Assembly: GCA_965261735.1 (NCBI GenBank)
Contig: OZ253470.1
Span: 768,001-832,000 of the forward strand
Length of the DNA stretch: 64,000 nucleotides
From: Alphaproteobacteria bacterium
Lineage (GTDB): Bacteria > Pseudomonadota > Alphaproteobacteria > SHVV01
Direction: 5' to 3'
Each line of letters starts with the position of its first letter. Position 1 is the stretch's first letter. The notes under the pieces are model-generated. The model was not told where the DNA came from. It saw only the letters and a list, made by a program, of their open reading frames with translations, and did not search any database. Shown here piece by piece: positions 1 through 64,000 of this stretch. Position numbers and translations under genes: made by a program.

Positions 1-438
1 CGTCAGCCAGATCACCGACAGAACCTCGGCGAGCGTCGCCTGGCCGCGCACAGGGCGCGCATCGATCTTGACGACGCGCCGCTCCGACGCGCCCGCCCCC
101 GCAAGTCCCGTCGCGACCTCGACCGCGCCCGCCGCGTTCGCCAACGTTGCCGCTACCGACCAGCCGCCCGCGGCGCCATGGCGGGTGGCCTCGGGCAGCC
201 GCGCGCTCCGCAAGCCCCGCCCCGGCGCGAGAAACGAGAGGGCCTCGAGGAGGTTCGTCTTACCGGCACCGTTGGGGCCCGTGAGTACGGCGCACCGCGC
301 ATCGGCCGCGAGCCGCAGGTCGGGGAAGGTCCGAAAGTCCGTCAGCGTCAGACGTGTGACCGCACCGGGGAAGGCGGGCTGCGGGGCTGGATGTCGCGGA
401 TTGCCGGCGTCGGGCGCGGCGTAAAGCGGATGGCTCAA
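1..438 (-). CDS. recF: DNA replication/repair protein RecF (5' part; runs off window)
   Basis: Manual translation: ...LTLTDFRTF...VLTGPNGAGKTNLLEALSFLAPGRGLR...SVIWLT (Walker A, RecF N-terminus); directly downstream of dnaN; TTG start at 438 uncertain. Confidence 0.9.
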   Translation of the reverse strand, partial: MSHPLYAAPDAGNPRHPAPQPAFPGAVTRLTLTDFRTFPDLRLAADARCAVLTGPNGAGKTNLLEALSFLAPGRGLRSARLPEATRHGAAGGWSVAATLANAAGAVEVATGLAGAGASERRVVKIDARPVRGQATLAEVLSVIWLT

Positions 439-445
439 TCGCGCC

Positions 446-1573
446 TCACACGCGCATCGGCATGAGCACGAACAGCGCCGCCGAATCGCCCTGGTCCTCG
501 ACGATCGTCGGCGAGACGGAATCGGCAAGCGAGAAGCGGGCGGTATCACCCTCCATCTGGGCCGTCATATCGAGCAGATAGCGGGAGTTGAAGCCGATTT
601 CGAGCGGCTCGGCACCGTATTTCGCCGCCAGCTCCTCGGTCGCGCTGCCGCTGTCGGGACTGGTCGCCGAAAGCGTCAAGCGGTCGGATTCGACCTTGAG
701 CTTCACGGCCCGCGACTTCTCGGTCGAGATGGTCGAGACCCGATCGACCGCGTCGGCGAAGGTCTCGCGGTCGACCTCCAGCATCTTGTCGTTGCCGACC
801 GGGATAACGCGCTCATACTCGGGGAAGGTGCCGTCGATCAGCTTGGTGGTCAGCACCGTGTCCTCGATCGTGAAGCGAATCTTGGTCGCCGAGAGCGCGA
901 TATCGATCGCCGCATCGCTGTGCTCGATGAGCTTCCTGACCTCGGCCACGGCCTTGCGCGGCACGATGATTCCCTGGGCCTCCTGCATGCCGGTCGCACC
1001 CTCGGGTAGCGGTGTGTCGACCCGGGCCAGCCGATGGCCGTCGGTGGCGACGGCGCGGAGCAGCGCGACACCGTTGTCCGAGCGCGCCTGAAGGTAGATT
1101 CCGTTGAGGTAGTAGCGCGCTTCCTCCGTGGAGACCGCGAAGCGGGTCTTGTCGATGAGCCGCCGGAGCTCGGCGGCGCCGAGCGAGAAGCGGATCGGCA
1201 GCTCATCCTCGGCGAAGACGGGAAAGTCCTCGCGCGGTAGGCACGGGAGAACGAACTCCGAGCGGCCCGCGCGCACCAGGAGCCGGCTCTCGTCGTCGCC
1301 GCGCGTGAGCACAACCTGGGCGCCGTCGGGCAGCTTGCGCACGATGTCGTACAGCGTGTGCGCCGGCGTTGTCGTCGCGCCCGGTTGGCCTATCTCCGCC
1401 GCGACCGCGGCAACCACCGCGAGGTCGAGGTCCGTCGCGAGCAGACTGACCGTGCCATCCTCGGCGGCGAGCAGGACGTGCGCCAGAATGGGAATGGTGT
1501 TGCGGCGCTCGACCACGCTTTGCACGTGCCCGAGCGAGGTCAGGAGAGTGGCGCGTTCAACGGTAATCTTCAT
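446..1573 (-). CDS. dnaN: DNA polymerase III beta clamp
   Basis: 375 aa; VVERRNTIPIL, ATDGHRLA, IDGTFPEYERVIP, C-terminal VLMPMRV. Confidence 0.99.
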   Translation of the reverse strand: MKITVERATLLTSLGHVQSVVERRNTIPILAHVLLAAEDGTVSLLATDLDLAVVAAVAAEIGQPGATTTPAHTLYDIVRKLPDGAQVVLTRGDDESRLLVRAGRSEFVLPCLPREDFPVFAEDELPIRFSLGAAELRRLIDKTRFAVSTEEARYYLNGIYLQARSDNGVALLRAVATDGHRLARVDTPLPEGATGMQEAQGIIVPRKAVAEVRKLIEHSDAAIDIALSATKIRFTIEDTVLTTKLIDGTFPEYERVIPVGNDKMLEVDRETFADAVDRVSTISTEKSRAVKLKVESDRLTLSATSPDSGSATEELAAKYGAEPLEIGFNSRYLLDMTAQMEGDTARFSLADSVSPTIVEDQGDSAALFVLMPMRV

Positions 1574-1813
1574 TTTGCAGCAAACACTTCGATGGGGCCG
1601 ACGGGCGGCCGTGGGCCCGCCTTTTTAGGCCCCTGAGGGGCCTATTTCCGACCGCTCCTACGGACCATGCGGACCGCTCACCGAGTATATCAGAGGACCC
1701 CAAAAAAAACACCGCGATAAGGGGCTTGTGGCGCCCGCGCAGCGCCCTCCGGGACGTTGGAGATAACGGGCCGCGACCGGCCCGGCGCGGGCGGCGCAGG
1801 GTAACGCGGTGGC

Positions 1814-3226
1814 TCAGTATTCGAGCATCCGGCGCAGCAGGTCGAGGTCCTCGGCGATCGCTCCCTCGCTCACGCGCAGCTCCTCAACCCGCCTCACCGC
1901 GTGCATCACGGTGGTATGGTCACGGCCGCCGAACTTGCGGCCGATTTCGGGCAGCGAGCGCGTCGTCAGCTGCTTGGCGAGATACATGGCGATCTGACGC
2001 GGGCGCGCCACGGCCCTCGCCCGGCGCGGGCTGTGCATGTCGGCGAACCGGATATTGTAGTGCTCGGCGACGCGCTTCTGAATGTCCTCGATAGTGATGC
2101 GGCGGTCGTTGGCACGCAGCAGGTCTTTCAGCACCTCCTGCGTCGTCTCCACCGTCGGCGCCCGGCCGACCAGGTCCGCATACGCCAGCACCCGGTTGAG
2201 CGCGCCCTCGAGCTCGCGCACGTTCGAGGTGATGCGGTGAGCGAGGAACTCGAGCACCCGCAGCGGCACCTCCTTGGCGCCCGCCTGCTCGGCCTTCGAC
2301 TGCAGGATGCCAACCCGGAGCTCGTAGTCGGTCGCGTGCAGGTCGGCGACCAGGCCCCAGCCGAGCCGGGAGCGCATCCGCTCCTCCAGCCCTTCGAGGT
2401 CGGACGGCGAGCGGTCGCCGGAGATGACGAGTTGGCGGCTTTGATCGACGAGCGCGTTGAAGGTGTGGAAGAACTCCTCCTGCGTCGATTCCTTGCCGCC
2501 GATGAACTGGACGTCGTCGATCATCAGCACGTCGACCGAGCGACATTGCTGCTTGAAGTCCATGACGTCCTTGTAGCGCAGCGCCCGAATGAACTGGTAC
2601 ATGAACTTCTCGGCCGACAGGTACACGACTTTGCGGCCGGGATCGCGCTCGCGGATGTGCCAGGCGATGGCGTGCATCAGGTGCGTCTTGCCGAGACCGA
2701 CGCCGCCATAGAGGAACAGCGGGTTGAAGGGCACCGTCGGCGAGTCGGCGACGCGCCTCGCGGCGGCGTAGGCGAGCTCGTTGGGCCGGCCGGTAACGAA
2801 GTTGGCGAAGGTGAATCGTCGGTCGAGCGGCGCGCCGATGTCGGGCCGGTGGGCGACGGCCTCGTTCGCGGTCGCCGGTACGATCGCGCGAGCTTCGGCG
2901 GCGGTCGATTCGGGACAGTCCAGGCGCGCTCCGGCGCCGACCCCATTGCCGCCAGTCCTCTGCTTCACGCTGATGTCGAACGTGGAGAGATTCCGGTTTT
3001 CGGCACGCCACAGGTCGCCGATACGCGCCGCATGGTGGGAGACGACCCAGTCCCTGAGGAAGCGGCTCGGCGCGACCAACCTAACCTGATCGCCGTCGAC
3101 GCCCTCGAGGGCGAGCGGCTTCAACCAGCTGTTGAAGGTCGCGTCGCCGAGCTCCACGCGCAGTCGTGCACGAACATTGTCCCACTGCTCGCGAACCTCC
3201 GCGCTGATCTCCCTCTCGTCGGCCAT
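1814..3226 (-). CDS. dnaA: Chromosomal replication initiator DnaA
   Basis: NPLFLYGGVGLGKTHL Walker A, IDDVQF, domain IV RSLPEIGRKFGGRDHTTVMHA. Confidence 0.99.
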   Translation of the reverse strand: MADEREISAEVREQWDNVRARLRVELGDATFNSWLKPLALEGVDGDQVRLVAPSRFLRDWVVSHHAARIGDLWRAENRNLSTFDISVKQRTGGNGVGAGARLDCPESTAAEARAIVPATANEAVAHRPDIGAPLDRRFTFANFVTGRPNELAYAAARRVADSPTVPFNPLFLYGGVGLGKTHLMHAIAWHIRERDPGRKVVYLSAEKFMYQFIRALRYKDVMDFKQQCRSVDVLMIDDVQFIGGKESTQEEFFHTFNALVDQSRQLVISGDRSPSDLEGLEERMRSRLGWGLVADLHATDYELRVGILQSKAEQAGAKEVPLRVLEFLAHRITSNVRELEGALNRVLAYADLVGRAPTVETTQEVLKDLLRANDRRITIEDIQKRVAEHYNIRFADMHSPRRARAVARPRQIAMYLAKQLTTRSLPEIGRKFGGRDHTTVMHAVRRVEELRVSEGAIAEDLDLLRRMLEY

Positions 3227-3808
3227 GGGCCACCCCCCGATCGAGCCGGACTGACGACCATCGAATCTCGTCGCGCTTGCGCGGGCGCCGCTCGGCCGCG
3301 GCCGAGCGTCGCGATGCGATGGCTCTACGCCTTCACAGGAAGCGAAAAACGCGCTGACCGGTCGACGTTAGGGACTGATCGACACGCCATGATGCGCCCC
3401 CCCTTGAGTACCAGAATGCAGCGTCTTTTATTCAGAGATCGACGTGGTTTACTCGAAAAACAATGCCTCCCGCGACGATCCTAAAGAAATAAAGAAGGTA
3501 AAGTAAAACGAACGTACTCCACGCGCCTGCCGAAACGGCAGCCCAAACCCGATTCATAAGTATTTCTCGTGTGATCAACTTTGCGGAGGGCGGATCGAGC
3601 ACCCATCCAAGCGCTAGGGTAATGCGCGCCGGCGCGGCTGACAACGGGATCGAAAAGAGAACGTCGAAAAAATTCCGCCGCCTTTGCGACTCACCGAGTC
3701 AGGCCATACAACATCTGCTACCCGCGGCCGGCGACCCTCTATCGCCGCGCTACGGGCAAGAAAAAACGCCCCTCGCGAGGGGCGCTCCGGCGGTGCCGGG
3801 AGACGGGT

Positions 3809-4075
3809 TCACGTGGCCATCGCCTTGATACGGGCCGATAGGCGGGAGAGCTTGCGGGCGGCCGTGTTCTTGGGCACGACGCCCTTCCTGGCGCCGCGCA
3901 GCAGCTCCGGCTGCATCGCCCGGAAGGCCGCCGCCGCGGCTTCCTTCTCGCCACCGCCAATCGCGACCTCGACCCTCTTGATGAAGGTGCGAATGCGGCC
4001 CAGTCGGGCGCGATTGATAGCGGTACGCCGTCCCGTCCGACGCAGGCGCTTGAGCGCCGACTTGTGCTGGGGCAT
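3809..4075 (-). CDS. rpsT: 30S ribosomal protein S20
   Basis: [10 protein letters not shown]...[11 protein letters not shown]; ATG at 4075 rather than 4120; upstream of dnaA as usual in Alphaproteobacteria. Confidence 0.96.
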
Positions 4076-4158
4076 GCTCTCTCCTTGCTCTCCAGCCGGC
4101 CATATATCGTTGGCGGCCACCCGCAGTCAACTCTCGAGTGCCGATACGCGCGCGCGGC

Positions 4159-4935
4159 CTACCGGTTGCGGAAACGGGGCGGCCGCTTTTCGACGAAGGC
4201 GGCCATGCCTTCGGCCTTGTCCTCGGCGCCGAACGCGGCGTGGAACAGCCGGCGCTCGAAGCGCACCCCTTCGGCGAGTGTGGTCTCGTAGGCCCGGTTG
4301 ACCGCCTCCTTGGCCATCATGACGATGGGCAAGGACAGGGACGCAATCTCGCCGGCGACCTTCATGGCCTCGTCGACCAGGTCGTCGGCCGGGACGACAC
4401 GGCTCACCAATCCGGCGCTCTCGGCCTCGGCGGCGCTCATCATCCGCCCGGTGAGGCACATCTCCATGGCTTTGGGCTTGCCGATCAGACGGGTGAGACG
4501 CTGCGTGCCGCCGGCCCCGGGGATGATGCCGAGTTTGATCTCGGGCTGGCCGAACCTCGCGGTCTCGGCCGCCAGGACGATGTCGCACATCATCGCCACC
4601 TCGCAGCCACCGCCCAGGGCGAAGCCGGCGACCGCGGCGACGACCGGCTTACGACAGCGCGCGAGCCGCTCCCACTCGGCGGTGACGAAGTCCTCCTTGT
4701 AGACGTCCATGAAGGACTTGGCCTGCATCTCCTTGATGTCGGCGCCGGCGGCGAAGGCCTTGTCGCTGCCGGTCAACACGATCGCGCCGATCGCTTCGTC
4801 GCCCTCGAAGGCATCGAGGGCCGCGCCGAGCTCGCGCATGAGTGCGGTGTTCAGCGCATTGAGCGCGTCGGGCCGGTTGAGGCGAATGAGGCCCACCCGA
4901 CCGTGCGTCTCGACGACGATGTTCTCGAAGGCCAT
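4159..4935 (-). CDS. Enoyl-CoA hydratase
   Basis: [40 protein letters not shown] crotonase motifs. Confidence 0.95.
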
Positions 4936-4965
4936 GGGTTGCTCCTATTGGTTGGCGCTAGCACG

Positions 4966-5328
4966 TTAGCGCGGCGAGATCGAGTAGCGCACCGTGAGCA
5001 AAGAGCCCTCGCTCACCAATTCGAGCGCGAGGACCTCACCCTCGCGGGTCCAGCGTAGCGGCGCGGTCTTGACCCAGCCGAGCTGAGGCAGCGTCGCGTC
5101 ATAAAAACGGGCGACCGCCGAGGCCGCCACCCGCCCCCGGGCCGCGGCCTCGACAATGCGCCCATCGGGCTTGTCGAACACCACGCTCAATCCCGGCACC
5201 TCGGCGAGCTCCGCCATCAGCGGCAGATCGACGACCCCGGCGACGAAGGCTTCCTCGGCCGCGGCGGTATCGGTGAGGGCGGCGACGGCGGCGAGCAGCG
5301 CGGCCGCGGCTAGCGGAGAGCGGGGCAT
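4966..5328 (-). CDS. Conserved hypothetical secreted protein (~120 aa)
   Basis: Signal-peptide-like N-terminus (MPRSPLAAAALLAAVAAL...AAA-EE) then DLPLM..L...VFDKPDGRIVE...FYDATLPQLGW; fills the gap between mutM and the enoyl-CoA hydratase. Confidence 0.75.
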   Translation of the reverse strand: MPRSPLAAAALLAAVAALTDTAAAEEAFVAGVVDLPLMAELAEVPGLSVVFDKPDGRIVEAAARGRVAASAVARFYDATLPQLGWVKTAPLRWTREGEVLALELVSEGSLLTVRYSISPR

Positions 5329-5350
5329 GGCGGCGCGGGCGCGCTCGACC

Positions 5351-6175
5351 TCACCGCTGCCGCCGCGGGCAGTAGAACGTCGAGCGCCCGCTCTGAACGA
5401 TGCGCGCGATACCGCCGGCGCAATCGCAGCCCGGGCATGGTGCGCCTTCGCGGTCGTACACGGCGAAGCGGTGCTGGAAGTAGCCGAGGTCGCCCGACAC
5501 GTGAACGTAGTCGCGCAGGCTCGACCCGCCGGCGGCGATGGCCTCCTCGAGCACCGCGCGAATGGCCTCGGCGAGCCGTCGGGCGCGGCCGCCGACGACC
5601 GACGCGGCTTGGCGGCGCGGCGAGATGCCGGCATGGAACAGGCTCTCGCAGGCATAGATGTTGCCGAGCCCGGCGATCAGGCGCTGGTTGAGCAGCGCGG
5701 CCTTCACCGGCGTCCGCCGGCCGCGCATCAGGGCTGCGAGCCGGGCGCCGTCGAAGCCGTCCTCGAGCGGCTCGGGGCCGAGGTCACGGAGTAGATCATG
5801 GTGTTCAAGCTCGGCCGCGCCAGCCAGCGCCATCAAGCCGAAGCGGCGCGGGTCGCGAAAGGTGAGCACCTGGCCGTCGTCGAGCGTTACGACCACATGG
5901 TCGTGCGGCCCCGGCGCCGCGGCGGCACCCAACACGAGCCGCCCCGACATGCCGAGATGGGTGATGAGGACCGCGCCGTCGTCGAGATGAACGAGAATGA
6001 ACTTGGCGCGCCGGCCGATGCCGACGACGCGGCGCCCCGCCAGCTGCTCCGCGAAGCGGGCCGGCAACGGGAGGCGCAAGTCCGGCCGGCGCGCTTGGGC
6101 GCGACGTATGGTGCGCCCGACAAGGCCCGCGCGTAGACCCCGGCACACCGTCTCGACCTCTGGCAACTCGGGCAT
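5351..6175 (-). CDS. mutM: Formamidopyrimidine-DNA glycosylase
   Basis: [24 protein letters not shown]-terminal zinc finger CPGC...RSTFYCPR. Confidence 0.98.
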
Positions 6176-6186
6176 GGCGGCGTAAC

Positions 6187-7269
6187 CTAATGGATTGATT
6201 CCAACGTTTGGAACCCTCTGTTTCGTGCGGCGATGATATGATCGGGGTCGGCTTTCCAGATGAAGGGTTTTGGGTTTGCGTCATTGTATTCGCGGACAAA
6301 TCGGTTGATGGCGGCCTGAAGGTCGACGACGGATTGGAAGACGCCGTATTTGAGCCTGCGCCGCGTTAGTTTGGCGAAGAAGCCCTCGACGGCATTGAGC
6401 CACGAGCACGAGGTTGGCGTGAAGTGGAAGGTCCAGCGTGGATGGCGGGCGAGCCAGGCGCGGACCTTGTCCTTCTTGTGCGCGGCGTAGTTGTCGAGGA
6501 TGACGTGGACGGCCTTGTCCGTCGGCACCTCGCGCTCGATGCGGTTGAGGAAGCGGATGAACTCCTGATGGCGGTGGCGCTGCATGTTCTGTGCGATGAC
6601 CGTACCGTCCAGCACGTTGAGCGCGGCGAACAGCGTCGTCGTGCCATGCCGTTTGTAATCATAGGTCATCGTACCGGCGCGGCCCTTCTTCATCGGCAAG
6701 CCGGGTTGGGTGCGGTCGAGCGCCTGGGTCTGTGATTTCTCATCAACCGACAGCACCACGGCATGGGCCGGCGGATCGACATACAAGCCGACGATATCTG
6801 TGAGCTTCTCGGCGAAGGCGGGATCATTGGAGAGCTTGAAGTGCCGCCAGCGGTGCGGGCTGAGGCCATGGGCCTTCCAGATCGCTTGGACCGTCGACGC
6901 CGCGACGCCAGCAACCTTCGCCATCGCGCGCAGCGTCCAGTGGGTCGCCTCGTGCGGCGGCGCTTGCTGGGTCAGGCGGACGATCTCGGCGACGCGCTCC
7001 GGCGGGATCGGCGCTTTGCCAGGCGGACGGGACCTGTCGCGAAGCAAGCCGTTGACACCCTCGTGCATGAACCGCTCCTGCCAGCGCCAGACACAGGTCT
7101 TGGACTTGCCGGTCTCGGCCATGATCGACGAGTTCCCGAGCCCCTCGTCGCTCTTCAGGATGATCCGCGCCCGCCAGACATGTTTCTGCGAGCTCTTCGG
7201 GTCCGCGACGATAGCTTGCAATCGCTGACGGTCGCCAGACGTGACAGTAAAATGGATGCCGGTGCGCAT
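6187..7269 (-). CDS. IS630-family transposase
   Basis: HTH N-terminus; DDE motifs [39 protein letters not shown]; start taken as MRTGIHF. Confidence 0.95.
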
Positions 7270-7340
7270 AGCACAGACTCGCATGACACCGCACAATACG
7301 GAATCTCAAATCGGACTCTTTCGTTCCGATCAATCCACTA
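6188..7340 (-). mobile_element. IS630-family insertion sequence including TA duplication
   Basis: Ends TA-ATGGATTGAT (6188) and ATCAATCCAC-TA (7340) form imperfect inverted repeats; TA on both sides; empty site reads CCTAGC. Confidence 0.93.
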
Positions 7341-7375
7341 GCGCGGGATTCGACGCTGCGCTATGGTCGGGCGCG

Positions 7376-8143
7376 ATGGCCGCCGAGCGAGAGAGCACGT
7401 TCACCCAATTCGGCCGCCGCCGCGTCAGGACGGCGGACAAGGGGGCCCTGGTCAGGGGCGTCTTCGACGGCGTCGCCGAACGCTACGACCTGATGAACGA
7501 CTTGATGTCGCTCGGCATCCATCGCCTCTGGAAGCGGGCGATGGTCGAGTGGCTGAACCCGCGGCCCGGGACACGCGTGGTCGACGTCGCCGGGGGCACG
7601 GGCGATATCGCGTTTCGTATCCTCGAGCGCACGGCCTCGGCCGGCGCGCCGGCGCGGATCAGCGTCGTCGACGCGAACGAGGCGATGCTGCGAATCGGGC
7701 GCGATCGCGCCCTCGACCGCGGGCTCGTGCGCGGCATCGACTGGCTGTGCGGGGACGCCGAATCTCTACCGCTCGCCGACGGCGCGGCCGACGCCCTCAC
7801 CATCGCCTTCGGCATCCGCAACGTGACCCGCCTGGAAGCGGCGCTCGGCGAGGCGCGGCGCGTTCTCAAGCCGGGCGGGCGCTTCCTGTGCCTGGAGTTC
7901 TCGCGCACCGTCCTGCCCGGCCTCGGCCGCCTCTACGATGCCTGGTCGTTCGCCGTCCTGCCGGTCATGGGCGCCGCGGTGACCGGGCGCGCCGATGCCT
8001 ACGAGTATCTCGTCGAGAGCATTCGCCGCTTTCCCGACCAGCCGAAATTTGCCGGCCTCATCGCCGAGGCCGGCCTCGGCAACGTCAAGTGGCGCAACCT
8101 GTCGGGCGGCATCGTGGCGCTCCACTCGGCCTGGCGCCTGTAG
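7376..8143 (+). CDS. ubiE: Ubiquinone/menaquinone C-methyltransferase
   Basis: VFDGVAERYDLMNDLMSLGIHRLWK, DVAGGTGDIAF, YLVESIRRFP. Confidence 0.97.
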   Translation: MAAERESTFTQFGRRRVRTADKGALVRGVFDGVAERYDLMNDLMSLGIHRLWKRAMVEWLNPRPGTRVVDVAGGTGDIAFRILERTASAGAPARISVVDANEAMLRIGRDRALDRGLVRGIDWLCGDAESLPLADGAADALTIAFGIRNVTRLEAALGEARRVLKPGGRFLCLEFSRTVLPGLGRLYDAWSFAVLPVMGAAVTGRADAYEYLVESIRRFPDQPKFAGLIAEAGLGNVKWRNLSGGIVALHSAWRL

Positions 8144-8153
8144 GGCGCACGAG

Positions 8154-9695
8154 GTGCTGCGCAGCGCGCGTCATCTGTGGCGGCTCGCCGGTATCGCGCG
8201 CACGCTTGCACGCCACGATGCGTTCGCCGCGGTCGAGGGGCTCGACGTCGCGCCTCTGCTCGTCGGCATCGGCCGCGTCTTCGCCCGGCGCGCCGCCGGA
8301 GGGCGGCCCGGGCAGCGTCTCGTCGCCGCACTGCAGGAGCTCGGCCCTAGCTTCATCAAGTTCGGCCAAGCGCTGTCGACGCGCGCCGACTTGGTGGGCA
8401 CCGGCATGGCGGCCGACCTCGGCGAGCTGCGCGACCGCCTGCCGCCGTTCGCGACGGCAGAAGCCCGCGCCACCCTCGCGGCCGAGCTCGGCAAACCGGT
8501 GGAAGCCGCGTTCTCCGACTTCAGCGACATCCCGATCGCGGCGGCCTCGATCGCCCAGGTCCACCACGCAACGACGGGCGATGGCCGCGAAGTCGCGGTC
8601 AAGGTACTGAGGCCGGGGATCGAGGCGGCCTTTCAGCGCGACCTCGACCTGTTCCATTGGCTCGCCGAACTCGTCGAACGCACGCGGCCGGGCGCGCGGC
8701 GTCTACGCCCGGTCGCCGTCGTCGAGACCTTTCGGGCCGCGGTGGCGCTAGAGATGGACCTGCGGCTCGAGGCGGCGGCGGCCTCGGAGCTGGCGGAGAA
8801 CTTTGCCGGCGATGCGACCTTCCGCGTGCCCAAGGTGGACTGGGAGCGCACCGCGCGGCGGGTGCTCACGCTCGAGCGCATGGACGGCATCGCCATCGAC
8901 GAGCGCGAGCGGCTGATCGCTGCCGGGCGCGACCTCGATCGGGTGGTCCAGAATCTGTTTCGCGCCTTTCTCAACCAGGCCTTCCGCGACGGCTTCTTTC
9001 ACGCCGACCTGCACCCGGGTAACCTTTTCGTCGATGCCGAAGATGCGATCCTCGCCGTCGATTTCGGCATCATGGGCCGGCTCGATGGCGCCACCAGGCG
9101 CTACGTCGCCGAGCTGCTGCTCGCCTTCCTCACCGGCGACTACAAGCGCGCCGCCGAGGTCCACTTCGAGGCCGGCTATGTGCCCCCATCGCAGTCGCCC
9201 GAGCTGTTCGCGCAGGCCTGTCGCTCGATCGGCGAGCCGATCTTCGGCCGTGACGCCCACGAGATCTCGATAGGCCGGCTGCTGGCCCAGCTCTTCCGCA
9301 TTACCGAGACCTTCGCCATGGAGACGCAGCCCCAGCTCCTGCTGCTGCAAAAGACCCTGGTCGTCGTCGAGGGCGTGATCCGCGGCCTCGTGCCGGACGC
9401 CAACATGTGGCGCATCGCCGAGCCGCAGCTCGCCGCCCTCGTCCAGGACAGCCTCGGCCCCGAGGCGCGGCTGCGCGAGGGCCTCGAGGAGGCGGGCGGC
9501 ATCGCTCGGCGCTTTCCGCGCCTCATCGAGAAGGCCGAGCTCGCCGCCACCATGCTCGCCGGCGAGGGCCTGCGCCTGCATCCCGACAGCGCCCGCGCCA
9601 TCGCCGCCGAGCAGGACCGGCGCCGCCGTCCGACCCGTGTCCTCCTGTGGATCGCCGCCGGACTGCTGGTGGCTCTGCTGGCGACGCAGATTTAG
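8154..9695 (+). CDS. ubiB: Ubiquinone biosynthesis kinase-like protein UbiB
   Basis: LGPSFIKFGQALSTRAD, AAASIAQVH, VAVKVLRPG, GFFHADLHPGN; GTG start at 8154. Confidence 0.96.
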   Translation: MLRSARHLWRLAGIARTLARHDAFAAVEGLDVAPLLVGIGRVFARRAAGGRPGQRLVAALQELGPSFIKFGQALSTRADLVGTGMAADLGELRDRLPPFATAEARATLAAELGKPVEAAFSDFSDIPIAAASIAQVHHATTGDGREVAVKVLRPGIEAAFQRDLDLFHWLAELVERTRPGARRLRPVAVVETFRAAVALEMDLRLEAAAASELAENFAGDATFRVPKVDWERTARRVLTLERMDGIAIDERERLIAAGRDLDRVVQNLFRAFLNQAFRDGFFHADLHPGNLFVDAEDAILAVDFGIMGRLDGATRRYVAELLLAFLTGDYKRAAEVHFEAGYVPPSQSPELFAQACRSIGEPIFGRDAHEISIGRLLAQLFRITETFAMETQPQLLLLQKTLVVVEGVIRGLVPDANMWRIAEPQLAALVQDSLGPEARLREGLEEAGGIARRFPRLIEKAELAATMLAGEGLRLHPDSARAIAAEQDRRRRPTRVLLWIAAGLLVALLATQI

Positions 9696-9781
9696 CTCAG
9701 AGCACGAACCGCGCGGCCTTCCTTTCGCCCCATTTACACGTCAGGGTTTAGAGTGGACTGGTCTGCAGGCGAGGAACCGGC

Positions 9782-10672
9782 ATGCGCAGGGTCATCGGTT
9801 GGGCATTCGCGGTCGCCCTGATCGGCGGCGGGGCGGTGCCCGGCAGCGGCCACGCTGGCGAAACCTACCCCATGTGGTGGGCGCCGGAGCTTGGGCTTGC
9901 GAGCCTCAATGAGATCGACGCCAAGCTCGCGGAGCCGTTCCCCGGGGGCAAGCGGGCGGTGTTCCACAAGTTAGGCCGCCACATGATCGGCACGGGCGAG
10001 ACCGCCTACGTCGGCGAGTGGGGGTCGCTCGATGCGCGGCCCATCGACAACTGCTCCGCTTATCTGAAATGGACCGACGAGGGGTACCGGCACGACAACA
10101 GCGACGAAGATTCCCACTGGGTATATCGAATGAAGGGCGGGTACTGTTTAGCCTTGCGCGCGCTGAAACGGGCGCGCCCCGCCAAGACGAGCCATGTGCA
10201 CGACTTCGGCTTTACGCGGCATGTGTTGGATTACTTCCCGGCGCTCATGGATGCCGCCGGCTGCAAATTCCTGAGGGCCGAGATCGTCGCCAACCGTGAG
10301 GGGGTGCCGTGGAGCCAATTCGTCCATCCCGCCTTTGGGCCACCGAAGTATTTTGCCAACCTGGTCGTTCCGGACCCCGAGCATTTCGTCCACGAAGCGT
10401 GGAGCTCGTCCGAGATGACGCAAAAGTACAATGAGTGGGCCTTTGCCATCATCGGTCGTGGCGATCTCGACGGGGACGGCCTGAACGATCTGCTGGTAAG
10501 GCGGGATTTCCTCGGATTCTTTGGGGACAAACCCAGGGGTCTGCCGACAACGGTCCTGTTCCTGCTAACGCGCGATCGCGAGGGCGCCGTGCTCCGGGTG
10601 ATCGACGCGCACGGGTATCGCGGGGACAACAGTAAGTCGTGCCTCAATGCAAAAATCCTGAGCCACTATTAG
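9782..10672 (+). CDS. Uncharacterised secreted protein A (4 Cys, DxDGDG loop); putative muramidase partner
   Basis: 296 aa; RBS GAGGAA; signal peptide ending SGHA|GE; GDLDGDGLNDLL motif; close paralogue at 10913; function unknown. Confidence 0.85.
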   Translation: MRRVIGWAFAVALIGGGAVPGSGHAGETYPMWWAPELGLASLNEIDAKLAEPFPGGKRAVFHKLGRHMIGTGETAYVGEWGSLDARPIDNCSAYLKWTDEGYRHDNSDEDSHWVYRMKGGYCLALRALKRARPAKTSHVHDFGFTRHVLDYFPALMDAAGCKFLRAEIVANREGVPWSQFVHPAFGPPKYFANLVVPDPEHFVHEAWSSSEMTQKYNEWAFAIIGRGDLDGDGLNDLLVRRDFLGFFGDKPRGLPTTVLFLLTRDREGAVLRVIDAHGYRGDNSKSCLNAKILSHY

Positions 10673-10842
10673 CGACCGCGGCTGTGGAGGGTCTTCAGGG
10701 GTTTCTTGCAGGTCGGGTGGACGAAAAACGGCTCCTGCTTCAGCGTCTTCTCGAACATCTCCCGCACCGCCCGGTTGCGCTCCTCGCTCGGTTGTAGGCG
10801 GTGCGATTGCGCGGCCGCCACCTTCCAGTCACGGTGCTGCAC
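10669..10842 (-). pseudogene. Orphan C-terminal 57-codon fragment of the GH24 muramidase
   Basis: VQHRDWKVAAAQSHRLQPSEERNRAVREMFEKTLKQEPFFVHPTCKKPLKTLHSRGR* aligns to the end of the muramidase gene (13348-13246 plus 11868-11798). Confidence 0.9.
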
Positions 10843-10912
10843 GGTAGTCCTTTCTTTCGCCCCAATCGCACGTCATGGTAGATATCCTGGTCCAAACAGG
10901 CGGGGAACCTTG

Positions 10913-11801
10913 GTGAGTAAAGCAGCCGGATGGGCAGCGGCTCTAGGTTTGTTTCTCGGCGGCGGGGCGGCGCTCGGTGGCGCCAGCGGCGGTGAAACCT
11001 ACCCAGTGTGGTGGGCGCCCGAGCTTGGGCTTGAAAACCTCGACGAGATCGACGCGGCGCTCGCCCGCCCGTTTCCCGAGGGCAAGCGCGCGGTGTTCCA
11101 CAAGTTCGGCCGGCACATGATCGGCGAGGGCGACACCGCCTATCCGGGCGAGTGGGGCTCGCTCGATGCGCAGCCCATCGACAACTGCCTCGCCTACCTG
11201 AAATGGACCGACGAGGGGTACCAGCCCGAAAACGAGGACGAGGATTCTTATTGGGTCTATGAAACCAGAGCCGGGTACTGCCTAGCCTTGCGTGCGCTCA
11301 AGCGGGCGCGCCCCGCCACAACGAGCTATCTGCGCGACTTCGGCTTCACGCACGAATCGTTGGATTACCTTCCGGCGCTGCTAAACGCCGCCGGCTGCAA
11401 GCATCTACCACCCGAACTCCTGGCCAATCGGAACGGGGTGCCGTGGAGCAAATTCGTTCATCCCGCCTTCGGGCCACGGAAGCACTTCGCCAATCTGGTC
11501 GTTCGAGACCTGGAGCACTTCGTGTACGAAGCCTGGAGCTCGTCTGAAATGACGGAAAAACGAGGATGCTTTTTCCATAATCGGGCGCGGCGATCTCGAT
11601 GGGAACGGCCTGGACGATCTCTTAGTGAGGCGGGATTTTCTTGGGTTTTCTTATGGCAAACTCAGGGGGCCGCCTGAAACGGTGCTGTTCCTCCTCTCGC
11701 GCGACCGAGAGGGCGCCGTGCTTCGCGTCATCGACGCGCATGGCTATCGCGGCGGCGGCGGCAGGTCGTGCCTCAACGCCGAAATCCTGAGCTACTATTA
11801 G
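10913..11801 (+). pseudogene. Uncharacterised secreted protein B (paralogue of A), frameshifted
   Basis: ETYPVWWAPELG... about three-quarters identical to A by manual count; 5-nt deletion relative to A at ~11560; the shifted frame continues GDLDGNGLDDLL...SCLNAEILSYY* to TAG at 11799-11801. Confidence 0.88.
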
Positions 11802-11946
11802 CGACCGCGGCCGTGGAGCGTCTTCAGGCCTTTCTTGCACGTGGGGTGGACGAAGAAGGGTTCCTGCTTTAGCAGGCTGCTGAAAAAGTCCTCGCCTTTG
11901 CAGTTGTGACATGATTCTGTGATTCCTTCGAGTGATGGAGGATGGC

Positions 11947-13068
11947 ATGCGGGGTCGAGATCAAAGCAGTGGCAATTTATTCAGCTACGTAGACTTGGAA
12001 GAGCGTGTTCCGGATGATCATCCGCTGCGTCTGATCCGTGAGATCGTGAACGACGTATTGGGGTCTCTATCTTCGGAGTTCGAGACGCTTTATTCCCACA
12101 TGGGTTGCCCATCGATCCCGCCGGAGAGGCTTCTTCGAGCGTTACTGTTGCAAGCGTTTTATTCGATCCGCTCGGAGCGTCAGCTGATGGAGCAGCTAAA
12201 CTTCAACATGCTGTTTTGCTGGTTTGTGGGGCTTGGGCTGGACGATGGCGTGTGGGACGCCAGCGCGTTCTGCCACAACCGGGACCGTCTTCTGGAGGCG
12301 GAGGTTTCGGGGCAGCTGCTTGCGGGGGTTATCCAGCACCACAAGGTAGGGGGACTATTGAGCCGGGATCATTTTTCGGTAGACGGAACATTGATCGAGG
12401 CCTGGGCGTCGATGAAGAGCTTTCGTCCCAAAGGTGAGGACGATGGCGACGGGGGATCGGGGCGCAACGCCGCGCGGGATTTTCATGGCGAGAAACGCTC
12501 GAACGCGACCCATGCAAGCACCACTGATCCGGACGCCCGGCTTTATCGCAAGGGTAATGGCCGGGAAAGCAAGCTGTGTTACATGGGCCATGCGCTGACG
12601 GAGAACCGCCATGGTCTGGCAGTCGGCGGCGGCGTGACCATTGCGTCGGGCACGGCGGAACGCGAAGCCGCCCTTTATCTGATCGACAGGCATCGCCCGG
12701 TGGAGAGTAGAGGCGGGCGGCGTCGGATCACGGTGGGCGGGGACAAGGGTTTTGACGTCGCGGATTTTGTCGAGGAACTGCGGCACCGCAAGGTGACCCC
12801 CCATATCGCCGTCCAGGACCACGTCACCAAGACCGGCAAGCGGCGCAAGACCAAGATAGACGGGCGCACGACGCGCCATCCCGGTTACGGCGTCAGCCAA
12901 CGTTGCCGCAAGCGCATCGAGGAGGTCTTCGGCTGGGTCAAGACGAGCGCGGGATTGAGCAAGACCAAATTCCGGGGCCGCCACCGGGTCGACGCTTCGT
13001 TCACCCTGGCCTTGGCCGCCTACAACCTCGTCCGACTACCCAGACTGCTGGCGGAGGCGCCAACATGA
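11947..13068 (+). CDS. IS5-family transposase
   Basis: LFSYVDLEERVPDDHPLR, FSVDGTLIEAWAS, STTDPDARL, GGDKGFD, RKRIEEVFGWVK. Confidence 0.93.
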   Translation: MRGRDQSSGNLFSYVDLEERVPDDHPLRLIREIVNDVLGSLSSEFETLYSHMGCPSIPPERLLRALLLQAFYSIRSERQLMEQLNFNMLFCWFVGLGLDDGVWDASAFCHNRDRLLEAEVSGQLLAGVIQHHKVGGLLSRDHFSVDGTLIEAWASMKSFRPKGEDDGDGGSGRNAARDFHGEKRSNATHASTTDPDARLYRKGNGRESKLCYMGHALTENRHGLAVGGGVTIASGTAEREAALYLIDRHRPVESRGGRRRITVGGDKGFDVADFVEELRHRKVTPHIAVQDHVTKTGKRRKTKIDGRTTRHPGYGVSQRCRKRIEEVFGWVKTSAGLSKTKFRGRHRVDASFTLALAAYNLVRLPRLLAEAPT

Positions 13069-13226
13069 CGGGCGATGCCGGCACGCCGCTGACCGCAAAG
13101 TGGCAGATCATCGAACTGGACGAAGCCCAGGGCATCGGATCGGTCGAGATTGAAGACGGTTTCACCCTAAGACACGAAATCTCATTTCATTTCGGCGATG
13201 AATCCGAGTTCAAGGCCCGGCAATGA
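13065..13226 (+). CDS. Small passenger ORF inside IS5 (53 aa, possibly internally deleted)
   Basis: ATGA overlap with the transposase stop, RBS GGAGG; MTGDAGTPLTAKWQIIELD...ISFHFGDESEFKARQ* ends just before the right TIR. Confidence 0.5.
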   Translation: MTGDAGTPLTAKWQIIELDEAQGIGSVEIEDGFTLRHEISFHFGDESEFKARQ

Positions 13227-13989
13227 TGACTTTTTCAGCAGCCTGTTAGTGCCTTCTCGAACATCTCTTGCACCGCCCGGTTGCGCTCCTCGTTCGGCTG
13301 TAGGCGGTGCGATTCCGCCGCCGCCACCTTCCAGTTGCGCCACTGCACAGCGGGGGTAAATTTCTCGAACACTTTGATAAGGTTCGGTACGCCTAAGTTG
13401 TATCCCATGTCATAGAGGCCGAGCTGGGCCGAACGGGGATAGGTCGCCATCTTGGGGAAACGCTCGGAGTCCCGCAACTCGTTGCGGACGTTTTCGATAT
13501 CCCTCATCGCTAGTGTCCAAATCTCGGCGTCCGACAGGTCGAGGCGCGTCAAATCCTTGAACTTGGTGTGGTCGCTTCCCTTGAGGTCCTGACGTTGGAA
13601 CACGGCACGCCAGGCCTGCCGCTTCTCGTATGCGTCCGCGTACACCAGCGGCTTCATGTCGCCCATCGGGATGCGCCGATGGAAGGGCAGCGCCACGACA
13701 TCGGATTCGTCGGCAATCTGGGTGACCCATGCCGACGGTGACCTTGCCCTCGGTATCGAGGTACATGTGCGACACCCACCCCTCATGTTTGTGCAGGTGC
13801 TGGTACACCGTGTCCTCCTCGACCGTCCAGGTAAGGGGCCGATTCATCTGCTTGCTGACCCGCTACAGTTTCGCATCGCGATAAACGCAGCCCGTGCCGC
13901 GCTGGACCAGCACGCCCTTCTTGGTCCCGATGGCGTTCCAGTCGTAAGCCCAGCCCGCTTCCTCTTTCATTTGACGTCCCGCCTTTCTT

Positions 13990-14094
13990 TCAGCGATCGC
14001 GACACGGGCGGGGAAATTCGCCCCTGCCCGGGGTCGCAGTGAGGTCGAAGATTTGTTGCTCGAGTTTTCTCAGCTCGGTATCGAACATGAGCAT
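13990..14094 (-). CDS. Putative 34-aa small ORF upstream of the muramidase
   Basis: RBS AGAGGA then MLMFDTELRKLEQQIFDLTATPGRGEFPRPCRDR*; lies between a good promoter and the muramidase RBS. Confidence 0.45.
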   Translation of the reverse strand: MLMFDTELRKLEQQIFDLTATPGRGEFPRPCRDR

Positions 14095-14125
14095 TGCGCT
14101 TCCTCTACGATGTGTATCGTTATGT

Positions 14126-14155
14126 ATCGTAACAGCTCTCTTCGTATCATGTCAA
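14126..14155 (-). promoter_or_regulatory. Sigma70-like promoter for sORF/muramidase
   Basis: TTGACA (14155-14150), 18-nt spacer, TACGAT (14131-14126); overlapped by GATAC direct repeats. Confidence 0.6.
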
Positions 14156-14278
14156 AGCATTGGGACGTTCATGCAGCGATACTTCGCGTTCGCGGGATTT
14201 GGCCGACGGCTTGCGCTGCGGCCGCGCGCCAGCTATGTTATTTACAGCCACGCAACGTAGTTTCCGGGTAAATACGCG

Positions 14279-15514
14279 ATGCTGGACGGCAAACGGATCC
14301 TGCTGATCGTTTCGGGCGGGATCGCGGCCTACAAGGGGCTCGACCTCATCCGCCGGCTGCGCGAGCGCGGTGCCGCGGTGCGCTGCGTGCTCACCCGCGC
14401 AGGCGCCGAGTTCGTCACGCCGCTGTCGCTCGCGGCGCTCAGCGGCGACAAGGTCTACGGCGATCTGTTCTCGCTCACGGACGAGAGCGAGATGGGCCAC
14501 ATCCGGCTATCGCGCGAGGCGGACCTCGTCGTCGTCGCGCCGGCCACCGCGAATATCATCGCCAAGATGGCCGCCGGCATCGCCGACGATCTCGCGTCCA
14601 CCACCCTGCTGGCTGCCGACAAGCGCGTGTTGATCGCGCCCGCGATGAACGTGCGCATGTGGGAGCACCCGGCGACGCGGCGCAACCTCGCGAAGCTCGC
14701 GGCCGACGGCGTGCTCGCTTGCGGTCCAGCCACGGGCGCGCTCGCCGACGGCGAGTTCGGCGCCGGGCGCCTGGCCGAGATCGACGACATCATCGACGCC
14801 ATCGAGGCGGCGCTCGGCGCGCAGCCCGCGGCACGCGCGCTCAGCGGGCGCCGGGCGCTCGTCACCTCGGGCCCGACGCTCGAGGCGATCGACCCCGTGC
14901 GCTTCATCTCCAACCGTTCCTCGGGCAAGCAGGGCCACGCCATCGCCGCCGCGCTCGCCCGCCACGGCGCCGAGACGACGCTTGTAGCCGGGCCGACCAG
15001 CGAGCCCGAGCCCGAGGGCGTCGGCGTGAGGGCGGTCGAATCGGCGGCGCAGATGCTCGAGGCCTGCCTGGAGGCGCTGCCCGTCGATGTAGCGGTGTGC
15101 GCCGCCGCGGTCGCCGACTGGCGCGTCGATGCCCGTAACGCCAAGCTCAAGAAGACCGGCAACGGCGCACCCAAGCTCGCGCTCGTCGAGAACCCCGACA
15201 TCCTCGCCACCTTGAGTCGGCGCACGAACGACCGCCCGCGCCTCATGGTCGGCTTTGCCGCCGAGACCGAGGACCTGGTCGAGAACGCGCGCGCCAAGCG
15301 GCTGCGCAAGGGCTGCGATTGGATTCTGGCCAACGACGTCTCGCACGACAGCTCGGTCTTCGGCAGCGACGACAACGAGGTGCACTTCATCGCCCAGAGT
15401 GCGAGCGAGGCTTGGGCGAGGATGAGCAAGCCCGCGCTCGCCGAGAAGCTGGCCCTGCGGATCGGTGAGTTCTTCGCCGGCGCGCCGGGGCCCGGCCCGG
15501 CCGAGCCCGGTTAG
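14279..15514 (+). CDS. coaBC: Phosphopantothenoylcysteine decarboxylase/ligase
   Basis: GGIAAYK, GHIRLSR, APAMNVRMW, TSGPTLEAIDPVRFISNRSSGKQG, GFAAET. Confidence 0.98.
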   Translation: MLDGKRILLIVSGGIAAYKGLDLIRRLRERGAAVRCVLTRAGAEFVTPLSLAALSGDKVYGDLFSLTDESEMGHIRLSREADLVVVAPATANIIAKMAAGIADDLASTTLLAADKRVLIAPAMNVRMWEHPATRRNLAKLAADGVLACGPATGALADGEFGAGRLAEIDDIIDAIEAALGAQPAARALSGRRALVTSGPTLEAIDPVRFISNRSSGKQGHAIAAALARHGAETTLVAGPTSEPEPEGVGVRAVESAAQMLEACLEALPVDVAVCAAAVADWRVDARNAKLKKTGNGAPKLALVENPDILATLSRRTNDRPRLMVGFAAETEDLVENARAKRLRKGCDWILANDVSHDSSVFGSDDNEVHFIAQSASEAWARMSKPALAEKLALRIGEFFAGAPGPGPAEPG

Positions 15515-15551
15515 TCCTTGGTGGCAAAGACTAAAGTGACTCATTACTCGG

Positions 15552-15650
15552 CCCCCTCCCCCTACCCCCTCCCACCAAGGGAGGGGGACTCATGGCGCGA
15601 TGTCCAGTTCCTGACCCTCCCCCCTGATGGGGGAGGGTTGGGTGAGGATG
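15552..15650. repeat. REP-like double-hairpin palindromic element
   Basis: CCCCCTCCC-ACCAA-GGGAGGGGG (15565-15587) and ACCCTCCCCC-CTGAT-GGGGGAGGGT (15614-15638). Confidence 0.7.
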
Positions 15651-15654
15651 ACAC

Positions 15655-15684
15655 CCGGACCTACACAAGCCGGACCTACACAAG
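15655..15684. repeat. 15-bp perfect tandem duplication
   Basis: CCGGACCTACACAAG x2. Confidence 0.9.
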
Positions 15685-15698
15685 TAAGTACTAGCGCC

Positions 15699-16154
15699 AT
15701 GCTTCAGCCCCCGAAAAAGCTTCTCTTTGCGCTCGAGGCGGTGGTCGACATCGCCTATCAGGCCGGCCCCGATCCGGTGCAGAGCCGCGAGATCACCGAG
15801 CGCCAGGGCATCCCTCAGCGCTACCTCGAGCAGGTCATGCAGCGGCTGGTGCGGGCTCAGATTCTCAAGGGAACGCGCGGCCCGCGCGGCGGCTATCGGC
15901 TGGCGCGCGAGCGCCGGCGCATCAGCGTCGGCGAGATCGCCCGCGTGGTCGCGGCCCTCGACAATAACGGGGACGAGGCCGGCGACGGCGACGGCTCGCC
16001 GCTGGGGCGCGCCTCGGTGCGGCCGATGTGGCAGGAGCTGCAGAGCGACCTGATGGCCAGGCTCGACGGCATTTCGATCGAGGATCTGTGCCGGCGCGCG
16101 CACGAGCAGGGCATCGCCAGGGAAGCCGGCCGCCGACTCGATTTCAACATCTGA
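15699..16154 (+). CDS. Rrf2-family regulator (CymR-like, no Fe-S Cys triad)
   Basis: [26 protein letters not shown]; a single Cys; C-terminus DFNI; directly upstream of cysK. Confidence 0.9.
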
Positions 16155-16188
16155 TCCGGACCCACCACAGGAAAGTACCTATCCGGCC

Positions 16189-17172
16189 ATGCCCTCGTCC
16201 GTCTCCCCCCTGCCGCTCGCCGATGCGGCCGCGCCGCGCGAGCGCATCCATGACAGCATCGTCGAGACCATCGGCAACACGCCGCTGGTGCGCGTCGGCA
16301 AATTGGCGCAGGCCGCCGGCGCGGTCGCGGAAGTCCTCGCCAAGCTCGAGTTCTTCAACCCGCTCGGGTCGGTCAAGGACCGCATCGGCCTGGCCATGAT
16401 CGAGGCCGCCGAGGCCGAGGGCCGCATGCGCCCGGGCACCGTCATCGTCGAACCGACCTCGGGCAATACGGGAATCGCGCTCGCCTTCGTGTGCGCGGCC
16501 AAGGGCTACCAGCTGGTGCTCTTCATGCCCGACAGCATGTCGATGGAGCGGCGCAAGATGCTGCGCCTGCTCGGGGCCGAGCTGCGCCTGACGGCGGCCT
16601 CCCACGGCATGCAAGGTGCCATCGCCGAGGCCGAGGCGCTGATCGCCGCCCTGCCCGATGCACTCATGCTGCAACAGTTCGACAACCCGGCCAATCCAGC
16701 GATCCACCGGACGACGACGGCCGAGGAGATTTGGCGCGACACCGGCGGCCGCCTCGATGCCATCGTGCTCGGCGTCGGTACGGGCGGTACGCTCACCGGG
16801 GTGGGCGAGGTCCTCAAGAGCCGCCTGCCCGCGCTTCGGATCATCGCGGTCGAGCCCGAGGACAGCCCCGTGCTCTCCGGCGGCATGCCGGGTCCGCACA
16901 AGATTCAAGGTATCGGCGCGGGGTTCATTCCGAACAACCTGGAGCTCAGCCTCGTCGACGAGGTGCTGACCATCGCTAACGAGACCGCGCTCGACACGGC
17001 GCGGCGCGCTGCCCGGCTCGAGGGCCTGCCCGTCGGCATCTCCTCGGGCGCGGCGCTCGCGGCGGCGCTCGAGGTCGGCTGCCGCCAGGACATGGCTGGC
17101 CAGCGCATCGTCACCGTGCTGCCCTCGTTCGCCGAACGCTACCTGTCGACGGCGCTGTTCGACGATTTGTGA
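16189..17172 (+). CDS. cysK: Cysteine synthase A
   Basis: [45 protein letters not shown]. Confidence 0.97.
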
Positions 17173-17966
17173 TGGACTTCTCCGACGAGCAGATCGAGCG
17201 CTACGCGCGCCACATCGTGCTACCCGAGATCGGCGGAACGGGCCAGGCGCGCCTCCTGCAATCGAAGGTGCTGGTGATCGGGGCGGGCGGCCTCGGCTCG
17301 CCGCTGCTGATGTACCTCGCGGCCGCCGGGGTCGGCACGCTCGGCGTCGTCGACGACGACACCGTGAGCCTATCGAACCTGCAACGCCAGATCGCCCACA
17401 CCACGGACCGCGTGGGCGCGCCCAAGACCGAGAGCGCGCGCCGCACCGTTGCCGCGCTCAACCCCGAGGTGCGCATCGAGGCGCACCAGGAACGGCTCCA
17501 TGCCGGCAACGCGCACCGCCTCATCGCGCCCTACGATCTTGTCGCCGATGGCAGCGACAATTTCGCCACCCGCTTCCTCGTCAACGACGCCTGCTACCTC
17601 GCGCGCAAGACGCTGGTCTCGGCGGCGGTGCTACGTTTCGATGCCCAATTGTCGACCTTCAAGGCCTACCTCGGTGGCGAACATCCCTGCTATCGCTGCA
17701 TCTTTCGCGAGGCGCCGCCCGAGGGGCTGATCCCCTCCTGCGCCGAGGGCGGGGTGCTCGGCGCGCTCGTCGGCGCCGTGGGCTCGCTGCAGGCGGTCGA
17801 AGTGGTCAAGGAGCTGCTCGGCATCGGCGAGGGCCTGTCGGGCCGGCTCATCGTCTATGACGGCCTCGCCGGTACCTTCCGCAAGGTCCGGGTGCTCCCC
17901 GATCCTGCATGCCCCCTGTGCGGCGGCGACGCCGTGATCCACGACCTGTCGGCACACGCGGCGTAG
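17172..17966 (+). CDS. moeB: HesA/MoeB/ThiF-family adenylyltransferase
   Basis: RYARHIVL, GAGGLG, SNLQRQ, DGSDNF, CYRC and CPLC zinc sites. Confidence 0.88.
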   Translation: MDFSDEQIERYARHIVLPEIGGTGQARLLQSKVLVIGAGGLGSPLLMYLAAAGVGTLGVVDDDTVSLSNLQRQIAHTTDRVGAPKTESARRTVAALNPEVRIEAHQERLHAGNAHRLIAPYDLVADGSDNFATRFLVNDACYLARKTLVSAAVLRFDAQLSTFKAYLGGEHPCYRCIFREAPPEGLIPSCAEGGVLGALVGAVGSLQAVEVVKELLGIGEGLSGRLIVYDGLAGTFRKVRVLPDPACPLCGGDAVIHDLSAHAA

Positions 17967-18067
17967 GAGCCCATGAGAGTGGCCGCTGGGCTACTAGATG
18001 TTGTAGCGGCGGGCTCATCGGGCGATACATCTTGACCACGAGCGACGCTGGCGTCATAACGGGCGGC

Positions 18068-18601
18068 ATGGTGGATCATCGCGGCCTGGAGCGGCCCGCT
18101 CGACCGGCAGGGTTGCGCGGGCCGCTCGGCGCGGCTGTTGCCGGCGTGTTCGCCCTGGCCCTTCTCGCCCCGCAATGCGCCGCCGCCGCAACGGACCTGC
18201 CGACCCCGCGCTTCGTCTCCCTGCGCGCCGACAAGGTGAACGTGCGCACCGGTCCCGGTGTGCGCTATCCGATCGTGTGGGTGTTCCAGCGCCGCGGCCA
18301 GCCGGTCGAGGTCACCGCGGAATACGACCTGTGGCGCCGTATTCGCGACGTCGATGGCGCCTTCGGCTGGGTGCACACGAGCCTCCTCTCGGGCGAGCGC
18401 TCGGTCGTGGTCGCCGGATTGAGCACGCTGTACCGCCGGCCCGATGAGGGCTCGGTGCCAGTCGCCCGCGCCGAGCCTGGGGTCCTGGGGCGCGTGCTCG
18501 CCTGCTCGGGCGCCTGGTGCCGGCTCGCGCTCGGGAGCTTGCGGGGCTGGACCCGGCGGACCAACCTCTGGGGCATCTACCCGGGCGAGGAGTTCGACTA
18601 G
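18068..18601 (+). CDS. Secreted tandem bacterial SH3 domain protein
   Basis: Signal peptide; PRFVSLRADKVNVRTGPG..YPI.W, WRRIRD..G..GWVH, LWGIYPGE. Confidence 0.88.
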   Translation: MVDHRGLERPARPAGLRGPLGAAVAGVFALALLAPQCAAAATDLPTPRFVSLRADKVNVRTGPGVRYPIVWVFQRRGQPVEVTAEYDLWRRIRDVDGAFGWVHTSLLSGERSVVVAGLSTLYRRPDEGSVPVARAEPGVLGRVLACSGAWCRLALGSLRGWTRRTNLWGIYPGEEFD

Positions 18602-18635
18602 CTTGCGCAACGGCCATGCCGCCTTCGGAGCCTGG

Positions 18636-19365
18636 ATGAAGTTCGAGAATAAAGTCGCCCTCGTCACCGGCGCGTCGAAGGGAATCGGCCGCGCCATCGC
18701 CCTGGCTTTTGCGCGAGAGGGTCACCGCCCGCTCGCATGGGGCGCTCGAAGCTCTCGCGGGCGAGATCGGTGAGATGGGCCGCGAAGCCCTGCCCATCAC
18801 CGCGGATCTCGGTATCGAAGAGGAGGTCGCGCGCATCGTGCCGGAGACCCTGGAGCGCTTCGGCAGGATCGATATCCTCGTCAACAACGCGGGCCTCATC
18901 CACGCCAGCGCCAACCTCGTCGACTTCGACCCGGCGCTGTGGAGAACGGTGATCGATGTGAACCTGATCGCCCCGGCCCTGCTGATCAAGGCCGTGCTGC
19001 CGCCGATGATCGCCAGCGGCGGCGGCACGATCATTAACATCTCGAGCATCGGCGGGCGCCGAGGGGGCGCCGGGCGGAGCGCCTACCGCGCGAGCAAGGC
19101 CGCGCTCATCAGCCTGACCGAGAGCGTGGCCGCGGAGGCTCGTCCACACGGCATCAACGCCGTCTGCATCTGCCCGGGAGGCGTGGACACCGAGGGCGTC
19201 CGCGCGGCGTTCTACGCCCACGGGCGCGCGCTCAACCCCAACCTCATGCGCCCCGAAGAGATCGCCGACGTCGCCCTGTTTCTCGCCTCCGACGCAGCGA
19301 GCGCGATCACCGGCACCGCCGTCGACGCCTTCGGCGCCACCAACCCCCTCTTCCGCGCCGGATAG
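18636..19365 (+). pseudogene. SDR oxidoreductase, frameshifted
   Basis: MKFENKVALVTGASKGIGRAIALAFAREG in one frame; VTARS...DILVNNAG...YRASK in another; shift at ~18720. Confidence 0.85.
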
Positions 19366-19470
19366 GGCCGTCGCCTCTGGCGCCCGGCGAACGAGTGACG
19401 CATGGCGTGTTGCGCCGGGCGGCGACCCTGCCCTTCGAGGACCCGTCGCCGCTCGAGGAGAACCTCGACC

Positions 19471-20575
19471 CTTGCCTATCCGGTTTACACCCACACCCAC
19501 TAGGGCTAGAATGGGCGCAACCCGGATATAGGGGAGCGCGCCATGGATGTTCTCGACCGCGCCGATCTCCCATTCCCGCATTCGCTACCCGAGTTCCAGC
19601 GACTTTTCCCCGATGATGCGGCCTGCGCCACCTACCTGGAGAAAGCCCGCTGGGGAGACGGCTTTGCCTGCCCGCACTGCGGCACGGCGGGAGAGCCGTT
19701 CCACTTTGAAAACCGCCCTGGCGTCCTGCGCTACCGCAAGTGCCGCCAGAACACCGGGCTGACGGTGGGAACAGTGATGGAGCGTAGCCACACTCCGCTG
19801 AACGTCTGGTTCTGGGCCGCTTATCTGGTCGCCAGTCAGACGCCCGGCATGTCCGCCGTGCAGTTTCAGCGGCAACTTGGTCTTTCGCGCTACGAGACGG
19901 CCTTTCAAATTCTCCACAAGCTCCGCTCGGGCATGGTGCGGCCCAACCAAGACAGGATCGGTGGACAGCCCAAGAACCATGTTGAGGTGGACGAAACCTG
20001 GGTTGGCGGGCGAACGCGTGGGGAAGGCCGTGGTGTTCACCACAAGGTTCCCGTCTCCTGTGCCATCGAGGTGCGTCATCGAAAGCCGGGCACCAAGCTC
20101 GACAACCGGAAAGACGGACGCTATGCCGGACGCGTTCGGCTCGCCGTCGTGCTCGACCGTAGCGCCGAGTCGCTCTGTGGGTTCGTCGAGAGCACCGTCG
20201 CGCCGCGATCGCTGATCGTTACTGACGATTGGAGCGGCTATGCTGGCCTCGGTAAGCGCGGCTATGAGCACTTCGCTGTTGCCGAGTGTGGTGATCCAGA
20301 GGTTGCCGAGCAATACCTGCCGATCATCCATCTGGTTTTCGCCAACCTGAAGACGTGGCTGATCGGTATCCACCACGGCGTTAGCCACCAGCACCTACAA
20401 GCCTACCTCAACGAGTTCACCTTCCGCTTCAACAGGCGGTTCTACCCGTTCAACGCCTTCCGCTCATTGCTCGGCATCGCGGGCGACACCTCTGCTCCAA
20501 CCTATGCCGAGCTTTACTCGGGAGAGTGGTGGCACCCTACATGTAGCGGTCATGGGCGTTAACCGGATAGGCAAG
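19471..20575 (+). mobile_element. IS1595-family insertion sequence, copy 1 (1105 bp)
   Basis: TIRs CTTGCCTATCCGGTT / AACCGGATAGGCAAG; near-identical to 38537-39641. Confidence 0.93.
19543..20562 (+). CDS. IS1595-family transposase (Zn-ribbon Cys to Tyr variant)
   Basis: CPHC...YRKC, VEVDETWVGG, TDDWSGY, HLQAYLNEFTFRFNRR. Confidence 0.92.
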   Translation: MDVLDRADLPFPHSLPEFQRLFPDDAACATYLEKARWGDGFACPHCGTAGEPFHFENRPGVLRYRKCRQNTGLTVGTVMERSHTPLNVWFWAAYLVASQTPGMSAVQFQRQLGLSRYETAFQILHKLRSGMVRPNQDRIGGQPKNHVEVDETWVGGRTRGEGRGVHHKVPVSCAIEVRHRKPGTKLDNRKDGRYAGRVRLAVVLDRSAESLCGFVESTVAPRSLIVTDDWSGYAGLGKRGYEHFAVAECGDPEVAEQYLPIIHLVFANLKTWLIGIHHGVSHQHLQAYLNEFTFRFNRRFYPFNAFRSLLGIAGDTSAPTYAELYSGEWWHPTCSGHGR

Positions 20576-20953
20576 AACGAACGCCTTCGCGAGGAAGGAG
20601 ATGAGCAGCAGGTGATTCTCGTGATCCAGGAAGGACGGGTGCGGATCGAACGAAGCAATGGCGGGAGCATCGCCCGAATCACCACTCTAGGGCCGAACGA
20701 GGTCGCTGGCGAAATGTCCTTTGTTCAGGCAAAGAGTGCGAGCGCCTCGGTCGTCGCCGAAACCGACGTGACGGCCGTCGTGATCCAAGCGCCGGACGTT
20801 TACGCGCTATTGGCATCCGACCCTGGGTTTGCGACCCGCTTCTACCTCTGTCTGGCGCGAACGCTAGCGGCCCGCCTGGAGAGCACCACGGCGGGGTTGA
20901 TCGATTCGGCGGCAAGCGCCAACGCTCGCTGAACCACACAGCGAGCGCGCGAC

Positions 20954-21547
20954 TCAATCCAGATCGGCGGCGAGGGCGGCGCGCACGCGCTCGGGAATGA
21001 TGGCCATGTGGGCGTAGGCGGCGTGGCGGATGGCCAGCGTCACCTGCGCGCCAGGTGCGCGAAAAGCGTCGGCCTGAGCGTCGTCGAGGGGAAAGCGCAG
21101 GAAATGCACCGCGGAGGCCTTGCCCGCCTCGTTGGTGCGGGCCGTGTCGCCCTCGGGAACGGCGGCGAGGGTCCTGCCGGCGAACTCCAAGCGCACGGAG
21201 TGCTCGACGCCGCCGAGGCCAGCGAGGAGGCGGGACCTGCGCGCCGGCTCCTCGATCTCGAACATCAGGGCGGTTACCAATTCCCGACCCTTGGGAATAA
21301 GCGGATTGTAGGCCGCGAGCTCGCCCTCGATCTGGGCCTCGCCACCCTTCTCGATGTAGAGCATCTCGTGGACCTGGTGCCACATGGTTTCGTAGTTCTC
21401 GAAATAGAAGGTGGCGAACGGGCCGACTTCGACACGGCGGTCGCGCTTGAGGGCCGCTACCGCGCGCCGCCTCTCCTTACGGATTCGCGCGTATTCCTCG
21501 CTCGGCAGGATGTCGGCCCGCGTCAGCTCGCGCGCGGCGGCGCTCAT
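20954..21547 (-). CDS. DUF3501-family protein
   Basis: RRVEVGPFATFYFEN..TMWHQVHEML.IEKGG..EL.AYNPLIP, GKASAVHFLRF; third gene of the rubrerythrin cluster. Confidence 0.88.
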   Translation of the reverse strand: MSAAARELTRADILPSEEYARIRKERRRAVAALKRDRRVEVGPFATFYFENYETMWHQVHEMLYIEKGGEAQIEGELAAYNPLIPKGRELVTALMFEIEEPARRSRLLAGLGGVEHSVRLEFAGRTLAAVPEGDTARTNEAGKASAVHFLRFPLDDAQADAFRAPGAQVTLAIRHAAYAHMAIIPERVRAALAADLD

Positions 21548-21550
21548 GCG

Positions 21551-22903
21551 CTAGACGCTGATCCCATAGGCTCGGGCGAACAGCTCGATGGGATGGTGGG
21601 AGCGCCCGGGGACCGCTGAGCCGTCGCCGAGGCGCTCCATGCCCTGGCGGATGTGCTCGGCCGCAAGCGGACACTCCGACGCGAGAAAGGCGGCGCCGCC
21701 CTCGGCTGCACTGCGGGCCACGGGCTTTCCGACCTTGAGAGCCGTATCGAAATTGTCCTTCATCACGCCCCACGATCCGCCATGCCCCGAGCAGCGCTCG
21801 ATCGTCTTGACCTCGGTGTCGGGAATGAGGCGCAGCAGGTCGGCGCCCTTGGGTCCCATGTTCTGGGCGCGTGCATGGCAGGCGAGATGGACGGCGACGC
21901 TGCCGGGCAACGCGGACAACCCATCCGCCAGGCCCTCTTTACGAGCGATGTCGACCACATACTCGGTGACATCGTGCGTCGACTGCGACAGCCGTCGCAC
22001 GGCGGCATCGTCGGGCAGGATCAGCGGCCACTCGAACTTGATCATCAGGGCGCACGAGGGCACCAGCGCGATGACTTCGTAGCCCTTATCGAGCCAGGGC
22101 TCGAGCGTGGCCGTGATGTCCCGGGCGCGCGCCTCGACCTCGGCAAGAGCGCCCCGCTCGAGCTGCGGCATGCCGCAGCAGGTGGGGTAGACGACCTCGG
22201 TCTCGACGCCGTTTCGCGCCAACACGGCGCGGGCGGCCGCGCCGATGCCTGGGTTGTTGTAGTTGACGAAGCAGGTCGCGTAGAGGACGGCTTTGCGGCC
22301 GGCCGCCGGCGCCTCGCGGTTGACCTCGGGCGCGGCCTGGCCCGCGGCCCGCACGAAGGTCTTGCGGTGAAACTTGGGCAGCGCCGCCTCGCGGTGAACG
22401 CCGGTGATGCCTTCGAGGATCGGGCGCGTGATCCGGTTCCTGGCGTCGCTCGCCCAATTCGCCAACGGCGCCACGGCGCCTGCCAGAGTGCCGTTGCGGT
22501 CGGTCCGCGCGAGCTGGCCCTGCCAGAAGCCAGCCTTGCCGGCTCGCTCCTCCGCGGCACGCGCGCGCAGCATCAGGTGCGGGAAATCGAGGTTGAACTC
22601 GTGCGGAGGGACGTAGGGGCACTTCGTCATGAAGCACATGTCGCACAGCGTGCAGGCATCGACCACCGGTTTGAACCCGGCGCTCGCCACCGAATCGAGC
22701 TCGCCTGTTTCGGACTCGTCGATCAGGTCGAACAGCCGCGGGAACGAATCGCAGAGATTGAAGCAGCGGCGGCACCCATGACAGATGTCGAAAACCCGCC
22801 CCATTTCGGCGTCGATCTTGGCGGCATCGAAAAAGTCAGGATCGCGCCAGGCCAACGCGTGGCGTATCGGCGCCTCGGTGCTGCCTTCCTTGACCGTGAC
22901 CAT
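21551..22903 (-). CDS. Fe-S oxidoreductase (4Fe-4S plus CCG domains)
   Basis: CHGCRRCFNLC, CTLCDMC...CPY, CCGMP, ERCSGHGG; start MVTVKEGSTEAP. Confidence 0.9.
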   Translation of the reverse strand: MVTVKEGSTEAPIRHALAWRDPDFFDAAKIDAEMGRVFDICHGCRRCFNLCDSFPRLFDLIDESETGELDSVASAGFKPVVDACTLCDMCFMTKCPYVPPHEFNLDFPHLMLRARAAEERAGKAGFWQGQLARTDRNGTLAGAVAPLANWASDARNRITRPILEGITGVHREAALPKFHRKTFVRAAGQAAPEVNREAPAAGRKAVLYATCFVNYNNPGIGAAARAVLARNGVETEVVYPTCCGMPQLERGALAEVEARARDITATLEPWLDKGYEVIALVPSCALMIKFEWPLILPDDAAVRRLSQSTHDVTEYVVDIARKEGLADGLSALPGSVAVHLACHARAQNMGPKGADLLRLIPDTEVKTIERCSGHGGSWGVMKDNFDTALKVGKPVARSAAEGGAAFLASECPLAAEHIRQGMERLGDGSAVPGRSHHPIELFARAYGISV

Positions 22904-22928
22904 CGCGGCCCCTTTGGTGGGAGAATGC

Positions 22929-22955
22929 GAGGAGGGCCCGGACCGGGCCCTCCTC
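22929..22955. terminator. Perfect 12-bp GC hairpin between rubrerythrin and the Fe-S gene (stabiliser or weak terminator)
   Basis: GAGGAGGGCCCG-GAC-CGGGCCCTCCTC; no U-tract. Confidence 0.5.
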
Positions 22956-22986
22956 CATTGCGTAACGGCGCCCCGGGAGGCGTTGC

Positions 22987-23406
22987 CTAGTCGAGCGTGT
23001 CGAGCGCCTTCTGGAAGCGCCCCGCATGCGACTTCTCGGCCTTGGCGAGCGTTTCGAACCAATCGGCGATCTCGTCGAAACCCTCTTCCCGCGCGGTCCG
23101 CGCCATGCCCGGATACATGTCGGTGTATTCGTGGGTCTCGCCGGCAATGGACGCCTTCAGATTGTCGCCGGTGGCGCCGATCTTCACGCCCGTCGCCGGG
23201 TCGCCGGTCTCCTCCAGGTATTCGAGGTGGCCGTGGGCGTGGCCCGTCTCGCCCTCGGCCGTTGACCGAAACACGGTCGAGACGTCGTTGTAGCCCTCGA
23301 CGTCCGCCTTCTGGGCGAAATAGAGATAACGCCGGTTGGCTTGCGACTCGCCGGCGAACGCATCCTTCAGGTTTTGCTCGGTCTTAGTCCCCTTAAGAGA
23401 CGGCAT
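22987..23406 (-). CDS. Rubrerythrin (short form without rubredoxin domain)
   Basis: [40 protein letters not shown] di-iron motifs. Confidence 0.95.
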
Positions 23407-23704
23407 TGGCTCCTCCTTGCCTGGCCGCTATTCGGCATAGGTTTTTTTTGGAAAACGCCCCAGGAAGGGGCCCCGCTCAGTCGTGAACGGCCTTGCGAAA
23501 CATCACTTTAGCACCAAATCTTTGGGAGGGCTCGGCATTCTCTGCGGTCCGGCGCGCGCTGGCGCACTTGATTCACCCGGCCGCGGGCCCAATTAGGAGC
23601 CGTTGGCGCGGAGCGGCCTCGCTCGCGCAGGCTCTTGTCCTCGGCGGCAGTTTCGATATAGTCGCCGAAGCACGAGCAGGAATCGAAAGCGGGCGACACG
23701 ACTG

Positions 23705-24235
23705 ATGCAGCATGCAGTGAAGCAACTGTTCACGAGGCAGCGCAAGGCGGCCTATAACCGCGAAGAGCTGATCGAGTGCGGGCATGGCCGCCTGTTCGGG
23801 CCCGGCAACGCGCGCTTGCCACTGCCGCCCCTGTTGATGCTGGATCGGATCATCCGCATCTCGGACACGGGTGGCGCCTATGGTAAGGGCGAGATCGTCG
23901 CTGAAATGGACATCAGCCCAGATCTCTGGTTCTTCGAATCCCACTTCAAGTCCGACCCGGTCATGCCGGGCGCCCTTGGGCTCGACGCGATGTGGCAGCT
24001 GGTCGGCTTCTTCCTCGGCTGGCTCGGCCTGCCCGGGCGCGGCCGCGCGCTCAGCACGGGCGCCGTCAAGTTCATCGGCGAGGTGCTGCCGAGCGCCAAG
24101 AAGATCACGTTCCACATCAACATCAAGAAGCTGATCAACCGCAAGCTCGCCATGGCCATCGCCGATGGCATCATGAACGTCGACGGCAAGAAGATTTGCG
24201 AAGCGCAGGACCTGCGCGTCGGCGTCTTCAACTGA
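23705..24235 (+). CDS. fabA: 3-hydroxyacyl-ACP dehydratase/isomerase
   Basis: [48 protein letters not shown]. Confidence 0.96.
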
Positions 24236-24260
24236 GCGGCTGAGGGATCGCGCAACCCCC

Positions 24261-25478
24261 ATGCGACGCGTCGTCGTCACCGGAATGGGGATCGTTAGCT
24301 CGATCGGCAACAACACGCAGGAAGTGCTCGCGGCACTGCGCGAGGGGCGCTCGGGAATCGAGTTCTGCGAGGACTATCGCGACCATAAGTTTCGCAGCCA
24401 GATACATGGCTCGCTGAAGATCGACCTCGAATCGAGTATCGACCGCAAGGTGCGCCGCTTCATGGGCGACGGCGCCGCGTTCAACTACCTGGCGATGGAG
24501 CAGGCGATCGTCGATTCGGGCCTGGGCGAGGATCTGGTCTCCAGTGAGCGCACGGGAATCGTCGTCGGCTCGGGCGGCCCGTCGATGAAGAACGAACTCC
24601 TGGCCTGCGACCTCGCGCGCGACAAGGGCGCCAAGCGCGTCGGCCCCTACATGGTGCCGCGCTGCATGTCGAGCACCAACTCCGCCTGTCTCGCGACCCA
24701 CTTTCGCATCAAGGGCGTCAACTACTCGATCAGCTCGGCCTGCGCGACCAGCGCCCACTGCATCGGCCACGCCGCCGAACTCATCCAACTCGGCAAGCAG
24801 GACATTGTCTTCGCCGGCGGCGGCGAGGAGCTGGATTGGACGCTATCGGTCCTGTTCGACGGCATGGGAGCGATGTCCTCGCACTTCAACGACACGCCCG
24901 ACAAGGCGTCCCGCCCCTACGACAGCGACCGCGACGGATTCGTCATTTCCGGCGGCGGCGGCCTGCTGGTGATGGAGGAGCTCGAGCACGCCAAGGCGCG
25001 CGGCGCTCGGGTGCTCGCCGAACTGGTCGGCTACGGGGCGACCTCGGACGGCTACGACATGGTCCAGCCCTCGAGCGAGGGCGCGGTACGCTGCATGCGC
25101 CAGGCGCTCGCCACCGTCGAGGTTCCGGTCGACTACATCAACACCCACGGCACCAGCACGCCGATCGGCGATGAGCGCGAGATCGGTGCCATCGCCGAGG
25201 TGTTCGACGGCAACATTCCGCCGCTCGGCTCGACCAAATCGCTGACGGGCCATTCGCTGGGGGCCGCCGGCGCCCACGAGGTCATCTACGCGCTGCTGAT
25301 GATGCACAACGACTTCATCGCCGCCTCGGCCAATATCGACAATCTCGACCCGAAATTTGAGAAGGCGCCGATTGTTCGCGAGCGGCGAGACGACGTGAAG
25401 CTCAACTGCGTGATGTCCAACAGCTTCGGCTTCGGGGGCACCAACGCGGCGCTCGTTTTCAGCCGGCCCGGTGGGTGA
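24261..25478 (+). CDS. fabB: Beta-ketoacyl-ACP synthase I
   Basis: [41 protein letters not shown]. Confidence 0.96.
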
Positions 25479-26387
25479 ATGGTGGACAACGCCGCGGGGG
25501 GGAGCGGAGCGGGTCCCGGAGGGGCCACGGCGGTACCCCTGCGCCCGGCGGCGCGGGCCAACGACCCGCAGCCGCTCATGGCGGGCAAGCGCGGCCTCAT
25601 CTTCGGGGTCGCCAACGACCATTCGATCGCCTGGGGGATGGCGCGCAGGCTGTACGGCCACGGCGCCGCGCTCGCCTTCACCTACCAGGATGAGGCCTTC
25701 CGCAAGCGCGTGGAGCCGCTCGCGCAATCGTTGGCGAGTCCGATCATTGCCGCGTGCGATGCGGAGGACGAGGACGCGCTCGATGCCGTCTTTGCCGCCG
25801 TCGAGCGCGAGTGGGGCGGGCTCGACTTCGTCATCCACGCCATCGCCTATTCCGATAAGGAGGAGCTGCGCGGGCGCTATCTCGATACCACGCGGGCGAA
25901 CTTCCGCCGCACGCTCCACGTCTCCTGCTTTACCTTTACCGACATCGCGCGGCGCGCCCATCGACTGATGTCGGACGGCGGAAGCCTGCTCACGCTGACC
26001 TATCTCGGTGCCGAGCGCGTGATGCCGAGCTACAACGTCATGGGCGTGGCCAAGGCGGCGCTGGAAGCGAGCGTGCGCTACCTGGCGGTCGATCTCGGCG
26101 GCGACGGCATCCGCGTCAACGCCATCTCGGCCGGGCCGATGCGCACCCTCGCGGGCTCGGCGATCGCCGATGCCCGCTATGTCTGGCACTACACCGGCGA
26201 ACACGCGCCGCTGCGGCGCAACCTAACGCTCGACGAGGTCGGCGATGCCGCCCTTTATCTACTGAGCGACCTCTCGCGCGGCGTCACCGGCGAGATCATG
26301 CACGTCGATTCCGGCTTCCACGCGGTCGGCATTCCCCCCAGCAACGGATCCCGGGACCGGGGCCCGCAGGGCGGCCGCCAGACCTGA
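25479..26387 (+). CDS. fabI: Enoyl-ACP reductase
   Basis: GKRGLIFGVANDHSIAWG, YNVMGVAKAALE, ISAGPMRTLA; start uncertain. Confidence 0.95.
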   Translation: MVDNAAGGSGAGPGGATAVPLRPAARANDPQPLMAGKRGLIFGVANDHSIAWGMARRLYGHGAALAFTYQDEAFRKRVEPLAQSLASPIIAACDAEDEDALDAVFAAVEREWGGLDFVIHAIAYSDKEELRGRYLDTTRANFRRTLHVSCFTFTDIARRAHRLMSDGGSLLTLTYLGAERVMPSYNVMGVAKAALEASVRYLAVDLGGDGIRVNAISAGPMRTLAGSAIADARYVWHYTGEHAPLRRNLTLDEVGDAALYLLSDLSRGVTGEIMHVDSGFHAVGIPPSNGSRDRGPQGGRQT

Positions 26388-26389
26388 CC

Positions 26390-28507
26390 CTACTCGCCGA
26401 CGCCGACCTGCTCGGGCGCCGGCTCCCCCTCCGCCTCGATCGCCTTGATGCTCAGGCGAACCTTGCCGCGGTCGTCGATGCCGAGCACCTTGACCCGGAC
26501 CTCATCGCCCTCGTTGACCACGTCGGTCACCTTGGCAACGCGGCGCGGCGCTAGCTCGCTGATGTGAACGAGGCCATCTCGATTGCCGATGAAGTTCACA
26601 AAGGCGCCGAAATCAACGACCTTGACCACCTTGCCGGTATAGATCACCCCGATCTCAGGCTCGGCCACGATGTCCTTGATCCAATCCATCGCCTTCTGTG
26701 ACGCTGCGACGTCGGCCGACGCGATCTTGATCGTGCCATCGTCGTTGATGTCGATCTTGGCGCCCGTGACCTCGCAGATCTCGCGCACGACCTTGCCCCC
26801 GGTGCCGATCACCTCGCGGATCTTTTCCCGCGGAATGGTGATGGTGGAGATGCGCGGCGCGTGATCCTTGACCGAATCGCGGGCCGCCGTCAGCGCCTTA
26901 CTCATTTCCCCGAGAATGTGCATCCGTCCGTCTCGCGCCTGGGCCAGCGCCGCGCTCATGATCTCCTCGGTGACGCCGGTGATCTTGATGTCCATCTGCA
27001 GCGCGGTCACGCCCTGGTCGGTGCCCGCGACCTTGAAGTCCATGTCGCCGAGATGGTCTTCGTCGCCCAGGATGTCGGATAAGATCGCATATTCCCCGTC
27101 ATCGAGGATGAGGCCCATGGCGATCCCCGCGCACGGCCGGCGCAGGGGCACGGCGGCGTCCATGAGCGACAGCGAAGCGCCGCACACGGTCGCCATCGAC
27201 GAGGAGCCGTTCGACTCGGTGATCTCGGAAACCACCCGGATGGTGTAGGGGAAGTCCTCGGGCGAGGGCATGAGCGCGTGCAACGCCCGCCAGGCGAGCT
27301 TGCCGTGGCCTATTTCGCGCCGCCCCGGACCGGTCATGAACTTGGTCTCGCCGGTCGAGTACGGCGGGAAGTTGTAGTGCAGCATGTAGTGCTGACGATA
27401 CTCACCCTCGAGCGCGTCGACGATCTGCTCGTCATCGCCCGTGCCCAGCGTGGTCACGACGATCGCTTGGGTCTCGCCGCGGGTGAACAGCGCCGCGCCG
27501 TGGGTGCGCGGCAGCACCCCGACTTCGGCCTGGATGGGTCTGACCGTCTTGGTATCGCGGCCGTCGATGCGCGTGCCGTTTTCGAGAATGGCGCGGCGCA
27601 CGATCCGTTTTTCGAGCTTCTTGAGCAGCGCCGTCACGGGCGCCGGGTCGTCGAACTCCGCCTCGAAGGCGGCCACCACGCGCTGGCGTACGGCATCGAG
27701 CTTGTCGCTCCGCGCCTGCTTGACCTGCTCGGCGTAGGCGGCGCGCAGGTCGGCTTCGGCCATCTCCGCGATGCGCGCGGCCAGGGCCTCCTCGCCGTCG
27801 TTGACGGGAACCACCCATGGCTCCTTGGCGCACGCCTCGGCCAGCCCGATGATGAGGTCGACGACCGGCTTGAAGCTTTCCTGGCCGAACGTCACCGCCC
27901 CCAGCATCACCTCCTCGGATAGCTCGCGGGCCTCGGACTCGACCATGAGCACAGCGTCGCCCGTGCCGGCGACCAACAGGTCTAGTTCGCTCGAGGCCAT
28001 TTCGTCGATCTGAGGATTGAGGACGTAGGCGCCATCGAAATAGCCGACGCGGGCGGCGGCGATGGGCCCGAGGAACGGGATCCCGGAGATCGTCAGCGCC
28101 GCCGACGCGCCGATCAGCGCCGGGATGTCGGGGTCGTTTTCGATGTCGTGCGACAGCACCGTGCAAATGACCTGGGTTTCGTTGCGAAAGCCCGCTGCGA
28201 AGAGCGGCCTGATCGGCCGGTCGATGAGGCGCGAGGTCAGCGTCTCCTTCTCCGTCGGTCGGCCTTCTCGCTTGAAGAAGCCGCCGGGTATCTTCCCGGC
28301 CGCGAAGGTCTTTTCCTGGTAGTTGACGGTGAGCGGAAAGAAATCGATGCCGGCGCGCGGCGTGCTTCGTGCCACCGCGGTGCAGAGCACGGTCGATTCG
28401 CCATAGCTCACCATGACCGCGCCATCTGCCTGGCGCGCCACCTTGCCGGTCTCGATCACGAGCCGGCGGCCGCCCCACTCCATCTCTCGTCTATGTACTT
28501 CGAACAT
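26390..28507 (-). CDS. pnp: Polyribonucleotide nucleotidyltransferase
   Basis: [40 protein letters not shown] and S1 domains. Confidence 0.99.
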
Positions 28508-28535
28508 TTCTCTTTCGTCCCTTCGTTTTTCCCCA

Positions 28536-28562
28536 GGGCAGCCCCGCCTTTCGGCGCTGCCC
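28536..28562 (-). promoter_or_regulatory. pnp leader stem-loop
   Basis: GGGCAGCGCC-GAAA-GGCG(GGG)CTGCCC hairpin with a GNRA loop ~30 nt upstream of the pnp start. Confidence 0.4.
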
Positions 28563-28689
28563 GGCGGCGTTATCATTGCCCCACGCCACCTCCGGGGCTT
28601 TCAAAGATCGATCGGTGAATTGACGCGATGCCGGAGGCCACGCGGCCCCGCGACCCGGCGCGCCGCCGGGTGAGTCGCGCCCTGTGCGC

Positions 28690-28959
28690 CTACTTGCGGA
28701 TCCCGAGGCGCTGGATGAGCGTCTTGTAGCGCTCGCTGTCCATGCGATCGAGGTAGTCGAGCAGGCGGCGGCGGCGGCTGACCATCATCAGCAGGCCGCG
28801 GCGCGAGTGGTTGTCCTTCTTGTGTGACCGGAAATGCTCGGTGAGGTTGTTGATGCGCTCGGTCAGGATGGCGACCTGCACCTCCGGCGACCCCGTGTCC
28901 CCGTTGGACCGACCGAACTCGCCAATGACCTCACTCTTGCGTTCCGCGGCAATCGACAT
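28690..28959 (-). CDS. rpsO: 30S ribosomal protein S15
   Basis: [28 protein letters not shown]. Confidence 0.98.
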
Positions 28960-28990
28960 CCGCACACCCCTTCTTCGATTGATCGTACGC

Positions 28991-29878
28991 TCACAAATTG
29001 AACACGCGCAACGGCCTCACCTCGCTTCCCGCGGCCCGTACCAGTGCCACCAGACGGCCTGCGGCCATCGCGCACACGGTGCCTTGTGGGATGCTCGAAA
29101 GCTCCACGGTGATGCCGTGGCTGAGGCGCTCGGCCTGGACCTGGGTCAGCTCCAGGGCGGGCATGCCCGATAGCGCGGCTTCCACCGGCAGCAGGGCCTT
29201 TGCGAGCGCCCGACTATGCCCCAGGGCCTCGAGATTATCCAGCGAAATCGCTTGCGCGGCCGTGAACGGGCCAACCCGCGTCCGCCTGAGCTCGCTGACG
29301 TAGGCGAGCGAGCCGAGACGGTGGGCGAGGTCGCGCGCCAGCGCCCGCACGTAGGTGCCCTTACCGCAGGCGACCTCGAACATGGCCCCGGCGGCGGTGC
29401 TCGCGACGCGCTCAATGCTGTGAATCTCGACGGTCCGCGGCGCGAGTTCGGGCGGGCGGCCGGCCCGGGCCAGGGCGTAGGCCCGCTCACCGCCCACCTT
29501 GAGCGCCGAATAGACGGGCGGCGTCTGCTCGATGCGGCCGACGAAGTGGGGTAGCGCGGCCGCGATCGCCAGATCCGTGGGACGCGCGGCCGACTCATCG
29601 GTCACCTCGCCGGTGCGATCGTCGGTCGCGCGTGATTGGCCCCAGACGACACTGAAACGGTACATTTTGCGGCCGTCGACGACGTGGGCCATGGTCTTCG
29701 TCGCTTCGCCCAGGGCGACGGGCAGCACGCCCGTGGCAAAGGGATCGAGCGTGCCGGCATGGCCCGCCTTGCGCGCGCCCATCAGGCGCTTGACCCGGGC
29801 GACGACGCGCGCCGATGTCGGACCTTCAGGCTTGTCGATGACGACCCAGCCGTGCACGGGCGCGGCGTCAGGAGGCAT
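28991..29878 (-). CDS. truB: tRNA pseudouridine(55) synthase
   Basis: [30 protein letters not shown]. Confidence 0.96.
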
Positions 29879-30293
29879 CCGAATCGCCCTGAGCCTCGGC
29901 GGCGGGCTCGGCCGGAAGGTCGCGCGCGATATCGGGTCGGCGCAACAACGCGTCGATGTGGGCGGCGGCCTCGAACCCGCGATCGAGCTCGAACTCGAGC
30001 TCGGGCATGCGTTTGAGCGCGAGCTGGTGTGCAAGCCGCATCCTGAGGTGGGGCGCGCTGCGGCGCAGCCCGCCCAGGATGCGCTCGCCCTCGGCGCCGG
30101 CGAGCGGCAGGACGAACGCCGTGGCGCGCCTCAAATCGGGGCTCACGCGAACCTCGCTGACGGTGATCGATGTCGCGGCCAGGTCGGGATCATGGAGGTC
30201 GGCGCGGGAAAAAATCTCGGCCAGCGCATGACGTAGCGCCTCGCCCACCCTCAAGGGCCTCTGCCCACCGCCGCGCTGCGCTCCCTTGACCAT
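29868..30293 (-). CDS. rbfA: Ribosome-binding factor A
   Basis: QRPLRVGE, ITVSEVRVSPDLR, LKRMPELEF. Confidence 0.95.
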   Translation of the reverse strand: MVKGAQRGGGQRPLRVGEALRHALAEIFSRADLHDPDLAATSITVSEVRVSPDLRRATAFVLPLAGAEGERILGGLRRSAPHLRMRLAHQLALKRMPELEFELDRGFEAAAHIDALLRRPDIARDLPAEPAAEAQGDSDAS

Positions 30294-30328
30294 GGCATGC
30301 CTCCGACGATCCCTTGACCGCCGTCCAC

Positions 30329-32893
30329 CTAGAGCGTGCGCGCCGTTTCCTCTACCTCGAAGGCCTCGACGGTGTCGCCCACCTGGATGTCCTGGTAGTT
30401 CTCGAACGACATCCCGCACTCGGTGCCATCGCGCACCTCACGGACATCGTCCTTGAAACGTTTCAGGGTCCCGAGTTGCCCCTCGTGGACGACGACGCTG
30501 TCGCGCAGCAGCCGCACGCGGGCGCCCTGGCGCATCACCCCCTCGGTCACACGGCAGCCCGCGATCTTGCCCGCCTTGCTGACCTTGAAGACCTCGAGAA
30601 TTTCGGCGTTGCCGAGGAACTGCTCGCGCAGCAGCGGCTTTAGCATACCGGTTAGGATCTGCTTGAAGTCGTCGATGAGCTCGTAAATCACCGAGTAGTA
30701 GCGTAGATCGATCTTGTCGCGACGCGCGATCTCACGGGCTTGGGCGTCGGCGCGCACGTTGAACCCGATCACCAGGGCCTTGGAAGCCGCGGCGAGTACG
30801 ATATCGGATTCGTTGATCCCGCCGACCCCGGCATGCAACACCCTGACCGCGACCTCGTCGCCGCCGAGGTTGCCGACAGCCCCAAGAATCGCCTCGAGCG
30901 ACCCATGGACGTCGGTTTTGATGACCACCGGCAGCTCGCTGACCCCGCCTGATTCGATTTCCGAGAACATCTGCTCGAGCGTGCCCGGGCCGGTCGTGCT
31001 GGCGCGCGCGTCGCGGGTGCGCCCCTGGCGGAACTCAGCGACCTGGCGCGCGCGCGTGTCGCTGTCGGCGACGACGAACTCATCGCCCGCATCGGGTACG
31101 TGGTTGAGGCCCAGCACCTCCACCGGGCTCGACGGGCCGGTACTTTCCACACGGCGCCCGCGGTCGTCATTCACTGCCCGGACCCGGCCCCACTGATCGC
31201 CGGCAACGAGGATGTCACCAATGCGCAGGCTTCCGCGTTGCACCAACACGGTCGCGACCACGCCGCGCCCGCGGTCGAGCCGCGCTTCGATCACGACCCC
31301 CTCGGCCGAGCGCTCCGGATTGGCGCGCAGATCAAGGACTTCGGCCTGGAGCAGGATGATTTCCTCGAGCTTGTCGAGGTTGGTCTTCTCCTTGGCCGAC
31401 ACCTCGACCGACAGGACCTCGCCGCCGAGCTCCTCGAGCACGATCTCGTGCTGGAGCAACTCGCGCCGCACCCGATCGGGGTCGGCATCGGGGCGGTCCA
31501 TCTTGTTCACCGCGACGATGATGGGCACGTTCGCGGCCTTGGCGTGATTGATCGCCTCAACGGTCTGCGGCATCACTCCGTCGTCGGCGGCCACCACCAG
31601 GACGACAAGGTCGGTCACGTGGGCCCCGCGGGCGCGCATGGCCGTGAACGCCTCATGGCCCGGGGTATCGATGAAGGTGATCTTGCCGCCCGACGCGGCC
31701 TGGATCTGATAGGCGCCGATATGTTGGGTAATGCCGCCGCGCTCGCCCTTGACGACATCGGTCTCGCGGATCGCGTCGAGAAGTGAGGTCTTGCCGTGAT
31801 CGACGTGACCCATCACGGTCACGACGGGGGGGCGATGCTCCAGCGTGGACTCCTCGTCGGCCTCGCCCTTCAGTCCGATCTCGACGTCGGAATCGCTGAC
31901 ACGCCTGAGCCGGTGGCCGAATTCGCCAACCAGGAGCTCGGCCGTATCCGCGTCGATCGACTGGTTGATCGTCGCCATCACGCCCATGGTCATCAGCGCC
32001 CGGACGACGTCGACGCCGCGCTCGGCCATGCGATTAGCTAGTTCCTGCACCGTGATCGTTTCGGGCACGATCACATCGCGCACGACCTTACCCGCTGCTT
32101 CGCCGGCGGCGCCGCTGGCGGCGCGCCGCTCGCGCTCCCGGGCGCGCCGCACCGAGGCCAAGCTGCGGACGCGCTCGTGGTCGTCGAGAGCCTGCGTTAC
32201 GGTGAGCTTGCCGGAGCGTCGACGCGGCTGCTTACCGCGCCGTGCGAGCGGTGGCCGGCGCGGCTCGACGCGGGTTGGGCGGCGCAGCCGACTGGTACGG
32301 TCCTCTTCCTTCTCCCCCTCCTCGGCCTCTCCACCGGCGAGACGCTTGGCCGCCTGCTCCTCGGCCTTCTGGCGCGCGTCTTCCTCGGTACGCTTGCGCA
32401 CTTCTTCCTCTGCGACCCGTTTTTCGGCCGCGGCGTGCTCGACCTCGAGACGGCCCTCGTCCGCGGCTCGGCGGACGGCGTCGGCCTCTGCCTGGCGGCG
32501 CGCTTCGCTGTCGGCGATGCGGGCGCCTTCGAGGGCCCGCGCCCGAGCCTGCTTTTCATCGTCGGTCAGGGTCCGTAGCAGGATGCGGCCGCGCGTTGGT
32601 TTTTCCTCGGCTTCCGAGATCTCGGGCGCGCTTACGGAGGGTTCGGCCGGCTCCGCCGTGGGCCGCCGGGCGACGCCCGAGGTCGCCTCCGGCTCCATGC
32701 CGCGGGTCGTGGCGCCGCGCTTCTTTTTGACCTCGACGGTAACGGTCTTTGAACGCCCGTGTGAGAAACTTTGACGCACATGGCCCATTTCAACGGGCTT
32801 TTTCGCCTCCAGCCGGCGTGCCGGCGTGGTCAGACTCAGGGTCCGTTCCTCGGCTTTCTGCTGCTCGCTCATATCGCCGTTGCTGTTGTCCAT
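30329..32893 (-). CDS. infB: Translation initiation factor IF-2
   Basis: [39 protein letters not shown]. Confidence 0.99.
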
Positions 32894-32898
32894 CTACC

Positions 32899-33534
32899 CT
32901 AAGACGGCGCCGACCCGGCCCGAAATCCGGCAAGACGGCGCGCCTCGACCGCGAGCCGTGCTGCCAAGCCGCCCGCCGTCAGCCCAGCATGTACCACATT
33001 TTCGCGCCCCAGCGCCAAGCTCAATTCGGTCCGGCTCAGCATGTCGACCACTGGCAAACCCGCGCCCAGGCGCTCTAGTTTGCCGCGCCCGTCGGCCGCC
33101 GCATCACTCGCGACGATCAACATCGCGGCCTCTCCCGCTCGTACCAACGCACCCACCCGCTCGAAGCCTGTGACCGCCTGGCCCGAGCGGCGCGCCAGAC
33201 CGAGGAGCCCTAGGCAGCGCTCGGCCAGGAGCTGCTCGATGCGGTCCGCGAGGTCCGGCGCGGCGCTTGTCTGCTCGCGCGCGGCGCGCGCGAAAAGCCC
33301 CTTGGCGAGCGCTCGCGCGACGAGGTCGCGCGAGGGGCCGAGCCAAATACCGCGGCCGGGCAGCTTTCCCGCAACGTCGGGCACGACCTCGCCGCGCAGG
33401 CCGACGACGAAGCGAATCAGCTCGCTCGCGTCTCTGACGTCGCCGCTAGCGATGCAGCGCCGCCTCTTCTCACTCGGCGTCGCGGCGCCTCGCCCGCGCT
33501 CGGCCCGCCGGGTGCGTGCGCTAGGCGGGGCCAC
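32899..33534 (-). CDS. YlxR/DUF448-L7Ae RNA-binding protein
   Basis: RRCIASG..LIRFV..VVPDV.GKLPGRG, LGLLGLARRSG, LGRENVVHA; between nusA and infB. Confidence 0.88.
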   Translation of the reverse strand: MAPPSARTRRAERGRGAATPSEKRRRCIASGDVRDASELIRFVVGLRGEVVPDVAGKLPGRGIWLGPSRDLVARALAKGLFARAAREQTSAAPDLADRIEQLLAERCLGLLGLARRSGQAVTGFERVGALVRAGEAAMLIVASDAAADGRGKLERLGAGLPVVDMLSRTELSLALGRENVVHAGLTAGGLAARLAVEARRLAGFRAGSAPS

Positions 33535-35146
33535 CAGCCCCGGCGCCTTCCTCGGCGGCGCCCTCGGGTGCCTCGGCCTCGGCCGCGCCTTCGGGTGCTT
33601 CGGCCTCGGCGTCCTCGGCGGTCGGTTCCTCTTCGTCGCCGAACCAGTGTGCCCGGGCCGCCATAATCACGGCGTTCGCCTCGTCCTCGCTGAGCCCGAA
33701 ATCGGGCAGCAGCTCCATGAGTTCTACGTTGGCGAGGCCGGCCACGTCGTCGAGGCTCTTGGCTTCGTTCTCGCCGAGGGTCACGAGCATCGCCGGGGTG
33801 AGCACGGGAAGCTCGCCGACTTCGTCGGCGACGCCGAGTTCGCGTCGGCGCTCGGTCAGGCGGCGGTTGAGCTCTTCGAGGTAGGCCTCGCTGCGCTGGT
33901 GCAGCTCCTGGGCCAATGTCTCATCGAAGCCCTCGATACCGGCGAGTTCCTCAACCGGCACGAAGGCGACATCCTCGACGGTCGAGAACCCCTCGGTCAC
34001 CAGGAGCTGGGCGATCATTTCGTCGACGTCGAGGGCGTCGATATACATCTGGCTGCGCTGGCGGAACTCCTCCTGCCGGCGCTCCGATTCCTCGGCCTCG
34101 GTGAGGATGTCAATGTCCCAGCCCGTAAGCTGCGAGGCGAGCCGGACATTCTGGCCGCGACGGCCGATGGCGAGGCTGAGCTGATCGTCGGGGACCACGA
34201 CCTCGATGCGCTTTGCCTCCTCATCGAGTACGACCTTGGTAACCTCGGCCGGTGCAAGTGCATTGACGATGAAGGTCGCGGGGTCCGGCGACCATTGAAT
34301 GATATCGATCTTTTCGCCCTGCAGCTCGCTGACGACCGCCTGCACGCGGCTGCCGCGCATGCCCACGCAGGCGCCGACGGGGTCGATGCTGCTGTCGTTG
34401 GAGAACACGCCGATCTTGGCGCGGCTGCCGGGATCGCGCGCCACCGCCTGGATCTCGATGATGCTGTCGTAAACCTCCGGCACCTCCTGCGCGAACAGGC
34501 GCACCATGAACTGGGGGTGGGTACGCGACAGGAAGATCTGTGGGCCCCGGAGCTCGTGGCGGACATCGTAAATGTAGGCGCGCAGGCGGTCGCCGATATG
34601 GAAGATCTCGCGCGGCAGAAGCTCGTCGCGGCGCACGACCGCCTCGGCACGGCCGAGATCGACGGCGATGTTGCCGTAGTCGACTCGCTTGACGAGGCCG
34701 TTGACGATCTCGCCGATGCGGTCCTTGTACTCTTGGTATTGGCGCTCGCGCTCGGCCTCACGCACCTTCTGGACGATCACTTGCTTCGCCGTCTGGGCGG
34801 CGATGCGGCCGAAATCTATGGGCGGCAGCGCCTCGGCCAGGATGTCGCCGATCTGCGCGTCGGGATTGCGCTCGCGGGCCTCGCTGAGGGGCACCTCGCG
34901 CGCCTCGTTCTCGACCAACTCACAGACTTCGAGGCAGCGATAGAGCCTGATTTCGCCGGTCTCGTTGTCGATCTCGGCGCGAATCTCGTTTTCGGCCCCA
35001 TACTTCGAGCGCGCCGCCTTCTGAATAGCCTCCTCGAGCGCCCCGATCACAGTGGCGCGCTCGATTCCCTTTTCCCGCGCGACCGCGTCGGCAATGTGCA
35101 GAATCTCGAGCCGATTGAGGCTGGTGGTCGTTTCCGTGTCGGTCAT
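33521..35146 (-). CDS. nusA: Transcription factor NusA
   Basis: DFGRIAAQTAKQVI, ARDPGSRAKI, GACVGMRGSRVQ, AIGRRGQNVRLAS. Confidence 0.99.
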   Translation of the reverse strand: MTDTETTTSLNRLEILHIADAVAREKGIERATVIGALEEAIQKAARSKYGAENEIRAEIDNETGEIRLYRCLEVCELVENEAREVPLSEARERNPDAQIGDILAEALPPIDFGRIAAQTAKQVIVQKVREAERERQYQEYKDRIGEIVNGLVKRVDYGNIAVDLGRAEAVVRRDELLPREIFHIGDRLRAYIYDVRHELRGPQIFLSRTHPQFMVRLFAQEVPEVYDSIIEIQAVARDPGSRAKIGVFSNDSSIDPVGACVGMRGSRVQAVVSELQGEKIDIIQWSPDPATFIVNALAPAEVTKVVLDEEAKRIEVVVPDDQLSLAIGRRGQNVRLASQLTGWDIDILTEAEESERRQEEFRQRSQMYIDALDVDEMIAQLLVTEGFSTVEDVAFVPVEELAGIEGFDETLAQELHQRSEAYLEELNRRLTERRRELGVADEVGELPVLTPAMLVTLGENEAKSLDDVAGLANVELMELLPDFGLSEDEANAVIMAARAHWFGDEEEPTAEDAEAEAPEGAAEAEAPEGAAEEGAGAGGPA

Positions 35147-35155
35147 CTGTGGGCC

Positions 35156-35662
35156 CTAGTCCTTGTTGCGCCGGTCCCCGCGTTTGAGGCTCTCGGCAAT
35201 CAGCGCATCCGTCAGTACAAGTTTGGCCGCGGCGACGTCGGCGAGAGCGATTTCCACGTCACTCTCGCCGGCCCCGATCGTGAGCGTATCGCCGACGATG
35301 CCGCGCAACACCCCGCGGAAGCGGCGCCGTCCGGCAATGAGCCGCGCCGTTTCGATCAGCGCCTCATGGCCCTCGAAGCGCGCGAAGTCCTCGCGGCAAA
35401 CGAGCGGCCGGTCGAGGCCCGGCGAGCTTACCTCGAGGTCGTAGGGGCCGGAGATCGGATCCTCGACCTCGAGGACCGCCGCGATCGCCCGGCTGATGTG
35501 CGCGCATTCTTCCACCGAGATGTCCTTCCCGTCCGCGCGCTCCGCCATGATCTGAAGCGTGGGTCGCCGACCGCCGCTGAGGTGCACTCGCACCAGGCGA
35601 CAGCCCAGATCGGCCACTGTCGGGGAGACCAAGCGCTCGATCTGCTCGGTCCGATCTGGCAA
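35156..35662 (-). CDS. rimP: Ribosome maturation factor RimP
   Basis: LQIMAER.DG, LEVSSPGLDRPL; TTG start at 35662 estimated. Confidence 0.95.
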   Translation of the reverse strand: MPDRTEQIERLVSPTVADLGCRLVRVHLSGGRRPTLQIMAERADGKDISVEECAHISRAIAAVLEVEDPISGPYDLEVSSPGLDRPLVCREDFARFEGHEALIETARLIAGRRRFRGVLRGIVGDTLTIGAGESDVEIALADVAAAKLVLTDALIAESLKRGDRRNKD

Positions 35663-35693
35663 CGGTGCGGCCCTCGCGCGCCGCCGGCGCCGG

Positions 35694-35720
35694 AAACAAA
35701 AAGGCGGGCCCGTGCCCACC
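35694..35720 (-). terminator. rimP leader intrinsic terminator/attenuator
   Basis: GGTGGGC-ACGG-GCCCGCC followed by TTTTTGTTT, immediately upstream of rimP. Confidence 0.65.
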
Positions 35721-35782
35721 CCTCGTTTTCGCCCGCAGACGAGCCGATGTTGTTGTTCGTAGTGTGGAATATGCGGACAATC

Positions 35783-36529
35783 TCAGGCTGCTTCAAGGTT
35801 TTTCTCGCCGCGCGCAGCGCGTGGGCGGCGGTAAAAGCCGAGATAGATGCTGGGCCGGCCCTCGGCCTGCGTGCGCAACTCGTAGCGCGTGGCCGGCCAA
35901 TCCGCTGGGCGCATGCGCCAGTCCGCGGGCCGGTGCACGGGCCAGGCGAACGCCGGATGAGCGAGCACGTGCGCCAGCGTCCAGCGGCAGTAGCCGCCGT
36001 GATCTGTAGCGAAGCGAAACACGGCCCCATCCGTCATGACCCGCGCCAGCTGATCGAGGTTGCCCCTCTGAACGAAGCGGCGCTTGTGATGCCTGCGCTT
36101 CGGCCACGGATCGGGAAACAACAGGAAGACGCGGCCCAAGCACGCGTCGGGCAGCGCCCGGATCAGGAGGCCAGCGTCGTCGGTCAGGATGCGCACGTTG
36201 TCGAGGCCGAGGCCGGCCACGCGATCGAGCAGGCTGGCCACGCCGTTGATGTAGGGCTCGCAGCCGATGAAGCCGACGTCCGCGTGGACCTGCGCCTGTA
36301 GGGCCAGGTGCTCTCCAGCGCCGAAGCCGATTTCGAGCCAGGTCTCGCGCGGCGCAAACCCGAATAGGCCCGCCGGATCGCCGATTTCGTCGCCTTCCTG
36401 GGGGAGCGCGAGCGCGAGCCGCGGCAGCACCGTTTCGAGCAGCGCCAGCCGGCCCTTGCGCAGGCGGTGGCCGTGACGCCGCCGGCCGTAGAGGATGCGG
36501 TCGCTTCGCGGGGCGACGGCGCCGGTCAC
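35783..36529 (-). CDS. trmB: tRNA (guanine-N7)-methyltransferase
   Basis: WLEIGFGAGEHL, GCEPY, FPDPWPKRRHHKRR, FATD, TRYE. Confidence 0.95.
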   Translation of the reverse strand: MTGAVAPRSDRILYGRRRHGHRLRKGRLALLETVLPRLALALPQEGDEIGDPAGLFGFAPRETWLEIGFGAGEHLALQAQVHADVGFIGCEPYINGVASLLDRVAGLGLDNVRILTDDAGLLIRALPDACLGRVFLLFPDPWPKRRHHKRRFVQRGNLDQLARVMTDGAVFRFATDHGGYCRWTLAHVLAHPAFAWPVHRPADWRMRPADWPATRYELRTQAEGRPSIYLGFYRRPRAARGEKNLEAA

Positions 36530-36536
36530 GGCCGCC

Positions 36537-37706
36537 TCAGGAGAGGGCCGCGCGCAGCTCGTCCACGAGGTCGACCCGCTCCCACGAAAACCCGCCGTCG
36601 GGCTCGGGAGGCCGGCCGAAATGGCCGTACGCCGCAGTGCGTGCGTAGATCGGCCGATCGAGCGAGAGATGCTCGCGGATGCCGCGCGGCGTGAGGTCCA
36701 TAACCTCGCCGAGCAGCCGTTCGAGACGCACCTCGTCGCCCTCGCTGCCGCCATGGAGATCGACATACAGAGCGAGCGGCTTGGCAACGCCGATGGCATA
36801 GGCGAGCTGAATGGTGCAGCGGTCGGCGCACTCGGCCGCGACCACGTTCTTGGCCAGATAGCGTGCCGCGTAGGCGGCCGAGCGATCGACCTTGGAGGGA
36901 TCCTTGCCCGAGAACGCGCCACCGCCGTGACGCGCGGCCCCACCATAGGTATCGACGATGATCTTGCGCCCGGTCACGCCGCAATCGCTGTCGGGGCCGC
37001 CCATAACGAAACGGCCCGTAGGGTTGACGTAGAACTCGGCCTCCGCGCACATCCAGCCCGCGGGCAGCACATTGACGACGTGCGGGCGCACGATCTCGCG
37101 GACCTCCTCCTGCTCGAGATCCTCGGCGTGCTGGGTTGAAACCACCACCGATGTGGCACGCACGGGGTGCCCGTCCTCATACTCCAGCGTTACTTGGCTT
37201 TTGGCGTCCGGTCCCAGTCCCGGCTCGGAGCCGGAGTGGCGGGCGTCCGCCATGGAGCGAAGGATGCTATGCGCGTAATGAATGGGTGCCGGCATCAGCT
37301 CCTCGGTCTCGCGACAGGCATACCCGAACATGATGCCCTGGTCGCCCGCACCCTCCTCCTTGTTGCCGCGAGCGTCGACGCCGAGCGCGATGTCGCTCGA
37401 CTGGGAGTGGACGTGCACCTCGACGGCGCTGTGGCGCCAATGGAAGCCCTGCTGCTCGTAACCGATGTCCTTGACGCAGGCCCGCGCCGCCTCCTCGAGA
37501 TGGCGATGGGTGATCGAGGCGGGACCCCGGACCTCGCCCGCCATCACGATGCGATTGGTCGTGGCCAGCGTTTCGACGGCCACTCGAGACTCGGGATCGG
37601 CCGTCATGTACATGTCCACGACCGCGTCGGAGATGCGGTCGCAAATCTTGTCCGGATGCCCTTCGGACACCGACTCGCTGGTGAACAGGTAGTTGCCTCT
37701 AGGCAC
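36537..37706 (-). CDS. metK: S-adenosylmethionine synthetase
   Basis: [38 protein letters not shown]; GTG start with GGAGG RBS. Confidence 0.98.
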
Positions 37707-37943
37707 GGGTCCCCTCCCAGAACTTGGGTTCCGGGGCCCGCAAGGAGCCGCGCCCACGCTGGCCCACCGCCCCTTCGCCGCCGCCGGGCGCGCCTGCCTC
37801 AAAGCAAGTTTTTGTGGCGTTACTCTTGTGGCATTGTGGGCGCGCCGCTGAGGGCGATCCTACTTGGCAGCCTTTCCAGCCACCGTCAAGTTGTTTGATG
37901 GGCCCGAAACCGGCCTTGCGCCTGGCCTTTGCGCGTGCGCCCC

Positions 37944-38375
37944 TTAGCTCGGGTGAGAGCCGGCGGCGATCGCCTTGACCAGATCGAACACCCGCCCGCG
38001 TACCGCCGGATTGGTGATCCGATAGTAGGCGCGGACGAGTTCAAGCGTCTCGCGCTTGGTCAGCTGCTGCTGCTCGAACGGCTGCGCCCCGGGTTCGCTC
38101 AGGCCACCCGAGCGCGCCGCCGTATCCGCCGTCATCTCGTCGAAAAAGAACGACACCGGCACGTCGAGGACCTTCGCGAATTGAAACAGCCGGCTCGAGC
38201 CGATGCGGTTGACGCCGCGCTCATATTTCTGGATCTGCTGGAAGGTCAGGCTGACGGCGTTGCCGAGTTTCTCCTGGCTCATGCCGAGGAGCGTGCGCCG
38301 CAGCCGAACCCGGGCGCCGACGTGAATGTCGACTGGATTGGGTTTTCCGGGAACGCTCTTGGTTACTGCAACCAC
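37944..38375 (-). CDS. XRE-family HTH regulator
   Basis: PNPVDIHVGARVRLRR..GMSQEKLG..LTFQQIQKYERG.NR; conserved lnt-HTH-metK order. Confidence 0.9.
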   Translation of the reverse strand: MVAVTKSVPGKPNPVDIHVGARVRLRRTLLGMSQEKLGNAVSLTFQQIQKYERGVNRIGSSRLFQFAKVLDVPVSFFFDEMTADTAARSGGLSEPGAQPFEQQQLTKRETLELVRAYYRITNPAVRGRVFDLVKAIAAGSHPS

Positions 38376-38536
38376 GACTATTCGCCTTTCCGCAAGACGG
38401 CCTTTGCCGGCCCATTTCTCGCCGCAAACAACCCCCCGCAGCCACAAAAGCCGGTCCGGAATTGGGCGCGCCTGGCGCTAGGCCCGGTGATATAGGAGGA
38501 GTGTGGCGTGGTCAATGATATTCTCGATCAAGAAAC

Positions 38537-39641
38537 CTTGCCTATCCGGTTAACGCCCATGACCGCTACATGTAGGGTGCCACCACTCTCCCGAGTAAAG
38601 CTCGGCATAGGTTGGAGCAGAGGTGTCGCCCGCGATGCCGAGCAATGAGCGGAAGGCGTTGAACGGGTAGAACCGCCTGTTGAAGCGGAAGGTGAACTCG
38701 TTGAGGTAGGCTTGTAGGTGCTGGTGGCTAACGCCGTGGTGGATACCGATCAGCCACGTCTTCAGGTTGGCGAAAACCAGATGGATGATCGGCAGGTATT
38801 GCTCGGCAACCTCTGGATCACCACACTCGGCAACAGCGAAGTGCTCATAGCCGCGCTTCCCGAGGCCAGCATAGCCGCTCCAATCGTCAGTAACGATCAG
38901 CGATCGCGGCGCGACGGTGCTCTCGACGAACCCACAGAGCGACTCGGCGCTACGGTCGAGCACGACGGCGAGCCGAACGCATCCGGCATAGCGTCCGTCT
39001 TTCCGGTTGTCGAGCTTGGTGCCCGGCTTTCGATGACGCACCTCGATGGCACAGGAGACGGGAACCTTGTGGTGAACACCACGGCCTTCCCCACGCGTTC
39101 GCCCGCCAACCCAGGTTTCGTCCACCTCAACATGGTTCTTGGGCTGTCCACCGATCCTGTCTTGGTTGGGCCACACCATGCCCGAGCGGAGCTTGTGGAG
39201 AATTTGAAAGGCCGTCTCGTAGCGCGAAAGACCAAGTTGCCGCTGAAACTGCACGGCGGACATGCCGGGCGTCTGACTGGCGACCAGATAAGCGGCCCAG
39301 AACCAGACGTTCAGCGGAGTGTGGCTACGCTCCATCACTGTTCCCACCGTCAGCCCGGTGTTCTGGCGGCACTTGCGGCAGCGCAGGACGCCAGGGCGGT
39401 TTTCAAAGTGGAACGGCTCTCCCGCCGTGCCGCAGTGCGGGCAGGCAAAGCCGTCTCCCCAGCGGGCTTTCTCCAGGTAGGCGGCGCAGGCCGCATCATC
39501 GGGGAAAAGTCGCTGGAACTCGGGTAGCGAATGCGGGAATGGGAGATCGGCGCGGTCGAGAACATCCATGGCGCGCTCCCCTATATCCGGGTTGCGCCCA
39601 TTCTAGCCCTAGTGGGTGTGGGTGTAAACCGGATAGGCAAG
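38537..39641 (-). mobile_element. IS1595-family insertion sequence, copy 2 (1105 bp)
   Basis: Same TIRs and length as copy 1, opposite orientation; 2 bp after the lnt stop codon. Confidence 0.93.
38550..39569 (-). CDS. IS1595-family transposase
   Basis: CPHC...CRKC zinc ribbon, VEVDETWVGG, TDDWSGY. Confidence 0.93.
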   Translation of the reverse strand: MDVLDRADLPFPHSLPEFQRLFPDDAACAAYLEKARWGDGFACPHCGTAGEPFHFENRPGVLRCRKCRQNTGLTVGTVMERSHTPLNVWFWAAYLVASQTPGMSAVQFQRQLGLSRYETAFQILHKLRSGMVWPNQDRIGGQPKNHVEVDETWVGGRTRGEGRGVHHKVPVSCAIEVRHRKPGTKLDNRKDGRYAGCVRLAVVLDRSAESLCGFVESTVAPRSLIVTDDWSGYAGLGKRGYEHFAVAECGDPEVAEQYLPIIHLVFANLKTWLIGIHHGVSHQHLQAYLNEFTFRFNRRFYPFNAFRSLLGIAGDTSAPTYAELYSGEWWHPTCSGHGR

Positions 39642-39643
39642 GC

Positions 39644-41203
39644 TCAAAAGATATAGCGCCGCCGCGCGCGCCTCAGCCACGCCAGCACGAGGCCGAGCGC
39701 GAGCGCGAGTGGCAGCAGGATCCAGTCGCCGTAGCGGCCATAGGGGGGCGGGCCGGCGAGGGCGCGCGGCAACGCCGCGTCGACAACGCCGCGGCGGCCG
39801 AGGCCGAGCGAAGCGAGGACGCGCCCGTGCGCGTCGACGACGGCCGAGACACCGCTATTTGCCGCTCGGACCAGCGGCAAGCCCTCTTCAACGGCACGCA
39901 TGCGCGCCATCGCCACATGTTGGTACGGCCCCGAGCTGATCCCGAACCAGGCATCGTTGGTGAGGTTCAGGAGCCAGGCCGGGCGATCCCCGCGCGCGGT
40001 GACACGGCCGGGAAAGATCGCCTCGTAGCAGATCAGGGGGCCGACCGGCGGCAGGCCGGGAAGGACGAGCGTGCGCGGCCCCGGCCCGGTCGAAAAGTCG
40101 GCCTGGCCCTGGACCAGCTTCTCGACCCCCAGCGCCCCGAGCCATCGGCGAAGCGGGACATATTCACCGAACGGTACGAGATGAAACTTGTCGTAGCTGG
40201 CGAGAATGCCTCCCCCGGGGCCTATCGCATGGACGCTGTTCCAGATTTGCGGAGGGCGCACCCCGGCGGCGGAGATGCGCGGCGCTCCGGTGAGAACGAG
40301 ACCCCGCGGTGGTGCCAGCGCGCCAATGAGGCGGGCGCGCTCGGGCTCACGCGAGAGAAAGAAGGGCGCCGCCGTCTCCGGCCAGATGAGGTGGGTGACG
40401 GGGGTCAGCGCCGCCTCGGAGCTCAACTGCAGATAGTCGCGAAACTGGGCCTCGCGGCGATCGGGACGCCAGTTGTGAGGCTGCGCGATATTGGCCTGAA
40501 CGATTCGCAGGCGCACACCGGGAACGACCTCGCCGGAGGCCCCGGCAAGGCGGATCGTGCCGAGAACCCAGACGGCCGCCAGGGCCACGATGCCGGCGGC
40601 CACCAGGCGCAGTCCGGCGGCGCCCCGGCGCTCCGCGAGGGTCGCCGGAAGCGCGGCGAGCACCACGCTCATGAAGCTCAGACCGTAGACCCCGACCGCC
40701 GCGGCCAGCTGGATCATGGCCGGCGAGAACGTCCAGGCGTAGCCCACGAAGTTCCACGGGAACCCCGTGAACACTTGGCCGCGGAGCCATTCCGCGGCGG
40801 TCCAAGCGAGCGCCAGCGCCAGGACGCGACCGCCGCCGCGAAGCCCGGCGAGCCAAGTCGCTAGCGCCGCGGCGCCCGTAAAGGCGGCGAGCACGGCGGG
40901 CAGGCCCAGAACCGCGAACGGGGCCGCCCAGGCGAAGCGCGCGGGATCGGTGAAAGGCGGGTAGACGAGCCAGTAGAGTCCGGCCACGAAATGGCCGAAT
41001 CCGAACCACCAACCAATGGCAAAGGCCGCCCACGGCCCGCGCGATGCGCCGAGCAGCCACAGGAAGCCTGGAAAGGCGACGAGGAGGAGCGGCAGCAGGT
41101 GCACCGGCGGCAGCGCTGCCGCGGCGAGCGCGCCCAGGAGGGCCGCCGCTCCAGGGCGCCGCCAACCGGCGAGCCCCGCGATGCGCTCGCTCAGTGCCCT
41201 CAC
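39644..41203 (-). CDS. lnt: Apolipoprotein N-acyltransferase
   Basis: FTGFPWN, WPETA, YDKFHLVPFGEY, ICYE, TNDAWFG, RAANSG. Confidence 0.96.
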   Translation of the reverse strand: MRALSERIAGLAGWRRPGAAALLGALAAAALPPVHLLPLLLVAFPGFLWLLGASRGPWAAFAIGWWFGFGHFVAGLYWLVYPPFTDPARFAWAAPFAVLGLPAVLAAFTGAAALATWLAGLRGGGRVLALALAWTAAEWLRGQVFTGFPWNFVGYAWTFSPAMIQLAAAVGVYGLSFMSVVLAALPATLAERRGAAGLRLVAAGIVALAAVWVLGTIRLAGASGEVVPGVRLRIVQANIAQPHNWRPDRREAQFRDYLQLSSEAALTPVTHLIWPETAAPFFLSREPERARLIGALAPPRGLVLTGAPRISAAGVRPPQIWNSVHAIGPGGGILASYDKFHLVPFGEYVPLRRWLGALGVEKLVQGQADFSTGPGPRTLVLPGLPPVGPLICYEAIFPGRVTARGDRPAWLLNLTNDAWFGISSGPYQHVAMARMRAVEEGLPLVRAANSGVSAVVDAHGRVLASLGLGRRGVVDAALPRALAGPPPYGRYGDWILLPLALALGLVLAWLRRARRRYIF

Positions 41204-41225
41204 GGCCCGATCCGCGCGGACAGGC

Positions 41226-42140
41226 CTAGCTTTGGCCCGATGCCGTTTGGCCCGCTGCGGCGCGCACCCTGACCCGCTTGACGCGCCGCGCGTCGGCATC
41301 GACGACCTCGAACTCGACCTGGCTCGGATGGAGCACGCGCTCGCCCGGCCGCGGCACACGACCGACCAGGGAAAAGAGCAGCCCGCCGAGGGTCTCGATA
41401 TCCTCGTCGCGATCGTTGTCGAGGAGCGCGATGTCGAGCCTGGCCTCGAGCTCGGCGATGGGCACCCGCGCGTCGGCTTCCAGAGACCCCTCGGGCCCCT
41501 CGACCAGGAGCGGCGCCTCGACGCGGTCGTGCTCGTCCTCGATCTCGCCGACGATCTCCTCGACGAGGTCCTCGATGGTCACGAGCCCGTCCGTGCCGCC
41601 ATACTCGTCGACGACGACGGCCATGTGAATGCGGCTGGTGCGCATCTCCGAGAACAGGGCGAGCACGGGCATCGACGGCGGCACGTACAGGACCGGGCGC
41701 GCGATCGCGGCGAGATCGAACCCCTGCGGGTCGCCGGCCAGCACCACCAGATCCTTCACGTAAACGGCGCCGAGGACCCCGTCGAGCGTCTCGCGATAGA
41801 CCGGCATGCGCGAGTGGAACTCCTTGCGGAAGATTTCGATGACCTCATCGTAGGCGGCCGCGGCGTCGACGGCGACGATGTCGGCCCGCGGCACCATCAC
41901 GTCGTCGACCTCGAGCTCGCTGAGCTTGAGGATGTTCATCAGCATCAGCCGCTCATCCGGGTTGATCGGCTGGCCCTCGTCGGCGTAGTCGTCGAGCAGG
42001 ACCTCGAGGCTCTTGCGCAGGGTGAGGTCGTCGCCGCGCAGGCCCCCCAAGCTGCGCAGCCAGTCGAGGATCGTCCGCGAGATCGAGGCGGGGGCGGCCC
42101 CGCTTTCACGGGGCGGTCTAGGTGCGTCCGGGTCGCTCAT
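41226..42140 (-). CDS. HlyC/CorC-family CBS-domain transporter-associated protein
   Basis: VMVPRADI, HSRMPVY, VVDEYGGTDGLVTIEDLVEEIVGEIEDEHD. Confidence 0.92.
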   Translation of the reverse strand: MSDPDAPRPPRESGAAPASISRTILDWLRSLGGLRGDDLTLRKSLEVLLDDYADEGQPINPDERLMLMNILKLSELEVDDVMVPRADIVAVDAAAAYDEVIEIFRKEFHSRMPVYRETLDGVLGAVYVKDLVVLAGDPQGFDLAAIARPVLYVPPSMPVLALFSEMRTSRIHMAVVVDEYGGTDGLVTIEDLVEEIVGEIEDEHDRVEAPLLVEGPEGSLEADARVPIAELEARLDIALLDNDRDEDIETLGGLLFSLVGRVPRPGERVLHPSQVEFEVVDADARRVKRVRVRAAAGQTASGQS

Positions 42141-42685
42141 GCCGGTTGCTGCGCGTGGCCCGCCGCCGCCGCGGGCCGATAGGGGTCGGCGATACCAAGC
42201 CCCGCGAGGATGTCAACCTCGAGACCCTCCATGCGCCGCGCGCGAGCCGCGCTGTCATGGTCGTAGCCGAGCAGATGCAAGACACCGTGGACCACGAGGT
42301 GCCCGAGGTGGTCGGCGATGCTTATGCCGCGCTCGGGCGCCTCGCGCACGACAGTGCCGTGGGCGAGCACGACGTCACCGAGCAGCACCGGCACGCTCGC
42401 CGGGTCCGGGTCCGGTGGCCTCTTCTCGCCTGGCCCTCCCGCGGTCGGGAACGCGAGCACGTTGGTGGCCCGGTCGGTGCGGCGGTGGTCGCGATTGAGG
42501 CGGCGCACGAAAGCGTCGTCAGCGAGCACGATGCTGACCTCGGCGTCCGCCGGCGCGGCCGCCGCACGGGCCGCCGCTGTGGCCGCCCGGCGGCATAAGG
42601 CGTGCGGTTTCGCGACCGAGCTCCGCCAGTCGCGACACAGGACCGCCACGGCGACACTCGGCGCGCCGGCGCGCTGGCCCCTCAT
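42137..42685 (-). CDS. ybeY: rRNA maturation RNase YbeY
   Basis: ATNVLAFP, LGDVV, HGVLHLLGYDH. Confidence 0.95.
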   Translation of the reverse strand: MRGQRAGAPSVAVAVLCRDWRSSVAKPHALCRRAATAAARAAAAPADAEVSIVLADDAFVRRLNRDHRRTDRATNVLAFPTAGGPGEKRPPDPDPASVPVLLGDVVLAHGTVVREAPERGISIADHLGHLVVHGVLHLLGYDHDSAARARRMEGLEVDILAGLGIADPYRPAAAAGHAQQPA

Positions 42686-43674
42686 GCGCCCTCCCCCTCG
42701 GCGTCCGCCTCGCGACGGCTCGACTGGTAGGCTTGCAGCACGCGTGTCACCAGGGGATGGCGCACCACGTCGGCGTCGCTGAAATGGACGAACGCGATAC
42801 CATCGACCCCGCGCAGCACGGCGACCGCGTCGTGCAGCCCCGAGCGCACCCCCTGCGGCAGGTCGATCTGGGTGAGATCGCCGGTCACCACCATGCGCGA
42901 GTTCTCGCCGAGGCGGGTGAGCAGCATCATCATTTGCCCGGGCGTCGTGTTCTGGGCCTCGTCGAGAATGACGAAAGCGTTCGACAGCGTCCGGCCCCGC
43001 ATGAAGGCCAACGGCGCGACCTCGATCTCGCCGGTCTCGAGGCGCTTGATCGCCTGGTCGGCCGGCATCATGTCGTAGAGGGCGTCGTAGAGCGGCCTCA
43101 GGTAAGGATCGACCTTTTCGCGCATGTCGCCGGGAAGAAAGCCGAGGCGCTCGCCCGCCTCGACGGCGGGACGCGACAGTATGATCCTTTCGGCCTGTCC
43201 GCTGAGGAGCTTGGAGACCGCCACCGCCACCGCAAGATAGGTCTTGCCGGTGCCGGCCGGGCCGAGCCCGAAGACGAGATCGCGCTGCTCGAGCTGACGC
43301 AGGTAGGCGGCCTGGGCCGGCGAGCGCGGCACGACGTCGCGCTTGCGGGTCGAGACGACCGGCATCGCGCGCCCGCCGGAGCCGGGCGCCGGGCCACTCG
43401 CCATGCGGATGGACCCACTGACGTCGCCGGACGTGATCTCGCCGCCCTTCTTGAGTCGGGCGTAGATGTCATCGAAGACGACCTTGGCGGCATTCTGCGC
43501 CCAACTATCGCCGCTGATGGACGCCCTGTTGCCGCGAGTCGCGACCGACACCCCAAGTCCATGCTCGATCAGGGTCACGTGCTGGTGATGCTCGCCAAAC
43601 AGCGCCGTGAGCAGGCTGTTGTCGTCGAATTCGACGACGAGCGGCGCCTCGCGTTTCCTCGCCGCGGCTTTCAA
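42682..43674 (-). CDS. PhoH-family ATPase
   Basis: GPAGTGKTYLA, RPAVEAGERLGFLPG, LAFMRGRTL, DEAQN. Confidence 0.95.
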   Translation of the reverse strand: MKAAARKREAPLVVEFDDNSLLTALFGEHHQHVTLIEHGLGVSVATRGNRASISGDSWAQNAAKVVFDDIYARLKKGGEITSGDVSGSIRMASGPAPGSGGRAMPVVSTRKRDVVPRSPAQAAYLRQLEQRDLVFGLGPAGTGKTYLAVAVAVSKLLSGQAERIILSRPAVEAGERLGFLPGDMREKVDPYLRPLYDALYDMMPADQAIKRLETGEIEVAPLAFMRGRTLSNAFVILDEAQNTTPGQMMMLLTRLGENSRMVVTGDLTQIDLPQGVRSGLHDAVAVLRGVDGIAFVHFSDADVVRHPLVTRVLQAYQSSRREADAEGEGA

Positions 43675-43687
43675 ACCGCCCCTGTCC

Positions 43688-45064
43688 TCATGCCGCGTCG
43701 GCCCGCCCGCCGGCGCGCCCGGCGCTCGCCAGGGCACCCGAGAGGCTGTTGGCGAGCGCGGCCTCGATGCGCACCGCCACGATCTCGCCGATCAGGTCGT
43801 GGGGGGCAAGGGCGTGAACCGCCTGCAGATAGGGGCTGCGGCCAACGAGCTGGCCGGGCCGCCGCCCGGGTCGTTCGAACAGAACCGGGAGCACGATGCC
43901 GACGCTGCGCCGATTGAAGGCCTGCTGCCCCTCGTCGAGGAGCGCCTGCAGCGCGCTCAGTCTCTCGGCCTTGACCGTGTCCGCAACCTGATCGCGACGC
44001 TCGGCCGCGGGCGTGCCCGGCCGCGGGCTATACTTGAAGGAGAAGCCGTGAGCGAACCCGACCTCGGTGACGAGCGCGAGGGTCGCCCGGAAATCGGCGT
44101 CGCTTTCGCCGGGGTAGCCGACGATGAAATCCGAGGACAGCGCTAGGTCGGGCCGCGCCGCGCGGAGCCGATCGACGCCGCGGCGATAGTCGTCGGCGCT
44201 GTGCCGGCGGTTCATGTCGGCCAGCACCGAATCCGAGCCCGACTGAACCGGCAGGTGGATGAAGGGCATGAGGGCGGGCACGTCACGATGGGCGCTGATC
44301 AGCTCGTCGTCGACGTCGCTCGGGTGGGAGGTCGTGTAGCGCAGCCGCGCAAGGCCCTCGATCGCGGCGAGCCGCCGGATGAGCGCGCCGAGCGAGGCCG
44401 GGGTGCCGTCCTCGCCGGCGCCGTGATAGGCGTTGACGTTCTGCCCCAAGAGGGTGATCTCGCGCGCGCCGGCACCGACCAGGCGCTCGGCCTCGGCATA
44501 GACCTCGGCGACCGGGCGCGAATACTCGGCGCCCCGCGTGTAGGGGACCACGCAGAAGGTGCAGAACCTGTCGCAGCCCTCCTGAACCGTGAGAAAGGCG
44601 CTCGTCCCCGGCGCCCGAGCCTCCTCGGGCAGGCTGTCGAACTTGACCTCGGCCGGGAAGTCCGTCGCGACGATGCCGTGGTCGCGCCCCTTTGCACCGT
44701 GCGCGCGAGCCACCAGCTCGTCGAGGCGGTGGTAGGTCTGGGGCCCGAAGACGATATCAACACAGCGCGCGCGCGCGAGGATCTCGGCGCCCTCGGCCTG
44801 GCCGACGCAACCGCCGACGGCGATCAGCAGGCCCTCGCCGCGGCGCTGCCGGGCCGCCTTCAACTGGCCCAGGCGGCCGAGCTCCGAATACATCTTTTCG
44901 GCCGCCTTCTCCCTGATGTGGCAGGTGTTGAGGATGACCAGATCGGCGTCGTCGGCGCCGGCGGCCGCGCCATAGCCGCTCGGCGCCAAGACGTCCGCCA
45001 TGCGGGCGGAGTCGTAGACGTTCATCTGACAGCCGTAGGTTTTTATGAAGAGCTTTTTGGCCAA
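43688..45064 (-). CDS. miaB: tRNA methylthiotransferase MiaB
   Basis: [29 protein letters not shown] radical-SAM motif, TRAM domain. Confidence 0.97.
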
Positions 45065-45167
45065 TGGCCCTCTATGCCCCCAATAAGGCGGTGGGGGCGA
45101 CCGCACCACGTCTCATCCCGATGTTGTCAGGCGAGCCAAAAAAACACTAGCAGCTAGCCGCATTGAG

Positions 45168-46028
45168 TCAAGGATGCTGCCGGTTTGGCGCCGTCTGAGC
45201 GGCTCCGGCGCCGCGCTCGGCGCACTCACGCAGGTCCGCGCCGAGCGCGGGCGGTGGGCGACGCGCCAGCGCCCAGGACAACCCCTCCGCGACCACGCCC
45301 CGGCAGTGCTCGGCGAGCGCCTTGCGCGAGGCAAAGGCATTGAACGTCACCGGTTCATGGAAGATCACCGTCACGGTCGATGGTCCGAGGCCGAGGACGC
45401 GCCATAGGTGGGCGCCGAGCGGCATGTTGCCGTACCAGGTGAAGTAGGGACGCAGATGCCGCCCGAGCGGCATGAAGTCGAGCCGCGTATAGGCCACGGT
45501 GACCGGCTGGACGACCAGGGCCCGGTCGTCAATCGGTCGTTGGGCCACGGCGAAAAGGGCGCTCTTGAAAGGCAGGACGTGATTGCCGTCGCCGCTCGTC
45601 CCCTCGGGAAACAGGATGAGGCTGTCGCCATCCTCGAGCCGGGCGGAGATTTCGTCGCGGTGGCTGGCGGCGTGGCGCGGCAGGCGCTCGATGAAGATCG
45701 AGCGCTGCAGCTTGGCGAGAAGGCCGAAGAAGGGCCAACCCGCCACCTCGTGCTTGGCGATGAAGGATCCCGGGATGAGCTTGGCGAGGACGGTGATGTC
45801 GATCCAGGAGGAGTGATTGGCGACGTACAGGATGGGTGTCTGCCTAGCCTGCTGCCCCCAAATCTCGACCTCGAGGCCGAGGAGGGAGCAAATACCGCGG
45901 TGATAAAGCAGCGGGATGCGCGTCGCCAGCGGCCGGTAGACCGTGAGCCCTGCGATCTGCGCCGGCAGCAGCAGCAGAGTCCAGCAGGCGATGGCGATGA
46001 TCTTAAGAACGGCGCGAACGGCTGCCAC
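45168..46028 (-). CDS. Lysophospholipid acyltransferase (PlsC/OlsA-like)
   Basis: ANHSSWID, FIAKHEV, LFPEGTS, LPFKSALF. Confidence 0.9.
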   Translation of the reverse strand: MAAVRAVLKIIAIACWTLLLLPAQIAGLTVYRPLATRIPLLYHRGICSLLGLEVEIWGQQARQTPILYVANHSSWIDITVLAKLIPGSFIAKHEVAGWPFFGLLAKLQRSIFIERLPRHAASHRDEISARLEDGDSLILFPEGTSGDGNHVLPFKSALFAVAQRPIDDRALVVQPVTVAYTRLDFMPLGRHLRPYFTWYGNMPLGAHLWRVLGLGPSTVTVIFHEPVTFNAFASRKALAEHCRGVVAEGLSWALARRPPPALGADLRECAERGAGAAQTAPNRQHP

Positions 46029-46083
46029 GATCGGACCTGTGCAGCTCCGCTTGTCTAACGGTCGCCGCGGCGGTGCTGCCGGC

Positions 46084-46512
46084 TCACCCTTCGCCGTCTC
46101 TTTTGTTGTCGAGGGCGACGCCGTACAGCTCGAGCCGATGATCGACGATTCGATAGCCGAGTCGACGAGCAACGCGGCGCTGCAACTCTTCGATCTCGGA
46201 GTCTTGAAACTCTATGACGTGACCTGTTTTCAGGTCGATGAGGTGGTCGTGGTGCTCGTCGGGGACGGTTTCGTACCGCGCGCGGCCGTCGCCGAACTCG
46301 TGCCGCTCGAGAATGCCCGCGTCCTCGAACAGCCGCAGCGTTCGGTAGACCGTGGCGATGCTGATCTTGGGGTCGAGCGCGACCGACCGGCGGTAGACCT
46401 CCTCGACATCGGGGTGATCCTCGGCGGCCGACAGCACCTGAGCGACGATGCGGCGCTGCGCCGTCATCCGCATGCCCTTGTTGACGCACAGCTGCTCGAT
46501 CGTCGCGTTCAT
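46084..46512 (-). CDS. fur: Fur-family regulator
   Basis: RMTAQRR, DHPDVEE, ISIATVYRT, HHDHLID, DHRLELYG. Confidence 0.93.
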   Translation of the reverse strand: MNATIEQLCVNKGMRMTAQRRIVAQVLSAAEDHPDVEEVYRRSVALDPKISIATVYRTLRLFEDAGILERHEFGDGRARYETVPDEHHDHLIDLKTGHVIEFQDSEIEELQRRVARRLGYRIVDHRLELYGVALDNKRDGEG

Positions 46513-46603
46513 GTCGCGCCGGCCCCTTCGATAACCACTCCGCCGCGGCCAGCCTATCGCGTCGACAGCGCGCGTTCCAGCGCCGAACCGAGGTCGCGCG
46601 GGG

Positions 46604-47026
46604 CTAACGGCGGCGGCGCGAACCTCGTTTGGTGCCGAGGCCGATCTTCTTGGCTAAGTCGCTGCGCTGCGAGGCGTAGTTCGGCGCCACCATGGGGTAG
46701 TCGGACGGAAGGCCCCACCGCTCGCGGTACTCGTCCGGCGTCATGTTGTAGCGAGTCTTGAGGTGGCGCTTGAGCATTTTCAGCTTCTTTCCGTCCTCGA
46801 GACAGATGATGAAATCGGGCGTAATCGACTTCTTCACCGCAATTGCCGGTTGGGGCCGCGGCGCCTCGACCGGTGCCGCGCTGTTGCCGACATGCGACAA
46901 CGCGGCGTACACCTGCTGAATCAGCTGAGGCAATTCCGAAACGGCGACCGAGTTGTTGGAGACGTGCGAGGCAACGATATTCGTCGTGAGCGCCAGTAGT
47001 TCGCTCGATTCAGGTTGTTCGCGCAT
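46604..47026 (-). CDS. mucR: MucR/Ros zinc-finger regulator
   Basis: IVASHVSNN, CLEDGKKLKMLKRHL, YPMVAPNYA. Confidence 0.93.
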   Translation of the reverse strand: MREQPESSELLALTTNIVASHVSNNSVAVSELPQLIQQVYAALSHVGNSAAPVEAPRPQPAIAVKKSITPDFIICLEDGKKLKMLKRHLKTRYNMTPDEYRERWGLPSDYPMVAPNYASQRSDLAKKIGLGTKRGSRRRR

Positions 47027-47117
47027 AATATGTGATAGCCTCCCAACAAAAGCAGCCGTGTTTATATTATGTGTCCCGGATCGAGGCAACAATTAATGAG
47101 TGCGATAGACAACAGAG

Positions 47118-47363
47118 ATGCCCGCGCGTCCCGATCACTACCTTGACATCACTTCCTACGCTTGCCCGATTACGTTCGTCAGAACGAAACTGTTGATCGA
47201 GCGCATGGAATCCGGAGAGATCGCCGAGGTGCGCCTCATGGGTGAGGAACCGCTCGCCAACGTGCCGCGCTCGATCATCGAACAGGGCCACGCGGTCCTG
47301 AGCCTCGAGCCGGAGGATCAATCGGCCGACGGCATATACATCCTAAGGCTGCGTAAGTCTTAG
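47118..47363 (+). CDS. TusA-family sulfurtransferase
   Basis: LDIT..ACPITFVRTKL, 81 aa. Confidence 0.88.
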   Translation: MPARPDHYLDITSYACPITFVRTKLLIERMESGEIAEVRLMGEEPLANVPRSIIEQGHAVLSLEPEDQSADGIYILRLRKS

Positions 47364-47388
47364 CGCGACGTCGACCGCTCGAGTCGAT

Positions 47389-48072
47389 TCAGGCCGGTCC
47401 CTTGGCCGTGGTTCGGGGCAACGTGGCATCGGGGCTGCGTAGATAGAGGGGCGCCGGCGCAGTCGGCCCTAGGTGGTCACCCGGGTCGCGCCGGGCCGCG
47501 AGGCGCGCGACCGCTGCGGCGTCGGGCAAACCGGCCCCCAAGTCACGGCGCCATTCCGGGCGGCGCGGCCGCAGCGCCCGCGACACCACCTCGGCGCCGG
47601 TCCCAATGATCAATCCGGGGCCGGCGGGAGCGAGTGCCGCGGCCTCGTCGGGTTGCAGCAGCGCCGGCTCGCCCAGGGCTGCGGCACCGTCGAAGGCCTG
47701 GGCATAGACCGCGTCCCGCTTGGCGTCGAGCGCGACAAGAAGGGCGCCGCCGAACGCGTCTCGCGCGCCCTCCGCGACAGCGGCGAGCGTGGTCACGCCG
47801 ACGAGCGGCACGCCGGTCGCGAGCGCAAGGCCCCGCGCGGCCGCGAGGCCGATACGCACGCCGGTGAAGGTGCCGGGTCCGACGGTGACCGCAAGCAGGT
47901 CCAAACCCGTGAGTTCGATACCGGCTTCCGCCCGGACCTTCTCGATCATCGGCATCAATGCCTCGGCGTGGCCCCTGCCGATGACCTCGAAGCGGCGCGC
48001 CGCCACCTCGCCGTCGCGCAGCAACGCCACCGAGCACGCCGCGAGCGTCGTTTCCAGCGCCAGGACGCGCAT
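47389..48072 (-). CDS. tsaB: tRNA threonylcarbamoyladenosine biosynthesis protein TsaB
   Basis: LALETT..ACSVA, GHAEALMP, GPGTFTGVRIG, PLYLR.PDA. Confidence 0.95.
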   Translation of the reverse strand: MRVLALETTLAACSVALLRDGEVAARRFEVIGRGHAEALMPMIEKVRAEAGIELTGLDLLAVTVGPGTFTGVRIGLAAARGLALATGVPLVGVTTLAAVAEGARDAFGGALLVALDAKRDAVYAQAFDGAAALGEPALLQPDEAAALAPAGPGLIIGTGAEVVSRALRPRRPEWRRDLGAGLPDAAAVARLAARRDPGDHLGPTAPAPLYLRSPDATLPRTTAKGPA

Positions 48073-48142
48073 TACTCGATGCCCCTACGCAAGACTCCGC
48101 CGTCCCTGTTGATCCGGTTCATCGGCAATGCTAACACCGCTC

Positions 48143-49201
48143 ATGCTCGACGATTCTCCTGGCTGGGCGCGCCCACGCGTCGCGCGAGCATTGCTCGCGG
48201 CGGGTCTCGCATTGACGGCGGCGGGCCAGGCGCCCGCGCTGGCGGCGGCCTCGGAGTCGGGCGCCGTAATCTTCATGTACCACCGCTTCGGCGAAGACGA
48301 CATTCCGACCACCAACATTCCCCTCGGCCAATTCACCGCCCACCTCGCCGAACTCACGAGCGGCAAGTACAACGTGATGGCGCTGCCCGACATCATCGCC
48401 GCGTTCCGCGCCCAAACACCGCTCCCGGACCGAACCGTGGCGATCACGATCGACGACGCTTACAGCTCGGTCTACCACGAAGGCTGGCCGCGGCTCCGCG
48501 AGGCGGGGCTCCCCTTTACCCTGTTCGTCGCCACCGACCCGGTCGACAACGGCGTTCCCGGATACATGAGCTGGGATCAGATCCGCGAGCTGCAGCGCGC
48601 CGGCGTGGCCATCGCCAACCATACGACGTCCCATCTTCACATGCCGGCCGCAAGCCCTGAACGCAACGCGGCCGCCGTGCTGCGGGCGAACCGGCGCCTC
48701 CAACAGGAGCTCGGGGTGGCGCCGGACCTGTTCGCCTATCCCTACGGCGAATACAGCCGCGCCATCGTCGACGAGATCCGCAGAGCGGGGTTCGACGCGG
48801 CGTTCGGCCAGCACTCGGGTGTTGCCCACGCGGCCCACGACCTGTTCACGCTGCCGCGCTTTGCGCTAACGGCCTCCTACGGCAGTTTGGCGCGCCTCAA
48901 GCTCGCCGCCAGCGCCCTGCCGCTGCCGGTCGAAGATGTCACGCCGCGCGATCCAATGCTGCGGCAGAACCCGCCGCCGATAGGTTTCACCGTGGCTCCC
49001 GGCATTGAACGCCTCGGCGGGCTCGCGTGTTACGCCTCGAACGAGTCGGTGGCGGCGCATATCGAGCGCCTCGGGCTACATCGGTTCGAGGTCAGGCTGA
49101 GCAAGGCGTTCCGGCCGGGTCGCGGGCGGCTTAACTGCACCCTCGCCGCCGGCAACGGCCGTTGGCGTTGGTTCGGGATACAGTTCTACATCCCGAGGTG
49201 A
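48143..49201 (+). CDS. Secreted polysaccharide deacetylase (CE4/NodB)
   Basis: Signal peptide; MYHRF, ITIDDAY, NHTTSH, FAYPYGE. Confidence 0.9.
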   Translation: MLDDSPGWARPRVARALLAAGLALTAAGQAPALAAASESGAVIFMYHRFGEDDIPTTNIPLGQFTAHLAELTSGKYNVMALPDIIAAFRAQTPLPDRTVAITIDDAYSSVYHEGWPRLREAGLPFTLFVATDPVDNGVPGYMSWDQIRELQRAGVAIANHTTSHLHMPAASPERNAAAVLRANRRLQQELGVAPDLFAYPYGEYSRAIVDEIRRAGFDAAFGQHSGVAHAAHDLFTLPRFALTASYGSLARLKLAASALPLPVEDVTPRDPMLRQNPPPIGFTVAPGIERLGGLACYASNESVAAHIERLGLHRFEVRLSKAFRPGRGRLNCTLAAGNGRWRWFGIQFYIPR

Positions 49202-49246
49202 GGGCGCTACGGGGGCCGGGGCCGCCGACGGTCTATGCGCGGCCCT

Positions 49247-50179
49247 TTAAGCCCCTTCCGGCTCGCCCAGCCGGGATTTGTCGAACTCGGTGAGCGAGTT
49301 GGCGCGGATGATCAGGCCGATCGTTTCGATGTAGGCAGCGCCGCGCTCGGAGTAGGTCGCGAGCGTACCGCTCAGCGCCAGTCCGTCGACGTCGCGGCCG
49401 GCCGCGCGCAACGCCGCGCGTTTGGCGCGGAAGGACTTGTAGCCCCAGTGCGTGTTGAGGTTGCGCATATAGACATCGACCGAGTGCTTGAGGCCGTTAA
49501 AGGCCCGGACCTCGTGGAACTTGCCGGGGTCGCGCCGGAGCGGCACGAGGCCGGCGCCCTTGTTGAACGTACGTTGACCAAAAAGGGCGTTGCCCTCGAG
49601 GGCGAAACGCGAGGTGCCCCACCCCGTCTCCTCGGCCGCCTGAGCGATCGCCAGGGACGGCGGCACGATGTCGACGCGCCGCGTCAGCGCACCGATATCG
49701 TCCACCGTGACGCCATAGTCCTCGGCCAACGTCTCGAGCCATTGGCGATCGGCGGCGCTCGCGACGGGCCCCGCGGCCTCGCGACCGACGACCTCGACCA
49801 GTCGGCGGCGCTGCGCCAGGATCTCGGCGTTGGCCTGAAGGATCAGTGGCAGCGCCGACTGGATGAACAGGCGCTTGCGCTGGGTCACCGAGTTGACGAG
49901 GGCAAGGTCCTTGGGCAGGTTGGTCAGAAGTAGGGGCGGCACCGAGCCGCGCCCGTCGCGAACCTCGGCGAGCGAGTAGTTCAACGCGGCGAACTTGTCG
50001 TTCAGGCTTGCGACATCGGTGGCCACCACCGTGATACCGCCGCTCTTGACGGTTACGATCGCTTCCGACGGCGGCGTGATCCACAGCTCGCTGGCGGCGG
50101 CCGCGCCGTTCGCGGCACCGACAGCGAGGGCGAACATGGCCAGAGCCAACCGTTTCACATGGGAATCGGGTATAGTCAT
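49247..50179 (-). CDS. Glucosaminidase-domain (GH73, Bax-like) secreted protein
   Basis: VDIVPPSLAIAQAAEETGWGTSRFALEGNALFG, YMRNLNTH, YSERG..Y. Confidence 0.88.
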   Translation of the reverse strand: MTIPDSHVKRLALAMFALAVGAANGAAAASELWITPPSEAIVTVKSGGITVVATDVASLNDKFAALNYSLAEVRDGRGSVPPLLLTNLPKDLALVNSVTQRKRLFIQSALPLILQANAEILAQRRRLVEVVGREAAGPVASAADRQWLETLAEDYGVTVDDIGALTRRVDIVPPSLAIAQAAEETGWGTSRFALEGNALFGQRTFNKGAGLVPLRRDPGKFHEVRAFNGLKHSVDVYMRNLNTHWGYKSFRAKRAALRAAGRDVDGLALSGTLATYSERGAAYIETIGLIIRANSLTEFDKSRLGEPEGA

Positions 50180-50306
50180 GGCGTGCGCGTAAGTCGACAG
50201 GATGAGGTTGGAGGGCTCGGCGCGGGCACGGCGGCGAGCCGGCCGGGCGTCGTTAAGATCGTTCAAAACAGGCCCGAGATCAAGCGCTCTTTTCGCCGCC
50301 CGACGC

Positions 50307-50795
50307 TCAGGTCATGGCGTCGATTTGCTCGATCGTGAGGTTGCCTGGCACCACGGTTACGGGAATGTGCATCGAGCCCGCCAGCTGGTCGGCCAAGGTA
50401 CGCACCAACGGGCCCGGCCCCTCCGAGCCGACGGCCGCCGCGAGCACCAGGACCCAGATGTCGGGGTCCTCATCGATGAGCTTTAGGATCTCGTCGCTCC
50501 ACAGTCCCTCGCGAACAACGAGCTCCGGCATGATGGAGGCGCGGTCGTTGACCTCCTTGGCCAGCCCCTGGAGCAGCCGCTCGGCTTCCGTTCGGGCCTC
50601 CTCGCTCATCCGTTCCTCGACCGCCATCCAGTGCTGGAAGTCGGCGCGGTCGGTGACCCTGAGGAGGGTGACGCCGAAGCCGGTATTGTGGGCGCGCCCG
50701 GAGGCAAACCGCAGCGCCAAGCGGCACTCCGGGGTATCGTCCACGCAGACGAGAAATTTGCGTTTGCGCTCCGGCGGCGGCTTGGCATCGCTCAT
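50307..50795 (-). CDS. Universal stress protein
   Basis: KFLVCVDDTPEC, LVLAA..GPGPLV, PVTVVPG. Confidence 0.9.
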   Translation of the reverse strand: MSDAKPPPERKRKFLVCVDDTPECRLALRFASGRAHNTGFGVTLLRVTDRADFQHWMAVEERMSEEARTEAERLLQGLAKEVNDRASIMPELVVREGLWSDEILKLIDEDPDIWVLVLAAAVGSEGPGPLVRTLADQLAGSMHIPVTVVPGNLTIEQIDAMT

Positions 50796-50940
50796 GGCAC
50801 GGTCCCGGGGCGAGCAGCTGATCCCCGCACCGCGGCCCCAACCCCCCGGGGCACCACGGCACGCGGCCTATTCTACCAGCAGCGCGGCGTCCGCCCTACA
50901 GCAATGTCCGGGCCCCGCGGCGTGTCCGGCGTGCCCCGCC

Positions 50941-51939
50941 TCAGGGGCGCAGGAAGCCGACGATGTCGTGGGCTTCGCGCAGGGTCGGCTCGGCCATCGC
51001 ACGGGCGCGTTCTGCGCCGTCGCGCAGCACGCGGTCGACGTAGCCCGGATCGTCCATGAGCCGCCTCATTTCGGCGGTGATGGGGGCGAGCGTATCAATG
51101 GCCAGCGCGGTGAGCTCCTCCTTGAAGCGGGAGAAGGGCGAGCCGGCGAAGCGGTGGCATACATCGGCGCGGCTGATATCGGCAAGGGCCGCGAAGATGC
51201 CGACCAGGTTGGCCGCCTCGGGGCGCTCGCGCAGCTCCTCCGTCGCGGCCGGCAACGGATCGGGGTCGGTTTTCGCGCGGCGCACCTTGCGCGCGATCGT
51301 TTCGGGGTCGTCGGTAAGGTTGATGCGCGAGTATTCGGAGGCATCGGACTTGCTCATCTTCACGGACCCGTTGCGCAGGCTCATCACGCGGGTCGCGGCG
51401 CCGAAGATCAGCGGGTCGACGAGCGGGAAAAAGTCGACGCGGTATTGGCTGTTGAAGGCCTGCGCGATGTCGCGCGCGAGCTCGAGGTGCTGCTTCTGGT
51501 CTTCGCCCACGGGGACGTGGGTCGCTTTATAGAGAAGGATGTCGGCGGCCATCAGGGTGGGATAGGCGTACAGGCCGACATTGGCGTTGTCGCGGTCCTT
51601 GCCCGCCTTCTCCTTGAACTGGGTCATGCGGTTGAGCCAGCCGAGACGGGCGACGCAATTGAGAATCCAAGCGAGGTCGGCATGCGCCTCGACCTGGCTC
51701 TGGTTGAAGATGATGCTGGTCGTGCCGTCGATGCCCGCGGCGAGCAGGCTCGCCGCCGCCTCGCGCGTGTTGGCGCGCAGCTCCGCCGGGTCCTGCGGCA
51801 CCGTGATCGCGTGCAGATCGACGATACAGTACAGGCAGTCGTAGTCGGCCTGCAGCCGCACCCAGTTGCGGATGGCGCCGAGGTAGTTGCCAATGTGTAG
51901 GTTGCCGGAGGGCTGGATTCCGGAAAAAATGCGTTTCAT
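50941..51939 (-). CDS. trpS: Tryptophan--tRNA ligase
   Basis: [30 protein letters not shown]. Confidence 0.98.
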
Positions 51940-52005
51940 CGGGGGCCCGGAGAAGTTGGCGCGGCGTTCAAGGACGGCGCGTTATCGCCCCTGGGCGCAT
52001 GCCGG

Positions 52006-53556
52006 TCAAGCCGCCCGTTTACCGAGCAGCCGGCGCAGATCGGCGAAGCTCGCGGCACCGCTGAGCAGCGCCATGGCCCCATAAAGAGCCGCTCCCGCGC
52101 CAACCAGCGCGGCCAGCGAAGCGATGCGGGCGGCTTGCGTGCCCTCGAGCGCGCCCGCGAGTAGGCCGGCCGCCGGCCACAGCACGCCGGCCATTACGGC
52201 GCTCGCGACGAGGATGTGCGGCAGCCGCCGCGCGAGCCGCGCATCGACCACGATGGCGCGCCGGCGCACCAGGACCGTCGCCAGCAGGCCCGCGTTCAGC
52301 CAGCCCGAGAGCGCCGTGGCGAGGGCGATGCCGACATGGCCCATCGGGCGCATCAAGGCGAGACTCAGGCCGACGTTGGCGACCATCGCAGCGACCGCGA
52401 TCACCACCGGCGTCGTCGTGTCCTCGCGCGCAAAATAGGCCGATTGCAGGATGCGGATGAGCACGAACGCGGGCAGGCCGGCCGCGAAGGCGACCAGTGC
52501 CGGCGCGGTCGCCCCGGCGTCGGCGGCGGTAAAGGCGCCGCGCTCGAACAGCACCGCCACGATCGGCCCGGCGATCACGAGCAGCGCCGCCGTCGCCGGG
52601 AACACGAGCAGGGCCGACAGCTCGAGCGCGCGGTTCAGGCTGTCCATCGCCGCGGCCTCGTCGCGCGCCCGAAGCTGCCGGCTCAGTAGCGGCAAGAGCG
52701 CGGTACCCACCGCGATTCCGACGACGCCGAGCGGCAACTGGTACACGCGATCGGCGTAGTACAGGAACGACACCGATCCGCCGCCGAGCAGCGAGGCGAT
52801 CGCCGTACCCACGACGATGTTGATTTGGGTGACGCCGCCGCCGAGCACGCCCGGCAGCATGAGCCGGAACAGCCGCCGCAGGGCCGGCGTGAGCCGTGGC
52901 GGCTGCGGCGCCCAGCGTAGCCCGGCTCGGTGGCAAGCGAACGCGAGCCACAGGAACTGGGCCGCGCCGGCGAGGGCCACGCCCCACACCAGGGCATGCG
53001 CCGGCAGTCCGGTAACGTAGCGCCCCACGAGCAGCGCGGCGATGAGAATGACGTTGAGCACGATGGGGGCCGCGGCCATGGCGGCGAAGCGGTAGAAGGC
53101 GTTGAGCACGCCGCCGAGAAGCGCCACCATGGTCATGAACAAAAGATACGGAAAAGTGATGCGCGTGAACGCCACGGTGATCTCGAACTTGGCCGCGTCG
53201 GCGGCGAAGCCGGGCGCGAGTACGCGGATGACCCCAGGCATCGCGATCTCGGCGAGAAGGGTGAGGACGAAGAGGACCACGAACATGACCGCCAGCGCCT
53301 GATTGGCGAAGGCCAGGGCCGCGTCCTTGCCGCGCTCCTCGAGCGCACGGGCGAAAAGCGGCACGAACGCCGCGCTGAAGGCGCCCTCGGCGACGAGCCT
53401 GCGAAACAGGTTGGGGATGCGGAACGCGACCACGAAGGCGTCGGTCAACGCTCCGGCGCCGAGATAGTTGGCGATGAGGATGTCGCGCGCAAAGCCGAGC
53501 ACACGGCTGATCAACGTGTAGCCGCCAACCGTCGCGGCCGATCGTAACAGCGCCAT
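52006..53556 (-). CDS. murJ: Lipid II flippase MurJ
   Basis: SRVLGFARD, AFRIPNLFRRLVAEGAF, YADRVYQLPLG. Confidence 0.97.
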   Translation of the reverse strand: MALLRSAATVGGYTLISRVLGFARDILIANYLGAGALTDAFVVAFRIPNLFRRLVAEGAFSAAFVPLFARALEERGKDAALAFANQALAVMFVVLFVLTLLAEIAMPGVIRVLAPGFAADAAKFEITVAFTRITFPYLLFMTMVALLGGVLNAFYRFAAMAAAPIVLNVILIAALLVGRYVTGLPAHALVWGVALAGAAQFLWLAFACHRAGLRWAPQPPRLTPALRRLFRLMLPGVLGGGVTQINIVVGTAIASLLGGGSVSFLYYADRVYQLPLGVVGIAVGTALLPLLSRQLRARDEAAAMDSLNRALELSALLVFPATAALLVIAGPIVAVLFERGAFTAADAGATAPALVAFAAGLPAFVLIRILQSAYFAREDTTTPVVIAVAAMVANVGLSLALMRPMGHVGIALATALSGWLNAGLLATVLVRRRAIVVDARLARRLPHILVASAVMAGVLWPAAGLLAGALEGTQAARIASLAALVGAGAALYGAMALLSGAASFADLRRLLGKRAA

Positions 53557-53606
53557 GGCCCGGTGTTAGCCGAATTAGGCGGCGGAAAAAAGGCAGGGAG
53601 TGTCGG

Positions 53607-56489
53607 TCAGGATCCGCGAGCGCCCTTTGCGCGCGCGGCGGAGTCCGGCGCGCGCGACTTGCCGGTGCGTGTTCCGGCACGCCCGCCGGTGCCCGACCCG
53701 GCGGCGCGCTTCACCGGCGCGGCGGTCTTGGCCGCCGCCTTGGCGGGCCGCGCCGGTGTGGGCTTCTGCCCGCTCAGGGCGGCGAGCAGATGATTGCGCA
53801 CCGAGGCCACGCGGCGGGCGTGCGTGACCTTGCCGCCGTCGCGATCCGTCACATAGAACACGTCGACCGCGCGCGCGCCGAAGGTTGCGACGCTGGCGCC
53901 GGCGATACTGAGGCCACGCTCGGCGAGGGCCACGGTCACGTCGTAGAGCAGACCGCGCCGATCGCGCCCATTGACCTCGATGACCGTCGTGCGATCGCTC
54001 GCCTGGTTGTCGAAGAGCACCCGCGGCTCGACCTTGAACACGCGGGTGCGGCTGGGGATGCCGCTACGCTTGGCGAGCCCGTCGGCCAAGTCGCCACCAT
54101 CGAGGAGCACGCGCTCGATGGTGGCGCGCAGGCGCGCGTGCTTTTCGGGTCGGCCGAAGGCGCCGCGGCCGGCGTCCTGAATCCACAGCGTGTCGAGCGC
54201 CATGCCATCGCTCGTCGTGAAGATCTTGGCGTTGACCACGTTGGCGCCGCTGAGCGCCACCGCCCCGGCGAGACGGGCGAAGAGCCCGGGGCGGTCGGCC
54301 GTGTACACCGTGATCTCGGTCGCGGCGCGGCCCCGATCGGTGCGCGTCGTGACCGTGAGCGGCACCGCGTCGCGGTCGGCCGTGCGCATCATCAGCGCAT
54401 GGCGCTCGAGTGTCGCCAGGTCCGCCCACAGCCAATAGGTCTCGCTGGTGCGCGCCGCGTGGCGTTCGAACTCGGCATTGGTCCATTGCACGCCGAGCCG
54501 GTCGCGCAAACCGGCGCGGGCGGCGGCCACGCGCTGAGCGTGCCTCTGACCCTGATGGGCACCGGTCAAGGCCTCTTCGGCGAGCGTATAAAGATCGCTC
54601 AGGAGCTGACCCTTCCAGCCGTTCCACCGCCCTGGCCCGACGGCGCGGATATCGGCCGCGGTGAGCACGAGCAGCAGGCGCAGGCGCTCGGGGCTCTGCA
54701 CCATGGCGGCGAAGTCGGCCACGGTCTTGGGGTCCTGGAGGTCGCGCTTGAACGCGAAGTGGCTCATCGCGAGATGGTGGCGAACGAGCCACGCGACGGT
54801 TTCGGTCTCCTCGGGACTGAGACCCAGGCGTCTGCCGAGCCGGCGCGCCAGCCCGGCGCCGATCTCGGAGTGGCTGCCGCCGCGGCCCTTGGCGATGTCG
54901 TGCATGAGAACGCCGAGATAGAGCACGCGACGCGACTGAATCTGGTGGACGAGCTCGCTCGCGAGCGGCAGGTCCTGGACGAGCGTTCCCTTCTCGATCT
55001 CCGCCAGCTGCCCGACCGCGCGGATGGTGTGCTCGTCGACCGTGTAGACGTGGTACATGTCGTGCTGGGTCTGAGCCACGACACGCCCGAAGTCGGGCAC
55101 GAAACGGCCGAACACGCCGGCCTCGTTCATGCGCCTGAGCGCCGTTTCGGGATCCTTGCGCGAGGTCAACACCTCGAGGAACAGCCGGTTTGCTTCCGCG
55201 TCGTTGCGCACCCGCGGACCGAGCTTCTTGAGATGGCGGGTTATCTGGCGCAGCGCGTCGGGATGAACGTCGAGCTTGTGGCGATCGGCGAGATGGAACA
55301 GGCGCAGCATGGCCACCGGGTCGGCGGCGAACGCATCCTCGCCGGTCACGTTGAGGCGACCGCGCTCGACGACGAAGCCTTCGATCCGTCGCCTCTTCAG
55401 CGCCAGCCTGGGCAGGCGGAACACGGGCTTACGCTTGTGCCGCTCTTCGAGGGCCGCGCAGAAGATGCGCGTGAGCGCACCAACGTCCTTGGCCACCAGA
55501 TAGTAGTGCTTCATGAAGCGCTCGACGCCTGTGGCGCCGGTGTGATCCCTGTAGTGGAGGCGGCGCCCGATCTCGGACTGGACGTCAAAGGTGAGCCGCT
55601 CCTCGGCCCGCCCGGCGAGGTAGTGGAGCTGGCAGCGCACCGTCCATAGGAACGATTCGGCCTTGGCGAAGCGCGCGCGCTCGCGCGCCGACAGCACGCC
55701 GCGCTCCACGAGGTCGGCAACGCGATCGGTGCGGTAAAGGTATTTGGCGATCCAAAACAGGGTGTGCAGGTCGCGCAGGCCGCCCTTGCCCTCCTTGACG
55801 TTGGGCTCGACGAGATAACGCGACTGGCCGAACCGGGCGTGGCGCGCGTCACGCTCGGCGAGCTTGACGGCGACGAATTCAGCGCCCGTGCCGGCCGCGA
55901 CCTCGCGCACGAAGCGCCGCCGCAGGTCTTCATAGAGGACCTGATCGCCGGCGATCCAGCGCGCCTCCAGGAGCGCGGTGCGGATCGATTGGTCACGCTT
56001 GGCGAGTTGCAGGCAGATCTCGACCGAGCGCGTCGCGTGGCCGACCTTGAGGCCCATGTCCCACAGCAGGTAGAGGACGTATTCCACCACCTGCTCGCCC
56101 CAGGGAGTCTGCTTGTAGGGCAGGAGAAACAGGAGATCGACGTCCGAATAGGGCGCCATCTCGCCGCGCCCGTAGCCGCCCACGCCGATGATGGCAAGGT
56201 GCTCCGCGGACGACGGGTTGGTCGCCGGGTACACGGTCTCGACCGCGTGGTGGTGGACACAGGCGAGGAGGCCATCGATTAGGGCGGCGCAGGCGCGCGC
56301 GGTGGCGGAGCCGGAGGCTCCGGCGTCGAAGCGCCGGCGCACTTCGCCACGGCCCTCCTCGAGCGCCGTTTTCAGCCGCGCCAGCACCTTGGCACGGCTC
56401 TCCGGCGAGCCCGCGGCGCGCTTCCTCGCCGCCGCCGAAAGCGCGCCCGCCAGCCGGTCCGCATCGAGAACGGCACCGCTTGCCTCCAT
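53607..56489 (-). CDS. glnD: [Protein-PII] uridylyltransferase
   Basis: GGYGRGEMAPYSDVDLLFL, EPNVKEGKGGLRD, YHVYTVDEH, HDIAKGR, two ACT domains. Confidence 0.98.
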   Translation of the reverse strand: MEASGAVLDADRLAGALSAAARKRAAGSPESRAKVLARLKTALEEGRGEVRRRFDAGASGSATARACAALIDGLLACVHHHAVETVYPATNPSSAEHLAIIGVGGYGRGEMAPYSDVDLLFLLPYKQTPWGEQVVEYVLYLLWDMGLKVGHATRSVEICLQLAKRDQSIRTALLEARWIAGDQVLYEDLRRRFVREVAAGTGAEFVAVKLAERDARHARFGQSRYLVEPNVKEGKGGLRDLHTLFWIAKYLYRTDRVADLVERGVLSARERARFAKAESFLWTVRCQLHYLAGRAEERLTFDVQSEIGRRLHYRDHTGATGVERFMKHYYLVAKDVGALTRIFCAALEERHKRKPVFRLPRLALKRRRIEGFVVERGRLNVTGEDAFAADPVAMLRLFHLADRHKLDVHPDALRQITRHLKKLGPRVRNDAEANRLFLEVLTSRKDPETALRRMNEAGVFGRFVPDFGRVVAQTQHDMYHVYTVDEHTIRAVGQLAEIEKGTLVQDLPLASELVHQIQSRRVLYLGVLMHDIAKGRGGSHSEIGAGLARRLGRRLGLSPEETETVAWLVRHHLAMSHFAFKRDLQDPKTVADFAAMVQSPERLRLLLVLTAADIRAVGPGRWNGWKGQLLSDLYTLAEEALTGAHQGQRHAQRVAAARAGLRDRLGVQWTNAEFERHAARTSETYWLWADLATLERHALMMRTADRDAVPLTVTTRTDRGRAATEITVYTADRPGLFARLAGAVALSGANVVNAKIFTTSDGMALDTLWIQDAGRGAFGRPEKHARLRATIERVLLDGGDLADGLAKRSGIPSRTRVFKVEPRVLFDNQASDRTTVIEVNGRDRRGLLYDVTVALAERGLSIAGASVATFGARAVDVFYVTDRDGGKVTHARRVASVRNHLLAALSGQKPTPARPAKAAAKTAAPVKRAAGSGTGGRAGTRTGKSRAPDSAARAKGARGS

Positions 56490-56565
56490 GCCCCGCTAGG
56501 TGCGCCATCGCGCCGCGAATTGCAAGCGCGCGGGCCCGGCGGCGCCAGCGCCCCGGCGGCGCCGA

Positions 56566-56595
56566 TTGACAGGCGGTGCGGGCCCTCGCTAGCTT
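56566..56595 (+). promoter_or_regulatory. Sigma70-like promoter of the EamA gene
   Basis: TTGACA, 18-nt spacer, TAGCTT. Confidence 0.5.
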
Positions 56596-56616
56596 CGCCG
56601 CGCTCGCGGGGGGGGG

Positions 56617-57630
56617 GTGGGGGCGGGGGATGGCGCCACGCATCACGACAGGCCGACACCGCCGGCGAGGCCGCGCGCGAGCACATCCGAGGCGCCGTCA
56701 CGGCGGGGGCTGGCGCTGCTCGCCCTGTTCATCGGCGTCCTCGGCTTTGCCCTGACGCCGATCCTGGTCCGCCTCAGTGAGGTCGGGCCGATCGCCACCG
56801 CATTTTGGCGCGCCGCCCTGGCGTTCCCGGTCCTGTGGACGGTCATGAGTATCGAGGTTCGCGGCGGCGCCGGCTCGACACGGCGGCCGCGAGCCCCGCG
56901 GCCGCGCTCGGCGCGCGACTATGGCTGGCTCGTCTTCGCCTCGATGGCCATGGCCGGCGACCTCATCCTGTTCCAGACCGCGGTGCACTACACCACCATC
57001 GCCAACGCCGCCCTTCTCGGCGGCCTACAGCCTGTCTTCGTGGTCTTCGGGGCCTGGTTCCTGTTCCGCGAGCGCATCACGGCGCTGTTCCTCCTCGGCA
57101 TGGCCGTGGCGCTCACCGGCGCCTCGCTGCTCGTGCTTGCCGGCCCAGTTCATGAAGCTGGGCTGCGCGCCGGCATCGCTCTCGGCGACATCCTCGCGCT
57201 CGGCGCGGCCCTCACCTTCGCGCTCTATTCGCTCGGCCTGAGGGAGCTGCGCGGGCGCTTCTCGACCGCCACCGTGATGACATGGAACATGGGCCTCGGC
57301 GCCGTCGTGCTGCTGCCGGCGGCGTGGCTCGCCGGCCAGTCCGTGGTGCCGCAAAGCGTGTACGGCTGGGCGGTGGTGATCGGCTTCGCCCTCGTCGTCG
57401 ACCTCATGGGGCGCAGCTCGTACACCTTCGCCTTCGCCCACCTGCCGGCGTCCTTCAACTCGGTCGGCATGCTGAGCATGCCGGTAGTCGCCGCGGCGTT
57501 GGCGTGGCTGCTGTTCGACGAGGCGATCTCGACCGGCCAGGGCCTCGCCGCCGCCGCCGCCCTCGCCGGCATCTTCCTCGCCCAGCGCGCGCAAGCCCGA
57601 GGCCGCGAAAATCCTCGGACTAAGGGATGA
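56617..57630 (+). CDS. EamA/DMT transporter
   Basis: About 10 TM helices; ATAFWR, TTIANA, GDILALGAA; the only in-frame start is a GTG within a G-tract. Confidence 0.85.
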   Translation: MGAGDGATHHDRPTPPARPRASTSEAPSRRGLALLALFIGVLGFALTPILVRLSEVGPIATAFWRAALAFPVLWTVMSIEVRGGAGSTRRPRAPRPRSARDYGWLVFASMAMAGDLILFQTAVHYTTIANAALLGGLQPVFVVFGAWFLFRERITALFLLGMAVALTGASLLVLAGPVHEAGLRAGIALGDILALGAALTFALYSLGLRELRGRFSTATVMTWNMGLGAVVLLPAAWLAGQSVVPQSVYGWAVVIGFALVVDLMGRSSYTFAFAHLPASFNSVGMLSMPVVAAALAWLLFDEAISTGQGLAAAAALAGIFLAQRAQARGRENPRTKG

Positions 57631-58603
57631 GCACGGCGGCGCCCTGGAGCGCGCCGCGGCGCAGGTCATCGAGCGCGCGGTTGGCCTCGGCCAATCCGTA
57701 GAGCTGGACGTGGGTCTTGACCGGCACGCGCGGCGCGAGCGCCAGGAACTCCTCGGCATCGCGGCGCGTGAGGTTGGCGACCGAGCGCAGGGTGCGCTCC
57801 TGCCACAGCAGGGCGTAGGGAAAGCTCGGGACGTCGCTCATGTGGATGCCGGCGCAAACCACGGTGCCGCCGGGGACGATCCGCCGCAGCGCCTCGGGAA
57901 TCAGGGCACCCACGGGCGCGAAGATGATAGCGGCGTCGAGTTCCTCGGGCGGGGCGGTGCCGGAATCACCGGCCCAGGCGGCGCCGAGCCCGCGCGCGAA
58001 TTCCTGTGCGTCCTTATCGCCCGGCCGGGTGAAGGCGAAGACCTCGCGTCCCTCCCACACCGCGACCTGAGCGATGATGTGGGCGGCGGCACCGAAGCCG
58101 TAGAGGCCGAGCCGGCGCCCCTCCCCCGCCATCCGGTAGCTGCGGTGGCCAATGAGCCCGGCGCACAGCAGAGGTGCTGCCTCCGCATCGCCGTAGCCCG
58201 CCGGCAGCGGAAAGGCGTAGCGCGCATCGGCGAGCGTGAAACCAGCGTAGCCGCCGTCGATCTGATAGCCGGTGTAGCGCGCCGAGGCGCACAGATTCTC
58301 GCGGCCTGACCGGCAGTAGGCGCAGGCTCCGCACGACCAGCCGAGCCAGGGGACGCCGACCCGCTGGCCGACCGCGAGGCGCTCGACGCCGGCGCCGAGG
58401 GCGCTAACGGTGCCGACGATCTCGTGTCCCGGCACGATCGGAAACGCAGCTTGCGCGAGCTCGCCATCGAGGATGTGCAGGTCGGTGCGGCACACGCCGC
58501 AGGCCGCAACCTCGATCAACACCTGGCCGGGGCCTGGCGCGGGCGGCTCGCGGGCCTCGGCCCTCAGGGCTTCGCCCGCCTTGTGCAACACCATGGCCTG
58601 CAT
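57620..58603 (-). CDS. Zinc-dependent alcohol dehydrogenase family protein
   Basis: CGVCRTDLH, GHEIVG, CGACAYC...C, LCAGLIG, GLYGFGAA. Confidence 0.93.
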   Translation of the reverse strand: MQAMVLHKAGEALRAEAREPPAPGPGQVLIEVAACGVCRTDLHILDGELAQAAFPIVPGHEIVGTVSALGAGVERLAVGQRVGVPWLGWSCGACAYCRSGRENLCASARYTGYQIDGGYAGFTLADARYAFPLPAGYGDAEAAPLLCAGLIGHRSYRMAGEGRRLGLYGFGAAAHIIAQVAVWEGREVFAFTRPGDKDAQEFARGLGAAWAGDSGTAPPEELDAAIIFAPVGALIPEALRRIVPGGTVVCAGIHMSDVPSFPYALLWQERTLRSVANLTRRDAEEFLALAPRVPVKTHVQLYGLAEANRALDDLRRGALQGAAVLIP

Positions 58604-58617
58604 GTGCGTGCCCCCGC

Positions 58618-59544
58618 TCACGCGACCGCGCCGCCCGCGCGCGCCGGCCGACTTGTCGCGACATAGATGCCGGCGAAGATCAGGGCCATACCGGCGATGT
58701 GGTAGAGGGCCAGCGTCTCGCCAAGAAACACGAACGCGAACAGCGCCGTAAACGGCGGCGCCAGAAAGGCATAGAGATTGGCCCTGTTGGGCCCAAGAGC
58801 GGCGACACCCTTGGCGAAGAATAGATAAACGAGAAGCGAGGTGAGCACGGCGTTGAAGATTACCGCGAAGACCGCGGCGAAGTTGAACACCAGCGGCGTC
58901 CGTTGGACCACGAGTTCCCAGACGAAGAACGGCACGATACCGACCAATCCTGTGGCGATGATCGCGGTCAACAGTGACAGCGAATGCAGCCCCGGGGGTA
59001 TCCGCCGCAGCAGCACCGAATAGACGCCCCAGGTGGCGACACCTAACAGCATGATGAGATCGCCGGGGCGAAACGCGAGTCCAAGGAGAACCGTGAGGTC
59101 GCCCTGGCTGATAACCGCGAGCAGGCCGACGAGGCCGACCCCGAAGCCGATGGCCTCACGCGGGCTCACGCCCACCCGCAGGATCAGCCACGAGGCGATG
59201 GCGCTCGCGATCGGCGTCGTTGCCCCGACAACTCCGATGTTGAGCGCCTCGGTAGTATGGGCGGCGACGTAGACGGTCGCCGAATAGACCGAAACGCTGA
59301 GCAGCCCGCAAGCGCCGAGCAGGCGCCAGTGGGTCGCGATGAGGCGGCGCTGCCGGCGCACGTGGGGCCAGGCAAAGGGCAGCAGCAACAGCAGCGCCAG
59401 GGCCCAGCGGCCGAAATTGAGCGAGTGCGGGCCGATGTCGTATATGACGGCCCGGGCAATGACCGCGCTCGCCGCCCAGATCACGCTGACGAGCGAGAGC
59501 AGGACCGCGGGCGCGATCGCCCGCCTGACGAGCGCGGCGCTCAC
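58618..59544 (-). CDS. EamA/DMT transporter
   Basis: Hydrophobic; GRWALA, GDLIML, LGPNRA, FLGE. Confidence 0.9.
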   Translation of the reverse strand: MSAALVRRAIAPAVLLSLVSVIWAASAVIARAVIYDIGPHSLNFGRWALALLLLLPFAWPHVRRQRRLIATHWRLLGACGLLSVSVYSATVYVAAHTTEALNIGVVGATTPIASAIASWLILRVGVSPREAIGFGVGLVGLLAVISQGDLTVLLGLAFRPGDLIMLLGVATWGVYSVLLRRIPPGLHSLSLLTAIIATGLVGIVPFFVWELVVQRTPLVFNFAAVFAVIFNAVLTSLLVYLFFAKGVAALGPNRANLYAFLAPPFTALFAFVFLGETLALYHIAGMALIFAGIYVATSRPARAGGAVA

Positions 59545-59591
59545 GGCGGCGGGCCGGTCATGCGTGCCTCCTGGAAAGGGCTCGCCGGACC

Positions 59592-60464
59592 TCAGGCCTC
59601 CTTGCGGTGCTGCTTGACGAAGTCATAGATGCGGCTGAAATCCTCGTCGTAGAGCTCGTTTGCCACGCGCTCCAACGTGTCGCAAACGGCGGCGCCGAGG
59701 GGCGCGCGGGCGCCCGAGGCGCGCACGCCCTCGACGAACAGGCGCACGTCCTTGGCGATAAGCTGTGTGGTGAAGCCGGCATCGTAGGTGCCGGTCAGGA
59801 TGCGCCGCGGGAACTTGTCGGCGGTCGCGGTGTTCTGTCCGCTCGAGACGTTGAGGACCTCGAGCATCGTCGTCATGTCGAGCCCGTGGTCCTCGCCGAA
59901 CGCGATGGCCTCGCTCGTGGCCGTCATGGCGGTGCCGGAGAGGAAGTTGTTGAGCAGCTTCATCGCCTGGCCCTGGCCGACCTCTCTGCCGACGCGAAAG
60001 CAGTTCTTGGCCATGATCCGGCACAGCGGCAACAGATGATCGTAATCGGCCTCGGCGGCCGCCATCATCATCGCCAAGCTGCCGGCGCGCGCACCGGCGA
60101 CGCCGCCCGAAACCGGTGCATCGACATACACGATCCCCGCCTGTTCGAACCGCGCGTGCGCCGCCTTCGCGGCGACGATGCCGATGGTCGAGGTGTCGAC
60201 CACGGTCTTCGCCGCGCGCGGCGTCGCGCCCGCGATCTCGTCAGCGACCGCCGTCACCACCTCGCCGTCCGGCAAGCTGAGAAAGATCGTCTCGCACGCG
60301 CTCGCGACGGCCGCCGCGGACGCTGCGGCTTGGGCGCCCTCGGGCGCGCGCTCGGCGGTGCCGGCGACGTCGAAGGCGACGAGGCCATGGCCCGCGGCCG
60401 CGAGCCGCGCCGACATCTGCGAGCCCATGCGGCCGAGGCCGATGAAGCCGAGCGCGCCGGTCAT
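59592..60464 (-). CDS. NAD(P)-dependent beta-hydroxyacid (3-hydroxyisobutyrate-type) dehydrogenase
   Basis: GFIGLGRMG, DAPVSGG, KLLNN. Confidence 0.9.
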   Translation of the reverse strand: MTGALGFIGLGRMGSQMSARLAAAGHGLVAFDVAGTAERAPEGAQAAASAAAVASACETIFLSLPDGEVVTAVADEIAGATPRAAKTVVDTSTIGIVAAKAAHARFEQAGIVYVDAPVSGGVAGARAGSLAMMMAAAEADYDHLLPLCRIMAKNCFRVGREVGQGQAMKLLNNFLSGTAMTATSEAIAFGEDHGLDMTTMLEVLNVSSGQNTATADKFPRRILTGTYDAGFTTQLIAKDVRLFVEGVRASGARAPLGAAVCDTLERVANELYDEDFSRIYDFVKQHRKEA

Positions 60465-60856
60465 GGGCCGGCCGCCTTGGGGGCCTCCTCGGCCAGCACC
60501 TTGCGGGCAATGCGGAACGCCTCGACGCCGGCCGGGGCGCCGCAGTAGGCGGCGATCTGCAGCAACGTCTCCTTGAGTTCGTCGAGCGTGCAGCCGTTGT
60601 TCAAGGCGCCCCGGAAATGGAGCTCGAACTCGTGCGCCCGGTTGAGCGCCGCCAGCATGCACAGATTGTTGAGGCTCTTCTGTTTGCGCGAGAGCGCCCC
60701 GCGCCCCCAAACCGCGCCCCAGCACATCTCGGTCACGAAGTGCTCCTGGTGCTCGGCGTTGAAGTCGTCGACGGTGGCGAGCGCCTTGTCGACGTAGGCG
60801 GCGCCGAGCACCTCGCGGCGAATCTTGAGGCCGCGTTCATAAAGTTCGGACGGCAT
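60461..60856 (-). CDS. Carboxymuconolactone decarboxylase family protein
   Basis: GLKIRREVLG.YVD, WGAVWGR, HFRGALNNG, AAYCGAPAG. Confidence 0.9.
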   Translation of the reverse strand: MPSELYERGLKIRREVLGAAYVDKALATVDDFNAEHQEHFVTEMCWGAVWGRGALSRKQKSLNNLCMLAALNRAHEFELHFRGALNNGCTLDELKETLLQIAAYCGAPAGVEAFRIARKVLAEEAPKAAGP

Positions 60857-60895
60857 GGCAGCTCCTCCCTGGCCACGATGGACGATCCGGCGATA

Positions 60896-61837
60896 TTAGC
60901 CGAGGCGCGGCGGCGCAGGTAGGTCGCCAGGGGCCGGGCGCCGACCGACGGCGAGATAAACGCCGCCCAGGACCAACGCCATGCCGAGAAGGTGGTAGAG
61001 CCGGAAATCCTCGCCGAGCAAGAGCACCGCGAGCAGGCTGCCGAACACAGGCAGGAGGTAGCTGAACTGCCCTGCGGTGTTGGCGCCGACTACCGAGACC
61101 GAACGGATCCACAGGACGCTGGTGACGGCCGACAAGACGGCGCCGGCGTAGAGGACGACGAGGAGATTGGACGCGGTCAGCTCGAAGGTCTTCCCGAGGC
61201 TGCGCTCCCAGACATAGAAGGGCGCCAGGACGACCATGCCGATCAGGGTCACCAGCAGCGCAAAGGCGATCACGCCCAGCCCGGCCGGGCGGTGGCGCAG
61301 CAGCGCCGAGTACAGCGCCCAGCAGCACACCGCTAGGACGACGAGCGCATCGCCCCGGTTGACGTCGAAGCCGACGACCGAGGCCACGTCGCCGCGCAGA
61401 ATGATGACCACGAGCCCGACGAACGCCACCATCATGCCGAGCGCGGTACGCCACGTGATGCGCTCCCCGGCCGCGAGCCACGAGACGAACACGATCGCCG
61501 CCGGCGTCGCCCCGTTGATCAGCGAGGCGTTGATCGCGGTCGTCGACAGCAGGGCCACGTAGTAGAGCGCGTTGAAGGCGGTGGTCCCGAGCGCGGCGAG
61601 CAGCAGGATTATCTTCCAATGCGCGACCAGCAGCACGCGCTGGCGCACGAGCTCGCGCAGGCCGAAAGGCGCCAGCACCAGCGCGGCCACGATCCAGCGC
61701 CCGTAGGTCAACGCGATCGGCGGGAAGTCGTGGACGGCGTAACGGCCGAGGACGGCGTTGCTCGACCACAACACCATGAGAAACGCCAGCACCGTATAGG
61801 CGATCCAGACGTCGCTCGACCGGCGCGGAGCGGGCAC
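60896..61837 (-). CDS. EamA/DMT transporter
   Basis: WSSNAVLGR, TTAINASL, NRGDAL, YLLPVF, LLGE. Confidence 0.9.
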   Translation of the reverse strand: MPAPRRSSDVWIAYTVLAFLMVLWSSNAVLGRYAVHDFPPIALTYGRWIVAALVLAPFGLRELVRQRVLLVAHWKIILLLAALGTTAFNALYYVALLSTTAINASLINGATPAAIVFVSWLAAGERITWRTALGMMVAFVGLVVIILRGDVASVVGFDVNRGDALVVLAVCCWALYSALLRHRPAGLGVIAFALLVTLIGMVVLAPFYVWERSLGKTFELTASNLLVVLYAGAVLSAVTSVLWIRSVSVVGANTAGQFSYLLPVFGSLLAVLLLGEDFRLYHLLGMALVLGGVYLAVGRRPAPGDLPAPPRLG

Positions 61838-61849
61838 GGCGCCTGCGCG

Positions 61850-64000
61850 TCAGTCGCCCTCGCCGTCGGCGAGCGCCTTCAACCGGTAGACGAGCTCGAG
61901 GGCGGTGCGTGGCGTCAGCTCGTCGGGGCGGACCTCGCCGAGTGCTTCGGCCACGGCCGAGGGCACGCTCGCGGGCCGCTCGACCGCCGCCGTGAACAGC
62001 GGTAGATCATCGGCGAGGCGCACCAATGCACCGGCCTGCTCGCTCTCTTCGAGCAGCGCCAGAATCTCTTCCGCGCGCGCAATGACCGCGGCCGGCAGCC
62101 CGGCGAGCCGCGCCACCTGCACACCGTACGAACCCTCGGCGACGCCCGGCGCCACCTCGTGCAGGAACACGACCTGACCGCCCCACTCCTTGACCCGCAC
62201 GGTGTGGCAGGACAGACCGGGTAGCTTGGCCGCGAGCGCCGTGAGCTCGTGGTAGTGGGTCGCGAACAGTCCGCGGCACTTGTTGACGTCGTGCAAGTGC
62301 TCGAGGCTCGCCCACGCGAGCGACAGCCCGTCGTAGGTGGCCGTGCCGCGGCCGATCTCGTCGAGGATGACGAGCGCGCGCGGGCCGGCCTGGTTGAGGA
62401 TCGTCGCCGTCTCGATCATCTCGACGAGGAATGTCGAGCGCCCGCGGGCCAGGTCGTCGGCGGCGCCGACGCGGCTGAACAGGCGATCGACGATACCGAT
62501 GTGGGCCGCTTGCGCGGGTACGAACGAGCCCATCTGTGCGAGCACGGCGATGAGCGCGTTCTGGCGCAGAAAGGTGCTCTTCCCCGCCATGTTGGGTCCG
62601 GTCACGAGCCATAGCCGTTGATCCGCCGACAGCCCACACCGGTTGGCGACGAAGGCGCCGGCGGGGGCCTCCTCGAGCGCGGCCTCGACGATGGCGTGGC
62701 GGCCGCCGGTGATCTCGAACGTGGCGCTATCGTCGACGACCGGGCGCACGTAGCCGCGCTCCTCGGCGAGCTCGGCAAGCGCCGAAGCGACGTCGAGGGC
62801 GGCGAGAGCGCCGGCGGTCGTGGCGATGTCATCGCCGCGCGCCGTGACCTCGCCGACCAAGTCCTCGAACATCGCGAGCTCGACCGCGAGCGCCTGGTCG
62901 GCGGCCCGGGCGATGCGGCCCTCGAGCTCGCCGAGTTCGACGCTGCTGTAGCGCACGGCGCTCGCCATGGTCTGGCGATGGATGAAGATCGCGCAGTTGA
63001 CGCCGATCTTGTCGGCCTGTGCGGCCGTGACCTCGATGTAATAGCCGAGCACGTGATTGTGGCGGATCTTGAGGCTGGCGATGCCCGCCTCCTCGCCGTA
63101 GCGGCGCTCCAGGGCCGCGACGAGGCGGCGGCTCTCGTCGCGCAGCATGCGCAGTTCGTCGAGCTCGGGTCGGTATCCGGGCGCAATGAAGCCGCCGTCG
63201 CGCACGCTCAGCGGCAGATCGGGTCCGAGCGCGCGCCCTAGGCGGTCGGCGAGCGCCTCATGGTGGCCGAGGTCGCGGGCGAGCCTCGCGATTCCGGCGC
63301 CTGGGCCGGCAAGGCCGCCGGCCGACAACGGCTGTTTGAGGGCCGCCGAGCGCGCCAGCGCATCGCGGATCGCACCGAGGTCGCGCGGACCACCGCGGCC
63401 CAGCGTCAGGCGCGAGGCCGAGCGCTCGATGTCGGGACAGCGCTTGAGGACCGCGCGCACCTCGGCGCGCAGGCCGGCCTCGTCGTGGAAGAGCTGCACG
63501 ATGTCGAGGCGCTCGTTGATCGCCTCGGGGTCGGTGAGCGGGGCGGCGAGGCGCTCTGCAAGGAGGCGTGCACCGGCGCTCGTCAAGGTGCGATCGATCA
63601 CGCCGAGCACACTGGTGCGCCGACCGCCCGCGAGGTCCTGCACCAGCTCGAGGTTGCGCCGGGTCGCGGCGTCGATGACCATCAGCGAACCTTGGGCGAT
63701 GCGCGCCGGCGGGCTGAGGCGCGGCAGGCGGCCCTTTTGCGTCTGCTCGACGTAGTCGATAAGCGCGCCCAGCGCCGCCACCTCGGCGCGGCCGAAGCTG
63801 CCGAAGGCATCGAGCGCGGCGACCCCATAGACCTCGCACACGCGGCGGGCGCCGTCGCGGCTATCGAAGCGGTGGGCGGGGAGCGGCGTCACCGCCGACT
63901 CCCACTCCTTCAGTATGCCGCCCGGATCGTGGTCGCCAAGCAGGGACTCCGAGATCAGGATTTCTCCCGGCGCGAGGCGCGCGACCTCGGCGCCGATGCC
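61850..64000 (-). CDS. mutS: DNA mismatch repair protein MutS (3' part; start beyond window)
   Basis: [53 protein letters not shown]. Confidence 0.98.

Follow-up and report, generated by a model that had tools for sequence, protein, structure and literature searches.

A candidate muramidase-inhibitor cassette, duplicated and decaying, between ubiB and coaBC of an alphaproteobacterium

Introduction

Why would a gene for a T4-type lysozyme lie tail-to-tail with genes for an exported protein, and does the exported protein hold the enzyme in check? This question is raised by an island in an alphaproteobacterial genome (assembly GCA_965261735.1), within a stretch of 64,000 nucleotides (contig OZ253470.1, positions 768,001 to 832,000) that we call the window and whose own numbering we use throughout. 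A preliminary description had proposed a muramidase effector of a type VI or type IV secretion system (T6SS or T4SS), paired with a periplasmic inhibitor family that was not recognized. Here, we examined the genes of the island, their relatives and the predicted complex of their products.

Results

The left flank of the island is ubiB (7995..9695, plus strand; ABC1 kinase-like, Pfam ABC1, E 5.6e-79), and the right flank is coaBC (14279..15514, plus strand; Pfam DFP and Flavoprotein), so that by the window open reading frames (ORFs) one gene ends at 9695 and the other starts at 14279. These genes had been described as commonly adjoining, and they were direct neighbors at 10 of 17 loci of relatives, including all 7 same-family genomes. 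Since ubiB lies directly beside coaBC in relatives, 9696-14278 is an insert, and its length of 4.58 kb confirms the ~4.6 kb first proposed. On it, a GH24 gene (mur) converges tail-to-tail on two copies (A and B) of a gene for a Sec-signal protein. Apart from these, an insertion sequence (IS) transposase was all that we found within the island, in line with the earlier statement that no holin or phage gene is present.

The body of mur occupies 13246..14094 on the minus strand, with its start ATG at 14094, and was recognized by its sequence and frames, its catalytic motif, and its PDB and Pfam matches. The minus strand reads HEGWVSHMYLDTEGKVTVGMGH, which is the T4-lysozyme triad spacing E-x8-D-x5-T that had been claimed; the GH24 catalytic Glu, Asp, and Thr are thus present in the window copy (HEGWVSHMYLDTEGKVTVG). 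In a family alignment (n = 15), E94 and D103 were invariant and T109 was nearly invariant, and a 326-aa subtype had 4 additional residues between the catalytic Glu and Asp. The window mur read-through (with X) matched both lobes of the T4 gp5 lysozyme domain (E 1e-4), and gp5 lysozyme domains were its best PDB sequence matches. Against Pfam Phage_lysozyme (PF00959), it scored 18.3 bits, under the 22.3 cut-off, while three relatives lay above it (L024, 31.5; L030, 26.1; L097, 22.8 bits). The family profile matched T4 lysozyme with an E value of 4.3e-10. The window mur itself is broken, and the fold evidence comes from an intact paralogue, whose model (pLDDT 84.2) had the two-lobed T4-lysozyme fold (Foldseek against T4 lysozyme: probability 1.0, TM 0.70 by T4 lysozyme length, E 1.8e-4). 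From these matches and models, we assign the mur family to the GH24, or T4-type, lysozymes and predict muramidase activity.

As first read, a GH24 muramidase gene is present; an intact enzyme gene is not, since at least four lesions make the window mur a pseudogene. Read on the minus strand, its N-terminal extension is frameshifted, an in-frame stop (TAG) lies at 13863-13865, and the frame shifts by +1 near 13720, after GMGH. In addition, a 1373-bp IS splits the C-terminal tail from the gene body. The severed 3' end (11798..11872, minus strand) translates as LKQEPFFVHPTCKKGLKTLHGRGR before its stop codon, which overlaps that of B by 4 bp. We found no signal peptide in the mur sequence, as had been stated. 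The N-terminal extension, put at ~60 aa, is about 90-105 aa in intact relatives; it forms a small beta domain in the model and has no Pfam match. The basic C-terminal tail had been set beside T4SS signals; rather than a generic basic signal, it proved to be a conserved family motif, EPFF[VL]xPxC, within the ~25-30 aa beyond the lysozyme domain. A sigma-70-like promoter match (TTGACA-18-TACGAT; 14126..14155, minus strand) lies ~30 nt before the start of mur; 1 such match was found versus 1.0 expected from shuffles, and its position is at most suggestive of a promoter.

Gene A (9782..10672, plus strand) is an intact ORF of 296 aa for a candidate periplasmic inhibitor of the immunity type. It has the Sec signal peptide, four Cys, and DxDGDG-type loop (GRGDLDGDG) ascribed to it earlier, with ~235 residues in the mature protein. 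In its family, two Cys are invariant, some relatives have lipobox-like N-termini, and tandem-fused proteins occur. Pfam and NCBIfam searches placed A in no family, no solved chain had a fold matching its model (pLDDT 90.9), and none of the 118 representative clusters reached by the family profile at E<=1e-30 had a Pfam or NCBIfam name, so the candidate inhibitor family is as unfamiliar as first thought. An FG-GAP, or integrin-type, beta-propeller was considered for A and rejected: the model shows one sheet in a mixed alpha/beta domain, and there is a single FG-GAP-like loop. Against FG-GAP, the window A scored 16 bits (short of the cut-off of 22.1) and the A of the 3315k locus scored 23 bits, and PDB profile matches covered the loop alone (E >= 0.026).

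Gene B (10913..11801, plus strand) is a second, diverged copy, 73-76% identical to A. Two copies had been reported and two exist, of which A alone is intact: B is a pseudogene, frameshifted by a 5-nt deletion near 11559 that moves the repeat register from 1134 to 1129. Its intact counterpart, P0006, is 297 aa. A contig of run X5 has 5 more letters behind 11559 and otherwise does not differ.

Between A and B, we identified the last 57 codons of mur as an orphan 3' fragment (10669..10842, minus strand; ORF translation ending in EPFFVHPTCKKPLKTLHSRGR). It is 87% identical to 13248-13348 (repeat D4), matches residues 202-239 of the mur read-through by tblastn, and has a stop codon that overlaps that of A by 4 bp. 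This implies that the copies arose as an ~1132-bp tandem duplication of "A plus mur 3' end." The duplicated unit starts with a conserved element upstream of A (9717..9747, plus strand; direct repeat D7), 84% identical to 10849-10879 upstream of B; this element may contain the promoter region. The IS (11873..13245, plus strand; transposase ORF 11932-13068) is IS5-like, with DUF772 (PF05598) and DDE_Tnp_1 (PF01609), 24-nt inverted repeats (I1), and a 4-bp target duplication, TTAG, at 11869-11872 and 13246-13249. The genome holds 14 full-length copies of it at >=99.4% identity, and an IS-free joint (11868 to 13246) occurs in contigs of runs X5 and X19. Taken together, these features mark the island as a copy of a two-gene cassette that was duplicated in tandem and is now in decay. 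With mur dead, B broken, and A kept, what remains in the window resembles an orphan immunity gene; by itself, the locus is ordinary decay, an immunity-type gene beside a dead enzyme gene.

If the two genes form a unit, A homologues should be linked to GH24 genes elsewhere, a check suggested with the original proposal. We found 24 A-family and 11 mur-family matches in this genome, with the convergent pair at >=7 loci and both genes whole at three (976k, 1411k, and 3315k). In contigs of other genomes, 8 of 9 A loci had mur downstream on the opposite strand; at the ninth, the contig ends 10 bp past the A match. A 400-genome sample of the class yielded the adjacent convergent pairs G176:C9, G006:C4, G099:C122, and G099:C45. 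Stop-to-stop spacing in 11 pairs ranged from a 4-bp overlap to 150 bp. Some loci have A arrays beside a single mur (3 copies at 3315k, 5 pieces in G006), and others have orphan A genes or A with a mur 3' remnant alone (this genome's 1698k locus, L096, and L099).

Between L024 and L027, the tail tube protein is 99% identical and g8 is 90% identical, compared with 60% for mur and 62% for A, so here the cassette has changed much more than the genes around it. Within the order, 2 of 8 genomes had A; in a phylum sample, none of 400 other genomes did. Such a patchy distribution is as in accessory genes. Three observations count against a toxin-immunity reading. Codivergence of mur and A across 9 pairs was weak (Spearman 0.38, which 43 of 2000 permutations reached). 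One A subgroup co-varies not with mur but with an unrelated ~600-aa secreted helical-repeat protein; the L028 A is 78% identical to the second A of L027, and their 600-aa proteins are 83% identical. In G252, a different secreted protein follows mur, and A was not found there.

Because the window mur is broken, we modeled an intact paralogous pair (3315k), whose proteins are 42% (mur) and about 30% (A) identical to those of the window. Such a complex prediction had been proposed as a check, and binding was predicted, with A covering the catalytic cleft. Three runs gave ipSAE values of 0.86, 0.86, and 0.83, with 0.00 for the best of 3 controls; among solved complexes, 116 of 157 attain the ipSAE mark applied, as do 2 of 215 mismatched pairs. 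Contacts agreed at >=85% between runs, and partner pLDDT was >=85. No relative of A has been solved, so the score probably does not reflect recall of a known complex. On mur, the predicted interface comprises residues 92-95 and 97 (with catalytic E94), 103-105 (with D103), 112-113, 218-238, and 252-264, so that A of this paralogous pair is predicted to sit over catalytic Glu94 and Asp103. The 252-264 segment falls within the last 57 mur codons, which are part of the duplicated unit of the window.

How might such an enzyme leave the cell? The genome is a single contig, 98% complete, and had no match to TssC (PF05943) or VirB4 (PF03135); hence, the T6SS or T4SS delivery first envisaged is not supported. 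Annotated neighborhoods contained no secretion-system gene and no Hcp, VgrG, PAAR, or VirB-type family. We also rejected an effector of the X-T4SS (X-Tfe) for want of VirB4 and because only ~25-30 residues follow the lysozyme domain, far fewer than in a C-terminal XVIPCD, a secretion domain of ~120 aa. On inspection by eye, no TonB box or receptor-binding domain was recognized in the N-terminal extension, and at 85-105 aa it is short for a receptor-binding and translocation module.

Phage context had been named as evidence that would speak against the proposal. The pair does lie within head-tail clusters that resemble gene transfer agents (GTAs) at five loci of other genomes; yet tblastn of mur and A against 50,697 sequenced phage genomes gave no match, and only 1 IMG/VR contig had both genes. 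At L024, L027, L098, and L105, the pair is between or beside tail-terminator-like (PF11367) and tail-tube (PF06199) genes of RcGTA-like clusters, and L028/L091 is a rearranged GTA-like cluster. In these clusters, mur is on the structural-gene strand, the late-operon orientation, among head-tail genes and not in a lysis module, and A is antisense. Such an arrangement is as compatible with a particle-linked role as with a toxin role. In annotated loci, no holin family turned up beside mur, although holins are diverse and hard to recognize.

Discussion

We lean toward the view that the cassette encodes a muramidase and its periplasmic inhibitor, a toxin-immunity pair of the pesticin/Pim or colicin M/Cmi kind. 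The functional pair of the preliminary description thus survives, through linkage and the complex model, and its delivery by a T6SS or T4SS does not. A most likely blocks the neighboring muramidase. In our proposed mechanism, mur would be a GH24 muramidase that lacks a leader, has a small beta domain at its N-terminus and a conserved tail at its C-terminus, is released by cell lysis, and is used as a toxin against other cells; where the cassette lies within GTA-like clusters, release with GTA production is possible. A, which would be Sec-exported or of the lipoprotein type and have a new fold, would bind the muramidase in the periplasm and cap its catalytic cleft, so that the cell's own peptidoglycan is protected. 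By covering the cleft and guarding the peptidoglycan, A would act as an immunity protein. The cassette would behave as a polymorphic toxin-immunity module, of which A arrays, orphan A genes, tandem-fused A proteins, fast divergence, and a mur 3' end within the duplicated unit are all typical.

The same predicted capping of the cleft fits equally well with a particle-linked lysin whose inhibitor excludes entry, on the pattern of T4 gp5 and Spackle. Here, mur would be built into or carried by a GTA or phage particle that opens the recipient wall, and A, antisense in carriers of the element, would block mur in the periplasm and bar entry; free-standing islands, including that of the window, would be remnants in which the exclusion gene alone is still useful. 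The GTA-like clusters argue for this, as do the gp5 domains as best PDB sequence matches of the window mur and two loci of this genome at which the C-terminal remnant of a tape-measure gene immediately precedes mur. However, this genome keeps three intact pairs without a PF06199 tail tube, and its lone, weak HK97-capsid match lies at 2.23 Mb, far from any pair. The near absence from phage sequences also argues against it, as does, weakly, the failure to find mur fused to tail proteins. Moreover, barring kin-made particles runs counter to the assumed role of GTAs. We consider this account unlikely. Another possibility, also unlikely in our view, is that the cassette is a hypervariable self/non-self determinant in GTA-like elements, a kin-discrimination or entry-exclusion layer with a new-fold inhibitor. 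A lysing subpopulation would make the muramidase along with particles, or the enzyme would ride on them; neighbor cells with the cognate A would be spared or excluded, while those without it would be lysed or penetrated. Free-standing chromosomal copies such as that in the window would form an immunity arsenal from past exchanges.

A role at home is also conceivable, if rather improbable: mur would serve as an autolysin, either housekeeping or induced by stress, or as a lysis enzyme that frees GTAs, with A as a periplasmic regulator that protects the producer in cis only. X-Tfi immunity proteins act mainly against cis-intoxication in the account given in PMC10933484, and the lack of an export signal and the late-operon orientation in GTA-like clusters are consistent with such an enzyme. 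Yet housekeeping genes would not be expected to be multi-copy, patchy, arrayed, hypervariable relative to their flanks, or frequently pseudogenized and hit by IS elements, and a holin beside mur was not found, though such genes are hard to recognize. Injection by a T6SS or bactericidal T4SS, with A as the periplasmic immunity protein, follows the pairing logic of Tse3/Tsi3 or X-Tfe/X-Tfi and agrees with the duplicated immunity-type genes and the predicted A-mur binding. The missing TssC, VirB4, and effector-type neighbors and a tail far shorter than a secretion domain such as XVIPCD make it very unlikely, and that longer, fused mur forms were not found adds weak evidence. The least probable alternative, to which we give almost no weight, is that A and mur are unrelated accessory genes hitch-hiking without a functional link: their convergent adjacency turns up again in distant genomes and at numerous loci of paralogues, the copies sharing 30-60% protein identity, and the complex model passes its controls.

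If A does inhibit the neighboring muramidase, it would establish a new family of lysozyme inhibitors or immunity proteins, with a fold that is also new, and mur would represent a new GH24 subfamily, marked by its own additions at both termini. The cassette has polymorphic toxin-immunity features without a recognizable secretion system, and where it is GTA-embedded and fast diverging, it would link interbacterial antagonism with gene transfer agents. As A and mur are two small soluble proteins, these proposals are directly testable.

Several known systems pair a cell wall enzyme with an inhibitor. Tse3/Tsi3 and X-Tfe(XAC2609)/X-Tfi(XAC2610) likewise combine a peptidoglycan hydrolase with a periplasmic or lipoprotein inhibitor. 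They are co-directional operons, unlike the convergent A and mur, and no T6SS or T4SS marker was found here; the X-Tfe is GH19 whereas mur is GH24, and Tse3 is not known to be GH24. In T4, a GH24 lysozyme (gp5) is inhibited by a periplasmic protein of the same element (Spackle). However, mur has no spike-protein fusion and is absent, with A, from the 50,697 sequenced phages, and A matches no solved chain's fold, which would include Spackle complexes.

Colicin M and Cmi are closer in arrangement, as the toxin hits the cell wall and its immunity protein, located in the periplasm or anchored in the membrane, usually has a convergent gene (as described for this family in PMC5821083). The convergent layout had been called unusual; in that source's account, immunity genes of the colicin M type are mostly found downstream and point the opposite way, making it the usual layout, and the family has recruited different, unrelated immunity proteins (PMC5821083). 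The catalytic domain of colicin M differs from mur in being a lipid II phosphatase, not a muramidase, and the immunity folds differ.

Pesticin of Yersinia pestis is described in PMC3390615 as a muramidase bacteriocin of the T4-lysozyme fold with a periplasmic immunity protein, Pim. Unlike pesticin, mur has an extension of about 85-105 aa without a recognized TonB box or receptor-binding domain and has the conserved tail EPFF[VL]xPxC, and the cassette is chromosomal, multi-copy, and sometimes within GTA-like clusters. A has ~235 mature residues and a fold without a solved match. The likenesses are a T4-lysozyme-fold muramidase, an adjacent gene for an exported neutralizing protein (as the pesticin account has it, PMC3390615), and a producer without a dedicated export system. 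For A, the signal peptide and the predicted cleft binding (ipSAE 0.86 versus 0.00) are what an adjacent periplasmic immunity gene of the pesticin type would show, and among named relatives of the mur core, the closest have both PF16754 (Pesticin) and PF00959.

The window carries the wreck of a muramidase cassette

In the window, 4.58 kb separate the end of ubiB (9695) from the start of coaBC (14279). These genes are direct neighbors in 10 of 17 loci from relatives, including 7/7 same-family genomes, so this stretch is an insert. Its G+C content drops to 0.54 to 0.62 versus approximately 0.70 in the flanks. The preliminary description had reported here a GH24-type muramidase gene convergent with a secreted protein gene in two copies, and our analysis confirmed and sharpened that picture. 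Gene A (9782 to 10672, forward strand) is intact and encodes 296 amino acids with a signal peptide, four cysteines, and a GRGDLDGDG loop. Facing it on the reverse strand is a 57-codon 3′ fragment of the muramidase gene (10669 to 10842), with a 4-bp overlap between its stop codon and that of A. Gene B (10913 to 11801, forward strand) shares 73 to 76% identity with A, and a 5-nt deletion near 11559 disrupts it; its stop codon is overlapped by that of a second muramidase 3′ end (11798 to 11872, reverse strand), which comprises the final 24 codons plus the stop. Together with their respective muramidase 3′ pieces, A and B make up a tandem duplication of approximately 1,132 bp with 80 to 87% identity.

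The conserved muramidase tail is split from the gene body (13246 to 14094, reverse strand) by a 1,373-bp IS5-like element (11873 to 13245) that encodes DUF772 and DDE_Tnp_1 domains, ends in 24-nt inverted repeats, and is bordered by a duplicated TTAG target. This element is apparently active, and the genome holds 14 full-length copies at 99.4% identity or above, plus fragments. Several copies lie within or adjoin other A/muramidase loci (1406 to 1411k of the source genome).

The muramidase gene of the window is a pseudogene. Besides the separation of its tail, its first codons (MLMFDTELRKLEQQ...) are out of frame with the remaining N-terminal extension, an in-frame TAG is present at 13863 to 13865, and the frame shifts by +1 after GMGH, near 13720. 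A promoter-like site, TTGACA-18-TACGAT (14126 to 14155, reverse strand), sits roughly 30 nt upstream of the start codon of the inactive gene; the promoter and terminator scan returned site counts at chance level.

We compared the window to contigs from public sequencing runs. An IS-free junction (11868 to 13246) was present in contigs of runs X5 and X19, and an X5 contig held a B allele with the five letters missing in the window and otherwise no difference. These data indicate that the IS insertion and the B deletion are recent and strain specific. The TAG region in X5 was identical to that of the window. One X5 sequence with a single letter left out at 13720 was rejected as an intact muramidase allele because three accompanying substitutions match the paralog at 4566k of the source genome. 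Contigs from X2 and X5 joined 13331 to 10832, 2,500 bases back, connecting the muramidase body to the orphan fragment beside A (47 letters on the shorter side of the joint, reads placed at 90% likeness). This joint could represent an A/muramidase haplotype with a single unit, or recombination that exchanged the C-terminal end of the enzyme and removed B and the IS. Metatranscriptome contigs (X19 and X20) covered short parts of A, B, and the muramidase gene at a depth of 2 to 4, which is no proof of transcription since DNA can occur in such libraries. The window copy is a wreck in which the immunity-type gene A is the sole survivor.

The muramidase is of the GH24/T4-lysozyme type

The read-through translation of the muramidase (with X) retains E-x8-D-x5-T and matched both lobes of the T4 gp5 lysozyme domain (E value, 1e-4), with a Pfam score of 18.3 bits, under the cutoff of 22.3. 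Three intact relatives scored above this cutoff, and a 15-sequence family profile matched T4 lysozyme at an E value of 4.3e-10. The intact relatives thus settle the family assignment. The predicted model of an intact paralog (pLDDT 84.2) matched T4 lysozyme with a probability of 1.0 and a TM score of 0.70 on T4 lysozyme length. The nearest named relatives are 195-residue GH24 proteins with PF00959 and PF16754 (Pesticin family).

Members of the subfamily carry an N-terminal extension of about 85 to 105 residues with the motif [IV]LVE[RP]GTGC, predicted to form a small beta domain, and a C-terminal tail of EPFF[VL]xPxC. ESM Atlas scores for the extension were uninformative (0.81 or below). Of 15 sequences, 9 have both the extension and the tail cysteine, 4 have neither, and 2 have the extension cysteine alone. 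This pattern suggests a disulfide between the two cysteines, which would place the action of the enzyme outside the cytoplasm.

Protein A belongs to a secreted family with a candidate new fold

Searches of A against Pfam, NCBIfam, PHROGs, and PADLOC returned no family, and the lone match was one FG-GAP-like calcium-loop motif. A word-indexed search found 12 proteins, mostly from the source genome or a near-identical strain. With a profile of 11 sequences searched against 1.84 billion representatives, 118 proteins matched at an E value of ≤1e-30 and 977 at ≤1e-10; the count of 7,260 at ≤1e-3 is too high because giant FG-GAP/VCBS repeat proteins match through the loop only. The true size of the family is visible by profile search only. 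Members are mostly 250 to 320 residues long and have a signal peptide or lipobox-like N terminus, a mature N terminus of YP[VI]WW[SA]P, two invariant cysteines, and the conserved loop. Some are tandem fusions of two or three domains, as seen in the family protein P0048 (781 residues) and at L026:5914-8451, L092:2678-4336, and L099:10109-11719. Among the ESM Atlas clusters nearest to A, 29 of 30 lacked a common Pfam family, and the four listed were named "hypothetical protein."

The structural model of A was confident (pLDDT 90.9, pTM 0.85). Foldseek found no matching fold in the PDB (best E value, 0.11), VIA-align against 48,161 chains gave a best Z score of 4.0 with none at 5 or above, and the best E value in BFVD was 0.043. 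Matches of the A profile to the PDB were confined to the loop.

A and the muramidase are linked across genomes

The source genome contains 24 A-type and 11 muramidase-type matches. The genes converge in the window and at six further loci (976k, 1353k, 1411k, 2916k, 3315k, and 4566k), with both whole at 976k, 1411k, and 3315k; an A array with a muramidase fragment lies at 1695 to 1701k. Nine A loci came from other genomes, all metagenome-assembled genomes (MAGs) labeled Proteobacteria, Alphaproteobacteria, Rhodospirillales, or Acidobacteria. In eight of the nine, the muramidase gene is downstream of A on the opposite strand, and the ninth contig stops just after A. In 11 pairs, the two stop codons overlap by 4 bp at one extreme and lie 150 bp apart at the other.

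Across a 400-genome sample of the class, full-length muramidase genes were found in five genomes (G006, G086, G099, G176, and G252), and strong A matches were found in four (G006, G099, G176, and G222). Adjacent convergent pairs were present in G006, G099 (twice), and G176, and two muramidase genes sit at contig ends. G222 has an orphan tandem A, a fused gene between ubiA and ubiD with no muramidase gene nearby (L099). A occurred in two of eight genomes of the order and in 0/400 other genomes of the phylum sample. In two different MAGs (L096:8664-9832 and L032:4702-6198), A occupies the same housekeeping neighborhood, near H+-pyrophosphatase and bamE, and L096 has a muramidase 3′ remnant beside A.

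Three observations run counter to a one-to-one picture of A and the muramidase. A mirror-tree test on nine pairs gave a Spearman correlation of 0.38, i.e., weak codivergence. In G252 (L098), where no A gene was found, the muramidase gene lies downstream of a tail-completion gene, and the gene behind it, in the same orientation, encodes a 336-residue secreted protein (4527 to 5537) with two internal repeats bearing cysteine pairs, which may be an alternative partner. Finally, a protein of about 600 residues with a signal peptide, helical repeats, and no Pfam family (L028:6831-8672, L030:1010-2875, and L027:8016-9821) sits between the muramidase and A or is convergent with a second A. One A subgroup covaries with it (600-residue proteins 83% identical, A proteins 78%).

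A is predicted to cover the catalytic cleft

We predicted the complex of the intact 3315k pair using family alignments for both chains. Three runs gave ipSAE values of 0.86, 0.86, and 0.83, while the best of three controls gave 0.00. Of 157 solved complexes, 116 reached this ipSAE mark, as did 2 of 215 mismatched pairs; these counts apply only approximately with custom alignments. At least 85% of contacts agreed between runs, with partner pLDDT values of at least 85. Since A has no solved relative, the score is unlikely to derive from a known complex. The predicted interface includes muramidase residues 92 to 95, 97 (with catalytic E94), 103 to 105 (with D103), 112 to 113, 218 to 238, and 252 to 264, and A residues 87 to 100, 140 to 149, and 209 to 221; the model therefore puts A over the catalytic cleft. 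Segment 252 to 264 falls within the last 57 codons, exactly the part of the muramidase gene duplicated with A in the window. The model supports binding of A to the muramidase but does not demonstrate it, and it concerns a paralog rather than the broken gene of the window.

Delivery, alternatives, and known systems

The best-supported core of these data is a muramidase with a predicted cognate periplasmic inhibitor. The toxin-immunity reading of the preliminary description holds for this enzyme-inhibitor pair. Its proposal of T6SS or T4SS delivery was unsupported: TssC and VirB4 had no match in the 98%-complete, single-contig source genome, and no such secretion genes were seen in the annotated neighborhoods of any A/muramidase pair. 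A search for longer fused forms of the muramidase found none, which is weak evidence. The cassette behaves like polymorphic toxin-immunity modules: copies are numerous within one genome, A genes form arrays or occur as orphans next to toxin 3′ remnants, and the cassette is hypervariable relative to its flanks, patchy, and often decayed.

At four loci (L024, L027, L098, and L105, an IMG/VR contig), the muramidase gene adjoins PF11367 (tail-terminator-like) and/or PF06199 (tail-tube) in head-tail clusters resembling the RcGTA gene transfer agent (GTA), and L028/L091 is a rearranged cluster of this kind. The muramidase gene is on the structural strand in all five clusters, and A is antisense in four. 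Between L024 and L027, both from one MAG bin, identity is 99% for the tube proteins and 90% for the g8 proteins, versus 60% for the muramidase and 62% for A, which implies a cassette swapped or diversified within conserved flanks. Within the literature collection searched, no paper on a muramidase-inhibitor pair in GTA clusters was listed, and the words "inserted," "insertion," "lysozyme," and "interrupted" are absent from PMC5721377. At two loci (L018:9433-10575, 1413.4 to 1414.6k of the source genome, and L019:7504-8265), the 326-residue muramidase subtype is immediately preceded by a frameshifted gene with a C-terminal part that has matches to phrog_30701 and tail tape-measure PHROGs. This tape-measure remnant is the sole phage-like one beside any pair in the source genome.

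Such contexts recall T4 gp5/Spackle, in which case the muramidase would be a particle-linked lysin and A an entry exclusion protein. We regard this as improbable. Neither protein matched any of 50,697 phage genomes, and the source genome is without a PF06199 match; its one capsid match is weak and distant, and only one IMG/VR contig carries both genes, all of which counters a phage origin. A purely cis-protective role for A, in line with PMC10933484, appears similarly improbable. For the muramidase with a cognate inhibitor, the simplest idea would be release of the enzyme by lysis of the producer and, where the cassette is embedded in GTA-like clusters, via the lysis that accompanies GTA production.

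What is new concerns the families: A offers a candidate new inhibitor fold, the muramidase represents a new GH24 subfamily, and the cassette is tied to GTA-like clusters. Among known systems, pesticin/Pim and the colicin M family come closest. Pesticin is a bacteriocin with a T4-lysozyme-fold muramidase and a periplasmic immunity protein, Pim (PMC3390615). Immunity genes of the colicin M family are mostly downstream and in reverse orientation (PMC5821083), so the convergent layout is the norm for that class.
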